Shown: positions 1-64,000 of the stretch, piece after piece
Layout of the letters: each line of letters opens with the position of its first letter
Position numbering within the stretch: position 1 is the stretch's first letter
DNA from: Microthyrium microscopicum
Lineage: Eukaryota
Assembly: GCA_010405405.1 (NCBI GenBank)
Contig: MU004244.1
Span: 623,895-687,894, forward strand
Direction: 5' to 3'
DNA length: 64,000 nucleotides
Position numbers and translations under genes: made by a program
The notes under the pieces: generated by a model
The model's database searches: none
The model's input: the letters and a program-made list of their open reading frames with translations, nothing else
Told to the model about the DNA's origin: nothing

Positions 1-71
1 GCAACATAAGATGTTCAACGTCATGGTAGTTTATCAACGACAATCCAGATGTGTTTCCACTCTTGCGGTAC

Positions 72-1130
72 TTACCTCACGGCTGAGAGGAGTTTACAAA
101 ACGTCCGAACGAGCGCAAGCTGATTCTTACAGTTGTCCAAATCTTGCAACAGCCTAGGTGTGGCATAGGAATCTCGCTCAATATTGGGGCGTAAGACATT
201 ATCATGGGCCTTTTTGAGTTCGCTTTGAGAAAAGCTAGTCCTGTCGGTACAAAGGGACTCAATGTCGTTCCAATCAAGATTGAATTTGTCAGGGTCCACC
301 AATTCATCTTGGAAAATCCGGGATAGCAACTCGTAGGACTTCTGTATACCGGCAAGGTCCTTTTCAATCTTTTCAGGGTCGTCTAACTTTTGAGCGCCTC
401 TGTGGGTCTTTGTCGGCGGGTCCTCGTTTACCAAGTTTTCTGGCTCAGTGTCGAGAGTTGGCCCCTTGCAAATATCTTTCCATAACAACCTGATACTGCT
501 GGCATAGCTATTTTGGCGGTCACGCCAGAAGTACCTCATGTCAGATAACATGGAAGCAGGATCATTATTCCATTGTGAAGCAGGTGAATCATGCGAAGCC
601 GGTAGGTCTTTCTGATTGAACCAAGCTTCAAGCCTTTCCCTAAACATGTCGTCCTCCTCTTCCGGCCCATCATTTTTTGCAATCCATAGCTCTTGTTTAG
701 AGCCAGATAGCCTCAATGCCGTAGCAGTGACATGTTTGGCTGGTCTGTCAGTCAGTTTGACCCTTGCAAAGAGTAAAGCAAGGTAATCGAGCATCTCCCG
801 TTCTACCTCTCCTGCTGTGAGACCACCATTCATCTCCTTTTGTGAGTGCTTTAGAGTTGACCGGAAGCCTTGATTTTTTTCTTGGCGGCGCAGATATTGG
901 GCTGCTGCATAATATCCAAACTTGTCAAAACCTGGCAAATTCCAGACGAATTCATCGTTCTTCTCGGCTTTTGGTCTTCCTGCTTGAGGTTCTTGTCCCT
1001 GGAGAATGATTAGCCTTGCTCTGTTGCGATTTGGATCAAGGTTTAGGTGTGGCATAACAGGCTGTCTCACGTTGTTTAGAGATCGCTTTTGCTCCTCCGG
1101 ATTCTTCGGATCCCTGGATTTCTTTGGCAT
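72..1130 (-). CDS. Hypothetical protein, possibly OTT_1508-like deaminase family (first exon; gene probably continues past the window edge)
   Basis: 352-aa ORF. The segment LDYLALLFAR...HVTATAL...LWIAKNDG resembles, from memory, the N-terminal motif of fungal OTT_1508-like deaminase proteins. The ORF ends in a GTAAGT donor at ~75, so more exons probably lie downstream. Confidence 0.45.
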   Translation of the reverse strand: MPKKSRDPKNPEEQKRSLNNVRQPVMPHLNLDPNRNRARLIILQGQEPQAGRPKAEKNDEFVWNLPGFDKFGYYAAAQYLRRQEKNQGFRSTLKHSQKEMNGGLTAGEVEREMLDYLALLFARVKLTDRPAKHVTATALRLSGSKQELWIAKNDGPEEEDDMFRERLEAWFNQKDLPASHDSPASQWNNDPASMLSDMRYFWRDRQNSYASSIRLLWKDICKGPTLDTEPENLVNEDPPTKTHRGAQKLDDPEKIEKDLAGIQKSYELLSRIFQDELVDPDKFNLDWNDIESLCTDRTSFSQSELKKAHDNVLRPNIERDSYATPRLLQDLDNCKNQLALVRTFCKLLSAVR

Positions 1131-2762
1131 TATAACGGCCTAGGTAGGTCGGTATGTTTCAGATTGTCATGTGTCGGTAGTTCACCAAGTTGCTCGAGAG
1201 ACGTTCCTTTGAAATCTGCGGTCTGGTCGCACATCAAAGCAGACTGTTTTATACTACAAAAGTGCCGTGATCAGGCTGACATGGGTGTCCAGAGATGGCC
1301 GATTTAGTCAAAGGCTGCATGAAGGCGTAAGATTCTGCATACTGCATGCGCTGCGCCTCCAGTACTTTGTATCCAGCCGTGCTAGCATACATCACTTTGT
1401 CGTAGACTTGATGGCACAATAGTATGAAAATGCTGGTTACTAAATTCCTGCTTTACTTTTTAGCTTTGCTGCCTGTTCAAATGTTGGTCTAGATGCTACA
1501 TTTGAACTGTGAGCATATTTACATTAAGTACCTACGGTATGTACCCTATTTCAGATCTTTCAGACTGTGCCGAAAAGAAACTGCAACTACATATCTCCAG
1601 CACGCAGCTATATTGGAATGCTGTCACCATCTTCAGTTCTCTTGGGCCTTTCTACTCATCTTATAGCACCAGTTGGATCTCCTATGTTCCGCCATCGAGC
1701 TCTTCGTTATAATTTCGTGCCTGATCTCACGAGTATTTACTACGAGATATATCTTTGAGCTTACTCAAGCATTACTCTACACAACCACAAGCCGAGCAAC
1801 CCCGAGTTATCGCATCATCTTCTCCCCAGTATCATCTTCTCGAAGATCCCATCCCTCCTTTTACCATCAAAAAAAAAAAGAAACCGTGGAACAAATCAGT
1901 CTCTGAAGGAGTGCAGTATCAATTATCAACGCAATAGTAGTAAACCCCAATGATAACTCACAGCTTACTACCTAGTCTTACCTAAAGACAGCTCTAGATT
2001 CTTCTCTTTTCACTACCTGCTAGTTGCAATATCAAACCCCTCACCACCTTTTTAGATTCTGTTTATCAACACATCTCATTGCAAGCCAAAGAGAAACAAC
2101 CGCAAAGGCGAATGAAGAATTGCTCGAAATCAGCGGAGCCATCACAGTACTTAGCTTTTGGACGGCAGCCCCGAAACTAGTGGTTATCGCCAGGAAAACA
2201 TCCACTCAAACAATCCTGAGTCTGCAAGTTCCTTCTTGTTTCCCACTGTACCTGGAAATTTTGGCATACTGCTTCATGGCAGATTCCATAAAGACAGCGC
2301 CTATCTCTTAGTAACCTCCCACCTAAGATGAGCGCCACCTAGCAGCTCTTTTCCCTCAACAAAGAAATTCATGTGCACAAGCTCTCCTGTTCTTGTCTAG
2401 CAGGGGGTCAGAGAACCAGAACAGGCTAAGGAGGAGAAACATACTTCTAGGGACAGTAAATACACAAGTACAAGTGAACTGCTGCTTAAAATCTGTTCGG
2501 CGAATGGTACAACCAAAAAATAAGCCTTTACTCAAGAATAATCGATCTTATAAACACGCCTTCGTGTAGTCGATAGAGTCAAAATCAACCCTTCAGTATT
2601 CTCTCTCGGTTGATATATCCTTTGCCCAACAGTTCAATATGGCCAAAGATGACACACCGGTTTCTGGTGAGCACTCCATCTTTGCTCCAGCTATGTGTTC
2701 TTCAATATAACAATTTCAAAGCCGCGCTGGTTACCCTCACCCGAGATGATAACAAGTACACC

Positions 2763-3150
2763 ATGACTCAGGTCCCTATGACCTGCTACGACGCTCCAGC
2801 CGATGGAAAGAATACAATGGAGATCGATTGGGCGTCGGGGCCCGTTATGGTAGGCAGCAATGTTTGCCTAGGTAGTCAGGATTTTGACCACTAAATTTCC
2901 TTAGTTGAGCGGATACTTGGACACGGACGACTTTGGTATAACTTTGAAACTAGTGGTCAACGGCATGTCAACAGGCAAGCTTACTGGTAATATGAAGGAC
3001 GGGCTATGGGTGTATGTTAATACTTTCACTACGAAGGGATCTACGGCGTTGTATTTGAAGAATGGGTCAGAGTTATGAATTCACTTGGATCTTAGAGTCA
3101 CATTCAGCGACCGCGAGTTTCAAGGAGATTACAAGGTTGTTTCGCTTTGA
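2763..3150 (+). pseudogene. Small two-exon beta-rich fungal protein gene with an in-frame TGA
   Basis: ATG 2763, intron 2850-2904 (GTAGGC...CTAAA...TAG). Spliced product is MTQVPMTC...GPVM/LSGYLDTDDF...GNMKDG...LYLKNGSEL*IHLDLRVTF...GDYKVVSL*. TGA at 3076-3078 interrupts a frame that continues to 3150. Confidence 0.5.
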
Positions 3151-3962
3151 ATATAGATGGATTGAGCTTCGCTGGTTGTGCGTAAGCTTGGAAAAGGTTC
3201 CTGCTGACTGGTTTACTTCAATTGTCTCTGAGCTCTATTAACAACCGCAATCATGTCATAGCCGAATATTTGACTTCTCAAACGCTTCTCACTGCAACAT
3301 GTTTTCCATCTTCTTCACCCCTGAGTTTAGGTATTCAGCTGGTCCTTGTTTTGAACGAGCAAATTCTTACTAGGTCCTATACGGCAATATCACCAAAATG
3401 AATTTCGCTTCCATTCCTAGGAACTGGAAGATGTCATGATCAGTGCTGTTACGTAACTGCAGCAGATTACTTAAAAACCGTGTTCACTTGACATTTTGGT
3501 TAGCCAAGGTCCTAAGTTTAACTGAATGCCTCTTCTCGATGTAGTGTAATCAGCCTTTTTCTGCCTGGTACATAACACGCTCTTTTGACCATTGACTTGG
3601 TTTATAATAAGGGCCTAGAAATATCGAAAAAGGCCCCAAGACTTTACTGGTCACAATGTGTTCTTATAAAAAGTAGTCTTTACTGAACTCAATGTATGAC
3701 AAACCTGACCGGTTTCACGCGGGCATATCAACAGGGCGCGTGGGCGGAACGTTCGGAGTTATTGCATCATTCTTTTCTGGTGTCATTCTGCCAACATTCC
3801 CTTCAATCTTGACGTAGCGATGAATGAATACATCATACATTATCAACGCGACATTAGTAGCCGGGAAATTTGGGGACTCTTATATTCCTCTGACGCAGCA
3901 CGCTAGTATGGGACATCTCGTTACCCTTTGATTTCTCAAATTCTCCAAACACAAAAGTTATC

Positions 3963-4403
3963 ATGGCTGAACCAAAAGAACCTGTCACAAGGTTGAACAA
4001 AAAGCTGTTCGAAAAACCAGAGAACTCTTTGGAAGCAAATATAGACGCACTAGTCAATAATAAGGATTACGACAAAATAACCAGGAGTCCTGACAACACC
4101 AACGAGGACCAAAGAGCCATTGCAGCTGCAAATAGCTCTGTGAAGTACGAAACATCGAAAAACCTCAACAATACCTTGGTAACGATACTGCTCGACGATT
4201 ACGCCGCCGATGTTGCTGCCGGTTCACCACATCCAATTCGTTATGTGCTTTACGATCGTGCGTATCGCTCAGACATATTTTACCTCATCAAGAAACCCGT
4301 CGATATCCCGACATTGAAGGTTAGTCTCAGTCCTTGTTACTTTGTCTTTCGAACCTACAGTGCTCAATATTCGAGAGTTCCAAAGTACTTTGTTCTGGGC
4401 TGA
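3963..4403 (+). CDS. Hypothetical protein (3' end uncertain, likely intron from ~4320)
   Basis: 146-aa ATG ORF with protein-like composition; GTTAGT donor at 4320 and CTACAG acceptor at ~4359. Confidence 0.45.
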   Translation: MAEPKEPVTRLNKKLFEKPENSLEANIDALVNNKDYDKITRSPDNTNEDQRAIAAANSSVKYETSKNLNNTLVTILLDDYAADVAAGSPHPIRYVLYDRAYRSDIFYLIKKPVDIPTLKVSLSPCYFVFRTYSAQYSRVPKYFVLG

Positions 4404-4700
4404 AAAAATGCAGAAATCACTCCATGTATCGTTCGAAGCACGCAAAACAAGTCTGACGTATAGTGATGATGTTCTCGAGGTTTGGGCTTGATTCAGTCTT
4501 CCTCGTGGTCCTGACACTATCATTGTTCGCCAGGATTAATGCTCTTCACGTCTATAGCGCACTGTCCGATCGAAGGATGAAGCTCAACGAGCTTAAAGTC
4601 CCCCAAGTCATGGAAAAGAATACATGCATACAGTGCGAGCCATTTTAGTGAACTTATACCATGAAAGCACAAAGGATACTTTTCTTGTCCATCCATATAA

Positions 4701-6238
4701 CTAATGCAAAGTTTTGATGATCTTGAGCAAGTCTCCAGTCACGCCCATCGCAGTGACATCGCCACCAGCACTATTCTCATCAGCTACTGTCGAAACAAGA
4801 AATCTTTCGACTTACCCAGCGCCCTGGATGATAAGCGGGTTATCACCATACCGTTCAGTATAGAAGCTGATAATGTTATCGCTCCCCTTGAGCGCTGCAA
4901 TCGGATGACTCTTCTCAAATCTATACCCGTTAGCAAAACGTCCCCCTTTCAGAAAACACATACTTCTCCAATCCAACCTTGACCTGCCCACCCACAACGT
5001 CCACACTGCCCACGAACCGTAGTACCTTGCCTTCCTTCGCAGCATCATTCTTCAGCGTCTCCATCTCACCATCAAACTTCTTCATGCCCTCTAGATACGC
5101 TTCCGCACTCTCCGCACCTTCAAGCTCTTTCGGTACCAAGCTCTGGGTCGGGAAAGCCTCCGCATCTCTAACCTTCAGTCCGGCCAACCGTGCCAAAATC
5201 GTGCACTTCCTCGCGACATCTAATCCATTGAGATCATCCCGCGGATCCGGCTCCGTATACCCCAAATTTCGCGCCTTGCTCACACACGCACTGAAACTCG
5301 GTCCTGCCTCTCCGGACACTGGATTCCACTGGTTGAAGAGATAGCTCATTGTGCCTGAGAACACACCCTCAATCTTCTTCACTTTGTCTCCTGTGCCTAC
5401 GAGCTCTGTGAGTGTACTCAAAATCGGCAATCCAGCACCTACAATCCGTCAGTATAACGCTTCGAGATAGACCATTCGGTCATTCGTGGTGCAAATGTAG
5501 ATCATCTTTTGGAAACCATCGCATTCAGTTAGGCCCATAGCACTCGATCAGAGACAGGTTCTATGGTAGCCATCGAATGCGATGGGGTTCATCAAGCACC
5601 GCAATAGGAACATCTCGCGGAAGTGAAAAGCTCCAGGATTTCTTTTGTCTTTGATCACATCCTGTGAGCAATGGTAGCCACCAGGTGTCTTGCCGTTATG
5701 GGATATTGTCAAAGAGATGTAAGGAAAACCTACCCACACTGCTCTCATGCAGCACTTGCCCACCACCCACACTCGACGCAGCCGCAACAATGCGCTCCCA
5801 CAGATCCTCAGCCCCACTGAACGCCTTCTTATTCGGCGTCACCACATTGACGCCTTTACTTAGGAAGGTGGGATAGCTCTCTGCAACGACATTGCTCGCC
5901 GTATTATCCACCAACACTGCTGGCGCCGGTGCCGCTGCTAGCCACGCAGCCAAGTCACTAAGAGCCAGAGGTGCGGGTGCATTGGATAGATCAGCAGGCA
6001 GCGCGAGGGGTGTGTAGTCAGGAGATTGTAGTGCGGAAGTGGAGCGCGATAGGTAGATAAGTGAAAGAGCTGTTGGAGTCGGTGCGGCAGCGAGACGGGT
6101 GGAGAGCGTGGCGAGTTGGGAGAGGAAGGCTTTGCCTACGCCGCCGGTACCTGGAGAATTATTAGTATGGAGCTTTTCAATGGTAGGATGGGAGAGAAGA
6201 ATACCGATTACGGCGATGAGAACTTGGCGGGGTGGCAT
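4701..6238 (-). CDS. HOM6: Homoserine dehydrogenase (5 exons)
   Basis: Motifs G-T-GGVG (NAD binding), VVTPNKKA, HESSVG/AGLPI, EGVFSGTMSY, GYTEPDPRDDLNGLDVARK and IQGAGAGGDVTAMGV. Introns include a long one at 5439-5733. Confidence 0.95.
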
Positions 6239-6642
6239 TGCGTTTGTGCTGATGGGATACGGTGATATGCGATTGTGTGGGTTTTATGCTTAGAGGAGAC
6301 GGTGATTGTCGGCAAGTGTAAATGGCAGACAGGAGTGATATCAAATCCCGAGAGAAGCAAAAGCCGGCGCGAGAAATTTCTGGTGTTTAATTGTGAGCCC
6401 CGCAATATCAACAGAGCCCCACGTTAGCTTACCGTAGCACGTCACTCAAGAACTCAGGGGTATTGTTTACAGTGTGCCCCACAAAGGGCTAAGTATTCTT
6501 CATTAGCTATTAAACATGAATACACCAGTCAGTATGTAAGAATCGCTAGTCAAGATAGCTTCGTATCCAATATCTCATGAAGCCATCCAAAGCAGCCATA
6601 AAGCATGGATCAAGAAAGAATTGGGCAAAGTGCAATCGACTA

Positions 6643-8986
6643 CTAGTCAAGCTCAGTGCCAGGTTCATCCAGTCCAAGTCGAGCCTTCAAGTCGCGTTTG
6701 AGATCGTCAATACTCATCGTCATGAATTTTCGCTCTCGAATTGGATTGGCACCGATCTTGAAAACCCGTAGACCTTCCATAGTTCCAATGAGCGAATCGA
6801 GGCGTGAGAAGTCGTTGCCAGTGAAATCGACGGTACGTAGACCTGACAGAGAAGTGAAGCCTTCAGGGATGGTAGATATCTTGTTGTCCTCTGCGTAGAG
6901 AGTCATGAGTGATGTCCAATCTGACATAGGAGGTAGAGATGTGATTCGATTATAGTTGATGTTGAGCTCTTTCAGAGAGGGTAGAGTCAATGGTCCATAT
7001 GATAGTGCGATGAGTGAATTGACAGAAACGTCCAAAGATTGGAGACGAGGCATTGAAGTGTTTGCGTCGGTGAATAAGGTTCCGGATAGATGGTTCTTCA
7101 TTGCATTGAGAGATACGAGTGATGTTTTGGCGAGTGACTCCATAGGTAGAGAGTCAATCTGGTTATTGGAGATGTTTAGAATGCGGAGATGAATCAATTC
7201 TCCAATCTCGGCTGGAAGAGAGATGAGCTTGTTTCCTTGCACTTCTAGCACTTCGAGTTGTGTTAGATTTGAAATTGAAGAGCTCAGTTCACCTGCAGAG
7301 TGTTAGTCAAAGTCAAGATGATCTACAAGAACAGAACTCACCAGTCAATGCGTTGTCGGTGATCCGTAGCTCTTTGAGAGAAGAGATTTGTGCGATTGTC
7401 TCGAATGAATCATTCATCAATTGATTTCGTGACTAGTTCTATTAGCTTGAACTCCAGAAAACGTTTCTCGGGAGACTTACCAGATTCAAAGACGTGAGCT
7501 GTGTCAGACGTCTCAACCCTGGAGGAACGTCAAAGAGAAGATTCCCATGCAAATCCAAATGCTCAAGACCACCAAATTGAGGACCCAGAGAATCGTCATC
7601 ATCAGCTAGATTATTCATATCGATATCAGGGAAGACTTCGCCAGGAATAGACTCAAGCTCATTGTCAGCAGCGATGAATTTGGTAAGGTTCATGACCTCT
7701 CCCCAAGCAATCCCGCTCTGGTCCTTGTTGTATTCATAATCGTACATTTTGAGGACTTCTTCTGGAATTTCTTTCAGACTCATACCCGCAATGTTGAGGC
7801 GGCCTTCGGAGCGAGCAGTGTCCACCCGACGTCGCATGACCAATTTGCCTCCTTTGGGCTGAAGGTTGAATGGATCGTCGTTCAGATCAGCCTCGAATCC
7901 AGTTGAGTCTGGCACTATCGCGACGTCAGATCCTTCCGGACGCTCACTGAGGGACTTTTTCGCGGCCTTGGCAGCTCGAATCTGATCTCTCAGTGCCGAT
8001 GAGGATTTCGCAGCGTTAGCAGGAGGTTTCGGTTTTCCGTCTTTTGGTGTAGGGGCATCGTTCGGTCCATTAAAGACTCCAGCAAGAGCAGGGCGTGGTT
8101 TAGTAGGTCGAGCCGCAACAGTTTTGCTTCCACCCAATGGTCGTTTGGCCGCAGGTTTTGTAGTTGAAGTCGGCTTAGTACCTGCCAGAGACGGTCTAGC
8201 CTGAGCAGTACTCACGCTTCGCTTTCCCGCCGCATTCCCCGGTCCAACCGACTGTCGTGATCGCGAAGTTCCCGCCACGTTTTGAAGACGAGTTAGTGCT
8301 GGAGTTTTCGGAACTGGTGGCATGTCATCTTGATCCCCCCAGCTTCTAACACCAACTGCAGACGATGGCCGTGGGGCCATTGGACTATCTGGGTTGAAGA
8401 AGCTTGAACGTCGGCGCTTAGCCGGAGTGGGTGGGAGTTTTGATATTGATTCCACTGCTCGCTCGGCCAAAGAGAGACGAGTATTTACACCAATCTCCGG
8501 AGCCTCCGGCGATTCATGAGGTGCCTCGATTGGTGTATCATCGGATCGGAAGCCAGCGCGAGAGGAGGCTCGAGAAGCGGATCTGAAGCTATCAAGATCG
8601 CCAAGAGTATCGTCTCCTTCTGTTTTGATGGTAGATGATGTAGATATTATGCTGTTTCTAGCAACATTTCGAGTACGGGATGTAGAAGATTTAGTCTGGC
8701 TCGTCTGACTGGTCTGTGAGGTGGGACGGGGAAATCGAGGAACGGGGGGTTTGGCGGGACGCTTGAAAGTTGCAGGTTGTGAGGGTGTGGTTGAAATCCG
8801 ACGCGAATTCGATGCAGGTTGACGTGTCTTTATGGCATCAATCGATGGCTTTGGTCGCAAAGGGATTTGTTGTGTTGTTGCAGGTTTAGGGGCGGGTTTG
8901 GGAGCAGCCGCCTTTGGTATCGGGAGACGGGAAAGACGCGGAATTCCTGTTGGACGCGCAGTGGGAATGTTGGCCGAATCAGCCAT
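6643..8986 (-). CDS. Conserved fungal leucine-rich-repeat protein with a long disordered N-terminus (multi-exon)
   Basis: ORFs 7442-9010 and 6643-7251 joined through a small exon at ~7343-7435; many LxxLxLxxNxL repeats. Probable start MADSANIP at 8986. Confidence 0.85.
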
Positions 8987-9455
8987 GTTGGAATATTGGC
9001 GATAGTACAATTGGCATAACCAGGAGAGATGGTGTTTGTTGTTGTGGGTTGGGAGTGTATTTGGGTTGGGAGAGAGATGGCAATCTTGATGTTGTAGCTG
9101 TGTTTGGCAAAGCTTAAGGAGGTTACTTTGGTTTGGCTAGTGATGCCATTGAACGCTTGGTCCATGTACATCAGAATTACGCACGGTCCAATACAGTATT
9201 GCAGGTGAAGAAGTCGTGCCTCATATTCTTTCCATGAATTAATCATGTTGAAATCAGACATGTCAGAAGCATGGCAATTGGTTTGTTATAGGTACATGGC
9301 CCGGCCTTGGCGAGAAGTAGTCAGGTCTAGATCATGGTAAATTCATAATGACAGATTTAATTGTCTGACAATCTAAGATTCCAGGAAATCAGGATAATAA
9401 ATTCTGTCACCCTGACGAAGGACGGCCATCTCCATCTCATGTCTTGCATTAACTT

Positions 9456-10169
9456 TCAGTAATAGCCACAAGTAGTCCATGTCGCCCTCACTAGAGTTGG
9501 ACATATCATGTTGGCCGTACAGTTTGCATCTTCGTGTAAAATGTGGTTCAGAAGAACTTTCTCGCAGTGCATAGTATGTTTCCAATGTGATAAGTCGCTG
9601 TCGATTGGTAGATGATCGAGCAGTACTCCATGCATCTTTCGCCACATATATGTGCAATGAATCTGGTGGTAACTTCGTGGTGCAAATGCTTGTGGGTGAT
9701 CGCCCCGAAAGAGTTGCTCCATGGGAATTTTGTTCTGCAGTTTGGGATCAGAGTACCATGCCCAGTCATTTCGCTTCATGAAGTCGTCCAAAAGATCTTC
9801 ATGATAGCACTCTGGCCTAACCCAAATGTAGCTCATGGGGTCAAAAACGCAGCCATGTGCTCGGGCTTCTTCGATAGTTTTGTTGCTGCCACAAGTGCCG
9901 AGCTCGATTCCCGTGGGGAAGAGGTGAACATGCTTCTGCAACTTCCAGGTTTGAAAGGCCGTCCAGCATATCAAGGCGAAGGCAAAGACGGCCAGGCCAC
10001 AGAGTACAAATCTGTAGAGCCGATGAGAAGCTCTGGCAGTGCGGTTCTTGTGCCAACCCTCTGCGTCAGTGGAGGTAATCAAAGGCGCCGTGCTGGAGTC
10101 GAGATAAGTCGCTTTATCGAGTGTGATTGTTGAATCGGTGGACGTTCGGTAATCACTGGCAGTGGCCAT
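9456..10169 (-). CDS. HxxHC-HxxHC (DUF3328-related, PhomB-like subtype) RiPP tailoring protein Y1
   Basis: Intronless. N-terminal TM helix (FVLCGLAVFAFALICW), CG...EEARAHGCVFDPMSYIW, HQIHCTYMWRKMH and HTMHC motifs. Probable start MATASDY at 10169. Confidence 0.8.
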   Translation of the reverse strand: MATASDYRTSTDSTITLDKATYLDSSTAPLITSTDAEGWHKNRTARASHRLYRFVLCGLAVFAFALICWTAFQTWKLQKHVHLFPTGIELGTCGSNKTIEEARAHGCVFDPMSYIWVRPECYHEDLLDDFMKRNDWAWYSDPKLQNKIPMEQLFRGDHPQAFAPRSYHQIHCTYMWRKMHGVLLDHLPIDSDLSHWKHTMHCEKVLLNHILHEDANCTANMICPTLVRATWTTCGYY

Positions 10170-10777
10170 TGTCAATAATTGGTAAGGATATAGAGTGTTC
10201 AAACTTGAGTGACTAAGAAACAAATCTGCGAGCTCCCGTCCAGTGTCACGGCGCAGAGGCATTAAAGGAGAAGACTCGAGCACAACAGACTGCTATGGAA
10301 ATAGAACTGGCGGATTCACTGCGCCGCAGGAAATTTTGACGGATCACCTTGCAGGATGAGGATCCATATTATGGGTAGCAACAGATCTACGAGTTATGCA
10401 ACGCCGCACAAAGCAAATGAAGTCGACAGACTATCAGAATTACCAGGGACCTCAGGAGCAGGATGAAGAGGATCTATATAACCCCGGTTATCACCCCATG
10501 TTTGAGTGCTCACATATCAAATCATTGCATGCGTCAACCGGCTTAGACACAGAGGCTTCTAGGATTGCCCTGCCTTACCTGCTTCTGCCCTGCCATTACA
10601 GCTAACGTCACTTCAATGGCAATAAGGCTGGCTGTGCCGCAAATGTTGGGCCACTCAATCAAGAAGATAGAACCGTCAAGAATAGCCATTCTGTCGAGCT
10701 GGCTTCTGGGGTCATTAAGGTTTTATCTCGACTTTTCATTACTTCGTTGCACATTTGCCTTCTGACGGAAAGATATT

Positions 10778-11861
10778 ATGGAGAAATTGTCATCTGCCTT
10801 ACCAAAGCGATTGTTCCATGGCGAATACCATAGACTACCTCTGCACGAAGAGCCGCGTACTTATACAGACAATTCTGTTCACAGGCTGGGTGGAAACGAT
10901 CGCAAAAACTGGCGGCAGGTTGCTGAACGAGTGCTTCCATGGCTACTTGTTTTAACATTCGCCTGCACAACGATTGCCCTTCTAGTTTCTAGCAGCTCCG
11001 AAGCTTCGGATAGCTGTAAAGAACGGAAAGGCTGGACAACAGACTTTAGTATGTTCTTAGATCTGCCGATCGAGGCTTTCCTCCTGACGCTGTAGTGCCT
11101 GCTACACCGGCGATTGAACATGAAATTGTCTACTTTAGTGGAAGTCCTGCGATTGCGGAGAATGGATCACTATTTATACCGAACCCAGATCCAGTGCGAT
11201 ATATTGGAGAACCCAATGCTGAAGTTGACAAGAACTGGGATGAGCTTACTTGGGGTGAATCTCTCTTCCTCGTTCCCTAATATTAACTAAAAGATCCTAG
11301 GCCGTTATTTCTTGATTACTGAGGATGAAGCGAAGTCAGCTTGGGGAGACGACGTAGGAGAGTTCTGGGATGAAAAACAAGGCGGATACGTGGCAGGGTA
11401 ATGTTCAATATTCCAGCCGTTGTGCCTCCATTTTAGCCACTGACTTCTCAAAGCATCGATATGTTTCATACGCTTCACTGTGTGGTAAGTAGAGCCCTGA
11501 AATCAACAACTCTTATTAATTGAAAGAGCAGGACCAGATAAGGAAACTTCTGCATGCGCCGCATTACAACATTACAATTTCCACGAATACTGCCCTCCAT
11601 CGTGATCATTGTTTGGAGCAAATTCGGCAGTATATTATGTGTGCTGGGGTAAGTCCTTGCGAAAAAAAGGAGTTTAGCATGTCACTAACATGCTTGTAGG
11701 ATTTGACGCCAATTCCGACAAAGTTTTATTCAGGACTGGGTCGGAACTACGTAGACTCGGACTACCCTCACACCTGTCGAAACTTCCAGAAGCTGCACGA
11801 CTGGGTCCTTGATAGATATGAGGGAGCATCCGCTGTACACAGTACAACCCAGGGACCGTAG
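10778..11861 (+). CDS. DUF3328/UstYa-family oxidase Y2 (6 exons)
   Basis: Spliced by eye: TM helix (VLPWLLVLTFACTTIALLV), GEPNAEVDKNWDEL, IDMFHTLHCV, HRDHCLEQIRQYIMCAG/DLTPIP, HTCRNFQKLHDW; stop TAG 11859-11861. Canonical UstYa signature with GT-AG introns. Confidence 0.92.
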
Positions 11862-12549
11862 AATCATACTGGTATCTTAATTAGTGACTCGAATACGCTG
11901 GTATATCGTCTATCTAGCTCTGTTAGGGTCTTAGAAGACTATATTGTCAATTTCAGTAGTCTAGTAAGCTTTGTGAGGCTTTAAGCGGCATACCTCAGGT
12001 CAATTTCTTCTTCAACCTCCTTGTGTGTGCTTGAGCTTGATTCTCATTGTATGAAATTGACTTGATTGGAAGAAGCTTGGAGCTATGTCGCCAGTTTCCT
12101 AAAGCAACCTATATCGTATTCAATTAAACCTTATTTTTATTACTCCAAGCAAAGGTGAACTGAATGTACTCGCCTCCTAGTGTGATAAAAATGTCTTTTC
12201 GTGAGACTAGAGCATCCTTTCTCGAGTCATATCACTAGAGAGTATCAACTACATAAAAACACATATACCTAGTCCTGGATGTGCTGGCTACCAGGTTGGC
12301 AATCCTAAATACCTACCCGGGCAGGTAGTCTCATACGCATTAGAGCATGCGGCACAGCTATGTGAGTCTCGGCGAGATGGAGCTTAGGCCAGAGGATATT
12401 GCTTAGCGGATGCACATTACATGTTTAGAGCTGCCTATTCTAGTTCGGGATGCATACTCAACACGAGTCCTACTGCTCCTGCACAACCAGTGCGGCGAAC
12501 TTGGAGAATTAGGCCCAATCTAGATACTATTGTTTGTAAGATTTGTTGG

Positions 12550-12557
12550 TATATATA
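12550..12557 (+). promoter_or_regulatory. Putative TATA element of the precursor gene
   Basis: TATATATA about 100 bp upstream of the ATG at 12658, followed by a CA-rich leader ending CAACATG. Confidence 0.4.
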
Positions 12558-12657
12558 TCAGCATATGGCTCAATGAATCAGTTGGCCATACACAAAACTA
12601 AAGCCATTCAAAATCTCATTACCAATAGTCCAACTAAACACCCAGTTCTTGATCAAC

Positions 12658-13051
12658 ATGAAGACTTTCGCCACTTTCACCGCTCTTATTCTCTCTGTTT
12701 CGGCACTGCCGCTCGCAGCTCCTAAGGTAAGAGTGCAAAACAATCAAGAGGTCTGCTAAATCATCTTTTTAGGTAGCAACCGGTTCTCAGCAGGAAGGTG
12801 TTGTCACCTGGGCAGATGTTTCTAAACGGTCTGAGGCTCAGGCCGAAGGTGTTGTCACATGGGCAGATGTCTCCAAGCGCGATGGGGCGCAGAAAGAGGG
12901 CGTTGTTACTTGGGCAGACGTTAGCAAACGAGATGGAGCTCAAAAGGAAGGTGTTGTTACTTGGGCTGATGTTTCCAAGCGCAACGAGGCTCAGAAAGAG
13001 GGTGTTGTAACTTGGGCAGACGTCAGCAAACGCAGTAGCGATGACTACTAA
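12658..13051 (+). CDS. Kex2-processed repeat protein / RiPP precursor peptide (115 aa, 2 exons)
   Basis: Exon 1 12658-12726 MKTFATFTALILSVSALPLAAPK (signal-peptide-like). Intron 12727-12772 (GTAAGA...GCTAAA...TTTAG). Exon 2 VATGSQQEGVVTWADVSKR-SEAQAEGVVTWADVSKR-DGAQKEGVVTWADVSKR-DGAQKEGVVTWADVSKR-NEAQKEGVVTWADVSKR-SSDDY*. Confidence 0.93.
12779..13033 (+). repeat. Coding tandem repeat, 5 x 51 bp
   Basis: Five 51-bp units, each ending in Lys-Arg codons; differences within EGVVTWADVSKR are all synonymous. Confidence 0.95.
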
Positions 13052-13954
13052 GTACGGTCAATTCTTTTGATATTGGCGCCTTTGGCCTTTCATTTCTATT
13101 ACATATCGCTTTGAGTTGGAAATGTCAATCCTACCAGTCTCAAGTCCAATGTTACAACTTTCTTTAATCTTATCGCTCGTATGACCATACTTTGTTCAAG
13201 TAAACTCTTGGGATATGATGCGGATTCTTCGTTTTGAGTAAAATTGCGTTACAACTTAATGGAAAGTGCGATGATCATTTGCTTCTATGCGAATACATTC
13301 TCAGCGCATAATGACAACGCTAATTTTACATTCTAGCGGATTGGACTCATCAGCTCAGCTGCAAAGAACAAGATGTTCGTTTAGCCTCTCCTTCGGAGGC
13401 GTAGGGTTTGATCTGGTCATTTCTCTCGAATCCTCAATATATTGACTAACTTCCCCTTGCTATAGTTACATTGTTTGAATCCTTCTAATCCTTCAGGTGG
13501 ATATGTAAATATCCCAACCACTTCACCTGCTTTTCCAGGTCCACTGGCAGGCAGAATGCAAGATCCATTCAAGGATTAACGGAGAATAACTAAGGTGTAT
13601 CCAGTTATGCTTGTCGACCTAAGGCTACTACATATTTCCCTGGATACGGTAACCAGTTATGGCATTGATTAACAAATTCATTGGACTAGAAAGCAAAATA
13701 TAACTATCTTGGGTACCAAGCAGAGTCTAGTAGCAGAATCCAATAACAAGAGAACGGAACTGTAACCAGGGTGTCGCTGATCGAGCAGATCAATTGATTG
13801 TGTATAACCCTGTCCGCCATATCGGGTTGCCTCTGGGCACGCACTTTATCGATGGATTCGCTTCTCTGTCACTGAGAGATGATGAGAAGCCTTTCACCCA
13901 TATCTACCTGTGACCGTGTATTCGAGCTTGTCAGTCTCCGATAAACGTCAAATC

Positions 13955-14969
13955 ATGGCTTCTGCGCAAACTCTCACTTACCTCGGCAATTGTCATTGCG
14001 GTGGCTATCGATTTGAAATCTCCCTGCCCAGAATCGAGAGTGCCATCTCCTGTTCATGCAGCGTTTGTTCGAAGAAGGATTCTCTGTGGGTGATCCCCGA
14101 GGAAAAAGCCTTTCGGGTGGTTCGGGATGACGGGCACTTGGTCGAATATGAGTCCAGATCATTAAAGGAAAAGGTAGCCAGACAATGTATTCTGAGACCC
14201 TGTACAGATAGTCATGCTAACAGTGAACCAGTTCTGTGGTTCTTGTGGCACGCAAGTGACTGCAGAGCATCAAATCGGAGATCTAGCGCGATGTTTTCTT
14301 GTTAACATCCGGACCATACGAAGTCCATACGTCAATCCGTTTCAGCTCAAGTACTTCACTCCTCTGATGAGTTTTCAAAGTCTTACTCTCAAAAGGAAAA
14401 CCATTATGACGGCCAGCGTTGTCGACAAGAATGAAGCAAAACAGATAGCAGTTGGCGCATCGCATGCTCTAACACAACATAATTTCGTCTGTCACTGCCA
14501 GCGGATTCGAGCAGAGTTGCTTGTCACTCTCCAAGACCAGGAGATCAAGGAAGATAATTGCAGTGCTTGCGTCAGGGTATGTCGGATTCCTCAACAGCAT
14601 ATTTGATTGTATAAAGATACTTAACGTTGACAGAATGCCTATATTGGTGTGTACCCTAAGAAAGAGCAAGTCATAATATATGGAAGAGAGAATGGCTTTG
14701 AGTATCTTACAGGTCGTAAATACAGTGGAGCAGTACATTGCAAAACATGTGGCGTCCAAGTCTTTAGCAACATCTATGGACCGCCGAGAAGCATGTTTGA
14801 TAAACTTGCCCCAGAGAGAAAGGAAAAGGCTCTGAAGGTATACCACAAGAATATGCAGCTTCAGCCCCTGAATGTTCGAGCAGTAGAGGGAGTTGATATA
14901 TCTTCACTTCATATCATACGATCAGACGAAGGAACAGAGGGCTACAAGCTTGATGAGGAGAAACATTAG
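13955..14969 (+). CDS. Tandem GFA/CENP-V (Mss4-like, Zn-binding) domain protein (4 exons)
   Basis: Domain 1 GNCHCG...CSCSVCSKK...FCGSCG; domain 2 VCHCQ...DNCSACVR/NAYIGVYP...HCKTCGVQVF...LNVRAVEGVD. Three short GT-AG introns. Confidence 0.85.
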
Positions 14970-15046
14970 AGCCGCGGATTCACAAATCTCATTCATATAT
15001 AGCACAATAAACTCTCTGTGAATTTTGCCCGCTCGAGAAACTAGCT

Positions 15047-15785
15047 TTATCTGCGAATTGAAGCTTTATGCTTCTTGGCCCATTCAAGAATCTGACTCCA
15101 GTCTCGACATTTGCGGTGTTCTACATTCCAACCATTTATCGCTCGGTGCACGCCTTTGAATGCGTCCTGCGCCGGCTCAATGGTAACATCTCCTGCGCAC
15201 ATCAATGACTGTCTAACGTAATCAAAACAATGGTCAATATGTTTGTGAAGATACGCTTCTGAGGAGTTGTAGTCTAGCTGTAACAATTGGTCCCTCGTTG
15301 TAGATTGCAGTTCTCCCGTGAGAAGATTATAATAATTGTTTCTGATCATCTCCAAACAGTGCAATTGGTGAAAAACAGAGACACCGTAGTGGTCGGCGCC
15401 ATAAGGTTGCTGTATTCCAGGCGCAAGGCGAAGCTGTCGTTGGTGCCGTTTGTTGATCTCAAGGAAACCGCCCCCAGCTGTAAAGAGGGATCGTCAGTTA
15501 TATCACGATGGCATTTAGTGTTCTTTACCTGGGCGCATACTGCTCCAAGCCTCAGAAGACTTGTTGCCGGAAAATATGGAGAAATTGTCATTTGGCTGAA
15601 AGACTTTGCGAACAACTCGTACTAGCATAAACTTAGTATAGTTCTGATTACTTTCACGGTTATGTCTCACCATCTATACAAAAGTCGTTGAAGAAATAGA
15701 TTGACTTAATCGTTGTTATACATAAACTGACAGCCAGGAAAACTGACAGTGCTTGGAGACCTATCCGAACCAGTGATGAAACCAT
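15047..15785 (-). CDS. DUF3328/UstYa-family oxidase Y3 (3 exons)
   Basis: MVSSLVRIGLQALSVFLAVSLCIT (TM), introns 15622-15670 and 15478-15528, AWSSMRPAGGGF, VSVFHQLHCLEMIR, HIDHCFDYVRQSLMCAGDVTIEP, GWNVEHRKCRDW. Confidence 0.92.
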
Positions 15786-16568
15786 CTTTGCATAAGGTCA
15801 AGACAAAGGGGCAATGCTCATAGAGATTTCAAGAATGTCCGACCTGGTGAATGCGTAAGTCAAGTACTTGAGTAGGTTGTGGAATTGAAGCTGGTGTTGA
15901 GAATCGAACTTGTTTGTGTAGAGTGCAACATGCTTGTGGACCCGACTGTCCATGGCCGGTTCATGCGGCATGCCCAACGTTCGAGTGGGAGTGTTGAGCA
16001 TGGCGTACCATTAAAATCCTGCTTCCAGATCCCATGTTCTGGAAATCAATATTGCAGAATCCCAATGGTCAATCATCTACCAGGGCTGAAAAGCGATGTA
16101 CCAGCTCGGAGGATTAGTTGCGGCACAGTATAATTTGCAGGATCGCCGTGACTAGTTTTGAAATCTAGCTGTACCCTAGTTGTCGATTTGCGAATCCTGA
16201 TGCCTTACTCATTCATATACACTGGGTCGATCATTAAAAAGGATCGCGGAGTTCCAAGGAGCAACTAGTGCGGTCGTAAAATATCCAAGGCATCACTTGA
16301 ACATGGTTGAAGGTATTGGGAATACTTCGCCGCCTGATCATGAAAATAGAAGGAAACGTTTTCAGACACAAGCCGAGAAAAGAGAATAGGACCTGATTCA
16401 TAGGATGTAAGGGAGATCCTGATTCTGAAATCATCCCTTTGCTGTGACGACCTACTTCGGGGAGATTTGATCAATTACAAGTACGTAGCATTGTACAACA
16501 GCTCTTCATACCAATCTCTCTATATTCCAACTTTCAAGCTGAGCACTGGCTACAGTAATTGCTCCAAA

Positions 16569-17222
16569 ATGCCTGCACATATCCTAACACCACCGACGAA
16601 AGAGCTAGTTTTGAAATTGTCAACGAAACATAGACGACGCAGTGTGCTGGGCATCCTACTTTTTGGAGTGGCTTTCGCGTTAGCCATTGTCATAGTGTAC
16701 TTTGACCTGCTTGAACAGACCAAGTTCATGAAGGTACCATATGAAGCGCCGTGTGGCGATACATCCTCTGAGGCTCAACGCAAAGGGTGTCATTTTGACA
16801 CAATGGCGTTCAGTTGGGTCCCTCCAGCTTGCTATGACGGCGAGCTAGAAAAGGAATTTCTAAGCAAGAAGGACTGGGTGTGGTTCCTGGAGGAGAATAA
16901 CAATATTACAATTTCCCCTGAGGTCGTCCAAACAGGGGATATAAACGTTGCATGGGTGACTTGGGAATATCACCAAACTCACTGCACATATATGTGGCGA
17001 AAAATGCACCGAGCAGTCGCTGCATCAACACCTCTGGATGGATACATCCGCGACTATCATCATACTGCGCACTGCGAGGTGATGTTGCTGCAGGATGTCA
17101 CAGATAATCGGAAGCAACGAGAGTCAATTTATATCAAATACCCAAACTGTGGTGGGCCAGACGTTGGACACCTTGGATGGTTTAGAGTCATCAATGGCAA
17201 GCGCTATCATCGAGATCCCTAA
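16569..17222 (+). CDS. HxxHC-HxxHC (DUF3328-related, PhomB-like subtype) RiPP tailoring protein Y4
   Basis: Intronless paralogue of Y1: TM helix (VLGILLFGVAFALAIVIVYF), CGDTSSEAQRKGCHFDTMAFSW, HQTHCTYMWRKMH, HTAHC. Probable start MPAHIL at 16569. Confidence 0.8.
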   Translation: MPAHILTPPTKELVLKLSTKHRRRSVLGILLFGVAFALAIVIVYFDLLEQTKFMKVPYEAPCGDTSSEAQRKGCHFDTMAFSWVPPACYDGELEKEFLSKKDWVWFLEENNNITISPEVVQTGDINVAWVTWEYHQTHCTYMWRKMHRAVAASTPLDGYIRDYHHTAHCEVMLLQDVTDNRKQRESIYIKYPNCGGPDVGHLGWFRVINGKRYHRDP

Positions 17223-17351
17223 GCTACTGCTCGAAGGGTTAGACACACCTGATACTAGATACTATCGTATGCTGGCTCTGGAGTGTCGCCTCAGTTCGCG
17301 CTATACCCATCATTGAAAGAACACGATTTTAGGTCTGGATAGGTAAACATA

Positions 17352-17990
17352 CCGTAGCGTGGAGGGGGGAGTAAAGGACTTGATATTTTAATGAAACTAC
17401 ATGATCTTTTGAAGTCTTTTTAGAAGTCTATTCTTCTCTAGAAGATGATGTCTTGAGTAAACCTTATGTTCTGTGAATAAAAGTAATTACGACTAAAGAT
17501 AAAGAAGGCACGATAGGATGTTAGTAAGAATGAAAGGATAAAGTATAGGAGCTAAATAGATTAGGGGCTATATATATAAGCTTAGTAATTTATACTCTAT
17601 TATTATAAAACCCCTAGTAAAATATAGTCATAATTCTGCCTTGCTTAACTAAGCTATAGCGTATTAATCTAGCCTAATTTATAATTTAAATTATAATTTA
17701 TTTAAAAAAAGTATTTATTGCTAGTTGTCTTGCTCTCTTAATCCTTTATTGAATTTAATAGTAATTTTTTTTGCCCCTCTTTATAGCTATAATATAGCTA
17801 AAAAATAGCTAAAACATAGTTTTTTTAGAAAATGCTTTTGTAAATAGAAAATATAGGTTTTCTAAAATAGGTATCTTCTCTTAGAAAGTAGCATCGATTG
17901 TACCTCTCTGCAGAATATACATTTTCTTGTCTAGAAGCTTCATAGGATGATCACTGGTAAATTTCCTCTACCCCCCCTCGCGCGCTACGG
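17352..17990. mobile_element. Decayed non-autonomous DNA transposon (Tc1/mariner-type MITE), RIP-like
   Basis: Imperfect TIRs: CCGTAGCGTGGAGGGGGGAGTAAAGGA on the left versus reverse complement CCGTAGCGCGCGAGGGGGGGTAGAGGA on the right. TA on both flanks (17350-51, 17991-92). Interior is very AT/TpA-rich with no ORF. Confidence 0.8.
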
Positions 17991-19379
17991 TAGAGAGCTT
18001 GCGAGAATATACTTTCATCAACCACGACCTGAAATGGTAACACGAGTCTCAAGACTAGAAGTTTATGATTGAATAATGTTTTTGTCACGATGTTTTTTCA
18101 GCAAGGTACTGCAGTTGAGGCAATCGGTCAACACTTACGCGATGTGTGAGGAGCTTGCTCATTTTTCTACCCGAGAAGTAGGGCGTAGCAAACCCCGACA
18201 ATTGTCACGATTATTGGGCCAAAAACAGAAGAAATGGTTACTGAATTATTACAACATTAATTGAGAACTTTAGGAGCCTTTCAGTATCGAGTGTCATGGT
18301 ACGGTAGACATCAGGGTGGAGGGGAGGAAGTCGCAGAGCTTGCTGATTTTGCCGGGAGAGGTCGCGCCTCTTGTTCTTTCCATGTTGAATCTAGCGTGGC
18401 TTCCACGTCGCGAACTCGCGGCAAATATTAACGTGGGTAACGCGCCGCGTGGTTTCTTTCCCGGCAAGTCAAGCTGGCAACCGTGATGGGTACTGACAGG
18501 TACTTCTTCTCCCTTGCAAGGAGATATCTTATCGCGCTAGGTTATTGTGCCGAGACTTGAAGCACAATAGTATATACGATATGTCAATAAAAATAAATGG
18601 TACATACAGATTTAACGCAGTACGGATGACAGTCAGTAGATATTTAGCGACCGATTCGACTAGGCGCGGTTACCATGGTTGCAAGGAGTAGCAGCCGCTA
18701 TTGGCTACAGGACAGGCTTGTCCAACCACCGTGATTCCCTGACTTTAGCCTTGCAAGGCTTTGCTCAGAAAAAGACTCCACCATCTGAAGCTTTGATTAT
18801 TCTCTTGTGTGTCAAAACAGCTGCAACTCTTTTAGCCTTGACTCTTCCCCGCCTCCATCATTCTCTCATCCTCCATTTCCAAGAGTCCCACTCTCTACCT
18901 GCATTATCGTCAACTTCTTCACCTGCCCTGACCATAAACGCCCTGTTACACTGGCTAAAGTCTCTCCCCGCCACCTTGCATTCTTTCAGTCTACTCAAGG
19001 CCTGATTCAGTCGTGGCTACAGCACGCGTTGAAACATCGAGATACTTCCGAAACGCGCCATGCTGATCCGCGCTTGAGAGTACATCCGCATCGCGAACTC
19101 TCTTTTCTACTATTTTGCTTATTACTCGTACTACCCGACTCCACCCTGTCTGTCAAGCCTGTCTATACAACCCACTCTGCTATTCTCATTTGTACTCTGG
19201 CCTATTTCTCCGCCCGGCCTCTCAATACCTACTTATTCTAGCCCTTGCGCAATCTTCTCCCTTCTATCTCAAGCTCGCCTATATATTCCACATCTGCCTG
19301 CTTTGCGCATATAAACAAAACACTCAACAGAGTCACTACTTCCAATCGAGTCTACCGGCTACTTGCATTGGCCGCAATC

Positions 19380-20948
19380 ATGGCCTCTTCTTCTCAATCT
19401 ACTCAGCCGGATCCGTTTGCTAGTTCCCAGCTTTCCCAGGATACCCTCCCAGACTCTCAAAATGTAGAGATTGAGATAGATCCAAGTCATATCCAAGTCC
19501 CACGTTCAAGAGGCACAACTCCACAGTCATCCCAAGTCAACCGACTCAAATTCGCTTCCCCAGCTTCAGCGCCAACTTCATCAATAACACCCCCTCCATC
19601 AACACAACAACATCACAATCAATCAATTGCGCGTACTCCGTCGCCTTTGGGCTTACTCAATTCTCCACCTCCGACGACTGCGCGAGATGTTTCCACTTCC
19701 AATCTCCCAACCGCAAATGAGATTCCCAGCCATGATCAGATCGCAAACGCCTCCGTTGATGACCTCCGCTCCATGCTGTCCGACCTGTCAATATCCTTGC
19801 GCGAAGCCCGAACCGCCTCTGCGCACTACAAGCTGCAGTACAACATGCTAGTAATCGACTCCAACAAGGCCAAGAACGAAATGCACGTCGAACTCGCCAT
19901 GCTTCAACGCGAACTCGAAGTCCTGCAAGCCGCCGAAGACCGTCGCCAAGCTGCTGCTGTTGCGCCCCGCCAGTCTATCGAAGCCTCAAGCTTAGCCACC
20001 ATCCATGACTTGACCCGCCAAACCAACATCCTGACCTCGGAAAACGAAGACTTGCGCACCTTGCTCTCCCAGGAACGACGCACCGTCGAACAGCGCGATC
20101 TCCGAATTGTCTCCCTTGAGGAGCAAAATGTCGGCCTGCGCCATCGTATCCGCCAAAACCGTGAACATCTAAATGGCATGCTGGAAAATGTGTTTGACCG
20201 CTCACCAACCTCTGCAATGAACACGCCGTCCCGCCACTCGTACTACGGCACGCCGCGTCGCGCACCCGTATCTACGCCTGCCCCGCGCCAAGTCGAACGC
20301 CGAGACAACCTTGCCTTTGACGCCCTACTACTCGCCGACAAAGTTCTCTCACAGGAAACCGCAACCGCACCATCAACTCCCAAAAACCAAGGCCGGCGCC
20401 ATGTCCGCAATACCCACTCACTATCCTCGCTACCATCAACACCGAACCGCCGCACCCAACCCGGTACACTACGCACCCCACTCCACCTCTCCGCCATTCT
20501 TGAACCAGAAGTCCCCGCATCAGCACCACACTTCCCCATCTCAACATCCTCGCGCCGGCGCCGCGCAAGTTCTGACTCGACAATCACAGCCACCAGTGTT
20601 GAAGACGAACTTGACCAGCACACTGAAACACACGCCGGTGCCTCGCAATCACACGCCTCACAGTCACAATACGAAGAACTCATCCCCGAAAGCTCCGCCA
20701 GCCAAGCAGCAACCAGCATGCTCCGTTCAACGCCCAAAAAAGCTAAGAAAAGCACACAGACAAAACTCACTGGCAAAGTGACGAAAGCTACCGCACCATT
20801 GCTCAGCACGGGTGGATATCCTGTATCGCCTGAGAAGAGGCGAATGGCGTCGGGAATTCCTGGTGCTGAGATTGAGCGGAGGGCGGGCAATGAGGGCAGT
20901 CCGAAGAAGAGACGGATGGATCATGTTGGATTGGGAATTGGGATTTAA
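19380..20948 (+). CDS. Conserved fungal coiled-coil, low-complexity protein of unknown function
   Basis: Long intronless ORF; first in-frame ATG gives MASSSQSTQ at 19380. Coiled-coil segment LREARTASAHYKLQYNML...; Ser/Pro/Thr-rich flanks. Confidence 0.8.
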   Translation: MASSSQSTQPDPFASSQLSQDTLPDSQNVEIEIDPSHIQVPRSRGTTPQSSQVNRLKFASPASAPTSSITPPPSTQQHHNQSIARTPSPLGLLNSPPPTTARDVSTSNLPTANEIPSHDQIANASVDDLRSMLSDLSISLREARTASAHYKLQYNMLVIDSNKAKNEMHVELAMLQRELEVLQAAEDRRQAAAVAPRQSIEASSLATIHDLTRQTNILTSENEDLRTLLSQERRTVEQRDLRIVSLEEQNVGLRHRIRQNREHLNGMLENVFDRSPTSAMNTPSRHSYYGTPRRAPVSTPAPRQVERRDNLAFDALLLADKVLSQETATAPSTPKNQGRRHVRNTHSLSSLPSTPNRRTQPGTLRTPLHLSAILEPEVPASAPHFPISTSSRRRRASSDSTITATSVEDELDQHTETHAGASQSHASQSQYEELIPESSASQAATSMLRSTPKKAKKSTQTKLTGKVTKATAPLLSTGGYPVSPEKRRMASGIPGAEIERRAGNEGSPKKRRMDHVGLGIGI

Positions 20949-22310
20949 AGATATATTTTGATTGGGAGTCTGGATGAATGGTTTTCTTGTCAATGGGCTC
21001 ACTGGCAAATGTGAACATAAGGGAACGGGGATGAGGTAATGATTTGAACGGGCACGATATGCGGAAATACCAACGGCAAGTTATGTGTAGGAGAAACGAT
21101 GCAACTCGGGAAGAAAACAGGATGACGAAGTAACGACTGGAAAGCTGAGGATGTTGGGTAACGAGGATATTAGGACGGCAAACGAGCTGATGAAGGTTGG
21201 ATTGGACGATGTGCTATGTTTTTTTTCTGTTGATTTACTCTGCTCTGTCCTTTTCTTTATGTTCAATTTTTCTTCTCCCAACTCATTTTCTTGGAGTTCT
21301 TCATACAGTCGAGTCTGGATGACCGCTGCTGGCCTTTTGTTATTATCTTCTACCATGGATATGACGGCTTGCATTGGTGGATTGTGCTTGTGGCATTTTG
21401 CATGATGAGTGTTCATAGGAAACGGAGATAGATATGGAGGTGGTTTGTAACATATTTAGCTAGTGATGATAATATTAAAATTTCGATATTGGGTGTGATT
21501 GCATCTTCTTCGTGACTTTAGCTTGATCTTTGTCTCCTAAGCTACTTTCATGCAGGTCGACGATACAGGCTCAGCCATACATCCTAACGAAGGAACGATA
21601 GTCTCAAGCTTATAATTGAAACTCACGCTCGAATTGAGGTACTGCGGTCGGCATTCCTTGATGTCCACCAAATCTTTCGCTTGTAATGAAATAGCAGTGT
21701 GAGGCATCAGGCTGAACCTCAGCCTTATCGATCTTGGCATTCTCCAACACTCCAAAGAAAGAAGTCACAACACACACCAAAACAAGTCCAAAATTCACAG
21801 GAAACAGGACCAAAAATTCAACGCGCTGCCACTTTCCTAAGAAAGTAGGAGCGCGCCTATAAAAAGCCTATTACGGCTTTTTTTCCGATCTGAACCCAGA
21901 CGGGTTCGAACAGTGAAGCTCCAGAGCTAAGCGGAATTAGCTAGCTACTAATCCCCTGTTTCGAGGTTTTGGCAGGCTTAATCCGGTTAGGCTGGAGACT
22001 TCAGAAGTATGTTCTACGAGAGCACTTATTTGATGGGCTTCGACCTTCTTTTACTGATGGAGAATATTCCGCACAAAGTGAATATATAACGCACATGAAG
22101 CATCTCAGAGACGTCCACAAAAAATTGTTCCCGTCGTTAACAGCTAAGAATTGAATTGCATGTTTCTCCATCGATCAAAAGAACTATATAATAAAATCAA
22201 GCCTTCCTTAAAAAACGATGCCGCTCCTTCCATACTGAGGCAAAAGCAACGCTATGATATGCAAACCCGGTTTCCCAATGCAGCAACGCAGTGAATGCAG
22301 AACAAACCAA

Positions 22311-24323
22311 CTAAATCAAGGTGAAAGCTGAGACGATACTGGCTAGCATAACAACCAAGCCACCTGAACACTCTAAACCTCGTGACCCACCACTCGTCTT
22401 CGCGACTAAAGACGGCAAGTAAGGTTTAGGTGTTCTAGAATCGATCGTTCCATTCCAGCAATACCTGCTAAAACAGCCTTCACAAATCTTAGGCACTGTT
22501 GTCCCCGTGCGATTGAAACTGCGTGAAAGCACCGCACAGCCAGCACATGCCGGCCACTCCGGGTCCAGTGTGCCATTTGCGCGCGTGGCAGAGCCATACC
22601 CATTAGCGATGATGGAGTTTCGCTGTGAGTCTGGAATGCTCAGATCAAAGGTTGATATATTGGCAAAGTAGGATATTGGTGACATGGGCATGTAAACTAC
22701 CAAAGGCGTTCCAGCGGTGTTGTTTCCAGCATCACAGCCAAAGAACGAGGGCCTGGAGTTGAGGCCTAGGTTGATGAATGTATTCTGGTCTGGAATTGAT
22801 GGGAATCCAGAAGCGCCTTGACGGAGACCTGAAGCAAAGCGCTGATATGTAGCAACCTGTGTACAGTTAGCGCGTGTTAGAAATTATACGGTTAATGTAC
22901 TCACCATTGCTGTACCATTGGGCCAATTGGAAGTATCAGCTGAGCTGTCGACGGCGAAGATGACATCCACGTCTCGAGATGCTCTTAGTAGTGGGTGAAA
23001 GGGAATGTTTTGGAGGTCTTCACCGCCGTCAACGAGGGTCAAATTCTTGAATGCTGAATTCTGAGCAGTGCCGTTTCCATAGCCATAGAATGGATTTGGC
23101 CAATCGGATATATCCTCATTGCCAGCACCAACTCCAGCAAGTACGTCGTTCAGCAGGCTTTTGAGGGTCTTGTTGATGTCCGTATCGTTAAGATTGAGGT
23201 AAAATTGGTTGAACAATGAAGACGATGTTCCCACCACGAAACCCAAGTTGTCAAATCCTTTGACACATGTCTTGGCCGATCCTCCATTAAAGTCGGATCC
23301 GACGTATTCAAGTGGAACATAACCATTTGTGCTAGCATCGTAGCTACCAAACTCCCAGGGTGAAACTTCAAAGTTAGTTGTATTGACTGGAATCAATAGT
23401 TCTCCAGGAGCTCTCTGATCAATGACAATAAGGGGTAAAGGTGCATCTCCACTGGTGATTGGTAAACTTTGAGCCAAGGATGAGAAGTGAAAGTCTGGTC
23501 TGCCATCACTGGAGTCAAAGAGTTGATAAGAAAGCGCTCGACCCCAATAGTCGGTGAGTGTGATATCAAAACCCGCCGATTCCTTGGCTCCAACACTACT
23601 GGTGAGGTCGTCAAAATAGGAAGCCACATGTATCAAACCTCTTGGTCCTGCCAAAGTCAGCAATAGCTCCTTCCCACCAATTCCTTCACTAACCTGTCAA
23701 TATCGTAGTATCGAATTGCCATAAACTTCCAAGCCCATTCTTGCCAGTTAAGTAACTCTCTATAGGCTGGAACCCATTATAGTAGTTGCTGGCCAACAAC
23801 CAACTTCCTCCAGATAGCCCTGCAACGTAGGTCGCGCTCTGCAATAATCCACCAAGATGGCCCTTTGCGGTAGAATTCGACGTACGAATATCAAACGCTG
23901 CCAGCGCTCCTGCACCGTTCGTCAACGCCCGCCATCCACCCCCTGAGAATGCAATTCCCAAGTTAGGTAAGTTGGAAGGGTTGCTCAAGTGATTATCAAG
24001 ATATGCGTTGGTATCGAAGCCGCTGAGGTTTGCTCGTGAGAGAAAATCGCGGAGGGCAGAGATGGATTTTGGCCGGCGACTGGCCAGCCATGCTGTCTCA
24101 TTTGGTGAAAGGGCATTGGCGGAGGATACTGTTGGAACACTGGCAGGGCAGGCTACGACTGAAGGAGCGTAAGAAGATTGAGATGCGCGTTTTAGTAGAT
24201 GAACAAGGTCATTTGGAGCAGCGGCTGCTCCGGAAATGAACTGTAGCAAGAACAATACCCCTATAAAGTTAGCCAAAAGGTCAAGATCTTGAGGCTGCAG
24301 AACTTGCCTATTGTCAAATACAT
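22311..24323 (-). CDS. PLB1: Lysophospholipase / phospholipase B, secreted and probably GPI-anchored (4 exons)
   Basis: [14 protein letters not shown] nucleophile motif, [11 protein letters not shown], hydrophobic C-terminal tail. First exon MYLTIG is joined through a GC-AG intron (24261-24307). Confidence 0.92.
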
Positions 24324-25486
24324 TATCAATCTTCAAAACTATTACTGCTACAATGAAGAAAGGATTGAAAAGTCAGGATGGAGGAGGCGGTGGGGTCATT
24401 AGTCTAATAGTCCCATGTCTCGTTTGCTTCCCAGGGACCTGTTTTTAACGCCAGAAATGGAACCGTACTTGAGGATGAGGTGAGATGGGAGAGTGGCAGT
24501 GCTCAAAGAACATGCAGGTTACACTGATGGACACAGGATTATGACGAACATGACTTGGCTCTACTCTTCTTTCCAAGGCATCCGACTGGCGTTTTGGCTG
24601 GACCAAGTCTTGGACTGTTCAAAACGGAACATCCAAGAAAAGCGAAAAGAATTGAAGCATTTGGTTTTTTGAAACACGCGTTTACAGATTTAGCGAGTCG
24701 CGCTTTTGTATGATGCATCATGCGCGTACCCGATATCGCGGTAGCGCTTCGTCTTCCTGCATTATCTCTGCAAGCGCTCAGATTTCGACCTTTACTTGAT
24801 GCTTCATACTTCAGAGCCTCTTCCTTTTCGTCTAATCTTTAAGAGCCATGCTGTCTCGTACACAGTTATCGATCTAAATTTGTTAATCACCTACTAGATC
24901 TACAGCGCCGGTTCCCGATCCCGGCCCTGAACATCTCCCGCGATTCCAGTAGACAAGCATGCCATGTCCAAAACCTATAGTAACTGCAAATGAAAACTCG
25001 GATCTACTGTTGAACATCAGGCTCTTAGTAGCTTATCTTGAACTGTGGCTAGAGATGTATGTTCATCTATTCTGATGTTACTAGTTCCTGTCATAGACAG
25101 ACATCTTTGGTGGAAAGCTTACGCGATCTCGATTTAGCGACCGAGAACTCTGAGGTGCATTCTGCTCTGTTATTTCCACGCCCAAAAGGAGACCCATGGA
25201 GATCGTTGTCCCAGCAAGTGCGCGATACAAACAAAAATTTGACGCGATGAGTTGAACTTTCAACGTCAACAAACGCACTTTGCCTCAAGAAGCCCAGAGG
25301 CAGTATATTTATACCTTCCTCTAGGCACCGGACTAGTAAGAGTCAAGACCTGGGCACTCTACTAAATACGAATAAGACACAACACTGTTCACTCTTGTTT
25401 CCGAGACTCAAACTTACGGCTCATCACTGATTGTGAAAAAGTCTAATCAGGAATCTTTGGACTATTAGAAACCAAGGTTGTTCACT

Positions 25487-26250
25487 CTATCTACTCAGGA
25501 AACCATGCACAATCTGTAGCTTTGTCAAGGTAAACTCGCCATTGGTAAGATCCTTGATTCCAGCAGAGAACTTTTTGATCGGTTCGCCTTTAGCATGTGG
25601 CCCATCAAAGAACTCTTCCGTTTCCCAAACATCAACCACGTGAATCTTGTTGGTTTCCTTCTCTTGGCTTACAGTGCAACCAAGTATCTCAGGCTCAGAT
25701 GGATCCAGCTCTGATACCAAGGTCTTGAATACTGGTATAGCATCTGCCATTTTACCCTGTTGATAGCCTATGCTTGCGAAGATTACCATCATTCCCGGAG
25801 CGGGTTCCGTAGCGGACCGCCTGAAATCAATAGTTGGACTCAGAGCCGCTATATCTGGCGGGCTAACGAGAGGTGTCTCGGATTCAAAGAACTTCAGAAG
25901 ACCTTGGACAGGTGGGCAGCTCATGTGAGCATCCATTGCTGCTTGATCTGCATATCTTTCAAGGTTTAGTTGATTTTCATTGTCAATGACGCTGCGGTCT
26001 CTACTTACTGTTCGAGCATATAGATTGAGGTTTCATTCTTTTGATCTAGAGGAGTACATGTAACGTATCGAATCACTCCTGCCTTCTCATTGACTCGAGA
26101 GTATTCTGTGATCTCTTTGAAAATAGCAAGGAGCTTTTTTGTTGGTTAGAGGTAAACGATCGATCGAAAGTTCTAATGAGTGCTAACCTTGTCGCGAGAC
26201 TCTTTGTTTTTTGCCTGGAGATGGGCGGTGACCACAAGGTTACTTGACAT
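25487..26250 (-). CDS. Tandem ABM-like (dimeric alpha/beta barrel) domain protein, multi-exon
   Basis: Exon 1 MSSNLVVTAHLQAKNKESRDK/GTTAGC; further exons with QEPGV...; C-terminal SEPEILGC...IHVVDVWETEEFFDGPHAK pattern. Confidence 0.6.
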
Positions 26251-27019
26251 GATTTCTTTTTGAATGGTAGTAAAATTATATGATTTTCAGAATCAAACAA
26301 AAAGTGTAACTCTGGGAGTGAAGTTGTATTAGTATACATTCTGCGGATATCAAGTTCCGTTGGACGGGTATCCTAACACATAACAACCAGACATACATGA
26401 GTTCTTTTGAATTTATTGTTTTAGTGGATCGATGACTTCCGCTCATGTATACAAAGTGTATCTTTATTTTTATTCTATCATAGCGCGCGCTATCCGATTA
26501 TCTGTTGTATCGAAAGGCGGCATAACTTCCCAAAGCTGATCTTGAAATAGCTCAAGTAGACAACCTTGGCCACCTAAGGATCAACCATAATAGCAGAGCT
26601 AACGACGCTCTCAATGGTACGTGAGTTTGGTTCATTGTGACTTTGTTTCACTTGAGGTACTACCTACTAACGAACGTGGTAATTAAATGAGCCCGATCAT
26701 ATTGTAGTTTCTATGTCTTGGGCAGAGTCAAACCCGATGAGTTCGGTTTCGGAACAAGTACTGTTATATTTCCGTCTTGAGACATCTCAAAAGGTGTGTA
26801 GACAAGATAGCTTAGAACACCTTTCTGAATAGTATTCACATGTGACGAAGGGAGATTCTCTTGCTCATAACGTGTTGCATGTTACCCAATGTCAATCATG
26901 TCATTTGTTCATTTGCAGTCATTCTATAGAGCACTGATATTAATTCTCCCTCGCTTTGACAATTCATCGAGATGTCTACGACATGAGATGCTCCTGAGGC
27001 TATGTGCCTAAGTAAGTAT

Positions 27020-27675
27020 CTAACTGAATATCTTGATGCCGCTATCCAGAGCATTGGTGATGGCAGTAATGAGAGTGCCACCGATTGTCTGAGTACCAGT
27101 GGGCAATTTGTCGGTTGTTGCCTAAGGTAATTTAGTCAGCCATAAGGTCTACCGTTTCGAATGACCAGATCAAGATGGGAAGTACTCACTTTGGCGAAAG
27201 TGTCCGCAGCCGCTTTTTGCGCTTTAAGCTGAGTCACGACAAGAGGGCCCAAGTTTGCTTTCTTAATGATATCCTGCTTCGACGTCAAATCGGCAAGAAC
27301 CTTTTGCGCATTTGTCGCGAGTGCCGTGCCGTCTTGACTCAAAGTTAGTAGTTGGACGCTTCAAAATTTGCTTAACTTACCACTGATAAGCCCAGTCACT
27401 TCAAGTAAGCCCAATGGTTTCGCACCTTTGATTGCAGCCTCGCCAGTCTTCATAGAGTTGAGAATGGCTTGGCTTGCAGCGACAAGCTGGCTTTGGGATT
27501 TGGCAACGTCGGAAGAGGGTGTGAGCGCACTGACTTGCTGGTCAAATGCATTCAATTTTGTGTTCAGGTCAGCGAATGCGCCCGTGAGTATAGATGCTTG
27601 ACGCTTCTCAACGTTTATCAATCCAGCCAGCGATGGGACAGCCAAAAGAGGGGCGAGGAGAACTGAGAAACGCAT
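27020..27675 (-). CDS. Secreted HsbA / cell-wall mannoprotein-like helical protein (3 exons)
   Basis: Signal peptide followed by VEKR; amphipathic helices LADLTSKQDII...LVVTQLKAQKAAADTFAK/ATTDKLP...ITNALDSGIKIFS*. Confidence 0.75.
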
Positions 27676-29290
27676 TTTGAGTGTGTATCGAAGATTTCTG
27701 GGGTATTTCTTGCAACCAGACTGACTTCTTTGACCGCAAAGTACCTAACTTAGAGACTAGCGAGGCGAAATGTGTTTTGATATGATGAGCCAAAACTTAA
27801 AAGAGGCAAGGAAGTCACGATAATTGACGTTCTTTTATATCATTCACTATTGCATGCTTTCACGTTCAGATATATTTTCAACTCGGCACATTATGGCCTC
27901 AGAGCTAGCGAACAGGATCTACGCTTCTCTGAAACAACTAAAAGCTCCAAATCTCCTCTGCCGTTGAATTGAGGTGTTTTTCTACTATATAGCAATACTT
28001 TGTATAATGATCGTCCTGTTCCGCACACCAGGTGACTGAAATGTTCTAGCCGTAGACAGGATAGCATCTTCTTGCCCTTGAGAATCATTGTCTTCAGTTG
28101 TATGTTTATACAACCCTTGACCAGCTTAGCCTTGTCGACAACAGGGTTTCAATTTCGGCGATAAGTTATCAGCCTATTCAACAATGAGCATTGGTCTTTC
28201 AAAGGCCATGACTCTTAATTAAGACAAGCTGGCATGTGGGCACAATCTGACAGGAGAACCTGTGGGGTTAAAGCACTTTTCTGGGGAAGCTCGAGCTTCA
28301 TACCACCTGTCTGAAGCAGCTATAGATGATCAAGAGACTTATGTGTCAAGCAAGCGTGTAAATTAGATATAGAGGGTGAAACAGAAAAATGTTAGCACAG
28401 ATATAGAGATATAAGCTCATATCAAGTAAACTCTGCTTTGATACTAGGTATTCAGCTAGAACCCAGCAATATTCTAGTGCTAATAGTGCGTTATTGAGTT
28501 CTATTTAGGCCGACGGGTTGATAAAATGAACGGCACACTCCCAGTGACTGTGATGTCTACCACCGCAACTTGTAAAAAACATACGCTCTGATTCCCATCT
28601 GATTCGATACTTTATAGCTTTTTCCCTATGTTCGATGGGAAATAAAGTAGTCGATACCAAAGCGTAGCAGATGAGAGCCGAACAGGTTGATGAGGACACG
28701 CCATTAATCTTGTCATCCGGTTGGTACACAGTAGGCCTCTTTTTATTCTGTACCTGAAGTCAGGGCACTTTGCTCAGTTGTCATAAGACTACATTCGGCA
28801 CTTTTGGATGGTAGCAGATCTATACTTCATCACTGCAAATAAAGAAGTCTTGTTCAAAGTTGCGGTGAATATTTGGCTGGATAACCGTATTGCATAATGT
28901 GATTTCGGAAAAGCTTCATACTTTTTGGAACGCAGGAGTTTGCCAATATTGAATATCAAGACTTGGAGCGCTGCATATCGCTGCCAGAGCCATAATGATC
29001 TTTGCAGGTAAAGAGTATGACATGTATACTAGGTGAAGAAGCAGTATGTTTGTAAAATCGATGGCAGTAACATTCTTGGCCAAGGCAGCACAGCGTATTT
29101 ACCGAATTTGGTGAAAAATGTCGAAATGCCTGCAGAAAAGTAATTAAATTATTTCATGAATGGAAACGTATCAATTACAATATGCTATGTATGGATGGCG
29201 GTGAGAGTAAGCCAATGGACAAATCAAACGCTAAGCAGCAAAAAGGTTCATGCTGTCTAGAATGCAAGTCAAATTAATGCAAAAAGCCCA

Positions 29291-32200
29291 TTACGCTGGA
29301 TGACTAGCCTCCACACTGCGCGCTACCTGCTCGGTTATACTAACAGATGGAGTTGGTGCATCCTCCTCTTCCGCTGGCTTCGTTCCTGCCTCAGCCTGGC
29401 TTCTGCCCGTCGACCCCAGCACGTCTTGCACCGACTTCTTTAGGCCAACACTTGCAGTTGTTCCCTTGCTCGACTCCGAAAGCGGTGTTGGCTCAGCTGT
29501 GAGATGTGAAGCAACCTGCGGCGTAAGCGGTGGGCTCTTCGGGCTCTTGGGCGAAGGACTCCAGAGTCGTTGGAACGCACCACGCGTGTCTTCAGGCTCA
29601 GAATCAGTATCATCCAGATACGAGTCGTCCAATTCAACACTCTGCTCCCGCAAGTTCTGTGCGGCTAGGGAATCGACCGTATGATTCCGCAGCGGCTTCA
29701 TCTCCCCAGAGTCCTGGCGCATCATATCTGGTGGCAGAGATGGTGTGTTGGAGCTTTCCTGGCCTGCAACCAGTTCACCACCTGGTCCTATGGCTTTATC
29801 AACCTTGGCACGATCATTAGAAGCTTCATGCTCATCGCGAGTGACAGCAGTGAATGTGTCGCCAAAGTGAGTATCACAGAGATGTTTGACGACAGGCCAG
29901 CCGTAGGCGTTGGCAAACATGCGGCGCACAATCATGTTATTGTGGGCGTCAGGCTCGAGACGCACAAGGACTTTGCGCCAGGACAGATCGCGGTGGTAGG
30001 CACGGGCGATTTTCTCTTCGACACGCATGTTGGAAGAGTTCGAGTCATCTTTAGACATGGAGCTGGAGCGAGAGATGGTGGATATATTGCTGGCTGTGCG
30101 ACGAGGTTTGGGCATTGGTGGGGGAGGAATGTCCTCAGGGTGGTAGACGCGGTCATGGAAAATGGTTCGAGCGCGGGTTGATGGGTCGATAATCCAGGAC
30201 GTTGGTGGAGTAGGTGGTGAGAGCAAGTCGGCCGCAGATTCGAAGATGGTTGTTTTTGGGGGAGCCCGGTGGTTGTTAGGATCTTCCACAGAGTCACCAC
30301 GACTAGCAAGTGGTCGACCAGCTGCGACTTCTTTGGGCTTAGATTGATTTGGGGGGCTCGATGAGCCTTGTGTGTTTGGAGAATTGGCCTGATCTCGAGC
30401 ATCAGTCCCTTGAACTCTCAAATTATTTAAGCTTGGTTCGGAGCGAAGTGTCTGGCTTCTCGAGAACATTCTCAGATCCTTCTTGGTGGTTTTGCCCGAT
30501 GGACGAATATAACTCCAGAGGGTTTGAAAAGGTCCAAGCGACTCATTACTGTTCTTTCTGGAGCGCTGACCCTTACTACTAGTGGGACGAGAAGCGCCCG
30601 ATCTGAGACTTCTGAGTGACACGTTGTCATCATCTTCATTGATCGCATCGAGATCTGGTTGAGGAACTTCGGCATCGGGCCCATTTTCAGGGTCAAGGCC
30701 ATCGAAAACATCGCGATGAGCTAAATTGCCTTCACTATTCGTAGAGTTTTGGCCTGTCACCTCAGCCCAGCCCCATCCAAGCATAGTACCAACCAAGCCA
30801 TTATCACGACGAGCCTTTTCGACCTTGTCAAGTCCTCTCCAGTCCAGAAACAGTAAGCAGCTTGTCCGTAGTGGAACAATGCCATCATTGACAACATTGG
30901 AGTAGAGAGTCCTATTCCGAAATTTTCGGAGGATAACATGTGCAGGCCCAGTAGGCAAAATTCTCAAAAGAGGTTTCGCTCCTGGATCTTCTTGATTCTG
31001 ATTCTTCTGCCCGCTTCCTAGTCCACCAGCAAGGGCGGTCCAACCGCTTTTAGCCAAGGTTGGAGCTCGCCATGTTAGTCCTAGATCTTGACCAGTTCGA
31101 CCTACAAGTCCAAAATCAAGGGCAAACTTGACATACATGGGATTTTCGTTACTCAACCCAAGTAGAGGAGATGCCATGGCAATGAAATTGATGGGCTTGA
31201 CATGCTCGAAAAAGTGTGGAGCATGTTTTTGAATGTACGCTATGGCATATAGCTGAGTTAGACCACCCAGAGAATGACCAATAAAGCTGATACTGGTGAA
31301 AGTGTAGGCCAGGTCGTCGTTGGAAGCTTCTTCCTTGAAGATTTTACTACCTTCATGGGAAGGAACGCCAGTTTCCTGTTCATCGTGCTTTTTGGAGTGG
31401 AAAGAGTCCGCAACCTTTCTAGAGAGAGATTTTTGTTTCTCAAATCTGACTGGCTGGTCAGGAAAAGTTTGATCTAAGATATGCCTAGCAAGTCGCTTGC
31501 CGAGATATTGTATTCCTTTCTCTGTTTTTGTAGCATTGCCAAAGAAGCCTCTAACAATGATTTGTTCGTCATCGCTGTCATCGTCATCGGCATCGTTGTC
31601 TGGTATATCCTCTTGACCACCGCTCAATGGTGCGGTGGCTGCACCTCCGCCTGAGGTAGTCTTGGGCGCTTTGCCAGTTTTAGACTTTTTCGCTTCTGCT
31701 TTCCTTGCCCTGGCTTTTTCTCTGGCATGCTTGGCCGTTGCATCGATACTTTCCTTCATGAAAAGCATGTCTGCTCCAAGATTGCTGTGAAGCCCGTGAG
31801 TAACAACAACAAGATGTATCTTCTTCTTTTTCTTGCTGCGCGGCCGTTCTATTGACTTTCTGCGAGGCTGATCTGAGGATCGTCTTGCGGCATTTTCTGA
31901 AGGAGAAGACTCCCATATTGGAAGCTCCGGTCGATCCCATAAGCTTTCTGTATCATCAATGACAAGACTTATGGCCTTGGAGTATACACCGCGCTGATGC
32001 TGGCCAAAAGAATTTCGTCTCCGCTTGTTTTCTTGATTATCTTTAATCTGTCCCGGCTCTGCCTTTTTTCCTGGTACAGCACTGAAGGTATAATCCAAGG
32101 ATTTCTCATCGCGTCCAACCAGAACTTCAAATTTGACTGATGCAGATGAAGAAAACAGTATTTGCGAGGTGACTTCCAAAATCCAAGTGACAGAAGGTTT

Positions 32201-32681
32201 ATCGGAGCTAGCGTTGAGCGCATTGGCGTCTGCCAATGTTTTGACCCGTAAATCGTCAGGTATTGTCAGACGAGCAGAAAACGTAGCTCCAGCTTTGAGG
32301 AGTGGTTCAAATTGGGGTACTCCATTTCGTCGTGGATTGTCGAACTTTGTATTTGGATCGAAAGTGGAAGGGTACGCGGCGACGTGGAGAGTATAGGGCC
32401 CGTTTAGATATGCAGCTCGAAGTGGTATCGCCGAAGTATTTCTTATCCGAACATGAAGATGTGTGGGCGAGGGGATAATGCGATCAGCATGTGGTTGATA
32501 TGTTATTGTGTATCTGTTCCAAATTAGCGGTGGCGTCTCACATCGCAACTCAGGACGAAAGGATGTAGATAATAGACATCATACTCGATGGGAGCGTGCC
32601 ATCTATTGTCCACCTGTTAAGGAGCTCGTACCTGGTCAGTTCTCCGACTTTGACAGCGCCAGTCTGATGGATCAGAAGCAT
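29291..32681 (-). CDS. DUF676 putative serine esterase/lipase (Rog1/Lpl1-like)
   Basis: Exon 1 MLLIHQTGAVKVGELTR, intron ~32514-32631, then a 1000+ aa exon with HLVVVTHGLHSN, ISFIGHSLGGL and NDGIVPLRTS. Confidence 0.9.
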
Positions 32682-33508
32682 TCTCTTCGCATGGGCTGCT
32701 GCTCGGCGCTGTTCGTGAGGAGATGATAAAAGACTAAGGAAAGGAGATGCTGGTTTTGATGCGTTGGCGTCTGGCACCTGTGACAGTTGGTAGATTCGCG
32801 GTGTGAACAGCATCCGGCTAGGTCCGTCGTCCGTCGCGTGGGCTAGTTGGTGATGTGGAGTAGCTGCGCGTTAAAAGCAAGTTCCCGCGTTGCTTTGCAA
32901 GTAGTGGGCAGACTGCGTTTGGTCACTGGTGATGGAACCGCACTACAGAAAGATATTGTACAAGTGACAAGACATATCGGGAGAAGACAGACGTATGTTT
33001 GATATTGTCTCGTGCAAGACATACATTTAATCCAGGATGTCACAATTCATGGCAGTGAGGATGGGAATCGTGATTTCCGATCAGTACAGGAGATTCAACG
33101 TCACAGGCACCCCTGTAATACGCCTTTCCCGTTCTATCTTAGTGCCCCCAGCGACTGCGATATCTACCATCGCATGCGCTGGGGACCATCGACTTTCAAC
33201 CAACTTGTCAGGGTTCAAACGATTGCTTTCAGTCCGGGGAAGCTCTATTACTTGACTCTGAATGGCAACTTCTCAACAGGTCGGCCAAAAGCGACATGCG
33301 CTCAATGAGTGCGATGTCTACCATGTACTGCGCTTGCTCACAACGTACCGCTATATGAAGTTACATCGATGGCGAAAATATTTGCTCAGATAATCGATCA
33401 AATTAGAAAATCAGGTATACTATCGTTCCAAAAAGCGTTGGCAGCCATCGTCGCCGATGGGATAATGCCCTATATTGATCTCCCCGTTGGCGTCGAATGC
33501 ATATGGAC

Positions 33509-34857
33509 TCAGCTTTTATCACTGATTCTCCATCTCGATGGTTTCATATCGCCTGCAACACGTCGTCTTCTCTCTTCTTGCTCTTCCCGCTTTGTTTCGG
33601 CAACTAGAGCTTCCTTCAGAGATTCTATGAAGTTTTGTCTACGCTCACGCCAATCTGTTTGCTGGTTAGTCCTTGAAATCGGGATTAGAAGCTGCTCATA
33701 AGCTGTACTCACCAGGTAAGATTCTGTAATCTCGCTCACTTGCGCTCTGCTTGCAGGCATAGGCGTCTTTCCCGAGCTTAATAGTTAATGCAGGATTGCC
33801 GGGAATGGAGTCGATAGCACAATCTTTGAGATCCGGGGCCGTTCCAGTCAAGCAAACGATCAGCTCTGGATACCTCCCGCTAGAATCCCCGTATGGATGG
33901 TAACCTTTGAGGCAAGGCGCTTTATCACGATGCCTTAAAGCACTGCCTAATCCATGTAGGAATCGATGAATGTCGTTCTGGAGATGCTTTATCTTCAAGC
34001 CCCGGCTTATCGGACAGGACCATCGACTTTCATATTTTTTCTTTCCATCTGGTTGAAAAATGAACCAGAGTCGAGACGTTACATCTTCGACTGCAAAGAT
34101 GAATTTCCCTTCTCCGAGATCTATTGAGGATTTCTTGCTACATGTCTCCGTCTGTACGCTTAGCAGAACATTATACCTAAGGGTCTTTTTTAGTACATGT
34201 AAACTGATATTGAACCGTAGACATATCCTTACCACTCATCTAGGATTCGAAACTCTTTCATCTCCTCCTCGATCTTTTCATTCCATGCCCAGCATGCTTC
34301 ACGTCTGATCCCAGAGCTGTCCGCGCACTTCTTGTCGTATTTCGCGGTGACACCTTTCTTTTCTTGGACCGCATCACATCCTGATGGAGTAATCATAAAA
34401 GGCGGCTTGGTTGGCACAGGGCCATGTACAAAAGCATCGAATGCAGAATGAGACGACGGGAATGCGTATTCAGACTGCGTAATGTCTGTAAGTTCCTTAA
34501 GTGCTTTCTTTTCTACCAGATCAGATACTACACTGTACTTTGGGTATCTAGGCACCCACTGTCAGTATGTCATCAGTAGAACGATATTCGAGACAAAAAA
34601 TACTTTACGGCCTGCACTCTTAATAAATAGACTTTCTGGAGTGAGTAATGTAATGCCCAAGTCAAAATCCTTTCCTGTCCGGGATGATTTGGCCACGACA
34701 AGGTCCAGCGATGGTCGAATTCTTCTTGTGGCCTGAGTTCTTCTATAGAATCCTGGTAACCAAAGAGTCGTTTGAGCCTTGCATTTCCGGAGGGTGTGAT
34801 AATTGCTTCCAGAACATTTGTTAGAGAACCGGTCATGATACATGACTGTTCAGCCAT
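33509..34857 (-). CDS. Hypothetical multi-exon protein (model uncertain)
   Basis: Chained minus-strand ORFs (34573-35070, 34229-34555, 33696-34235, 33509-33760) separated by plausible GT...CTAA/CTGAC...AG introns; no recognised motif. Confidence 0.35.
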
Positions 34858-35271
34858 AGTGGACGAGATGGTCAAAGGCAGACTGGTAGGAGATAATGAT
34901 GTTCCTTGGAAGAGAGTAGGTTTCAGCCTCCAGCGATTTTCAAGCCTTATATTCTGGCCAAAGCTCTTGGCGAGCTGGTTTTTTGGTGGGCTGATTAATT
35001 GGTTCCAGTATACGATGTTGTGGTCGCGAATGTTTGGTGTACTCTTTTCGCTAGCTATCCCGCGAACCAATCTTGAGGTCTTGGACTTGATGAAGGCATA
35101 TCACGTTGCATATGCACAGATAGAATAGGGTCAGGTTCGATAATGATAATAGCGTTTCATACTACATGGGTTGTCGGTGGGTATCTTCGTCATAATTCAT
35201 AGAATGCTTCCCCCAGAAATAGCAAACAAGTTCGATCACCAAAACGCCAGTTACTTCAACAATAAAGGCAG

Positions 35272-36645
35272 CTACCTGGGAGGATATGAATTCCTTCGAT
35301 CATATCGCACCAATCGTCCGTTTTCTAGTCGAGCTTGGGGCACGCGTGACAATGGAGCTAATAAACTCAATGGATCACTCTGTTGCTGGGCCTCCCACGT
35401 CTGCGACTCCAGCAAAGTAGGTTTGTCCCACTCGCCGTTGGAGGATGTTGGCGAGTACATGTTGTAGAACTTTGGATTGTCTCGGGTTCGAAGCTCGACT
35501 TTTGAGTCACTGCTAGGGGTGATATAAGGTTTGCTGATGCTGCTTTTGCGTACGTAGTGACCATAGCTGTCGACTGAGTAGCCGCGTTTGCGTAACTTGT
35601 TAGGTGTCGAGGGGCGTGATGAATTCCTGACCCTGATGGGCCTGATAAGGCTTCGGAAGAGTGGGCGAAGAGTTGCTAGACAGGCGGCAGTTATTCCCAA
35701 CCCGCCTTCGATGAGGGACCATTGCCCAAGACCCAGCGAAGTAGCATAAAAGTCTAACGAAGTGGAGCCCAGGAAAGGTATAAACTTGAGCCGGACGATA
35801 GAAGCCACACTTCCACTGGACAATCATTAGCAGATTGAAACACTGCTGCAATTTGGGGTCAGACTCACCCTACAGCCAAGGTTAATATAAAAACAACGGT
35901 TGCCTTCTCGCGCTTTCCCATGAGGGTATCTTTCAGCACCCACATGGGAAGCAGCGCAAAGGTCAAGTCCGTGGTTAGTGTTATGATTGCATGTGTATAT
36001 CCCATGGCAACTGCCCCTGGCCCAGAAACACATTTTTCGCCTGTAGCTCTTTTAAGGCTGAACTCCAAGATGTTTCTGAATGTACCGCATTGGAAAATCG
36101 TAAAAAAGAAGAATGCCACTGATAATAAAGAAGACAAAGTCACTGCCATGTATACAGTGTATTTGTGCCATTTTTGAATGCAGATAGCGCGTAGAAAGAA
36201 GATTGCCAGCGAGATTTTCAGAATGCCGATAGTGAGAGCATAAGAGCTTTCTGTTATTAGAAGATACTGCTTGAGATGAGTATTTGTATGCTAATATTGG
36301 TCTGTACTTACGGTAAGCGATGCTTGCCATTCGTCCAACGTGAGACTGTATCTTCCAACAACTGTGAGATGGACCAGGAGCAAGCCGGCGCAATAGATGG
36401 TGAATGCTACCTGTTCAAGTCAATTTCAATTCCCAGTCCGTAGTAGACATAAAACCCACGAGAGCCAGCAGCATGATGTAATCATCATTGCCAAGTTTTT
36501 TGAGTATACATGCTCGAGTGAAAAGTCGAAGCCCGACGACAGCATAGCAGATGACTCCAAAGATTGTAACCAAGGAAGGTGTTATGATATTTGGGGGTAC
36601 TCGTGTGATTTTGATCGTAGGACCCGTGTCATCGTTGCCAGCCAT
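35272..36645 (-). CDS. PTH11-like (fungal rhodopsin-domain) integral membrane protein
   Basis: VGLRLFTRACILKKLGNDDYIM, ILKISLAIFLLR, TIFQC, TDLTFALLPMW, VASIVRL, WSLIEGGLGITAACLATLRPLF. Confidence 0.88.
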
Positions 36646-39246
36646 TGCTGAGTTAGTGGAAGGTTTTCGTAGTGGTCCAAGTTCGCAGAAGAAAAGAAGA
36701 AAGTTCGACGTCAAGAAACCAGAGCAGATGAGAGGATTAAGATCCCCTAGCTGAGAAGAGATGCTTGAAATGTGGCGTACTCCATAGGATCACTTCAAGG
36801 ATTCAATAGGTTTATGGTAATCATCGCTGTGCTGGAGTACTTTGCGAAGGTAAATCTGTTACAACGCGGTTATGAAAGCGATCAAGGTCACCAGCAGGCA
36901 CTCTCCCCAAGAGCTTTAAGCAGAGAAATCCATTCTCTCCTGCAGTCCTTGGAACTGGAAAGTCTATGCTTACGTGCCCCTTGCTGATGAGAACCCAGGT
37001 TGATTCAAACATATTCTGCAGCAAAGAAAAGATTGGACTAATGTTATTACCGGCCGAAGAAAGTCATTGTAAACATCAGTCCAATCGCATATGCCGCCAC
37101 ATTGCCCAAACCTCGTATCCAGTCTCTTGTTCTGATCCTCACGTTGCATATGAAAGGAAAAGCCGAATAAGCTGAAAGAACAGTAAAACAGTGCAAGCCG
37201 CAGTTATTGGATCAAAAGTGTCAAAAACTTTACCATACTTGGTTAAGCAATGGACAAGACGGTGAAGTTGAGGGCGGGGAATATTTCATGCCATGAGCTC
37301 ATCAAACCACAGAGTTCAACCTCTGTACGGAAATCTGCATGGGAATCGAATCGAGAACTCTCGATCTGGCGCGAGTAGAACATAATATCGCATGTGGATC
37401 GGATGAGGGATAAAATATCAGAACCATAGCGAGGCATCTCGATAGATGCGCCCCTATAAAAGGTAGGACACCGTCTAGTCTACTAGTCGGCATTGGTATA
37501 CGGGCATGTCAAGGTAAGCTGTTGGACATATCTACCCCACTTCGATTGAAATGTTTGACACGCTCTCGAATTCTGAGATGTGGACTAATGTAGGAGACAC
37601 GGGAGGTCAGACTGGTCAGGCGTACTTGCGTTGATCTTCCAATAGAAGCATACCGAAGGATTGGAAGACCAATTGAGAGATTGAGCCAGATGCTGACTAG
37701 CATTAGTGTCGCGGATATCTAAGGTATCGGGGCTAGACAGCAACCTGTCATTCCTCCTTATTTGGATGTCGACAGCTGTACATGCAGATTCTCAAACACG
37801 TCGGGACTCCATTAGCAGATTCCAAAAATGACATGCATTAACCACTCGGTACTTCCATCATAGTGGGTATTGGATTCAACGTAGCCCACACGCAAAGACC
37901 CTGTCATCTTTATCCACGGAACAGGTTGATCTCCAGCAGGGATGCATCCATCCAGTCCGAAGCAAGGCTTATGATACAGAGAATTGTTCAGAGAAGGAAT
38001 CTTCATGATAGAACTCGAATTTCCTTCTTGATAAACAGATTGGCAGCAAGGCCCAAAGCTTAATCATGAGCATAGCTCACAACTTCCAAGTTCTGGGCAA
38101 GTGCTCGAATTTGTGGGATTGACAGGTGTTTCGGTTCGTCGTAAGGCATAACGGGTTATGGATATAGAAGCTGACTGAGATGCTCACATGATCCATCAAG
38201 TGCGATATATCATACACTTCGCTAGTTTTAGCGAGTACATCTTCACGAGTAGGCAAGGTAAGTGGCGTATTTCTAACCACTACCATGTCTACAGTATCAT
38301 TCACTTCGCTTCGTTATTGTCGAACCCATCTGCCGTAGGGGGCATAGTTTCAAGCCCTTGTGGCTTGTTTGGATCAGATCAAAAAAAGACACCTTTTGTT
38401 GAGAAGCGTGGATGGTGCTACCATTCAATGTATTGCGCAGCTGACAGACCTGGCTTTTGTCGCGAGCAATGAGGTGTGTCAGACGTGTGGTTGTCAAATG
38501 TCAATGGCTGTCACTAGCCGTAGAGGAGTTTACTTAGCTGCTATGACTAGGGAAACGATTGGGAAGAAGAGAGACAGGGTCTTGTGATAATATTTGAGAC
38601 AGTTCATGATGCAAATGTAAGTAGGATGGAGCAAAGTTGTGGTAAAGCAGAGAGCTCGACCCTTTTATCTTGATCCGAGCTCTCGCGTCAAAATAAGCGA
38701 GCGTTTACAGCAGTCTCCTCCAGTGCCGGTTATGTTAGCTGAATACGATTACAAGGACTTCTAGCGCGGAATCTTTTTTGTAGTACTTATTGCATGCCGT
38801 AACGTACATGTAACTAGGTATTCAACATAGTTGACTCAAAGCAGTTTGGTAGTTTATGTGTAAGAAGTGTTATGGCAGACATCATACTCGATGGGAGCAT
38901 CACCCAAATAGCTCGCTTGATTTTGATACGAGAAAGGGAGCCTATTATCTGGTCTTAGCTGGGTTTAAGATTTGCCCCAGCTCCCAACGCCCTCGATGGG
39001 AATTATAGGCGACTTTCTTTAAGAAGCGTTAAGACAGACACCGTAGATGATGGGAGGAGCTCAAATAAGAGGCTCGCTTATTTGGTTACTCCACATGCAT
39101 GCCACGCTACTCGGGCCGTATTGGCCACACTCAAGACACGTACTCGGGCCGAGTGACATCATCCTCGGTAGGCAACGCCCCTAGCAACGGATCGCGATGA
39201 ATCTAAACACAATGTCTACATTCATGTTTCTGCAGATTTATGAACC

Positions 39247-41493
39247 ATGAGGTTGCCATTTTCTGCTATTCTTGCTCTTCTGGCAGGATACTCCAAAGCT
39301 ATTCAACCTGATGCTGTTCGAGCTTATGAGGCCCCGTTGAGGGAGTTGCCGTGGGGCAAAGTGAACTTTCTTCATACAACAGACGTTCACGGCTGGCTAG
39401 CAGGCCATTTACAAGAGTAAGTAGGTACGTTGATCTTGATGGAATCTAAGCACCGCTAAATCCCATCAAACGCGATGGCAGCCATTAATTGCGATGGGCA
39501 CCATAGACAGCGATGGTCACCATAGACAGCGATGGGCACCATAGACAGCGATGGGCACCATAGACAGCGATGATGTTCGCTGACACAAAAACAGACCATC
39601 CTTTTCTGCGGACTGGGGTGATTACATCTCCTTCGCCCATCATCTTCGCGCCAAAGCCGATGCTGACGGCTCAGATCTCCTCCTTGTCGATACTGGTGAT
39701 CGGATAGAAGGAAACGGCCTCTACGATGGATCTGATCCAAAAGGCAAATACTACTTTGACATATTCAAGAATCAAGATATCGACCTTATGTCCATCGGAA
39801 ACCATGAGCTGTACAAGGCGAACTCATCGATTGACGAACTCCATCAGACCGTGCCCAACTACAAAAACAGTTATATTGCGTCGAATCTAGACATTATAGA
39901 TCCGGATCGAGGGACAAGGGAACCTCTAGCACAGAGATACCGCAAATTCACAACCAAGAATCAGAAGCTACGGATCCTTTCCTTCGGATTCCTGTTCGAC
40001 TTCACTGGCAATGCCAACAATACTTTCGTGCAGCCAATTGAAGAAGCCATCAAGGAAGACTGGTTCCGCGAAGCTCTCTCCGACAAGGAGGTCGATCTCA
40101 TCGTAGTCATCGGCCATGTCGGCATTCGAATGACCGAGTATAAAGTCATTTATCAAGCAATACGTGATGCCCATTGGGACACCCCGATCGCTTTCTTCGG
40201 GGGTCACGTCCACGTTCGTGATTACACTACGTACGACAAATCTGCCGTAGCGATAGCGTCTGGTCGCTATATGGAAACCGTGGGTTTTCTTTCTATCGAC
40301 GGCATCGAAGCTGGCAAAACGAAGTCTAAGGTGTTTCCAAAGTTCGCACGCCGGTACATCGACAAGAATCTCTTCTCCTTCCACCAACACACCGGTCTCA
40401 ACAAAACAACCTTTCCCACAGAACTTGGTCGCAATGTCTCCAAAGCCATCGCCAAAGCTCGTAGCACCCTAAAACTTAACGAGAAGTACGGCTGTGCTCC
40501 TGCCGCTCTCTTTGTAAATCGCGCACCATATCCATCCGACAACAGTATCTTCTCCTGGCTCGCCGATCATGTCCTACCTGCACAAATCGGCAAAGCCAGC
40601 CGCGTCAGATCCAAGGGTAAGAAGACCCTCATCATTACGAATACAGGTGCCATGCGTTTCGACATCTTTGAAGGTCCATTTACGAAGGACACGGAGTTCC
40701 TCGTCAGCCCATTCACCAGCGAATTTCGCTACGTGCCTGAAATCCCCGTTAAAGTCGCCGCGCGTGTGCTGGATCTGCTCAATTCCAAAGGCCCCATATT
40801 AGAGGCTATGGGCAGCGATGGTGCAGCGCTAAAGGAGTGGATGGTGGTACCACCTGAGCAAATTGGCGGAATTATGGCAGAGCAAAGTGGCTTTGCTCAA
40901 ACAGAAGAAATGCGCGTTTCAACTGGCGCTCAGCAGGTGCTAGGAACGTCGAAGAAGCCAGACCTAAAGCCTGGATATACCACAAAAGACGATGCCGGCA
41001 CGGATGGTGATGACACGGAGCATTCAAGGATCGATTTTTATAATGTGCCGAATTGTATCCAGGTAAGATGTCCCCGTGCTAAATCCCATTTCTTGACGAC
41101 ACCTATCCGATGGAACCAAAACAAGCTCATGTCCTATCGCACTCGATGGCTACCATACAATGCGTTTCTGATTGAGTGTTATGGAACCCACCGAATGCGG
41201 TGGGTATTTTACACTTTCGCCACGAAAAGCCTGAATAGTCTTTTCAGGAGCTCTAATCGTAATCTTATGCTAATAAATTCCAGGCGACTGTCGGAATCAA
41301 ACTGCCACTTGACCCAAACGATGATTCGACGGTGGATTTGGTGTATAACGAGTTTGTCGAATCGTGGATTGTGCTGGCGCTACAATATCTTGGCTTGAAG
41401 ACTACTGTCGCGGATACCAAGCCATACATGGAAGGAAAGACCGTTACAAATCTTATCACTGATTGGATTGAGGAGCATTGGAAATGTAAATAG
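39247..41493 (+). CDS. Secreted calcineurin-like metallophosphoesterase / 5'-nucleotidase-like protein (YHR202W-like), 3 exons
   Basis: Signal peptide, FLHTTDVHGW, VDTGDRIEGNG, IGNHELY and FFGGHVHVRD. Introns ~39417-39594 and ~41063-41283. Confidence 0.88.
39491..39572 (+). repeat. Intronic minisatellite, ~4.3 x 19 bp (GCGATGGGCACCATAGACA)
   Basis: Directly visible tandem copies, with a degenerate copy just upstream (GCGATGGCAGCCATTAATT). Confidence 0.9.
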
Positions 41494-41692
41494 TCGAGTA
41501 TATATGGCACTATAGCGTGTGGCGTTTTGGAGTCCGGGATATAAGATACCATGATCAGGCAAGCAAAGAACCCTGAATGCGAGAAGTTTTTGAGACGTAC
41601 ATCATTATTGGATTATTCCATAATATAGAAGCCTATTGAAGCGTTGGACTATACATGCAAAGTATTTCCACAGTGATCTTGCGGTTCAAGAT

Positions 41693-44600
41693 CTAAACGA
41701 CTCCACCCACCCATCCTACAACACCACGTACATATCCAATCATCTCACCAACGCGCTTGCCTTCTTTCTCAGCCTCAGCGCGCCATGCCTGGAGAGCCTC
41801 CTTGATTTCTGAGCTCTCCGTGACTATATTCGCGTGGCACCGAAGAAATACTGCCATCCACGTCTGCACCAGCTCGTAATCCCTTCTTTTCGCCAAACGT
41901 GCCGTTAACGCGCGAATAAACGCAACACATTCAGTATATGGCGGTGCAGGATCAATAGTGCGTATGGCTACATCAATGGCTGAGGGCGGAAGGGCGGCGA
42001 GATGGGCGAATAGGGGAGCTGGATCGCTGGTTGTGGTGAAGGTTTGTAGGAGAGAAGTGAACGTGCTGGTGGAGGCAACTGTAGGATTGGCGATTTTGCT
42101 GATCCGTGAACCGGCTGTTGGCTCGTTTGGTATCAGAGCACTATCGGCAGATATGCCGTTTGGCTTCTTTTCGAGGGATGGGAGGAAGAATGGCGCAGCT
42201 TGGGGTTTCTTTGGTGCTTCTTTCGGTTTATTGCGGGCGCGGATGGTGTCTAGATGGAGGAGAGTCTGCCATTTGGCCTTGGGGACGAGGGATAGTGTAA
42301 GAAGGTCGGACGAGAGTTGATCTATTTTAGAGAGGGCCGAGTCGTCTGTTTCGTCACCGTCTGGATTGGCGGCGGTTTTGGTGACGGTATCAATCAGTTC
42401 GGCGCCTCCTGCTCCCAATGGGGAGGGTGCATCGATATCGATTATGTCGTTCGGTCCGATTTGTCTGGTCGGCACGTGGGTAAAGAGAGACCGATTTGTC
42501 CAGATATGTACTCCCACAGAATCTGCGAGGGCAGTTGCCAGGTACTCGCCAGTAGGAGAAAAGGCAACTGCGGTCGGTTGTGAACGAAACCGGAGAGCTT
42601 CGATCAAGTGACCTGTCGCCAGGTCGTATACACGGACTATCGAGTCGCCAGCACTTGATATTATCCAGCGACCGTCATTGGAGAACGTAAAGTCCAATAT
42701 GCTGCCTTTTGCACCCCAAAGTTCACGAACAAGCTTTCGGGTATCGATATCAACAACTCGTATGGATCCATCATCGCAGCTCAATGCAATAAGGTCACTA
42801 GGACGATGGAATCGCATACCTCCAATGGACGTGAGAGACCAATCCAGCTCGCTGAGTAGCATTCCTGTCGAAAACTCCCAGAATTTGACTTTACCATCCG
42901 CACCACAAGATATGACAGTTTTGTTCAGACTGTCAACTTCAATTCCAGTAATGGCTGCAGCATGCTTGCCTTCGCCATGGGCAAACTTCCGTGAGCCAGA
43001 AGAATTTTGCGCAAACATTGGGTTTGATGTTTGCAAACGCTGTATTTGAGGGGGGGTAAGTTTTGTTGGAAATCGCTGTCGATGAATGCCAGATTGAAGG
43101 TTGTACATGTCTATCAAGCCTCCTGCCGAGCCAATTAGAGCAAAGGTGCCGCAAGAAGACATGGTTACGCTCTAATATGATGTCAGTCAAGATTCACAAA
43201 TGAATGGCATATCATACCGTAACGTTAGTTCCATCACTGGTCTTAAACTTCCATCTTCCAGCTCTCTTTCTGCCCCAGAACCAAGTACGAGCGAAAGGAT
43301 CATTTACGTGTCCAGTGACAACGCTTTCCCATCCCGTTGAGAAACTTGAGGAAGGATTTTTACTTTTAGAAGTTGTGTCGTTCGACCAGATGGAAGTGTT
43401 TCCAGGCATTGCTCCAATGCCACCATCTCTGTTTAGTGAGCATGCGATGGACGTTATTCGTGGAGCTTTCAATTCCTCCAAAGAAGTTCCTCTTTCGGAG
43501 AGATCAAGACTTGAATTTAACAATCCAGCTTTTCTGGCTTTCTTGCGAATGTTTCCCTGACTCAACTCTGAGCTCTGAGCGTCTCGTCGTAAACTCCATC
43601 CCCAGAAGCTTCGGTCGTGGCTTGCACTCATAAGCCATTTGCCGTCGTTCTCTGATCCCTCAGATTGGCCGGGAAGAAATTTGAGAGTTGAAACAGAGGC
43701 TGCATGGCCACCCCGAGAATGCAGAATCCGTGGAATAGGAGAGAATGGTATTTCGTCAAAAATCCAGGTCTTCAAAGCATTATCCAATCCGCTGCTGACC
43801 AACACGGCTTGTCCGGGTAAAAACTCAATATTTGAGATCCCTCCAGGAATTGTTCCGTCCATAGAAGGCGGCGAATGAGCACCGCGTAGAACACTCATTT
43901 TCTTACCTCCTTTGTTAAGATCCCAGAATGTGATATCTCCTGCACCTCTAGACGTGGTGGCCATGACTCCAGCTTTACGACCATCTTCGCCAGCCCCAGC
44001 TCCGTCAGTTCGAAATGATATGGCAGTGACAGAAAGCCGACTATCATTTCCCGTGTTGAAGGAAAGTACTGGCTTATCCGCCCGAACGTCTTGAATTATG
44101 AGCGGTCCAGACGCATAGGCGATAGCGAGAAGTGATAAAGCAGGTGTAGGTTGTAATGCTGTGACAGAGCCATAGTTAGAAGAAGCAGGAAGTATAGAGT
44201 ATATCAATTTTCCAGTACTGATGTTCCAGATTTCCACAGTGCCGTCTTGTTTGCCGGCGAAGACTTTGTTGAGGTAAGTAGGCATGGTAGTGATTTGGCC
44301 AGAGAAGCCTCCTGCTTTTCCAGTTGATCTGGAGTGAATTGTTGTGTAATGTTCCATCGTATCCGATTTCCATACTTCCAAAGAGTTTTGACTACATCCT
44401 ACTATCCAGGGTCCAAACACTAAGAGCTGTGAAATGGAAGCATGCTGTCCTGGGGAAGCTTCAAACTCGGCGACTTTCTTTCCTCTCTTGAACATCCATA
44501 ATCCCACCCTCTTTTCATGTTTCCAAGCCGCGACCACATTTTTGCCTAAGGAAGCTGTTGCGGTTATGGCACCAGGGGTTTCGGGGGATGTTATGAAGAC

Positions 44601-44904
44601 AAGCTGAAGACCGCGCTGTAAATCGTATGTCTGGAGGCTTCGACCGATACATGTGGTGATCTGGAAAGTCGTTTTCCCCAAGGGAACGGATGTAAATGGA
44701 ACAGCAGTAGGCGAAACGAGTCCAACAGTCTAAAGGTTAGAGATTAGTAGGCAAAGTCTCCTTGCTAAGAGAGTATTAACGTACTCGAAAAGGCGCAAAA
44801 ATGTTGGATCGTGTTGGGGCACTGCGGTTTTGCTCGACTCGAATATGAGAATCTAGCTTCTGTCGCTTCACAACTCGAACCTCCATCTCAGTCGTGGTGG
44901 CCAT
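41693..44904 (-). CDS. UTP21: U3 snoRNP-associated WD40 protein Utp21
   Basis: SNIFAPFR N-terminus, many WD repeats (SGLDNALKTWIFD, SASHDRSFWGW) and the Utp21 C-terminal LLHLDTIRARNKPKEAPKKPQAAPFFLP...DYELVQTWM. Confidence 0.92.
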
Positions 44905-45430
44905 GATTATCACAATGGCTGTCTTTGCGACGGAGAACAGCTCTGCTTGGTTCAAAAAAAAGATATGGAAATTTTGGTGATGTAAAGTGTTAGCGCGACA
45001 CTAGACCAAATAAGGCAAGTGCATCCAGACAGTAGAGGGGCAAGCCAAAGGCAAGCTTTGCTGGGAATTGCAGGGGTCGAATTGCCATTGAACCAACGAC
45101 TAGGTACAGTCTGGATGGAAAACTATCAACACTACATCTCCCTATCTCGCCTCATTCTTCAGTTTCTCTTCTATCCAAATCCAGAGTTATCGTTTACTGA
45201 CCTACGCAAACCTCTCTTACATCCTTCGCTATTCTTCCTATCCTGTGTCTCGCTGCTCGCGTGCTCACTTGCTACATCCAACGGCATTTACCAGACTAGG
45301 TTTCGCATCGATCACCTACAGATCCATATCACACCCTGCAAGGTCCGACCACGTTCTCGCTTGGTTGGTTGTGCTTTTTCTTCTTCTTGGATGCTGTTAT
45401 CATTCGCTGCCAGCCCTGAGGCTCAATCCC

Positions 45431-48400
45431 ATGGATATGGAGCCGTCAGCGCCTGAACTACCGCGCGATCAACCCACAAATACCTTGCAAAGAACTAGCA
45501 GCGGCAGCCATAGTAATGGCGCCCATCATACTTCTTCAGCGTCCTCGCCATCTCGACCACATGCATTGTCATCCGCATCTCCAGTTCTCACTAACCTGAA
45601 AGGTCGCTCTGCTGATCCAGGTACATCAACCGGCAGTGTTGAGAGACACAGCGTATCCCTACCTTCTTCTGACCAATCGGCCTTGAAAAGTCGTTATTCT
45701 ACTGTACCTGCTTCACCTGTGCAATCTAGATCTGCTCCTATAACTACCTCTCCATCGGCCATTTCAGAACATCCTGCCAGCGATGGGGAAAAGACGCCTA
45801 CTTTGGAGCCCAATAATCGAAAAATGAATAGGACTACCCCGTTTATGCTTCCAGATCCTGCGCTACATCCACCGAGAGCTCAAGATGCAGATACAGAGTC
45901 CAATCGCTTATCTTTTTCCTCGCTTTACTCCTTAGGGTCTGCTATTGTCGGAGGCGCCAGAGGAATCTCAAGCGGTCCAAGTTCAGTTGCCGAATCAGAG
46001 CCAGAGTGTAAGTCAAATCAGCAATATCACCTGGAAGTTAAACACAATTGGTCCTTAGAGGCTCCGCAACGCATCCCATCAGTCGCGACAACGGTTAGAC
46101 AAATAAATGGCACGCTCCCATCGACGACTATCGCTGCCATAAACTTTCTTAGTGAGATCATACTCAAATGCCCAGTGCATTCGAAAGAGTGTCGATCTTT
46201 CATGATGGGACATTGACGATGGCACACGACGTAAATCATCGGTCAGAAAGAACATGCTTGTACTTGATCAAAAGCGATGGCAATCAGCGAAGTCGACGGG
46301 AGCTTGTCACTATTTGTCCAACAACTGGCTCCCTATGTTAACAAAAGAATTGCTAATTTTCTATCTAGCAAACCAAGGTTCAGCCAATGGGACGACCACG
46401 GCCCAATCGGCAATCGCTGTGACTACTTCTAGTGTGAATGGAACTTTAGGTGTATCGCCACAGAGCGTCCATTCAGTTGATCATTTACAAAACGCGAATC
46501 GTTCTTCTGTTCACTTCGCGTCCTCTTCCACCTCATTACCAAGGCCTTCTGTTCCTGGTCGCCCGGCCTCCGGGTTGACGAGATCGAGAAGCAAAACTAG
46601 AGACCGAGACCCTCGAAGAGTCAGTCGTAGTACCGCTGGGACCAATGCTAGTCCTGCAAATAGTGACCGTCCGAATACCACAGAAAAGAAGCCTGCTCCA
46701 TTTGGAATCATCGGTGTTTGTGCTCTTGACTCAAAGGCGCGCAGTAAACCTAGTAGGAATATATTGAATCGCCTTATTAGCAATGGGGAATTCGACGTTC
46801 GCATCTTTGGCGACAAAGTTATTCTCGACGAAGATGTCGAGAATTGGCCAGTTTGCGATTATCTCATTTCCTTCTTCTCTGATGGCTTTCCCCTGGAGAA
46901 AGCCATTGCTTATGAACGACTTCGAAAACCATATTGCCTGAATGACCTGGCTATGCAAACTGTTCTTTGGGATCGACGGCTCTGCCTTATGATCTTGGAC
47001 AGTTTCAATATCTCCACTCCCAGGAGGATTGAGGTGAATCGTGATGGCGGCCCTAGGCTATCATCTCCCGACTTTGCCGTTTATCTAAAGGAACGAACAG
47101 GCTTGAGACTTCCCGGAGCAGAGGATGGAACTGGAGGAGGCATCCTTGCCCCAAAGAAGGTTGAACTCTCCGATGATGGCGAAGTGCTTACGGTAGACGG
47201 AAAGCAGCTTCGCAAACCCTTTGTAGAGAAACCTGTTAGTGGTGAAGACCACAACATCCACATCTACTTTCCTCAATCCGCAGGAGGCGGTGGACGTCGC
47301 CTCTTTCGGAAGGTCAACAACAAAAGTTCTGAGCGTGATGAGACCTTGCATACACCAAGGGCAATTACTGAGCCAGGAAACAGTTATATTTACGAGCAAT
47401 TCGTTGAAGCGGCAAAGGCTGAGGACGTCAAAGCGTACACAGTAGGAACAAATTACTGTCATGCCGAGACAAGAAAATCGCCCGTCGTGGATGGCATCGT
47501 TAAGCGCAATCCCAATGGCAAAGAGCTCCGATATATCACTGAGTTGAGTAAAGACGAAAAGCTCATGGCAGCAAATGTCGTCCGCGCCTTCGGTCAAACT
47601 GTCTGTGGTTTTGATCTACTACGCTCAGATGGCAAAAGCTATGTCATTGATGTCAATGGCTTCAGTTTTGTCAAGGATAATAATGAGTATTATGATCAGT
47701 GTGCAAAGATACTACGAGAGCTCTTCATGCAGGAGAGACAGCGACTTGAGGCTAAAGTCCAAGCACTAACACAAGACTCCAAGTCCCTAGATGATGCTGA
47801 TCAAATTAAGCACAACTCTTCCCACAGGTCGATCAAGGATATTTTCAAATCACCTAGTATGTCGAAACTCACTCCTCATCATCACCACCATCATCGCCAT
47901 CAGCATAGCAAAGATGGAGGCGATGGCTTGCCGATGAGCTCACCGCCTTCTATAGAGAATGCCAATGCTGCGAACTCACAGATACCAGCTTCTCAGTTGG
48001 TTCCAGCGCCAGCCTCTACAGGTGACAACAAGAGCATAAAGTCCGATCTGACTAGTCATGCCGAAAAGTCCAGTCAACCATCTCCAATACCTCCGCCAGC
48101 ATCCAAAGCCCAGTGGCGATTGAAGGGCATGGTTGCTGTAGTACGGCACGCAGACCGAACTCCGAAGCAAAAGTTCAAGTTTACATTTCACACAAGACCG
48201 TTTGTGGATCTGCTTCGAGGCCATCAAGAAGAGGTACTACTCGTAGGAGAGGCAGCCCTACATAGCGTTCTCGAAGCCGTTAACTTGGCCATGGAGGAAG
48301 GAAAAGAAGACATGACGAAACTACAGCTTCTGAAGACTTCTCTTGTAAAGAAAGGAAGCTGGGCAGGCACCAAGGTCCAAATCAAGCCCATGTTCAGAAA

Positions 48401-50429
48401 GCGACGAGGCTCTACTGAGAATAAAGAAACTCCGAACGAGGACCCCAAAGGCCCCAAACCAGCTATTCAGAGAATGCCGAGCATCGGTCATAGAGATTCC
48501 AATCAAACGGTAACGCTTTCTCGAATCTCGGCAGCCGAGAATAATCTTGTGCTGGATAAGCTCCAGCTCATTATTAAATGGGGCGGCGAACCAACTCACT
48601 CAGCACGTTACCAAGCACAGGATCTTGGTGAAGGCATGAGAAATGATTTGCTTCTCATGAACCGGGAATGTCTGGACAATGTTTGTGTCTTTAGCAGTTC
48701 CGAGAGGCGTGTTACCACAAGCGCCCAGATATTCGCTTCGACCTTTTTGAACGACAAGAATCTTGCGCAAGACTTTATCCACGTACGAAAGGATCTTCTG
48801 GATGATTCAAATGCTGCCAAAGATGACATGGATAAGGTTAAGAAGAAGCTCAAACAACTTCTTCGAGAGGGAGACTCTGCGCCTCCCGAATTCACCTGGC
48901 CGACCGGATCTCCAGAACCTTTCCTTGTAGTTCGTCGAGTGGTAGAGCTCATGAAATTCCACCATCAAGTTATGTCCATCAATTATCAACAGCTTCAGTC
49001 CCAAGCCGCCAATTCTTTGGCCGCTGTTATGAAAGCCCATAGCAACGACTCCAATACGTCTCAAACAGCATCACCTACAGGATCTCTCACTTCGACCCAA
49101 ATGGTCTCCAATATACAGTCGAGATGGTGCAGCGGAGAGGATGCAGATCTTTTCAAGGAGCGCTGGGAAAAGCTTTTCAAAGAGTTTACCGACGCAGACA
49201 AGGTCGATCCTAGCAAGATCTCGGAGCTTTATGACACACTAAAATTCGATGCGCTCCATAATCGCCAATTTCTTGAATGGGTTTTTACACCAGACATTGA
49301 GTTGGCCGAAGCTGCTGTTAGTACAGCGACAACTCCTGACGGTAGCATGCCACCACCACCAAGAGCAGATACCACTGGTAGCAAACTATCACAGCGAGCA
49401 GCGACAATGAAGGAAGACGGTGAAAAGGTTTCAGGCAAAGATTGGAAAAACATCGCTCAGAAAATGAGTTTCCGTCGAACTTCGGAGATTGCACCGACAT
49501 TCAAGACGGTTGCACCAACTTCGGCACCATCGACGCTCAAGCCAAATCCCGTTGATCAGACACCGGAGAGCTATTTCAATCTCTATCGCAGTCCAACTTC
49601 ACAATCAAAAGTCAAAAATGATGCTCGCCTTAGCAATCTGCGCGAACTTTACACCCTCGCCAAAACTCTCTTTGATTACATCGGACCTCAAGAATACGGC
49701 ATCTCCCCCGAAGAAAAGCTCTCCATTGGTCTCCTGACCTCCCTTCCGCTCCTCAAAGAGATTGTCCATGACCTGGAAGAAATGCAAGCCTCGGACGGCG
49801 GCCAATCATTCTTCTACTTTACAAAGGAATCACACATCTACACTCTCCTCAACTGCATCATCGAAGGTGGCATCAAAACCAAGATTGAGCGCAAGAATAT
49901 CCCGGAGCTAGACTATTTGAGCCAAATCAACTTTGAGTTGTATGAAAGCGAGAACCATCTCTCAGTGAGCGACGAAGAGCAAGGCAAGGACCGCTACAAT
50001 TATAGCATTCGTATCACGCTTAGTCCTGGTTGCCATACCTTTGACCCGCTGGATTTGAGTCTGGATTCAAAGCACTGTATCGGTATCGCGCCTCGACGAA
50101 GTTTGACAAACCATGTTGATTACAAGGATGTGTTGGAGACACTAAGAGCGAAATTCCATACGTAAGTTCTTCATTACCAAATCATTGGCCACACACCATC
50201 TAACAAACTTAGTGTCAAATTGCCAAAGTCATTCGTGGCTATCAATCTTTCTGAGATTTCACCCCAGCTCTTCGGGCCTGTTAGAAAAAGTAGTACTGCT
50301 TCTAGCATACCTGCGGACGAGCTGGAAACCCCAACGATCGAGAACACTGAAGTCGGCGAAGAGTCTTCAGCAGACAAGCCACTCCATGAAGGAGATAAGG
50401 CAGAAGAGAAGGCCACTACTACTACATGA
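45431..50429 (+). CDS. VIP1: Inositol hexakisphosphate/diphosphoinositol-pentakisphosphate kinase (Vip1/Asp1)
   Basis: IGVCALDSKARSKP, KPFVEKPVSGEDHN, HAETRKSPVVDG, and histidine-phosphatase RHADRTPKQK. Introns ~46008-46369 and ~50162-50213. Confidence 0.95.
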
Positions 50430-50953
50430 GATGTTTTGCATTGGGTAGGAAGCACTGTTTGAAAAATAGAAGGTGTTTAAGGACTTAGACTGCCGCTTTA
50501 GAATTGCATATATGATATTGCCAGGCAATAGATTCATTCATCGCTATTCATGTCATTCCAGATCATTGCCCACAAATGCTTGAATCCCATTGATTTGGAT
50601 GGCCACCAACAAATTCACTCAGTAGCGATGAGTTAATTAAAATAGGAGGCGTTCGGCATAGGAAAAATTATCGAGGATGCTGAAAAATAAGATTTTCATA
50701 AGTAAAATGTATTGTGGTGTCTGTTAGTCAGTCGACGTTGATGGGAGGAGATTGTGTTTGCCCTGAGTTGAGATCCCACTCATTCCGGCGTTCAAGCATA
50801 TGATGCCTGGTAAGAAACATGTTTTTGTGTTACAAGCGAGAGATTTGATTTGTTATATGTGTATCCTGAACTATAGACAAGACTACATTACTCTACCAAG
50901 GGAGAGCCCAATTTCCAACAGTAAAAGTACAAAGCGAAGGAACTATAGCGTCT

Positions 50954-52643
50954 CTACTTCTTCTCTGTCCACTCTCCAGACAACCATCTGTTGAGCATGC
51001 TCAAGCTGGCCTTTGGCTGGTCATATGGGACCATGTGGCCAGCAGCGTGAATTTGGATAAAGGTGAAGTTGCCAGAGGTCTTGACGGCGCCGACCTTGTC
51101 GCCGTCAACCTTGAGGTCTTTCATTGAGGCGCTTTGGTAGTTGGCTTGACCTGGCCATTCAAGTGCTTCGGTCCAGCCCTTGTTTCCGAGCCAGTTGCAG
51201 ATGAAATCAGCATCACCCTGTTGTATGTTAGTGTATGTTCTAGCGGGATGGAGAAAAATTGAAACTTACAGCATAGACGAGGACTGGGATCTCCTTGAGA
51301 AGATCTGGGACCATGCGATGGAATGGCTTCATCCAATCTCCTTGGAATAAAAAGTTCCGGTTGATATCCATGTTGCAGCTGTCGTAGTTTGATACTTCAG
51401 CACCAAGGGCCTTCTTGACATTGTCCTGGTTGAGATAGCTTGCGATCCGGTCTAGCTCTTCGTAGCAGAGGTTGCTTCCCTCACAATCCTTGCGGACGTC
51501 GTATGGGTTGCGGCCAGTACGTTGGTAGGCACCAATCATGGCATTGTTGCAGTAGATTGAGGCGGGTACGCAAGACCATACACTCTCAGATGCGTAGCAG
51601 CTCTCAATGAGTGATTGGCAGCGAGGCAAAGCGTTGTCCATGGATTGACACTCGGTCTCGTCCAAAACAGCGGGCCAACCACCATCACCACAGGCCATTG
51701 GTCGGTAGTACTCGTATTGAGTGAGGCCGTCAGTCAAACCGTTACCGATGGCGACGGACTGGAGATTGATGTTGCGCTTCTTGTGAGACAAGATCTCGTG
51801 GGCAAAGACTGGAATGTAATGACCGGCATATGATTCGCCGGTGATGTGGAAGGTTTGGTTGGCATATTCGGGGAATTGCTTGAAGAAGAGAGTGAGAAGA
51901 GCATAAACGTCTTGTCCGGCAGCGACTGTGTTGCTGACTGGGCTGTCGCTATAAGAATAGCCAACGTTTACCGGCTGATCCAAGAAGATGACGGAAGCAT
52001 TGGCGTTCCATGAATACTCATTGTATTTGACCTTGATGTTCTTATCGATTGACGAAGGGCCGAGTTCCATGAAGAGGCCGGTGAGCGAAGAGCAGCCTGG
52101 ACCACCGTTGAGCCAAAGAACGACGGGATCATTCTTGGGGTCATTTCGGGATTCGAAGAACCAGTAAAACAGATGCTTATCGCTCTCATCATCGTCGAGA
52201 TAACCAGAGTATTGTTTAACCTTGTCAACACCGAGCGACTTGGGGTCGACCTTTTTGGTTCGGAGTGAGTATGGGCTTAAATGTCCGTCAATTGCCCGTT
52301 CCTTCTCTCCCTTGTCGTTTGTGATCCAGACGCTCTGGATATCTTCACCCTTGGTATTAAAGTCCCACTCGCTGGCAGGCTTTCGGTCGTGCTTCTTTGG
52401 GAGAGAAAAGAAGTTGGCAGCTTCGAATGCTGCAGGATATATAGCTGCGACCTCATCCCAGGTTTTCTGGGCCTCTGCAGACATGCCTTTAAGAGCATGT
52501 TGAAGGTCGTGAAGGGGCTTTTGGAACATGCCCGAGTTTGAGATCTTGTTCTTGAAGTTGTCGAATGAGCCCAATGGCTGCTGCATAGGGGCTACAGCGG
52601 CCGAGGCAGCTCCCACGATGGGGAGTACTGAGGTGATTCTCAT
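50954..52643 (-). CDS. PRC1: Carboxypeptidase Y (serine carboxypeptidase S10), 2 exons
   Basis: [37 protein letters not shown]; signal peptide and propeptide. Confidence 0.95.
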
Positions 52644-53017
52644 GATGAAGACCGATGACGCTGGGAGCTAGGCAGCTATGAGAGCGGCGCTTAAGCTTCG
52701 CGGCGGGGTTCCGGGTAGGTATTATAGAAATAGACTAGAGAAAGGAGATTGTATGGGTGAAATGTAAAGATATGTGACAAAACAAAAGGATGGCAGAAGT
52801 CACAAAGAGTTGAAGAGTGTATAAGATGAAGATGAATGGAGCGAGGAGGAGGTGTTTCGATGATAACAGGCGGTGGTCAAGTGGTGGGCGGAGCTTCCCT
52901 GCCACGCAAACGCAAGGCGTGGCGAATGGAGCAGGAGCCTGGAAACCTTGGCACTGTTACAGCATCAAGGTGGTCAACTCCCATCGGCATGTCTAAGCTT
53001 GACTGGATATTTGATGG

Positions 53018-53073
53018 AGTGCTTTTAATTCCATCGAGTGCTTTAAATTCCATCGAGTGCTTTATTTACCATC
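53018..53073 (+). repeat. Short ~19-bp tandem repeat (AATTCCATCGAGTGCTTT) in the CPY/SDO1 divergent intergenic region
   Basis: Two clear copies plus partial ones, bracketed by the inverted pair TTGATGG ... CCATCAA. Confidence 0.65.
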
Positions 53074-53464
53074 AATTACGCTGGGCATTAAAGCATATAT
53101 CCTTCACAAATAGCGAGTTGATGGTTGACCTGCGATGCTTCAATTCAAATCGGGCAGTTGCGACTCGTACCCTTGGAAGACACTAACCCAAGAAAGGAAT
53201 GGTGGCATCGTTGGCACGGCAGCCACGACAGAAGCAGAGCCCCTCCAGTCGTGCTTGCTACTTTTCTGCCCCTCTATCAAAATGTTGGTCATACTTAGAA
53301 TCACAGCCAGAGTTTAAAGCGTGTTGTATGCACCTCCATGATCGGGCTCATTTCAGGTTCAAATAAAAGTACTACTTAAAGCGCCGTAAATTCCTCTCCC
53401 AGATTACTTCCACAAACCTTTTCCAACAACCACATTCTATCAAAACCGTTAGAAATCATCCAAG

Positions 53465-54459
53465 ATGCCTACAGGCATATACCAACCCTCTAACCAGATC
53501 AAGTTGACAAATGTCTCTCTTGTACGCATGAAGAAAGGTTAATCGTCCTTAGCTCATTCATTGATCTCTTTTCTAATATATATCTAGGCAAGAAACGTTT
53601 CGAAATTGCCTGCTACAAAAACAAAGTCCTCGAGTACCGCAACGGTGCCGAAAAAGATCTCGACAATGTCCTCCAAATCCCCAACGTATTTCTCAACGTC
53701 TCCAAAGGCCAAGTCGCCTCCCACGATGATCTCGCCAAAGCCTTTGGCAAAGACGACAAGGGCAAACCCATGACCTCCGACGCCATCATCCTCGAAATCC
53801 TCAACAAGGGCGAACTACAAGTCGGCGACAAGGAACGCCAGGCGGAACTTGATAGAGTGCATAATGAGGTTATCGATATTGTCGCGGGCAAGTTGGTGGA
53901 TCCGAAGAGTAAGCGGGTGTATACGACGGGCATGATTGACAAGGCGTTGGATCAACTTAGTCAGACTTCGCATCAGATTCAGCAGAGTAATAATAGTGAG
54001 GCTGCTGCGACGCCGCCGACGGGTGATGGTGCGGAGGCGAAGCCGAAGAAGAATCTGCCCGTGTGGACGGGTGTGGTTACGACGAAGAGTGCGAAGAGTC
54101 AGGCGCTGGATGCGATGAAGGCATTGATTGCGCATCAGCCTATTCCAGTGGCGCGAGCACGTATGAGGTTAAGGATAACGTGTCCGGCGAATCTACTTAA
54201 GCAGGCAGCGAAGACAGCGCCAAAAGCTGGCGCGGAGGACGATGATGCAGAAACAAAGGCCACGGGTACGGTCAAGGATCGCATATTGAGTTATGTTGAG
54301 CAGGTGGAGTCGCAGGATGTTAGCGGAAGCGATTGGGAGGTCATTGGCTTTGTGGAGCCGGGCGCTTTCAAGCAACTCACCGAGTTCATTGGTGGTCATA
54401 CAAAAGGAAAGGCTAGAGCGGAAGTGTTGGATATGGCTGTGGTTCATGAAGGCGAGTAG
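53465..54459 (+). CDS. SDO1: Ribosome maturation factor SBDS/Sdo1 (2 exons)
   Basis: QPSNQIKLTNVSLVRMKKG/KKRFEIACYKNKV, NVSKGQVA, KSAKSQALDAMK. Confidence 0.95.
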
Positions 54460-54829
54460 TCGTCTATTAGCTGTCAAATTGAAGTAGCTTTGAACCCTTC
54501 AAAATGTGTCCAACTGGCATTCAACGAGGAGGAAAATCTACCGCATATAGATTACCACGCAAAGATATCCATGAGTTGTCTTGCCATCGTCCGTTGCCTA
54601 TTAAAGAGGAACGTTAAAAATGGTTAGACATTTGCCACCTGCACCATCTTTGTAGAAATCCAGGATATTGTTCAGATGATTGTTTGATTGGAGTTTGACA
54701 TGGAGACCTTTTTGGTCATTTGATTTTTCTACCGCACAAACAAGCCGTATGCACCGATAATGCCTTGACAGAAATAACCACAGCAAGACACGAACAACCC
54801 GCACGCCCAAGAATCCAGAACAGTCCCGT

Positions 54830-55411
54830 TTAACCCTTCTTCTTGGACACACCGACGGTGCGACCACGACGTCCAGTAGTCTTGGTATGTTGACCACGTA
54901 CACGCAGGCCCCAGTAGTGTCGTAGACCACGATGAGCGCGAATCTTCTTTAGGCGCTCCAAATCGTCACGAAGCTTCGAGTCGACTTGATTGGCGAGCAC
55001 TTGGTAGTCCTTGCCGTCAACAATGTCTCGTTGACGATTGAGGAACCAGCCGGGAATTTTGTATTGGGTAGGGTTTTGGATGATTGTGACGATGCGCTCG
55101 AGTTCTTCAGAGGTGAGGTCTCCGGCGCTGTTGGAGAGAATTTGTTAGTCCCATTGCCATTTCTTTAATTTCCTATGCAATTGCGTACCGCTTGTTGAGA
55201 TCGACATCTGCCTTTTTGCAGACCAGGTTGGAATAACGACGACCGACACCCTTGATTTTGGTCAAGGCGTACATGACCTTTTGCTTGCCGTCGACATTGG
55301 TGTTGAGGAGACGAAGCTGGTGGGATTAGATTTGGTCTGCTTCGATTGGTGAAATATCCGGATACTTACAATGAACTGGAAGTTCGACTTCTCTCCAGAG
55401 ACGAGCGACAT
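54830..55411 (-). CDS. RPS18: 40S ribosomal protein S18 (uS13), 3 exons
   Basis: Spliced [51 protein letters not shown].../[13 protein letters not shown]...[34 protein letters not shown]. Missed by the ORF track. Confidence 0.97.
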
Positions 55412-55837
55412 ATTGGCGATTTGTTGATGGATATCTCTTGACAGTCTGATGCTCGACTTGTAGATGAATTGGTTGAGTGGGCTTCAAAGGTGGGTTAGCG
55501 CTACGGAAAAACTGCCGGACCGGAATTCGACCAACAGCTCTTGGCATTGCTGACATAACCACTTGGTGACCTTTTAGGCAGGTTTAACCGACTATCAACA
55601 TCCTCACTTCTTACTTTGATATTGGAGCCTCATTTTCTCACATGTAGGATTGCTGATACGTGACGTTAGATCATAGCTCTTACCTATTCCTAAAGAGGTA
55701 GGGCTAGGGTCAGATAGATATTCCATCCCCTTCAGGGATCGGAAGCTAGATAGCTTCCTTAATCCATCATCTTACTTACTACGACTTCGTCTTCATTACA
55801 TGCTCCCTCTTCAATTGCGAGGAAGAAAACTGAAATA

Positions 55838-57249
55838 ATGGCCAGCCATTTACAACCGCCGCCAGTCTCGAAAAACGCAAGAGGCCATGTGCGCGTCACC
55901 TCCGAGGACAGAAGGCGGAGTATGTCCTTCTATCTACATTGGCACCAACCGTCCTGACGACAAACACAGTCACTGCTCTTAGAAGAAGCACCAAAGGCCC
56001 TCTGGACGAAGTAGACGAGTGTGTTCTGAGCTCTTAGCACACGACATCAATTTCTAACCTCATATGTAGCCCACTATCAATAGCCTCGCCAACCTCCCCC
56101 GAACTCCTCTCCCCAGAAACATACAAAACTCAATCCCTAAGCCCACGAGCCTCACTCTCCCTTGACGTCCCCAAAGATTTCACTTTCCTCCTTGAACCCG
56201 CAAACTTCACTCCGCTCTCAACTCCTCTCCTCAAGCACGCATTATCAGACTCCACTTCCTCCCTATCTCTCTCAGACCTCCTAGCGACAGGCCGTTTCCA
56301 CACCGCCGCCGTTCGCGCTGCTAGCGACCTCTCGGCTCTCCCACCCACCGCCGATGCTGCCACAATCCTACCGTTGTGGTACGTCCGTCTAGCCTCCCTG
56401 ACTCTCATCCACGAAACCACCATTGCAGCCCAAGAGTCCAAGATCCTAGGCGACCTCTCCTCGCCTTTCTACCGTCTGCCACCCATCGAGGATGGACCAG
56501 GCGAGCATATAGTCCCATGGGGACTGCGCGTGCTTGCTGTTAGACTGCAGGCGCTTGGCTTCGGTGAGCCACGGCGTGGTCTCATGGCATACTACCTACT
56601 CGCTTCTGATGCGCGCGAAGCGGCCGCGCGCGCACGTGCGTCTCAGCGCCAGGCAGAGATGCGGCTGTGGCAGACAAGGTTGCGTGAGCTGGGTGTGTTG
56701 GTGGCGAGTGCGCTGGTCGAGATGGGTGAAGGGCAAGCTGCGGCAAGACATTTGAGGAGTCTCAAGGGACGCGGAAGGGAGGAAGTGGGGATGGAGATTT
56801 TGACATGGTTGCGGATGGGAGATCTGAGTGCTGCGGCGGCGTGCTTGGCGGACTGGGAAAACTCGAGCGAAGGTGAAGACAAGGTTGATGAGGATGGGTT
56901 TGTGAGCAAGGTGTTGAAGGCGCTGATAGCGACATGTGAGGGCGAGTATGCGGCCGTGGTCAAGGATTGGCAGGCGTTACATGATGAGTATCCGGATGAT
57001 GTGATGATTTTGCAGAATTTGGCGGTCTGCCAGATGTATACGTGTGAGATGGAGAAGAGTCGCGATGCATTTGAGAAAATCATAGCGGATGATACAGCTG
57101 CGGTGTTTCCTTCGCTACTATTCAATATGGCCAGTTTGTACGAGCTGAGCTCCGAGAACGCGCAAATGTTGAAGACGGAGCTGGCAAGTCGTATATCGGC
57201 ATCTGGACCATCAGGTGAGGAACGGACGAAGATCGAGTTGAAACTTTAA
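55838..57249 (+). CDS. TPR-like helical protein, probable TRAPPC12-like subunit
   Basis: Short 5' exons from ATG 55838, then a long exon with LWYVRLASL, VPWGLRVLAVRL, QNLAVCQMY and FNMASLYEL. Confidence 0.65.
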
Positions 57250-57439
57250 CGAGCACCTTTAGCGGACATATTAGACTGATGTCAGTAATGTATTGGTACA
57301 TAATCCAACGGCTTGTTCTCAAGGCAATGCAAAGCCATGCCCACGTATGCTAGCTATACTACAAATGGAGACAAAATGGTCTCGTCAAATCTATGAACGT
57401 CGTTAATCATAGCTTGAACAATGCAAGGAGAGTCCGACC

Positions 57440-58975
57440 CTATCGATTTCCTTCTATCATTCTTCTATCTGGCGACATATTACCATCTGGTTGCCCATTT
57501 TCCACGGGCATCATTCCCTGAAAACTTCCACCTGGTCCTCCATACGCATTTCCATAATATCCCACGGAAGGATGATAGGGCGTTCCGTACTGCAATGCAC
57601 CTGCGCTGGCTTGTCGAGATGGAGTTGCGGGTGGGGGATAATGCTGATTCTGAAAATAGTCTGGTGTGAGCGTATTGCGCAAACCATTCCACGACGCATT
57701 CATTACCATCCAAGAGATGGTAAACGCAGTGAGATAAAATGTCTGTACAGTCTAGTTAGCTTCGACGTCTCTCACAAATAAACATTTTGGTCATACCATA
57801 GCTTTCAGTGATATCGGTTCAGCGAAATCATTAATGATCTTGGCAAATGTCTTTGCACTGAGTTGTGCCCGTGAGACCTTATCAGGATTCTTTGCTATAC
57901 ACTTGGCGAGATCTTCGCACAGTACACGGGTCCGTTCAGGGGGATTTGAGCCGCCGCATTGAAAGATCTCCCAGTCCTTTCTGCAACCTTGAAGCGTGAG
58001 TATTGCTTTAGAAGTTGCCTCGTCCACATCATTGCTGACATCTCCCAGAATTCCTCGCCAAAGTGAAATAAGTACGTAAGCGCCAAAGAGGAAAAAAAGA
58101 AAGTTTGTCATGAGTTGTAGGTAGTTGATGAGAATTCGGGGTGCGTTTGGATGGTTTTCAACAAGGGAAAGGAAATTCTTTAAAGTGCCATGGACTCCGC
58201 CTGGTTCTTTGTCCTTTTTTACAGCATCGATTTGCTCCAGGTCCGTGTCAGAGTCATAAGTGTTGTGTTTGTGGCTCCTGCTTCGAGACTTTTCAGTCCG
58301 TCGTTTAGTCACACGCTTTTCTGCTTTATTGCTATATGGGCCTATCATCTTGTCTCGCTTGGTTGATGGAGAGTTGAATAGACGGCCGAGCAGACTACTG
58401 CGCTTCTTAGGACTTGGTCGTCGCTCTCGCCTCTCTTCTTGTGATCCTTTTGATGGTGAACCACCCATGCCTCTGTACCTTTGGATCCTTGGATCCGGTG
58501 TTGCCTCACTGTCTGCGTCCGGACTGTCAAAGGAAAATCCACCAACACCTCTCTTTATACTGTCCTCCTGAGGTGTTGTATCGTCGCCTGAAGTGAAATC
58601 GAACGCGGGCGCTCTACGCGGGGTTCGAAATGCTTCAATGTCGATTGTTTGGCTTGGTGGAGGAGGGAGCGGTTTGTCTGGCGATGACGGTGATCGTGGA
58701 AATAAAGTGGTTTGATTTGCGGCAGGTCGGAGAGATGGAACGTTGGATGTGGAGAATGATTTATTGGGAGATTCGAATTCTGATCGGGGACCTGTGCAAG
58801 AAGAATTAGCAATGACATTCTTGTAGTCAATGCCATGGTTAAACGCACGTTTGTGTAGCAGAGGATTGTTGGCTGATTGGCGACCAACAGCGGTTAAGAA
58901 GGGAGAGTTCTCGTCAACAGGTCCTTTGCCGTTTTGCCAGGAAAATTCCATAGGCCCCTCGGCAGTGCGAGACAT
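57440..58975 (-). CDS. Nuclear envelope Brr6/Brl1-family protein
   Basis: GPMEFSW N-terminus; TM helix followed by a four-Cys domain CRKDWEIFQC...LCEDLAKC...AQLSAKTFAKIINDFAEPISLKAM; last exon to 57440. Confidence 0.85.
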
Positions 58976-59743
58976 TGTTGATGGAAGAAGATGTAAGATG
59001 GCAGAAATGTTTGATGATGTGGCGGATCTTTCATGTGGTGTCCAAGGTTTTGTTGATAAACAGGCGCTCTTCATATATTTGGACCCCTGTTTAGGTCAAG
59101 GCTCAAGTGTCGGGCGTGGCACTTCCACACTAGCCTCAATTGGGTCTAGCCTCGAGTTCTCCAACTCCAGACAACAACCTCATTATCTTTTTCAATAACC
59201 TCCAGATTAATCACTTCGAGCTGTCTACGAGACCTGGATATGATAAAGCAAAGGCTAATGACCTGAGTCGAGGCTTCCGTTTAAAATAGCTGCTCCCAAC
59301 AAATACGAGCTCTGACAGAATACTTCCCCAAGCAAGCCACTTACAATTCCTATCAAGTTGACATGTCAATCAGATCATCGGCTGCGTTGGATATAGAATC
59401 TTGCCCTGGCCAAAGTGCTACTGAATACTTGCCAATGTCAAAAGTAGCACCTATATGACCCGCTAGTTGAAGACGTGAGAGGGCACCTCACCTTCATGCC
59501 ACTGGCTTCTCCCAGTCGCAAGCTTCCACCTCAATGTGATGGACACCGCTGTATATGGAAGATTCATGAGGTGCAGTGGTTTCATTCACCACCCAGAGAA
59601 ACGTCACTTCCTATCATAGGTAGGTGTCCGACGTTTTCAAATACAAAATTGAGACATGTTTCTCCAACCACTCAAAGCTTTCCTCAGACACACCGCCGCT
59701 TCCAACACTTTGATAAGCTTCAACTTTTCCCATACGAAAAGCA

Positions 59744-60316
59744 ATGGAAAACAACACGGATCCGAGTGTGAGCATGCCGGATACTTCAAATGCAGCCACA
59801 AGCTCAGCCACTAGTCGCTCAGTCATTGGCGCCGACCACCCAGAGTTCTCAAAGTTGTTGAACAATGTTACCTTCTCAACTTTCGAGGCCGCAAAGCCTC
59901 TTCCTACCCAGATTCCTGGCAACGCAAAGATGGGAATTCCATATTTTGCTCCATCGGGCGACCTAGTTGCCGATGATGATGCCATTGACTTTATGTGGGA
60001 GTTGGCACTGGTTTGCGTGGGGTATAGCTACCCAGGGATTGTGTTGGACCACGAGTTCTTTGTGAAAGCACTTCGAGATAGTGATCGTGAAACTATGAAG
60101 TTTAGATACGAGAGACTGGCCACGCGCAAGTTCGCAGGTCTACTTACCAAAAACAATTGTCGAGACCCTCAGGGTATACTGTACACCCCGGAGACAGCAC
60201 TTGCGGAAGCGGAGTGGATTGATAGGCTGTACAAGATTGGCAAAGCAGCAATGATAAAGCGAACGGATGAATGGTATCTGGCGCAGGAAGAGCGTTTGGA
60301 TGCCATAATTCCTTGA
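59744..60316 (+). CDS. Hypothetical protein
   Basis: 190-aa ATG ORF with protein-like composition; no motif recognised. Confidence 0.55.
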   Translation: MENNTDPSVSMPDTSNAATSSATSRSVIGADHPEFSKLLNNVTFSTFEAAKPLPTQIPGNAKMGIPYFAPSGDLVADDDAIDFMWELALVCVGYSYPGIVLDHEFFVKALRDSDRETMKFRYERLATRKFAGLLTKNNCRDPQGILYTPETALAEAEWIDRLYKIGKAAMIKRTDEWYLAQEERLDAIIP

Positions 60317-60694
60317 TGTGTTCTGCCTCTCGATAGTGCTGTTGCAATCAGTATTGCCACAAATGGCTCACTCGTTGTGATGCTTGGGAGTCTTGAATGA
60401 TGTCTCATAAGCTGTCAAGGCTGTCTTACGACGATAAATTCAAGCCACAATGGCGATAATTGCGGAGTGGCTTCGAGTGGCTGCTTAGTGCTTTGATCGC
60501 TCCTCACTGCAATGATGGTTATTGTTTTGGTAAAGAATAGCAGCAATAGACAGCGCTTTGATCCAGGATGAAAAGTTTGGATTCCATAAAACTGGATCCT
60601 TATTGTTCATAAGAAATAAAAGCGTGTCATCTGTTGCCTCTCCGTATAATTTTAAACTCGCTAAAGCTGAAAACTACTAATCTTTACCAGGCAG

Positions 60695-61827
60695 TCAAAC
60701 TAGTGTCGAATCGCTACTGTTACTGGTTTGATGCGTCAACTGTGGCTTTCCAAGCTCTTCATCTTGATCCCACTCAGTGTTCGCCTTGTCATGCTGTTTA
60801 CTTCTCAAAATCGCCAATTCATACATCAATACGCACCTGCACACCAAGACAGAAGCCATGAATCGAAACGTGACTACTGCACTGTCTCGAACTGAGATGA
60901 ATAGCACGCTCGAGAATGCTAAAGTGCCAATCACAATATGGCACGCGATCCAGATAGAAGTCAACCAGGAAAGCAGGGCAGCACAAACGTTGAACCACAG
61001 TGACCGCTTGCGATGCTTATATTGTGCCACATCTTGTGTGTCGCCAGCGGTTTGATCTGGCCAAAGAACCAGTTTGAGGCTCTAGTTCTATCCGACAGCT
61101 TGATCACACGCATCCTCAGAGTGATTGCGCCAGCGATATGACTGGTACTGCCCATACATGCCCATATTGCTGGAATAATCACTTGCTCCGGGCCGAAGTT
61201 GTAGATGACTTACAATCCCAAGTCATGGATCAGCGTGGCTATGTTGACGATTGCTGCCGCGACCAGGAGATATTCGATGAGCACTATGATGTGGTGAACC
61301 CAATCTGGCCAGTTCGGCAGCTTGAGTCCATCATCTCTGGGTTTCAGGATCTCAAGTGGCTTCCTGTACTCCATAGCGCGGATTGGATTGATAGAAGGCG
61401 ATCCTAGCGCAAGGCACATTACGAGGAACGGTCGACTGCCAAATATAAAGAGTGATGATGTCTCCTCGATAGACGGTCCGAGTATCGCCAGAATTGCAGG
61501 CGTTACACCGAGTAGAACAGCGGCGCTTGCCATTCCAGACTTTATCCAATCTGATGTATTACGAAGAATGCAACTGGCTACTGGCTGTGCTAGAGCGCTT
61601 GTTTTTGATGATCCATCCCATTGATCGTAGAGGTCCAGTCTTGTCATATTCTTTTGACCGCTGAGGTAGTATTGATATTGCTCTGTGCAGTTTTCTTCTA
61701 GTATACGCTTGAACATGAAACCATATTCTGGATACCATTCTTGAAACTGCTTTGTTGCGAATGCTGATGCAGAAGAGTTGTGAAACAAGAAGACAACGGC
61801 GATTAGGACGCACGTAGTATGCGTCAT
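60695..61827 (-). CDS. Hypothetical multi-pass membrane protein (2+ exons)
   Basis: Signal-like N-terminus, MASAAVLLGVTPAIL...RPFLVMCLALGSP, GTAAGT donor at ~61213, downstream exon with IVIGTLAFSSVLFISVRDS. Confidence 0.6.
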
Positions 61828-63336
61828 GTTGTCAAATTCCAAAAGCTGCAGAATAAAACTTTCGCTTGGTTATCTCGATGCTCGAAGGTAGTGACCGGGG
61901 CTTATTTGACGTAATGTATCCCTTGACTGATGTATGGAATCAAGTCTGTAGTCGGACCGGCGACCAAACATGAGCGTGTTTGCGAGCTCGACATCCTGCC
62001 GCAAAAGTAAAGTATGCCGTTGTTCTACTATTTCGATGCTATAGTTCTACCCCTGATCAACCTTGTGATTGTGGCATTGGCCGAAGTCTATAAATGTTGA
62101 AGTACCGTAGGCATGAAGCCCAAGGATCACTGCTAAATATATAGAACTGAGGCTGAGCGATAAAGACATCGTCCAATTACAAGTGTGTAAGCACTAGTTC
62201 ATGTGAGTGTGCAGTAACCAGGTCCCCAGTCGCGGTCAGGTCCACCAATCGTTTGGTGTAGAGATCCCGGAGTGGCATACTTATATGCCTTAGACGTACA
62301 ACACGCAGCTGAATAAGCCCTGGCATAATGAAAACATGGATAAGCAGACGTACTTACGGCTGCTATTAGTATTGAAGAATTGATGCAAGGGAAATTATAT
62401 TGTCCTACCCCGGTTTCCCTGGCGAGGCGTCAGACTTTCATCGTGCATGAAGGATTCACTTCACCTCGTTCTCTCAACGACCTCGACACAGACAGAAGCC
62501 TTGCTACCAATGTCGAGTATACGTGGCTGCATTTCAGCCCAGTAAGCGATACACTGCGTATCTCGCGATTCTCTCGCCTATCTGGATGGCTTGAATGAAA
62601 GTATGCTTGGACAGGATCCCTGACTATCTCTCAACTCCTCAAGGTCGAAATCAAGCGAGCCGCTTTGGTGTAGCTTCTATTGACTAAAGTCGAATTTTGA
62701 TGAAATACTTCTGTTTAATAGGAACTACTTATCCCATCTTTATCGATATTTCCGAATGTATTTCTGCATTCTTGAATGTTTCTAAAGCAACGCTCATGCG
62801 ATGTTCCGGCAGTCATCACAGCAGCACAAGAAGCTATGCAGCGACACATGCAACAGATGAAGCAGGTGCAGAACAGGCAAATTAGAGCAATGATCCAGTA
62901 ATCAGAGAACATTGGCATGATGAATATTGCAAAAGACATGCTAGCGAGTACACGGATGTCAGTCAATGCAATGCATGATGGCCAAAGGTCACAGCTAGCA
63001 GCACAAATGCCTCACGGATATGGCCATACGTATCATACCACCCCAGGAATTTGGTACTTCAATGGTTTGTGGGTAGACTGATATCAATATGTCTATGCTC
63101 TGGTGCTACCTGCAAAAGTCTTCCAAATTGTGCTTGATAAACAGATATATGGATTTGTATGAAACAGAGCAATTTGCCATTACGAAAGAGAACGTTAGCA
63201 AGCGTAATCATCTTTCCCAATTTGAATGTGTTTATGTTGCCCAGTCCCAACCTTGAGCTCGAGTACCTGCATCACAGTCTCGTCGGCAAGCTCCCTAAAC
63301 TCATGGCTTGCCCATCGATTACCTTCAGCCGTCAAT

Positions 63337-63837
63337 TTACAAGCCGAGCTGAATGTCTTCACTGGCAGGCACTTTGGTAAGCAGTGCTAGGAGTGAACTT
63401 CGATTGATATGTTTCCTATTGAACGCCTTATGTTTGCGTTTGACTTTATATTGAATAGGTGGTGCCGAGAAATTGATTGGCCAAATGTTCTTCATGAAGA
63501 ATGCTCCGGTAAGGTTGAGAGGATCAACTATTTCCCCCGACAGACTGCCATGTCTGGTCGCTAAGCTGTTGATTGACATTGTCATGGCCATTTCAGCTTC
63601 ATCGGCTTCACTCAAGAGCGATGTCCATGTTATATTATCATTCTTGATCCGTATTGCCAAAGTAGACTTGCAGTGAAGTGCTTGTTGTCTAACCTTATTG
63701 AGAGACTCAATGTGCGCTTCCAGCTGCTCTATTCTTTCACTCAAGGCCGATTCCTCCTTAAGTAGCTGGGCCTCTTTAGATTCCAACGATTTCATGGTTC
63801 GATTAAGCTTCAGGCGACGAATCTCGAGACTAATCAT
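63337..63837 (-). CDS. Hypothetical coiled-coil protein (possibly partial)
   Basis: 166-aa ORF with a heptad-like segment near the window edge. Confidence 0.3.
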   Translation of the reverse strand: MISLEIRRLKLNRTMKSLESKEAQLLKEESALSERIEQLEAHIESLNKVRQQALHCKSTLAIRIKNDNITWTSLLSEADEAEMAMTMSINSLATRHGSLSGEIVDPLNLTGAFFMKNIWPINFSAPPIQYKVKRKHKAFNRKHINRSSLLALLTKVPASEDIQLGL

Positions 63838-64000
63838 TCTTCGTTGAAGAACATGCTCCTGACATTGGATGGCTTCATATTTCCGAAGCCATGCGCGCCG
63901 GCCGTCATCAAGAGAGGTCTCTCGCCGCTGGAGAAATGCAAATAACCGAAATGCAAGGTCGGCGTCACTGAATACAGGAGGGGTGGACAGAGTGAGCGTT

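Follow-up and report, generated by a model that had tools for sequence, protein, structure and literature searches.

The six genes at positions 9456-17222 of the window (the whole 64-kb stretch of DNA analysed) probably form a RiPP biosynthetic cluster of the Kex2-processed-repeat/HxxHC-oxidase type, in which four proteins, Y1 to Y4, oxidatively tailor the peptide VVTWADV. The cluster most likely makes an undescribed modified peptide from a precursor that carries five copies of this core. An earlier note on this DNA had described six genes with these boundaries in the order <-Y1, Y2->, precursor->, GFA-like->, <-Y3, Y4->, and the gene models bore this out, with intact reading frames and canonical introns in all six. 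The housekeeping-type setting that it had described was also recovered: to the left lie genes for an LRR protein and a homoserine dehydrogenase, to the right those for a disordered coiled-coil protein and a lysophospholipase. The six genes examined include neither a tyrosinase nor a methyltransferase, P450 or transporter gene. The features of the locus are as follows.

9456-10169, minus strand: Y1, 237 aa, single exon, taken from the open reading frame
10778-11861, plus strand: Y2, 278 aa, six exons (10778-11048, 11096-11254, 11301-11397, 11454-11484, 11532-11648, 11700-11861), from an intron search and a spliced model
12658-13051, plus strand: precursor, 115 aa, exon 1 12658-12726, intron 12727-12772, exon 2 12773-13051
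12794-13033, plus strand: repeat array within the precursor, five 36-nt core units with a period of 51 nt, from Tandem Repeats Finder
13955-14969, plus strand: GFA-like gene, 299 aa, exons 13955-14173, 14232-14576 and 14634-14969
15047-15785, minus strand: Y3, 212 aa, exons 15785-15671, 15621-15529 and 15477-15047
16569-17222, plus strand: Y4, 217 aa, single exon, taken from the open reading frame

Each of Y1 to Y4 contains one strongly hydrophobic segment followed, on its C-terminal side, by two HxxHC motifs. Six-frame translation of the window yielded 11 HxxHC motifs, compared with a mean of 3.64 per window and a maximum of 9 in fifty shuffles, and eight of the 11 lie in the cluster, two in each Y gene. 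The precursor is flanked by four double-HxxHC genes, all within 3.5 kb.

For all four of these proteins the earlier note had proposed a check against PF11807 (UstYa/DUF3328). The check came out positive for Y2 and Y3, but Y1 and Y4 gave no Pfam match. Y3, which has an N-terminal TM anchor and the motifs HQLHC (106) and HIDHC (149), scored 101.6 bits against PF11807 (cut-off 25). Exons 5 and 6 of Y2 (one TM segment, HTLHC at 181 and HRDHC at 209) matched consecutive parts of the same profile with 24.5 and 18.0 bits, and the spliced Y2 model scored 106.9 bits against a local UstYa profile. By these profile matches, Y2 and Y3 are UstYa/DUF3328 proteins. A public protein, P0174, has the same length as Y3 (212 aa) and is 100% identical to it over the last exon, the part queried.

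As judged from their sequences, Y1 and Y4 are members of another double-HxxHC family, which has no name and lies outside PF11807. In Y1 a disordered N-terminus precedes a single TM helix (about residues 45-80), and the predicted luminal domain contains HQIHC at 168 and HTMHC at 198; a public 237-aa protein, P0006, is identical to the Y1 model. Y4 is a paralogue of Y1 (32% identity) with a TM anchor, HQTHC at 135 and HTAHC at 165. No Pfam family matched Y1 at E<=10 or Y4 at E<=0.01, and the precomputed Pfam assignment was empty for all 23 homologues listed. Among family members, PF11807 was matched by 2 of 21 at E<=10; at E<=0.01 the count was 5 of 150, with 4.8e-4 as the best E value. The family comprises about 2300 representative clusters (E<=1e-3), with Y1 a member of the Y1 type (C-terminus CPTLVRATWTTCGYY) and Y4 a member of the Y4 type (C-terminus ...KYPNCG...GWFRVINGKRYHRDP). 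Cladophialophora carrionii has both types two locus tags apart, G647_02748 (Y1-type) and G647_02746 (Y4-type), the latter being 46% identical to Y4 over 164 aa. At least two HxxHC motifs were present in 154 of 168 family members, with a 30-residue spacing in 116, and H168, H171, C172, H198, H201 and C202 (Y1 numbering) were invariant or nearly so in 150 diverse sequences of the family.

Homology between the Y1/Y4 family and UstYa/DUF3328 is only suggested by sequence comparison. An hhalign comparison of the two alignments, with only 9 sequences on the UstYa side, gave a probability of 33% and an E value of 4.5e-4 over 51 columns, with the motifs in register, and cross-family HMM scores were 5.8-13.5 bits versus about -2 for the controls. 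UstYa was the first named neighbour in an Atlas feature search (0.86, a lead only); UstYa clusters were not among the matches listed in the Atlas structure search.

The AF2 model of Y1 (pLDDT 87.5) places each HxxHC motif on a helix. When modelled as a homodimer, Y1 scored 0.70, a model confidence rather than a measurement, versus 0.00 for the best of three controls; agreement between the runs was no lower than 71% of contacts, with a partner pLDDT of 81. The mark for this score was reached by 21 of 30 solved one-chain pairs and 0 of 23 solved single chains among microbial proteins, and by 17 of 29 pairs (only 1 of 7 without an older solved relative) and 0 of 30 single chains among eukaryotic ones. 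The modelled interface coincides with the two HxxHC helices, residues 166-186 and 194-210. A similar arrangement is described for CctR, the cyclochlorotine hydroxylase, an O2-dependent DUF3328 enzyme that is a TM-anchored homodimer whose HxxHC(x)nHxxHC motif lies within a coiled coil of four helices, with two Cu bound (PMC12435403). Y1 resembles CctR as described there in its disordered N-terminal region, its single TM helix and its luminal domain (predicted in Y1), and in both CctR and the Y1 model the two motifs lie on adjacent helices at the dimer interface. Unlike Y1 and Y4, CctR is of the PF11807 type and acts on a non-ribosomal peptide (PMC12435403), whereas Y1 and Y4 fail PF11807, keep a fixed 30-residue motif spacing and have a copper site that is putative.

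The position of Y1 and Y4 outside PF11807, and the fact that literature and database searches found no characterised member of their family, would fit a reading in which only Y2 and Y3 modify the peptide, while Y1 and Y4 are enzymes with a different substrate or else scaffolds, chaperones or transport adaptors. We consider this unlikely. Both motifs are conserved across the 150 diverse family members, and in the Y1 model they sit on the helices of the dimer interface, an arrangement also known from the copper enzyme CctR. Genes of the family also recur beside precursors elsewhere: of 28 metagenome loci, four (L002, L013, L022 and L027) have KR-repeat precursors about 0.7-4 kb from Y-family genes, and a UstYa-type gene adjoins in three of these four.

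The gene between Y2 and the GFA-like gene encodes a signal-peptide, KR-repeat precursor, as had been proposed. Exon 1 encodes the signal-peptide-like MKTFATFTALILSVSALPLAAPK, with a 19-residue hydropathy maximum of 1.75 at residues 3-21, and exon 2 encodes five exact EGVVTWADVSKR units, each KR-terminated, with 5-residue spacers between them. The units start at 12794, 12845, 12896, 12947 and 12998, and Tandem Repeats Finder reported a period of 51, 4.6 copies and a score of 239. At the DNA level 12 of the 36 sites of the core unit are variable, with a mean of 7.0 pairwise differences, and all of the differences are synonymous. Purifying selection on the repeated peptide is strict. Five homologues of the precursor (P0001-P0005, E<=0.01) were found among 2893 candidates, including proteins from Copromyces sp. 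and Beauveria bassiana, and all five have the same core. All 18 repeat copies of the six precursors contain VVTWAD, followed at residue 7 by V in 15 copies and by I in the other 3. The core was found in no paper of the searchable literature (a scope that leaves most subscription journals and MIBiG outside) or in the supplements of PMC7329392, in keeping with the suggestion that the repeat may be undescribed.

Trp is the sole aromatic residue of VVTWADV. Tyr is absent from the core and its flanks in all 18 copies of the six precursors, and in the window precursor Tyr occurs only once, at the C-terminal end and not within the repeats. The ether bridge of ustiloxins, phomopsins and asperipin-2a is formed by Tyr (PMC7329392), so a bridge of this type is impossible in a Tyr-free core. 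The label dikaritin-type given by the earlier note stands as far as the repeat precursor and the adjoining PF11807 genes are concerned but fails on the core Tyr, and dikaritin-like is best read as describing how the pathway works, not as demonstrated membership.

In a 2020 survey, 78% of 7878 Kex2-processed repeat proteins had no nearby DUF3328 gene, and those of the mating-factor type are given there as unmodified (PMC7329392). The VVTWADV precursor might likewise be an ordinary Kex2-processed repeat protein that yields linear peptides, pheromone-like or signalling, with the HxxHC genes acting elsewhere, and no modified product is known from the locus. We regard this as decidedly improbable, given the four double-HxxHC genes within 3.5 kb of the precursor and the repeated occurrence of Y-family and UstYa genes near KR-repeat precursors in the metagenome loci. 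Against it also stands the finding of the same survey that DUF3328 gene frequency peaks at the position adjoining the repeat precursor (PMC7329392).

Transcript contigs were seen for Y2, the precursor and Y3, half of the six genes. The spliced contigs (run X1) remove exactly four predicted introns, 11649-11699 in Y2, 12727-12772 in the precursor, and 15478-15528 and 15622-15670 in Y3. For the precursor, one spliced contig spans 12549-13115 and removes exactly the predicted intron. Y1 and Y4 were covered by no transcript contig, which counts neither way. A reading of the locus as a remnant, decaying or silent, that yields nothing under any condition would agree with transcript contigs for only half of the genes and with the lack of a known metabolite, but is very improbable in view of the six intact reading frames with canonical introns, the four introns spliced in RNA contigs and the exclusively synonymous differences between repeat copies.

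For the preferred reading, in which Y1 to Y4 tailor VVTWADV, we infer the product and its cyclisation as follows. The 115-aa precursor would enter the secretory pathway by means of its signal peptide, and the housekeeping Kex2 protease would cut the five EGVVTWADVSKR units after each KR, followed by trimming. In the ER/Golgi lumen, VVTWADV would be oxidatively tailored by the four type-II membrane-anchored HxxHC(x)nHxxHC enzymes. These may be disulfide-stabilised dimers, as expected by analogy with CctR, AprY and ApnU, the last two being cited as a cyclase and a halogenase, respectively, in PMC12435403. The two HxxHC helices of each protein would contribute to a four-helix bundle with a binuclear copper centre, which would use O2 to attack C(sp3)-H bonds. 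Because the core has no aromatic residue other than Trp, the enzymes most likely join the Trp side chain to a beta-carbon of Val, Thr or Asp by one or two cross-links and also carry out hydroxylation or desaturation. The end product would be a small secreted macrocyclic peptide.

Known dikaritin pathways pair UstA with UstYa and UstYb, PhomA with PhomYa-e and AprA with AprY. Several UstYa paralogues per cluster are normal, with two in the ustiloxin and five in the phomopsin cluster. The locus described here has in common with these pathways, whose general features are set out in PMC7329392, a signal-peptide precursor, tandem KR-terminated repeats and adjoining DUF3328/UstYa double-HxxHC membrane proteins. 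It differs in its Tyr-free core, which precludes the Tyr-O-to-beta-carbon ether bridge, in that two of its four HxxHC proteins (Y1 and Y4) come from another family that has no Pfam model, in the absence of tyrosinase, methyltransferase, P450 and transporter genes, and in the additional tandem GFA-like gene. The epichloecyclin cluster, reportedly built on the GigA repeat precursor and the GigB DUF3328 protein, is likewise small and compact and combines a repeat precursor with a DUF3328 protein; its core peptides are different, and it apparently has no Y1/Y4-type protein or GFA-like gene.

The proposed bond has a parallel in plants. Burpitides of the stephanotic acid, moroidin and lyciumin types are made from repeat-type ribosomal precursors by BURP-domain cyclases, which are copper/O2-dependent and have a four-His site, and the cross-links in these peptides join Trp to an aliphatic beta-carbon. 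This bond type is open to a Tyr-free, Trp-containing core such as V-T-W. A parallel between BURP and DUF3328 enzymes has been drawn in PMC12435403. The burpitide enzymes and the HxxHC proteins of the cluster have unrelated folds and belong to different kingdoms, and the bond is here a proposal.

To our knowledge, fungal RiPPs of known structure are few, and in those of the UstYa type the bridge is a Tyr ether. An expressed cluster with a conserved, Tyr-free Trp core is therefore a concrete target for a new cross-link made by DUF3328 enzymes, whose copper dependence was recognised only recently. If the Y1/Y4 family is catalytic, mining keyed to PF11807 underestimates fungal RiPP clusters and misses a whole enzyme family. 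Quite tentatively, Y1 and Y4 may represent a second large fungal family of binuclear-copper, peptide-modifying proteins alongside UstYa, and VVTWADV a widely conserved ascomycete RiPP with a Trp macrocycle. Were this so, surveys of repeat precursors that rely on Pfam would have overlooked the family, which Pfam does not detect, and the macrocycle would hold Trp-to-beta-carbon C-C or C-N links, a counterpart in fungi of the plant burpitide cross-links rather than the classical dikaritin Tyr ether. With six genes and no accessory P450, methyltransferase or transporter, heterologous reconstitution is practical.

The remaining gene had been identified as encoding a GFA protein, and a GFA-like gene with tandem Cys motifs of the CENP-V/GFA type is present. 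The zinc-binding pattern CxC ... CxC/CxxC ... CxxC defines the GFA/CENP-V family. The protein has two Cys-motif domains, one half containing CHC13, CSC33 and CGSC75 and the other half CHC160, CSAC183 and CKTC224. Its N and C halves align with an E value of 8e-5, and the alignment keeps their CxC and CxxC motifs in register. Against PF04828 (cut-off 24.3), exon 1 scored 21.5 bits and the unspliced ORF 22.9 bits, each being a fragment that lacks part of the domain. CENP-V/GFA accounted for 25 of the 30 named Atlas clusters nearest to exon 3 (score 0.92, a lead only). No tblastn match to the gene was found in the 28 Y-family metagenome loci, and its part in the pathway is uncertain. The protein has no TM segment or signal peptide and is predicted to be cytosolic; as a tandem GFA-like zinc protein it might serve a thiol or aldehyde step or self-protection, or be a bystander.

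The locus is of interest mainly for two features, a conserved core peptide free of Tyr and an unrecognised family of HxxHC proteins. An earlier note on this DNA had placed six genes between housekeeping-type genes, in a given order and orientation. Both parts of this description were borne out by the six gene models at 9456-17222 and by homoserine dehydrogenase and LRR protein genes on the left and coiled-coil protein and lysophospholipase genes on the right. The window is fungal in character, with short GT..AG introns and about 46% GC.

Genes of the cluster and its flanks
4933-6283, homoserine dehydrogenase, housekeeping-type flank
6646-9136, LRR protein, housekeeping-type flank
9456-10169, reverse strand, Y1, HxxHC protein, 237 aa
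10778-11861, forward strand, Y2, HxxHC protein, six exons, 278 aa
12658-12726 + 12773-13051, forward strand, precursor, 115 aa
13955-14969, forward strand, GFA-like gene, three exons, 299 aa
15785-15047, reverse strand, Y3, HxxHC protein, three exons, 212 aa
16569-17222, forward strand, Y4, HxxHC protein, 217 aa
19242-20945, disordered coiled-coil protein, housekeeping-type flank
22314-24372, reverse strand, lysophospholipase, housekeeping-type flank

Y1 is identical to a 237-aa entry of a public protein collection (P0006). A second entry (P0174), labelled as a hypothetical protein of the Dothideomycete Microthyrium microscopicum, shows 100% identity over the last exon of Y3, which served as the query, and at 212 aa equals the Y3 model in length. 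Directly 3' of Y4 lies an AT-rich stretch (17001-18000, 36% GC), which includes small tandem repeats (17407-17819) and marks the right border of the cluster. The lysophospholipase (PLA2_B) gene at 22314-24372 consists of three adjacent open frames that match successive parts of the Pfam profile; presumably these are exons with short introns between them, not a broken gene. Farther right, 8 kb from the cluster, an ORF with an ABM (antibiotic-biosynthesis-monooxygenase) domain (25490-26032, reverse strand, E 6.4e-7) was not counted as a member; unrelated genes intervene.

Contigs of a public run (X1) match the locus without mismatches and exactly lack four introns, 11649-11699 in Y2, 12727-12772 in the precursor gene, and 15478-15528 and 15622-15670 in Y3, all with GT..AG ends on the coding strand. 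One contig (12549-13115) spans the whole precursor mRNA. The run type, 'RNA?', is a guess, and spliced mRNA is the best explanation for contigs from which four introns are precisely removed. X1 does not cover Y1, the GFA-like gene, Y4 or most of Y2 and is uninformative about their expression. A 271-nt contig was also seen at 11875-12139, just 3' of the Y2 stop codon, with a depth of 39, whereas the contig over the coding exons of Y2 has 3.6. No convincing ORF was seen in this interval, and the transcript may be the 3' UTR of Y2 or a separate small abundant RNA.

The precursor begins with a hydrophobic, signal-peptide-like stretch and ends in SSDDY. In between, EGVVTWADVSKR is repeated five times without change, with a five-residue spacer (S/D/N, E/G, A, Q, A/K) between successive copies; Tandem Repeats Finder gave a period of 51, 4.6 copies and a score of 239. 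Among the five 36-nt core units, 12 of the 36 sites are variable (mean pairwise differences 7.0), and none of the differences, a TCN/AGC serine switch among them, changes an amino acid. Hence the copies are old, and selection preserves the peptide rather than the DNA. When exon 2 was searched against 5.8 billion proteins, five relatives were recovered at E<=0.01 among 2893 candidates, each a short signal-peptide protein in which the same core occurs two or three times. VVTWAD is present in all 18 copies of the six precursors, followed by V in 15 and by I in 3; after this seventh residue come one variable residue and KR, the Kex2 cleavage site. Copromyces sp. CBS 386.78 and Beauveria bassiana are the named sources and the other three relatives are environmental; the core is thus conserved in at least two classes of Ascomycota.

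In each of Y1-Y4 a single strongly hydrophobic segment precedes the two HxxHC motifs (at 168/198 in Y1, 181/209 in Y2, 106/149 in Y3 and 135/165 in Y4). The six-frame translation of the window contains 11 such motifs, 8 of them within Y1-Y4, compared to a mean of 3.64 in shuffles. The DUF3328/UstYa label (PF11807) that the earlier note had attached to these proteins held for Y2 and Y3 but not for Y1 and Y4. Profile scores assign Y2 and Y3 to UstYa/DUF3328: Y3 scored 101.6 bits on PF11807, the last two exons of Y2 scored 24.5 and 18.0 bits on consecutive parts of the profile, and a local profile made from Y3 with its relatives gave 106.9 bits for the spliced Y2 model. Judged by Pfam, Y1 and Y4 are not UstYa/DUF3328 proteins. 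Y1 matched no Pfam family at E<=10 and Y4 none at E<=0.01, a precomputed Pfam domain was found in 0 of 23 listed homologues, and PF11807 touched only 5 of 150 family members at E<=0.01.

Y1 and Y4 are paralogues (32% identity over 170 aa) and belong to a large family. When 1.84 billion representatives were searched with a profile built from 21 members, 2300 representative clusters matched at E<=1e-3, and 1794 did so at E<=1e-10. Two or more HxxHC motifs were present in 154 of 168 members examined, with a 30-residue spacing in 116. There is little or no variation at C93, C107, C121, H168, H171, C172, H198, H201, C202 and C234 (numbered as in Y1). Two types were distinguished: 52 of 167 compared members score nearer Y1, with the C-terminus CPTLVRATWTSCGYF, and 115 nearer Y4, with the C-terminus KYPxCG...GWYR. 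Cladophialophora carrionii has one gene of each type, G647_02748 and G647_02746, two locus tags apart.

Profile-profile comparison aligned the Y1/Y4 family and UstYa with both motifs in register (probability 33%, E 4.5e-4, 51 columns), and reciprocal HMM scores between the families were 5.8-13.5 bits, compared to about -2 bits for two controls, the GFA-like protein and the precursor. In an ESM Atlas feature search a UstYa cluster ranked first among the named neighbours (0.86, 171 shared features), a hit that counts only as a lead; UstYa clusters were missing from the Atlas structure search listing, and the family, compared by hhalign with the Y3 sequence alone, gave no match (probability 1%). 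We therefore call the Y1/Y4 family a sister family with a common motif pair, and its homology to UstYa is no more than plausible.

The confident AF2 model of Y1 (150 sequences) has a pLDDT of 87.5, and above 96 in the luminal domain. A long TM helix covers residues 45-80, the first HxxHC motif lies on helix 165-184 and the second on helix 196-206. Modelled as a homodimer (residues 45-237), Y1 scored 0.70 compared to 0.00 for the best of three controls, with a contact agreement between runs of at least 71% and a partner pLDDT of 81. In calibration the dimer mark was reached by 21 of 30 one-chain pairs and 0 of 23 single chains from microbes, and by 17 of 29 pairs and 0 of 30 single chains from eukaryotes, where only 1 of 7 without an older solved relative reached it. 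Because no relative of either HxxHC family was found by sequence among solved structures, the pass of the Y1 dimer model is unlikely to come from memorised structures. The predicted interface (166-186 and 194-210) is formed by both motif helices, which together make up a symmetric bundle of four helices. Foldseek of the Y1 model gave no match in the PDB at E<=0.001. The best match in a wide VIA-align search (Z 5.1) was confined to the long TM helix (residues 38-84), and with matches on this helix only, the search points to neither a new nor a known fold for the luminal domain. The Y3 model, from a 9-sequence alignment, is poor (pLDDT 56), and its helices over both motifs are indicative only.

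The CctR report (PMC12435403) describes the same architecture as that of the Y1 dimer model, with two copper ions bound and with O2 and electrons required. For Y1 the bundle of motif helices is a model only. By analogy, Y1-Y4 would be luminal copper oxidases working on the peptide.

The dikaritin-type reading of the earlier note is supported by the KR-cut repeat precursor with UstYa enzymes adjoining, as in dikaritin pathways. It fits less well in that the core here has no Tyr; moreover, half of the HxxHC enzymes come from a family with no Pfam model, and the GFA-like gene is extra. The ustiloxin and phomopsin clusters have accessory enzymes, whereas this locus does not, and no transporter, P450, methyltransferase, tyrosinase or protease gene was found between the flanking housekeeping-type genes. 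Plant copper BURP cyclases form links from Trp to a beta-carbon. Since Trp is the only aromatic residue of VVTWADV, a Trp-to-beta-carbon link of this kind is our preferred guess for the cross-link in the core.

VVTWADV and six of its sub-strings were absent from the searched literature, which lacks most subscription journals, and the dikaritin literature since 2023 contained no such core as judged from listings. No literature on metabolites of Microthyrium microscopicum was among the matches listed. In a 2020 survey covering 7878 Kex2-processed repeat proteins (PMC7329392), neighbouring genes were assessed by Pfam, and on that account the survey could not have seen the Y1/Y4 family; VVTWADV has 0 occurrences in its text supplements, where the table is possibly incomplete. 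Most fungal RiPP chemistry is in subscription journals, and we therefore call the core undescribed provisionally.

The two halves of the GFA-like protein can be aligned (E 8e-5), and their CxC and CxxC motifs then coincide. The protein has neither a TM segment nor a signal peptide and is predicted to be cytosolic. Exon 1, as an exon fragment, fell short of the PF04828 cut-off (21.5 against 24.3 bits). For exon 3, CENP-V/GFA accounted for 25 of the 30 named Atlas clusters that lay nearest (score 0.92), which is a lead only. No literature linking GFA proteins to RiPPs was found, and that on GFA in fungal clusters, judged from listings, included none on RiPPs. The one argument for a role in the pathway is the location of the gene, between the precursor and Y3, and we regard its membership as possible, if on balance doubtful.

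A scan of metagenome contigs with the Y1/Y4-family alignment yielded 28 loci at 29-42% identity. They are distant relatives, not orthologous clusters, many only 1-5 kb long, and neither the precursor nor the GFA-like protein had a tblastn match in them at E<=1e-3. By tblastn, 8 of these loci have a UstYa-type gene next to that of the Y family (L004, L005, L013, L019, L021, L022, L024 and L025), and a Pfam scan, run on L002 and L027 only, added a further UstYa-type neighbour in L027. In four of the 28, a clear signal-peptide or KR-repeat precursor is present at a distance of 0.7-4 kb from the Y-family gene.

Repeats of precursors near Y-family genes in metagenome loci
L002, EPVQYWDKR, 4 copies, 3 then KR
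L013, GSVVSVYKR, 5 copies
L022, KKVTFVPKDYKR, at least 8 copies
L027, EQLGELGNNTDKR, 5 copies

Precursor, UstYa and Y-family genes occur together in L013, L022 and L027, and this co-occurrence makes the Y1/Y4 family a recurrent companion of KR-repeat precursors. In L002 the Y-family gene (8013-8711) and the KR-repeat precursor (9438-9632) are 0.7 kb apart; no PF11807 gene was found in the 8 kb upstream and the contig stops about 300 bp beyond the precursor, making this a possible cluster with a Y-family enzyme alone. L024 and L025, near-identical loci from different metagenome records, each pack into 10 kb three paralogues of the Y family plus two UstYa-type genes. The repeat screen, which misses intron-split precursors, found none in either. 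L017, flagged by the first repeat screen, was dropped as a long ordinary protein. A long open frame in L021 (15383-16072), which has a UstYa-type gene and three paralogues of the Y family as neighbours, contains about 20 EGKAQGKAQRDV units and no KR sites; this array may be a different kind of precursor or a mere repeat.

Follow-up and report, generated by a model that had tools for sequence, protein, structure and literature searches.

The window, i.e., the whole stretch of 64,000 nucleotides analyzed here, carries what is best read as a compact dikaritin-type RiPP cluster (Table 1), in which Y1 and Y4 are most likely stand-alone dicopper tailoring oxidases, a reading to which we give roughly half of our belief. 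Their family, with thousands of members, could represent a second fungal dicopper class, acting as a lone cross-linker of Trp-containing RiPPs or as the Cu(I)/electron partner postulated for CctR, possibly as a heterodimer subunit; this broader proposal we put a little short of even. DUF3328 enzymes have only lately been recognized as dicopper C-H oxidases. In the proposed scheme the core of a repeat precursor would be oxidized by four membrane proteins, each single-pass and with a lumenal twin-HxxHC domain: Y2 and Y3 as ordinary DUF3328 copper enzymes, and Y1 and Y4 as a Pfam-invisible sister family with a putatively complete 4-His/2-Cys site in each. Each of the latter would be an independent dicopper oxidase, probably homodimeric in the manner of CctR, and would perform a separate, sequential modification. 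In CctR a two-copper site lies within each monomer, and for the purified homodimer Cu(II) suffices for activity, which a reductant raises (PMC12435403). That Y1 and Y4 act alone is favored because the twin HxxHC motif is conserved, because one locus of this genome (L031) has the family gene only, and because gene ratios and orientations vary. Genes, motifs, the splicing of Y2, Y3 and the precursor, the size of the family, its neighborhood statistics and the shared 10-mer are observed, whereas copper binding by the cluster proteins, their activity as enzymes and as dimers, the product and the control of expression are inferred.

Table 1. Features of the cluster (positions within the window)
Feature	Position	Strand	Remarks
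Y1, 237-aa twin-HxxHC membrane protein, no introns, Pfam-negative	9456..10169	-	single open frame
Y1/Y2 divergent intergenic region	10170..10777	.	exactly ATG to ATG
Y2, canonical DUF3328/UstYa, 278 aa	10778..11861	+	five introns: 11049-11095, 11255-11300, 11398-11453, 11485-11531, 11649-11699
Kex2-processed repeat precursor, 115 aa	12658..13051	+	intron 12727-12772
GFA/Mss4-like Cys-rich gene	13955..14969	+	one model: 299 aa, two introns
Y3, canonical DUF3328/UstYa, 212 aa	15047..15785	-	introns 15622-15670, 15478-15528
Y3/Y4 divergent intergenic region	15786..16568	.	exactly ATG to ATG
Y4, 217-aa twin-HxxHC membrane protein, no introns, Pfam-negative	16569..17222	+	single open frame

The preliminary description holds for all four genes, including their motifs, their introns and the head-to-head arrangement. 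Y1 and Y4, described there as intronless relatives, are indeed uninterrupted and have CG..A...GC.FD.M...W, HQxHCTYMWRKMH and HTxHC in common. For Y2 and Y3, the spliced models and the scores against the Pfam UstYa profile (PF11807; 132.6 and 101.6 bits vs a curated cut-off of 25) agree with their description as intron-containing canonical DUF3328 proteins; each has one membrane helix and the HxxHC motif twice. The Y2 model matches database record P0181 in length and motif positions, and record P0033 corresponds to the spliced model of Y3. Contigs from one public run, presumed to be RNA, lack Y2 intron 5, the two introns of Y3 and that of the precursor, with junctions at GT..AG ends (a single contig for each, depth 3-9); Y1, Y4 and the GFA gene have no coverage in the same run, which is uninformative on their expression. 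Membership of the GFA gene in the cluster is uncertain: it matches Pfam GFA below the cut-off (E 1.7e-4), has no upstream copy of the 10-mer described below, and finds no tblastn match in loci L028-L071. Duplication of one A/B cassette was considered as the source of the two window pairs and ruled out, because identities between them are only 32% and 29%.

Y1 and Y4 share 32% identity over 170 aa (E 9e-30) and belong to a fungal, unannotated family in which at least 2,384 representatives are counted. Neither matches a Pfam family at E 0.01, and NCBIfam yields no family; Y4 scores 13.3 bits (E 0.075) against PF11807, below the curated cut-off, and among 141 members of the family 14 touch this profile with E values no higher than 1, the best being 6.6e-4. 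They had been called UstYa paralogues, a claim that now comes down to a weak profile match: judged by sequence, the family is similar to DUF3328 only remotely, the hhalign alignment (probability 55.6, E 1.2e-4, 47 columns) being confined to the two HxxHC helices. Direct comparison of Y4 with Y3 is likewise weak (E 0.079), and the UstYa cluster in the Atlas has a feature score of 0.85 but a TM of only 0.27-0.29. This weak homology (hhalign, PF11807 and TM values) counts against Y1 and Y4 being oxidases in their own right. In a quick family tree Y1 does not join Y4, although with 40 of 72 inner branches open it gives no firm place to either. The Y1/Y4 type may, as the preliminary description has it, resemble PhomB of the phomopsin cluster; no sequence of that name turned up in the searches, including among the names of 20 of the 141 family members. 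PhomB is reportedly a membrane protein of obscure function in a DUF3328-rich RiPP cluster, a setting that would fit the neighborhood of this family. The CctR study (PMC12435403) does not describe the family, nor do the accessible passages of the lichen study.

The sequence features of the family are nonetheless well defined. Y1 possesses a hydrophobic helix near residues 54-72 and HxxHC motifs at 168 and 198; in Y4 (record P0001) the helix lies near 25-43 and the motifs at 135 and 165. Both thus have HxxHC(x)nHxxHC on paired helices behind a membrane anchor, with helix positions taken from the model. Both motifs occur at a fixed spacing in 131 of 141 members (30 residues in 95 members), and H135, H138, C139, H165, H168 and C169 are either invariant or conserved to 90% or more. 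The family also has six conserved Cys residues and an HCTYMWRKMH segment that is nearly fixed and contains an extra His. AlphaFold models of Y4 (pLDDT 90) and Y3 (pLDDT 80.5) have the same order of strand, HxxHC helix, loop, HxxHC helix and strand. The N-terminal membrane helix, lumenal domain and two helical HxxHC motifs are the same as in CctR, ApnU and AprY (DUF3328/UstYa, PF11807). Unlike DUF3328 proteins, Y1 and Y4 fall below the Pfam cut-off and lack the RQxxMCxxD segment, possessing instead a Cys-rich CG..A...GC.FD...W.P..C subdomain and the HCTYMWRKMH segment. Solved structures include no relative by sequence, nor did Foldseek at E 0.001 find one for the Y4 or Y3 model; a wide structure search with the whole Y4 model returned transmembrane-helix matches only (Z at most 4.1).

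The precursor consists of a hydrophobic N-terminus followed by five identical GVVTWADVS-KR units, with UstYa homologues beside it (Y2 directly upstream, Y3 2 kb downstream). It would enter the secretory pathway, and, as is known from KEP biology, Kex2 cleavage at KR would release five identical peptides with the core GVVTWADV. To our knowledge, no compound is known for such a cluster. A Tyr ether is excluded because the core is devoid of Tyr; since no tyrosinase was found in the cluster either (nor a methyltransferase, transporter or regulator), a Trp-indole cross-link onto an aliphatic C-H of Val would be the likeliest chemistry, with hydroxylation, desaturation or halogenation as possible further modification. 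The V-x-x-W spacing recalls the Leu-x-x-Trp rings made by plant BURP enzymes, in which Trp is cross-linked. BURP-domain peptide cyclases, as far as they are treated where cited in PMC12435403, employ a four-His dicopper site and cross-link side chains of repeat-encoded cores; the window cluster may work in the same way, although BURP proteins are a different sequence family and structure searches with whole models gave no fold match. In the available parts of the dikaritin papers (PMC6514808, PMC10512285, PMC10540207, PMC7329392) the asperipin-2a (aprA/Y/T/R), ustiloxin, phomopsin and epichloecyclin clusters likewise have a signal peptide, KR-separated repeat cores and adjoining UstYa homologues; the asperipin cluster, as presented there, is also without tyrosinase. 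By comparison with the Tyr ether rings that these partial texts give for ustiloxin, phomopsin and asperipin products, the window core has Trp and no Tyr, and Pfam matches are absent for two of the four twin-HxxHC genes. GVVTWADV does not occur in three supplementary texts, possibly truncated, of PMC7329392.

Whether such genes recur together was surveyed in 25 non-redundant metagenome loci, chosen by the HCTYMWRKMH motif. The distinction of two enzyme types is real: both have the look of lumenal twin-HxxHC proteins and they recur together, a canonical DUF3328 gene being found in 12 of the 25 loci against approximately 0.2% expected at a random site of this genome. The family is also strongly linked to repeat precursors across these loci. 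Head-to-head pairing, by comparison, recurs in three independent loci (L049, L052, L070) but is not the rule. Of the 12 family genes whose two flanks are each visible over at least 2.2 kb, only three have a head-to-head canonical neighbor, and six have no canonical gene within 2.2 kb. This orientation accounts for three of eight adjacent junctions in the unbiased set, and may be mildly enriched; a head-to-head row in L045 (1.9 kb) is left out of the count, since a further canonical gene intervenes. One orthologous pair appears in three orientations (tail-to-tail in L039, tandem in L045, head-to-head in L052). Family to canonical ratios range from 1:0 through 1:1 (L049, L070), 2:1 (L052), 1:3 (L045) and 2:3 (L043) to 3:2 (L058 plus L061). 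The family appears to have been inherited together with certain canonical lineages (Mantel r 0.49, p 0.0014, 11 hand-picked pairs); linkage and apparent co-inheritance would fit a partner role as well as that of a lone oxidase.

Elsewhere in this genome, at L031, a single family gene stands head-to-head with the gene of a related KR-repeat precursor bearing FVTWSS-like Trp cores, and no canonical gene was detected in approximately 9 kb to each side (the best score with the canonical profile being 5.2 bits); canonical enzymes from other parts of the genome could serve this precursor in trans, which would weaken the case for a lone oxidase. Two precursor loci (L034, L036) have canonical genes only, and two solo family copies, 62% alike, lie far from any PF11807 match. 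Among further loci the family gene is broken by an in-frame stop (L056) or frame breaks (L069), and intact solo copies lie next to unrelated genes in L065 and L046.

Y1 and Y4 might instead be accessory copper proteins that deliver Cu(I) or electrons to the canonical DUF3328 enzymes of the organelle lumen and leave the peptide untouched, a role we consider unlikely. An accessory protein giving CctR electrons or Cu(I) is hypothesized in PMC12435403, and the Y1/Y4 family is a concrete candidate for this factor. The HCTYMWRKMH segment is near-fixed beside diverse cores (FPEW, AINW, YIKRTGYG and IYIGP types), but this constancy is biased, given that the motif itself served to choose the loci. The single family copy amid three canonical genes in L045 would suit a helper, as would the two solo copies of this genome if acting in trans; family genes, however, outnumber canonical ones in L052 and in L058 plus L061, and the L031 gene adjoins a precursor rather than a canonical gene. 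Furthermore, according to the available text of PMC6514808, asperipin-2a and the first ustiloxin intermediate were produced in Aspergillus oryzae, where no family gene had been added, although host copies are possible.

The preliminary description took the head-to-head layout as the mark of obligate A/B partners, i.e., heterodimers Y1-Y2 and Y3-Y4 whose divergent promoter supplies both subunits and which install one modification per pair. This is improbable. It is consistent with the requirement of DUF3328 enzymes for dimerization (PMC12435403), the mixing of types in both window pairs, the recurrences in L049, L052 and L070, and the continued adjacency of the orthologous pair in L039, L045 and L052, to which Y3 and Y4 are modestly closest (normalized scores 0.36-0.45 and 0.39-0.44). 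Against it stand the scarcity of canonical neighbors (half of the both-flank genes having none, a quarter one head-to-head), departures from a 1:1 ratio, varied orientations, and the family-only and canonical-only precursor loci of this genome. CctR functions as a homodimer (PMC12435403), and the same source reports ApnU and AprY to be active after re-dimerization on their own. Among the literature matches listed, none concerns a UstYa heterodimer.

The motif content of the promoters also points away from pair-wise function. Bidirectional promoters had been assigned to both intergenic regions; the divergent layout and a shared motif agree with this, and promoter activity is deduced from these two features. 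The 10-mer CTGTGCCGCA occurs at 10632-10641 in the Y1/Y2 region (one-mismatch copy at 10319-10328), at 16119-16128 (-) in the Y3/Y4 region, and as a third exact copy at 12348..12357 (-), approximately 300 bp upstream of the precursor ATG. A 10-mer common to three regions was found at a mean of 0.0 in 200 shuffles and in 8 of 3000 real triples of the genome's DNA. With one mismatch the motif is not enriched across the whole window (6 vs 3.3 expected), and it is not evidently shared among promoters of the metagenome loci. Because both divergent promoters and the precursor promoter share it, cluster-wide rather than pair-wise control is suggested. The head-to-head layout would then be an economical means of co-regulation, one motif serving both pairs and the precursor.

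It is very doubtful that Y1 and Y4 are passengers, either dispensable or non-catalytic (e.g., peptide-binding or self-protection proteins), with a convergent HxxHC likeness, as the weak DUF3328 similarity in sequence and structure, the broken copies and the intact solo copies by unrelated genes might suggest, but against which stand the conserved twin motif and spacing, the agreement of membrane topology and helix order with DUF3328, and the strong linkage to canonical genes and precursors.

The head-to-head layout contributes little to the significance of these genes. Fungal RiPP surveys count clusters by the DUF3328 profile, and in the accessible part of PMC7329392 a DUF3328 gene lies near 22% of 7,878 fungal repeat precursors. 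Some "unmodified" precursors may possess a modifying enzyme after all, because the sister family escapes this profile yet adjoins precursors and canonical enzymes; a lone cross-linker of this kind would define RiPP clusters missed by DUF3328-based mining. The window cluster, with one precursor and 2+2 genes, and L031 of the same genome, with its one family gene, constitute a clean test pair.

The cluster is fungal, with database records identical to Y2 and Y3 labelled as Microthyrium microscopicum, and lies between an LRR-protein gene on one side and an AT-rich patch near 17,500 on the other. The preliminary description was right about its genes and motifs: two divergent pairs, each of an intronless gene (Y1, Y4) and an intron-containing UstYa gene (Y2, Y3), stand around the precursor. 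Y1 (237 aa) and Y4 (217 aa) are each one unbroken frame with the motifs first reported and match no Pfam family at E 0.01; members of their family are termed family genes here, and DUF3328/UstYa (PF11807) genes canonical genes. Y2 (278 aa, five introns) and Y3 (212 aa, two introns) score above the UstYa Pfam cut-off. Close to its N-terminus each of the four proteins has a single strongly hydrophobic stretch, and all contain N-glycosylation sequons and two HxxHC motifs. In the 115-aa precursor a hydrophobic N-terminus precedes five identical GVVTWADVS-KR units. Four predicted introns (Y2 intron 5, that of the precursor, and both of Y3) are skipped at GT..AG ends in one public run, by one contig each.

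Location of the cluster genes and of related loci in the same genome (G000; C, contig; L, compared locus)
Feature	Location	Remarks
Y1	window 9456-10169 (-)	family gene
Y1/Y2 divergent region	window 10170-10777	
Y2	window 10778-11861 (+)	canonical gene
Precursor	window 12658-13051 (+)	Kex2-processed repeat protein
GFA/Mss4-like gene	window 13955-14969 (+)	tail-to-tail with Y3
Y3	window 15047-15785 (-)	canonical gene
Y3/Y4 divergent region	window 15786-16568	
Y4	window 16569-17222 (+)	family gene
AT-rich patch	window 17340-18000	just after Y4
Minimal locus	L031:445-3000; G000:C9, about 1,648,400-1,651,000	family gene head-to-head with precursor
Solo family genes	L029:537-1403, L032:8724-9518; G000:C12 and C1	62% alike, own clade
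Candidate RiPP loci	L036:3900-8300, L034:5900-10000; G000:C8 and C9	two canonical DUF3328 genes and a repeat protein each

A 271-base contig of depth 39, roughly ten times that of the Y2 coding contig, maps just past the Y2 stop (11875-12139) and may be 3′ UTR or a separate small transcript. The AT-rich patch (GC 0.29 and TpA/ApT 1.36 at 17501-18000), to which contigs with several differences map, looks like a RIP-mutated repeat relic at the cluster edge. Derivation of the two pairs from one duplicated cassette was rejected because Y1 and Y4 are only 32%, and Y2 and Y3 only 29%, identical.

Both divergent regions and the DNA upstream of the precursor contain one copy each of the 10-mer CTGTGCCGCA; the 64 kb have no further exact copies, and the 37.1 Mb genome has 89. 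It was recognized post hoc and controls were then run: in 200 shuffling trials the mean number of 10-mers shared three ways was 0.0, and of 3,000 triples of this genome's own DNA, intergenic and other alike, 8 had any 10-mer in common. The motif links the five genes as one set, not pair by pair; a CGG-containing site like this one suggests a zinc-cluster factor. The two-domain, Cys-rich GFA/Mss4-like gene inside the cluster lacks the 10-mer, and no relatives of it were found in the other loci.

Searched against 1.84 billion proteins, a profile built from 33 relatives retrieved 2,384 representatives (E 0.001) of the Y1/Y4 family; those with names, among the matches listed, are "hypothetical" proteins of ascomycetes. 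Both HxxHC motifs are kept in 131 of 141 aligned members, with a spacing of exactly 30 in 95, and conservation reaches 90% or more at six Cys, five His, and several Trp. Profile-profile comparison with DUF3328 (probability 55.6, E 1.2e-4) covers 47 columns, the two motif helices only, and PF11807 is matched, at E up to 1, by 14 of the 141 members. No Pfam family is common to the nearest Atlas clusters; by features the first named neighbors are UstYa clusters (0.85), at a TM-score of just 0.27-0.29. AlphaFold models of Y4 and Y3 reveal the elements around the motifs in the same order. The link to DUF3328 appears real but is thin and, taken with this shared order, leads us to regard Y1 and Y4 as a putative sister family that probably works like DUF3328, rather than as members of it. 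No description of the family was met in the literature searched; it may have been mentioned earlier, as PhomB or otherwise, in the primary papers on ApnU, AprY, and phomopsin, and the CctR supplement may contain a pertinent alignment. Two family copies at loci without canonical genes are broken, L056:9905-10423 by an in-frame stop and L069:1733-2130 by frame breaks, a state that fits decay following loss of the cluster.

A single scan of metagenome contigs gave 34 loci, or 25 with 29 family genes once near-identical copies were removed; L058 and L061 come from the same cluster. A profile made from 60 canonical proteins served to find canonical genes, many of which Pfam confirmed; such genes are present in 12 of the 25 loci and within 2.2 kb of 12 of the 29 family genes, many contigs being short. 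For a random site in this genome the chance of one within 3 kb would be about 0.2%, a lower bound based on 15 counted genes. Repeat precursors occur in L049, L052, L053, L055, and L070, with cores of the FPEW, AINW, YIKRTGYG, and IYIGP/EYVGP type. With canonical genes so far above random expectation and repeat precursors nearby, the family belongs to RiPP-type clusters. Trp is found in the repeated core of four of the seven precursors linked to it in this analysis.

Adjacent family/canonical junctions are tail-to-tail (7), tandem (4), or head-to-head (3), one non-adjacent row having been dropped. Because short contigs favor tail-to-tail, the fair set is the 12 family genes for which both flanks are visible over 2.2 kb: three are head-to-head, three otherwise adjacent, and six (one a broken copy) without a canonical neighbor. 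These counts are not fully independent, since L044, L053, and L055 represent one orthologous cluster type. The linkage recurs, but a head-to-head layout is not the rule. One orthologous pair takes all three orientations (L039, tail-to-tail; L045, tandem; L052, head-to-head; normalized scores 0.60-0.78 and 0.55-0.61), and family:canonical ratios include 1:1, 2:1, 1:3, 2:3, and 3:2. Family-gene similarity follows that of the canonical neighbors (Mantel r 0.49, p 0.0014; 11 pairs picked after the maps were seen), a signal which whole-cluster inheritance by itself would produce.

Three more family genes are present in this genome, with no PF11807 match nearby and no canonical gene detected in about 9 kb on each side. 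That of L031, motifs intact, lies 1 kb from a KR-repeat precursor split by an intron; the cores of this precursor, FVTWSS, have VTW in common with the core encoded in the window. The L029/L032 clade has Phe in place of the third conserved His of the MWRKMH segment, and neither precursor nor canonical gene was seen near these two. Conversely, the stretches read at the two canonical loci (L034-L037) hold no family gene; their repeat proteins have a 32-aa repeat with WIPLNTSPGY and a His-His/Lys-rich repeat. Each type therefore occurs without the other.

CctR, a membrane-anchored protein whose domain lies in the lumen, is a disulfide-linked homodimer in which each monomer binds two coppers through a twin HxxHC motif; it requires O2 and electrons, for which the authors of that study hypothesize an accessory electron or Cu(I) donor (PMC12435403). 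Because Y1 and Y4 keep the full motif and a family gene can stand alone beside a precursor, the simplest reading, to which we give an even chance, is of four separate copper oxidases acting in sequence. Kex2 would release the Trp-containing core, Y1-Y4 would oxidize it one after another, and the result would be a cyclic peptide that carries a Trp cross-link, by analogy with plants, as well as other oxidations. That Y1 and Y4 are instead accessory to the canonical enzymes is distinctly less probable: it would explain why linkage is strong and how one family gene can stand with three canonical ones, but family-rich and family-only loci do not fit. Obligate heterodimers of family and canonical proteins are improbable, but some lineages may have them, for example that of the L039/L045/L052 pair, which is by a modest margin the closest to Y3 and Y4. 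The proposal that head-to-head layout marks obligate partners is not supported, given the six unpaired genes, the varying orientations and ratios, and the solitary occurrence of each type.

As defined in PMC10512285 and PMC6514808, dikaritin clusters combine a repeat precursor with UstYa homologues, and the window cluster has both. It is tyrosinase-free like the asperipin type, whereas its core differs in being Tyr-free; this core was not found in the possibly incomplete supplement text of the 2020 KEP survey (PMC7329392). The unannotated family and the testable two-locus system (window and L031) are of more interest than the head-to-head layout. A metagenome cluster (L058/L059/L061) in which no repeat precursor was detected carries three family genes, two of them head-to-head with each other, two canonical genes, an MFS transporter, a P450, and a UbiA prenyltransferase, and may represent a non-RiPP use of the family.

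What the first reader, a model, noticed from the sequence alone, without database searches (positions are those of the whole stretch)
12658..13051. Hidden precursor with a Trp-containing, Tyr-free core (E-GVVTW-ADVS-KR) x5
Seen: the gene is invisible to the ORF track because a 46-nt intron separates the signal peptide from the repeats. Kex2 cleavage would release 15-mers such as DGAQKEGVVTWADVS. The spacer (SEAQA/DGAQK/NEAQK) varies while EGVVTWADVSKR is invariant. By analogy to UstA/PhomA, where an acidic residue precedes the core and a short follower plus dibasic site trails it, the core is probably GVVTW or a slightly longer or shorter version (inference). Classical dikaritins cyclise through a Tyr aryl ether. 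Trp is the only aromatic residue in these repeats, implying indole C-C, C-N or C-O crosslinks to Val/Thr/Gly, or other new chemistry.
Basis: partly seen in the sequence, partly recalled or inferred. Interest (0 to 1): 0.9.

Follow-up and report, generated by a model that had tools for sequence, protein, structure and literature searches.

The report
Hidden tryptophan-core fungal peptide precursor
A small, unannotated but transcribed and correctly spliced fungal gene encodes five identical tryptophan-containing peptide units and sits between copper-oxidase (UstYa) genes, so it is a credible new member of the ustiloxin-like ribosomal peptide class, though its product is still unknown.

Summary
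ATG 12658, a 23-residue signal-peptide exon, a 46-nt GT..AG intron (12727-12772) and an exon with five EGVVTWADVSKR units are all present. A contig of public run X1 joins 12724 to 12771, skipping exactly those 46 nt. Three more joints with canonical ends lie in the two flanking UstYa genes. In the 12-residue unit, 10 of 12 codons vary between copies and none changes a residue. The gene is missing from the protein collection that holds its neighbours. Relatives in Copromyces, Beauveria, Chlorociboria and unnamed assemblies share G-[VI]-[VI]-T-[W/Y/F]-x-D, with Thr and Asp invariant in 25 of 25 units. The core therefore probably runs past GVVTW to the Asp, and Trp occupies a position that is Tyr or Phe elsewhere. 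Best reading: a dikaritin-class precursor, probably cross-linked between the aromatic residue and an upstream Val. The chemistry is inferred. Trp-containing repeat precursors beside DUF3328 genes are already counted by the hundreds in print. Verdict: new member of a known kind, interest moderate.

The parts
12549..13115 (+). Transcribed span of the precursor gene seen in run X1 (5' UTR of at least 109 nt, 3' UTR of at least 64 nt)
   Evidence: record 3: 521-nt contig covering 12549-12724 and 12771-13115 with 0 mismatches.
12658..12726 (+). Exon 1: start codon and 23-residue signal-peptide-like N-terminus
   Evidence: Mean Kyte-Doolittle hydropathy of residues 3-20 is 1.74. Homologs share MK plus a hydrophobic stretch plus A-P. 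SignalP was not available.
12727..12772 (+). 46-nt intron (GTAAGA...TAG)
   Evidence: Sequence. A contig of run X1 skips exactly 46 nt with GT..AG ends (table 5).
12773..13051 (+). Exon 2: five 17-residue units (variable 5-residue spacer plus invariant EGVVTWADVSKR), then the tail SSDDY and the stop codon
12794..12829 (+). Core unit 1 (EGVVTWADVSKR)
12845..12880 (+). Core unit 2
12896..12931 (+). Core unit 3
12947..12982 (+). Core unit 4
12998..13033 (+). Core unit 5
10778..11861 (+). Gene B: six-exon UstYa/DUF3328 gene, 278 aa, HTLHC at 181 and HRDHC at 209. My exon model: 10778-11048, 11096-11254, 11301-11397, 11454-11484, 11532-11648, 11700-11861
   Evidence: Three exons each match Pfam PF11807 at sub-threshold scores that are collinear along the profile (17.1, 24.0 and 18.0 bits). 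The model gives an open frame. A contig of run X1 skips intron 11649-11699. The other four introns are inferred from GT..AG ends and the reading frame only.
15047..15785 (-). Gene C: three-exon UstYa/DUF3328 gene, 212 aa, HQLHC at 106 and HIDHC at 149
   Evidence: Pfam PF11807, E 5.9e-27, 95.4 bits. Contigs of run X1 skip both introns, 15478-15528 and 15622-15670, with CT..AC ends. The model matches the 212-aa public protein P0079, which a source names as Microthyrium microscopicum.
9456..10169 (-). Gene A: 237-aa single-exon membrane protein with HQIHC at 168 and HTMHC at 198. It belongs to a double-HxxHC family that Pfam UstYa does not capture. It is transcribed divergently from gene B
   Evidence: No Pfam hit even at E up to 10. 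The ESM Atlas holds it; nearest clusters are unnamed Ascomycota proteins, and a UstYa cluster appears at rank 18 with score 0.86.
16569..17222 (+). Gene E: 217-aa paralog of gene A (32% identity, E 4e-29) with HQTHC at 135 and HTAHC at 165. It is transcribed divergently from gene C
   Evidence: public protein P0047, 100% identical. Pfam UstYa only at E 0.075-0.13. AlphaFold2 model with pLDDT 89.1.
13956..14969 (+). Tandem GFA/CENP-V-like zinc-protein gene between the precursor and gene C. Whether it belongs to the cluster is unknown
   Evidence: Exon 1 matches Pfam GFA at E 1.7e-4 to 1.8e-3, below the curated cut-off. CxC...CxxC patterns occur twice. The exon model is inferred.

Best explanation
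This is the precursor gene of a compact UstYa/DUF3328-type (dikaritin-class) fungal RiPP cluster spanning about 9.4-17.3 kb.

Proposed pathway:
1. The 115-residue pre-pro-peptide enters the secretory pathway through its N-terminal signal peptide.
2. In the ER/Golgi lumen, membrane-anchored binuclear-copper oxidases modify the conserved block G-V-V-T-W-A-D. These are the UstYa genes B and C, and possibly the UstYa-like genes A and E.
3. Kex2 cuts after each of the five KR pairs.
4. Carboxy- and aminopeptidases trim the KR and the variable spacer.
5. One locus therefore yields five copies of one small modified peptide for secretion.

The modification I think most likely is an oxidative side-chain macrocycle between the aromatic residue (here the Trp indole) and the beta-carbon of an upstream beta-branched residue (Val at -3 or -2). 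This follows the aromatic-aliphatic links of asperipin, epichloecyclins and victorin, and the Trp links made by plant copper BURP cyclases.

What is shown: gene structure, splicing, transcription of the precursor and of both UstYa genes, selection on the peptide sequence, the cluster context, and family conservation.

What is inferred: secretion, Kex2 cleavage, which enzyme acts, and all of the chemistry.

My odds: about 0.7 that it is a UstYa-modified, Kex2-processed RiPP precursor, and about 0.4 that the modification is a macrocycle through the Trp side chain. The confidence given for this explanation (0.65) refers to the class-level statement.
For: 1. The gene is real and is spliced as predicted. 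A contig of run X1 bridges 12724 to 12771 (46 nt skipped, GT..AG ends, 0 mismatches over 521 nt). Three further joints have canonical ends on the correct strand in genes B and C.
2. Selection acts on the peptide. In the 12-residue unit, 10 of 12 codons vary among the five copies with 0 residue changes. In the spacer, 4 of 5 codons change the residue.
3. Architecture. It has a signal-peptide-like N-terminus, five tandem units and five KR sites. It is the only such repeat ORF in the 64-kb window.
4. Context. Gene C is Pfam UstYa at E 5.9e-27. Gene B exons are collinear with the UstYa profile. All four flanking proteins A, B, C and E carry two HxxHC motifs about 30-43 residues apart. Gene B ends 797 nt upstream of the start codon and gene C ends 1996 nt downstream of the stop.
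5. A conserved family. Only the 5 short signal-peptide proteins among the 42 fetched carry [VIL][VIL]TW[AS]D[VIL]. They include Copromyces sp. and Beauveria bassiana. Two further relatives have Tyr (Chlorociboria aeruginascens) or Phe at the Trp position. Thr(-1) and Asp(+2) are invariant in 25 of 25 distinct units.
6. The A/E family travels with this kind of cluster.
   - Of 23 metagenome loci with an A/E homolog, 5 hold a Pfam-supported UstYa gene (at least 25 bits) within the fetched flank, and a sixth holds one at 20.3 bits.
   - Two of these loci also hold KR-delimited repeat precursors (L021, L023).
   - One A/E homolog (P0052) and one precursor homolog (P0001) are both recorded on an ENA contig of 18,205 nt.
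7. Enzymology from print.
   - DUF3328 proteins are membrane-anchored, lumen-facing, binuclear-copper enzymes. Their HxxHC(x)nHxxHC motif resembles the planar His arrangement of BURP cyclases (PMC12435403, first third of the text read).
   - DUF3328 enzymes are listed among the makers of aromatic-aliphatic peptide cross-links (PMC12797325 and PMC12186524, passages).
   - DUF3328 genes peak at the position next to repeat-precursor genes (PMC7329392, section 7).
Against: - No product is known and nothing here shows any modification.
- Run X1 is labelled RNA only as a guess. Its cDNA nature is my inference from four canonical joints.
- Umemura 2020 found W no more frequent in repeat precursors with DUF3328 neighbours (20.5%) than in those without (24.5%), whereas Y is enriched (65.6% versus 38.2%). 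Trp by itself therefore does not point to DUF3328 chemistry.
- The aromatic position tolerates W, Y and F, while Thr and Asp are the invariant residues. This fits equally well a modification centred on Thr, Val or Asp, or on the benzylic carbon.
- I could not fetch the genomic neighbourhoods of the named homologs. Conserved linkage of this precursor family to UstYa genes therefore rests on one contig-length coincidence.
- A metagenome scan with the precursor alignment found no relative.
- A and E are not demonstrably UstYa. Pfam gives 5 of 32 family members at E up to 1, best 0.0016. hhalign gives probability 1.3% against gene C alone and 33.6% against five UstYa sequences.
- No tyrosinase, methyltransferase, transporter or peptidase gene lies in the cluster.
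Confidence: 0.65

Rival explanations
1. The peptide is modified by the DUF3328 enzymes, but not through the Trp side chain. Instead the enzymes hydroxylate, desaturate or halogenate C(sp3)-H bonds of Val or Thr, or form a link through the benzylic carbon or the invariant Thr or Asp. The aromatic residue would serve only as a recognition or anchor position.
For: - DUF3328 enzymes hydroxylate, halogenate, isomerise and macrocyclise (PMC12435403; PMC12048977 passages).
- Thr(-1) and Asp(+2) are invariant in 25 of 25 units, while the aromatic residue varies W/Y/F.
- Phe has no heteroatom to form an ether or a C-N link.
- Four HxxHC proteins would allow several tailoring steps.
Against: Every characterised repeat-precursor product of DUF3328 enzymes described in the review passages I read has an aromatic-to-aliphatic side-chain macrocycle. 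This includes the Phe-Leu link of victorin, so Phe does not exclude one (PMC9233826). The aromatic position is never a non-aromatic residue in the 25 units.
Confidence: 0.25
2. It is an ordinary Kex2-processed repeat protein that releases unmodified linear secreted peptides, hormone- or pheromone-like. Its position next to UstYa genes would be incidental, or those genes would act on another substrate.
For: - Most repeat precursors are not next to DUF3328 genes: 78% of 7878 (PMC7329392, abstract and section 7).
- W content is not enriched beside DUF3328 genes.
- No modification is shown here.
- The third-nearest ESM Atlas cluster is yeast alpha-factor, at a weak score of 0.77.
Against: - The gene is bracketed by two Pfam UstYa genes and two double-HxxHC genes within 3.5 kb on either side. 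No other candidate substrate gene lies in the window.
- Almost all pheromone-type repeat precursors lack DUF3328 neighbours, with three exceptions (abstract of PMC7329392).
- Contigs of the same run cover the precursor, gene B and gene C.
Confidence: 0.15
3. It is not a peptide precursor at all. It would be a small secreted repeat protein with a structural or cell-wall role, or a non-functional repeat.
For: Repeat proteins with a similar 17-residue period and a similar ...VVTWAE... or ...SWAELE... motif exist without KR sites or signal peptides (P0006, P0007, P0011, P0017). Motif similarity alone is therefore not diagnostic.
Against: - A KR pair follows every unit, and relatives keep K(+5) in 21 of 25 units and R(+6) in 18 of 25.
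- Strict purifying selection acts on a 12-residue unit with free spacers.
- The gene is transcribed and spliced.
- The look-alikes lack all the precursor hallmarks.
Confidence: 0.04

Closest known systems
Ustiloxin and phomopsin clusters (UstA/PhomA precursors with UstYa-family oxidases)
   Same: - Signal peptide plus tandem core units that each end in a dibasic Kex2 site.
- Two or more DUF3328/UstYa genes with double HxxHC motifs beside the precursor (the general description is in PMC9233826 and PMC7329392).
   Different: - In those products an N-terminal Tyr is linked to an internal Ile. Here there is no Tyr in the unit, and the aromatic residue lies C-terminal to the aliphatic residues.
- No tyrosinase, methyltransferase, P450/FMO, peptidase or transporter gene was found in the cluster.
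Asperipin-2a, epichloecyclins and victorin (other DUF3328-dependent repeat-precursor peptides)
   Same: - These are small clusters in which the aromatic residue is internal or C-terminal and is linked to an upstream residue.
- Victorin is cyclised between a C-terminal Phe side chain and an internal Leu, and comes from a Dothideomycete.
- In epichloecyclins the Ile is N-terminal and the Tyr internal (PMC9233826 passages).
- The order V-V-T-aromatic seen here matches that polarity.
   Different: - The aromatic residue here is Trp.
- The core motif G-[VI]-[VI]-T-[WYF]-x-D is unrelated to those cores.
- Two members of an additional double-HxxHC family (A and E) are present.
Plant burpitides (BURP-domain copper cyclases; lyciumin-type Trp-indole-N to carbon links)
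   Same: This is a works-like analogy only. In burpitides a copper enzyme with four planar His residues cross-links a Trp or Tyr side chain to a carbon of an upstream residue in a repeated core (PMC12186524 passages; PMC12435403).
   Different: The enzyme family is unrelated and the products come from plants. Burpitide precursors are often fused to the cyclase. No BURP domain appeared in any Pfam scan of the window.
Kex2-processed repeat proteins (KEPs) surveyed by Umemura 2020 and Le Marquer 2019
   Same: It meets the operational definition of signal peptide plus KR-delimited repeats. It belongs to the 22% of such proteins with DUF3328 neighbours and the 20.5% of those that contain W.
   Different: - This motif family was not found in the main text of any paper in the library.
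- It was not found in the held supplementary text of three surveys. Long files may have been cut when stored.
- The window's gene is absent from the protein collection searched.
CctR and other DUF3328 enzymes of cyclochlorotine biosynthesis
   Same: They provide the enzymology template: an N-terminal transmembrane helix, a lumenal helical domain, an HxxHC(x)nHxxHC binuclear copper site, and dependence on O2 and electrons (PMC12435403). The A/E model places its two HxxHC motifs on two adjacent helices (132-151 and 163-174) after a long N-terminal helix.
   Different: Those enzymes act on a non-ribosomal peptide. A and E do not reach the Pfam UstYa cut-off.

Membership tests
Dikaritin-class fungal RiPP cluster (DUF3328/UstYa plus Kex2-processed repeat precursor) | Precursor with an N-terminal signal peptide | tested here: met
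   By inspection only: MK followed by 18 mostly hydrophobic residues, mean hydropathy 1.74, then A-A-P. Homologs show the same layout. SignalP was not available.
Dikaritin-class fungal RiPP cluster (DUF3328/UstYa plus Kex2-processed repeat precursor) | Tandemly repeated core and recognition units, each ending in a dibasic Kex2 site | tested here: met
   Five identical 12-residue units each end in KR. The period is 51 nt.
Dikaritin-class fungal RiPP cluster (DUF3328/UstYa plus Kex2-processed repeat precursor) | DUF3328/UstYa protein(s) with two HXXHC motifs in the cluster. Passages of PMC12048977 quote this as the class-defining enzyme | tested here: met
   Gene C matches PF11807 at 95.4 bits. 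Gene B exons are collinear with PF11807. Both proteins carry two HxxHC motifs.
Dikaritin-class fungal RiPP cluster (DUF3328/UstYa plus Kex2-processed repeat precursor) | Tyrosinase, methyltransferase and transporter or peptidase genes in the cluster. This is the older five-gene definition quoted in PMC12048977 | tested here: not met
   None appeared in the Pfam scans of the window's ORFs. These covered 15 ORFs and 31 of the 80 ORFs of at least 110 aa; the rest were overlapping shadow frames that I did not submit. The only peptidase is a carboxypeptidase Y-type S10 gene at 51243-52667, about 38 kb away. Later definitions drop this feature.
Dikaritin-class fungal RiPP cluster (DUF3328/UstYa plus Kex2-processed repeat precursor) | Product carries an oxidative side-chain macrocycle between an aromatic and an aliphatic residue | not testable with these tools
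   This needs MS/NMR of the product.
Classical Tyr-ether dikaritins (ustiloxin, phomopsin, asperipin) | Tyr in the core unit as the cross-linking residue | tested here: not met
   No Tyr occurs in any unit. The only Tyr is the C-terminal residue of the protein. A relative from Chlorociboria has Tyr at the Trp position.
Pfam PF11807 UstYa (for genes A and E) | Score at or above the curated cut-off of 25 bits | tested here: not met
   Gene A has no hit at E up to 10. Gene E scores 12.6-13.3 bits. Of 32 family members, 5 hit at E up to 1, best 0.0016. hhalign gives 33.6% probability over 50 columns spanning both HxxHC motifs.
DUF3328 superfamily architecture as described for CctR (for genes A and E) | Single N-terminal transmembrane helix plus a C-terminal domain with HxxHC(x)nHxxHC on paired helices | tested here: met
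   In the 32-sequence alignment, H138, C139, H165, H168 and C169 are invariant and H135 is nearly so. The AlphaFold2 model (pLDDT 89.1) has a long helix at 11-53 and helices at 132-151 and 163-174 that carry the motifs. Copper binding was not tested.
Fungal alpha-factor-type pheromone precursors | Kex2 repeats without DUF3328 neighbours; X-Ala/X-Pro dipeptide spacers (the spacer feature is recalled, not from any call) | tested here: not met
   DUF3328 genes are immediate neighbours. The spacers SEAQA, DGAQK and NEAQK do not parse into X-Ala dipeptides. The ESM Atlas similarity to the MF_alpha cluster is only 0.77.

The most novel reading that the evidence does not exclude
Fungal double-HxxHC copper enzymes forge a Trp-indole to Val beta-carbon (C-C or C-N) macrocycle in a G-V-V-T-W-A-D core. 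This would be a fungal counterpart of the plant burpitide Trp cross-links and the first Tyr-independent, Trp-based chemistry for the UstYa class.

The W/Y/F variation among orthologous precursors would give a natural series of cross-link types.
Probability: 0.3. Interest if true: 0.7.

Novelty: new member of a known kind. Interest (0 to 1): 0.45.

Why it matters
The finding adds a verified, expressed and previously unannotated precursor to the small set of fungal DUF3328-type RiPP clusters. It also gives that precursor a conserved family reaching at least three further ascomycete genera: Copromyces and Beauveria (Sordariomycetes) and Chlorociboria (Leotiomycetes); those class names are recalled, not from a call.

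Two features make the system easy to work with. The cluster is small: one precursor, four HxxHC proteins and one GFA-like gene. The orthologs carry a natural W/Y/F swap at one position.

Two open questions about these copper enzymes could be asked here. What decides which side chains are joined? Can the enzymes use an indole?

Tried and rejected
**Run search.** No RNA holder was listed by the run search. The one holder, X1, is 'RNA?' by guess.

**Uncovered parts.** Run X1 gave no cover over gene A, gene E or the GFA-like gene. That says nothing about their expression.

**Whole genome.** No whole genome is held for this window.

**Metagenome scan with the precursor alignment.** 125 pattern matches were found, but 0 were confirmed by tblastn.

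**Exhaustive phmmer search.**
- 40 proteins scored E up to 0.001. Of the 42 proteins fetched together, only the 5 short signal-peptide proteins carry the Trp motif.
- P0009 and P0019 are the Tyr and Phe variants.
- Of the remaining hits, the ones I inspected (P0006, P0007, P0011, P0013, P0017, P0042) are repeat proteins without precursor hallmarks. I set them, and the rest uninspected, aside as look-alikes.

**Synteny by the third protein search.** It returned only 4 UstYa hits, none on a contig that also carries a precursor homolog.

**Are A and E UstYa homologs?**
- hhalign against gene C alone gave 1.3% probability.
- hhalign against five UstYa sequences gave 33.6%.
- The UstYa model needed for a fold comparison came out poor: pLDDT 46.4 from 4 sequences. 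No comparison was possible.
- Foldseek on the A/E model found 0 PDB matches at E up to 0.001.
- VIA-align matched only the N-terminal helix, Z up to 5.2. This is inconclusive.
- No solved structure relative was found by sequence for gene C or for the A/E profile.

**Other searches.**
- ESM Atlas on the precursor gave best scores of 0.81, 0.78 and 0.77, which are leads only.
- Rfam on 17200-19300 found nothing.
- Earlier findings of this scan held nothing relevant.

**Literature.**
- Motif strings were found in no relevant paper. One search returned two unrelated hits for a 5-letter substring.
- The motif was not in the held supplements of PMC6339444, PMC7329392 or PMC7099791.
- PMC12143957 (copper-dependent DUF3328 macrocyclase) is not held. 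I saw only its reference entry.
- The asperigimycin paper is not in the library. I recall it as describing a fungal RiPP with a Trp-derived benzofuranoindoline made with DUF3328 enzymes. I could not check this. If my recollection is right, it lowers the novelty of Trp chemistry in this class.

**Not run.** I did not run complex prediction. I make no binding claim that would justify it.
Full report
**Observation**

- An ATG at 12658 opens a 69-nt exon that encodes MKTFATFTALILSVSALPLAAPK.
- A 46-nt interval, 12727-12772, begins GTAAGA and ends TAG.
- From 12773 a 92-codon frame without any Met runs to a TAA at 13049-13051.
- Joining the two exons in a script gives an open 115-codon frame. The unspliced reading stops ten codons into the intron.
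- Tandem Repeats Finder reports a 51-nt period with 4.6 copies.
- The five units share an identical 12-residue block, EGVVTWADVSKR, behind variable 5-residue spacers.
- The protein has five Trp, one per unit. Its single Tyr is the last residue and its two Phe lie in the signal peptide.

**Is it more than chance, and is it a gene?**

Two independent lines say yes.
- Selection. Among the five copies, 12 of 36 core nucleotide sites and 10 of 12 core codons differ, yet no residue changes. One difference is a TCN/AGC serine switch. In the spacer, 4 of 5 codons change the residue. A rough estimate that treats sites as independent gives P about 9e-8. The 12-residue peptide sequence is therefore what is conserved.
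- Transcription. The one public run that holds this stretch is X1, kept as Logan contigs and labelled 'RNA?' by guess. It contains a 521-nt contig that lies on 12549-12724 and 12771-13115 with no mismatch and skips 46 nt with GT..AG ends. With the stated 2-nt ambiguity this is the predicted 12726/12773 junction.
- The same run skips 51 nt with GT..AG ends in the plus-strand neighbour (intron 11649-11699). It skips 51 and 49 nt with CT..AC ends in the minus-strand neighbour (15478-15528 and 15622-15670).
- Four canonical junctions on the correct strands in three genes are what cDNA gives. I therefore treat the run as RNA-derived, but this is my inference.

**Hidden from annotation**

A word-indexed search of 5.8 billion predicted proteins with exon 2 found no identical entry. 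Its neighbours are present:
- Gene E is P0047 at 100% identity.
- Gene C is P0079, 212 aa, which the source names as a hypothetical protein of Microthyrium microscopicum.
- Gene A is held letter for letter in the ESM Atlas.

The neighbours are therefore annotated and the precursor is not.

**Surroundings**

The precursor lies in a compact block at 9.4-17.3 kb.
- Gene C (15785..15047, minus strand, three exons) matches Pfam UstYa at E 5.9e-27. My model has 212 residues, the same length as the public protein.
- Gene B (10778-11861, plus strand) is split into six exons. Three of them hit successive parts of the UstYa profile at sub-threshold scores. The joined model is open and has 278 residues. 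Only its last intron is confirmed by a contig.
- Genes A (10169..9456, minus strand) and E (16569-17222, plus strand) are single-exon paralogs, 32% identical, E 4e-29.
- All four proteins carry two HxxHC motifs.
- A is transcribed divergently from B, and E divergently from C. The block therefore reads A<- ->B ->precursor ->GFA-like <-C ->E.
- A tandem GFA/CENP-V-like zinc-protein gene (about 13956-14969) lies between the precursor and C. Its Pfam match is below the cut-off.
- The window holds no other KR-delimited repeat ORF and no other HxxHC protein of this kind.
- The rest of the window is housekeeping: homoserine dehydrogenase, Utp21, a PPIP5K-type kinase, SBDS, carboxypeptidase Y at 51 kb, lysophospholipase and others. 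I found no tyrosinase, methyltransferase, P450 or transporter in the ORFs I scanned. These were 15 ORFs and 31 of the 80 ORFs of at least 110 aa. The ones I left out were overlapping shadow frames.

**The A/E family**

- Thirty-one relatives at E down to 1e-152 come from many ascomycetes, including Aureobasidium, Cladophialophora, Rhinocladiella, Rhypophila, Cladobotryum, Metarhizium and Toensbergia. None has a precomputed Pfam domain.
- The 32-sequence alignment has invariant C62, C88, H138, C139, H165, H168 and C169, with H135 nearly invariant.
- Pfam UstYa is reached by 5 of 32 members at E up to 1, best 0.0016.
- hhalign against five UstYa sequences gives 33.6% probability over 50 columns that span both motifs. 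Against gene C alone it gives 1.3%.
- An AlphaFold2 model is confident: pLDDT 89.1, pTM 0.76. It has a long N-terminal helix and two adjacent helices that bear the HxxHC motifs. This is the architecture described for the copper enzyme CctR (PMC12435403, first third of the text).
- Foldseek found no PDB match. VIA-align matched only the N-terminal helix.
- Of 23 metagenome loci with an A/E homolog, 5 contain a UstYa ORF at 25 bits or more: L008, L017, L021, L022 and L023. L001 contains one at 20.3 bits. In all, 11 of the 16 ORFs scanned hit UstYa at E up to 0.01.
- Two of these loci also contain KR-delimited repeat precursors of other sequence: L021 at 17566-18168 and L023 at 7277-7594.

I therefore read A/E as a UstYa-like tailoring family that current Pfam-based mining would miss. 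Homology to UstYa is not demonstrated.

**The precursor family**

- The word-indexed search and an exhaustive phmmer search of 1.84 billion representatives (40 hits at E up to 0.001) together fetched 42 proteins. Only the 5 short ones with signal peptides carry [VIL][VIL]TW[AS]D[VIL].
- These are Copromyces sp. CBS 386.78 (two units), Beauveria bassiana (three units) and three unnamed ENA proteins.
- Two further hits are clear variants. A Chlorociboria aeruginascens protein has about eleven units with I-I-T-Y-(E/A)-D. An unnamed protein has V-(V/L)-T-F-P-D.
- I aligned 25 distinct units from 8 proteins on the aromatic residue:

| Position | Residues |
|---|---|
| -4 | G in 21 of 25 |
| -3, -2 | V or I, apart from one L at -2 |
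| -1 | T in 25 of 25 |
| 0 | W 18, Y 5, F 2 |
| +2 | D in 25 of 25 |
| +5, +6 | K in 21, R in 18 |

- Trp here occupies a generic aromatic position.
- One A/E homolog (P0052) and one precursor homolog (P0001) are both recorded on an ENA contig of 18,205 nt. This suggests conserved linkage but does not prove it. I could not fetch any fungal neighbourhood.

**Mechanism**

From print:
- Dikaritin precursors are targeted to the Golgi and cut by Kex2. DUF3328 enzymes cross-link an aromatic side chain to an aliphatic one. The known links are Tyr to Ile in ustiloxins and phomopsins, two internal Tyr links in asperipin, C-terminal Phe to internal Leu in victorin, and N-terminal Ile to internal Tyr in epichloecyclins (PMC9233826, passages).
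- DUF3328 enzymes are lumen-facing, membrane-anchored binuclear copper enzymes. Their His arrangement resembles that of plant BURP cyclases (PMC12435403).
- BURP cyclases make Trp-indole-N to carbon links, among others (PMC12186524, passage).

The order aliphatic-aliphatic-Thr-aromatic fits the victorin, epichloecyclin and asperipin polarity. I therefore favour a link from the indole to the beta-carbon of Val(-3) or Val(-2), followed by Kex2 cleavage and trimming.

The invariance of Thr and Asp and the tolerance of Phe leave real room for other modifications. These include hydroxylation, desaturation or halogenation of Val or Thr, or a link through the benzylic carbon.

My odds:
- about 0.7 for a UstYa-modified Kex2-processed precursor
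- about 0.4 for a Trp-side-chain macrocycle
- 0.25 for modification elsewhere
- 0.15 for an unmodified linear peptide

**Comparison and novelty**

- The locus meets the current class definition of a dikaritin-type cluster: a signal peptide, KR-delimited repeats, and DUF3328 genes with two HXXHC motifs (passages of PMC12048977).
- It fails the older five-gene definition, because no tyrosinase or methyltransferase is present.
- It lacks the Tyr of the classical members.
- Tyr-free cores are already known (victorin).
- Umemura's survey counted W in 20.5% of 1758 repeat precursors with DUF3328 neighbours, no more than in those without (24.5%). It named one abundant W-containing type (PMC7329392, section 7).
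- The specific motif appears in no relevant main text of the library. It also does not appear in the held supplement text of three surveys. Those files may be truncated and other supplements could not be seen.
- I recall, but could not check, a 2025 report of asperigimycins: fungal RiPPs with a Trp-derived benzofuranoindoline made with DUF3328 enzymes. If my recollection is right, it removes any claim that Trp chemistry in this class is unprecedented.

**Verdict**

This is a real, expressed, unannotated gene and a good genome-mining lead with a conserved family. It is a new member of a known kind, not a new kind. Interest 0.45.

Noticed in passing
window 9456-10169 (-) and 16569-17222 (+); loci L001-L023: Genes A and E belong to a widespread ascomycete family of about 220-aa membrane proteins. 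The family has an invariant double HxxHC, conserved Cys residues and the motif YMWRKMH. It has no Pfam assignment. Its AlphaFold2 model is confident (pLDDT 89.1) and has no PDB match. In this window each paralog is paired divergently with a UstYa gene. Elsewhere the family lies near UstYa genes and repeat precursors. It may be a second DUF3328-like tailoring class, or a partner subunit.
   Followed up: partly
window 13956-14969 (+): A gene with two tandem GFA/CENP-V-like zinc-binding domains sits between the precursor and UstYa gene C. The Pfam GFA match is below the cut-off. No role for such a protein in RiPP clusters is known to me.
   Followed up: partly
L021:17566-18168 (+) and L023:7277-7594 (-): Two metagenome contigs with A/E and UstYa genes carry other KR-delimited repeat precursors. 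One has 15 units containing DPIFARVDKR. The other has three units containing PIGSFISIWYGEDGDD, which holds both Trp and Tyr.
   Followed up: no
proteins P0006, P0007, P0011, P0017 (one search hits): These are long repeat proteins with a period of about 17 residues and units such as RR-A-V-V-T-W-A-E-L/F-E or RRGxxSWAELE. They have weak Pfam DUF5894 matches, no signal peptide and no KR. They outscore the true relatives in phmmer. The resemblance to VVTWAD and the shared period are unexplained and probably coincidental.
   Followed up: partly
protein P0042 / P0044 (JGI metagenome contigs of about 1.2 kb): A 302-aa protein with a signal-peptide-like N-terminus carries about twelve KR-delimited units MGPQ(D/S)WA(D/N)F-x-KR. 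These share W-A-D-hydrophobic-x-K-R with the window's unit. Its origin and any relationship are unknown.
   Followed up: no
window 17375-17477 and 17833-17992: High-depth contigs of run X1 (depths of about 60-140, one contig 5590 nt long) match these AT-rich intergenic stretches with about 8-10% mismatches. They run on into unlike sequence. This looks like a dispersed repeat, or a related element expressed from elsewhere. There is no Rfam match in 17200-19300.
   Followed up: partly
window 11523-11531 and 11875-12139: The run X1 contig that is spliced across intron 5 of gene B starts 9 nt upstream of my predicted exon-5 acceptor. This suggests retention of intron 4 in that molecule, or a wrong acceptor in my model. 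A separate contig covers 11875-12139, just past the gene B stop codon. It is probably the 3' UTR, since no convincing ORF lies there.
   Followed up: partly
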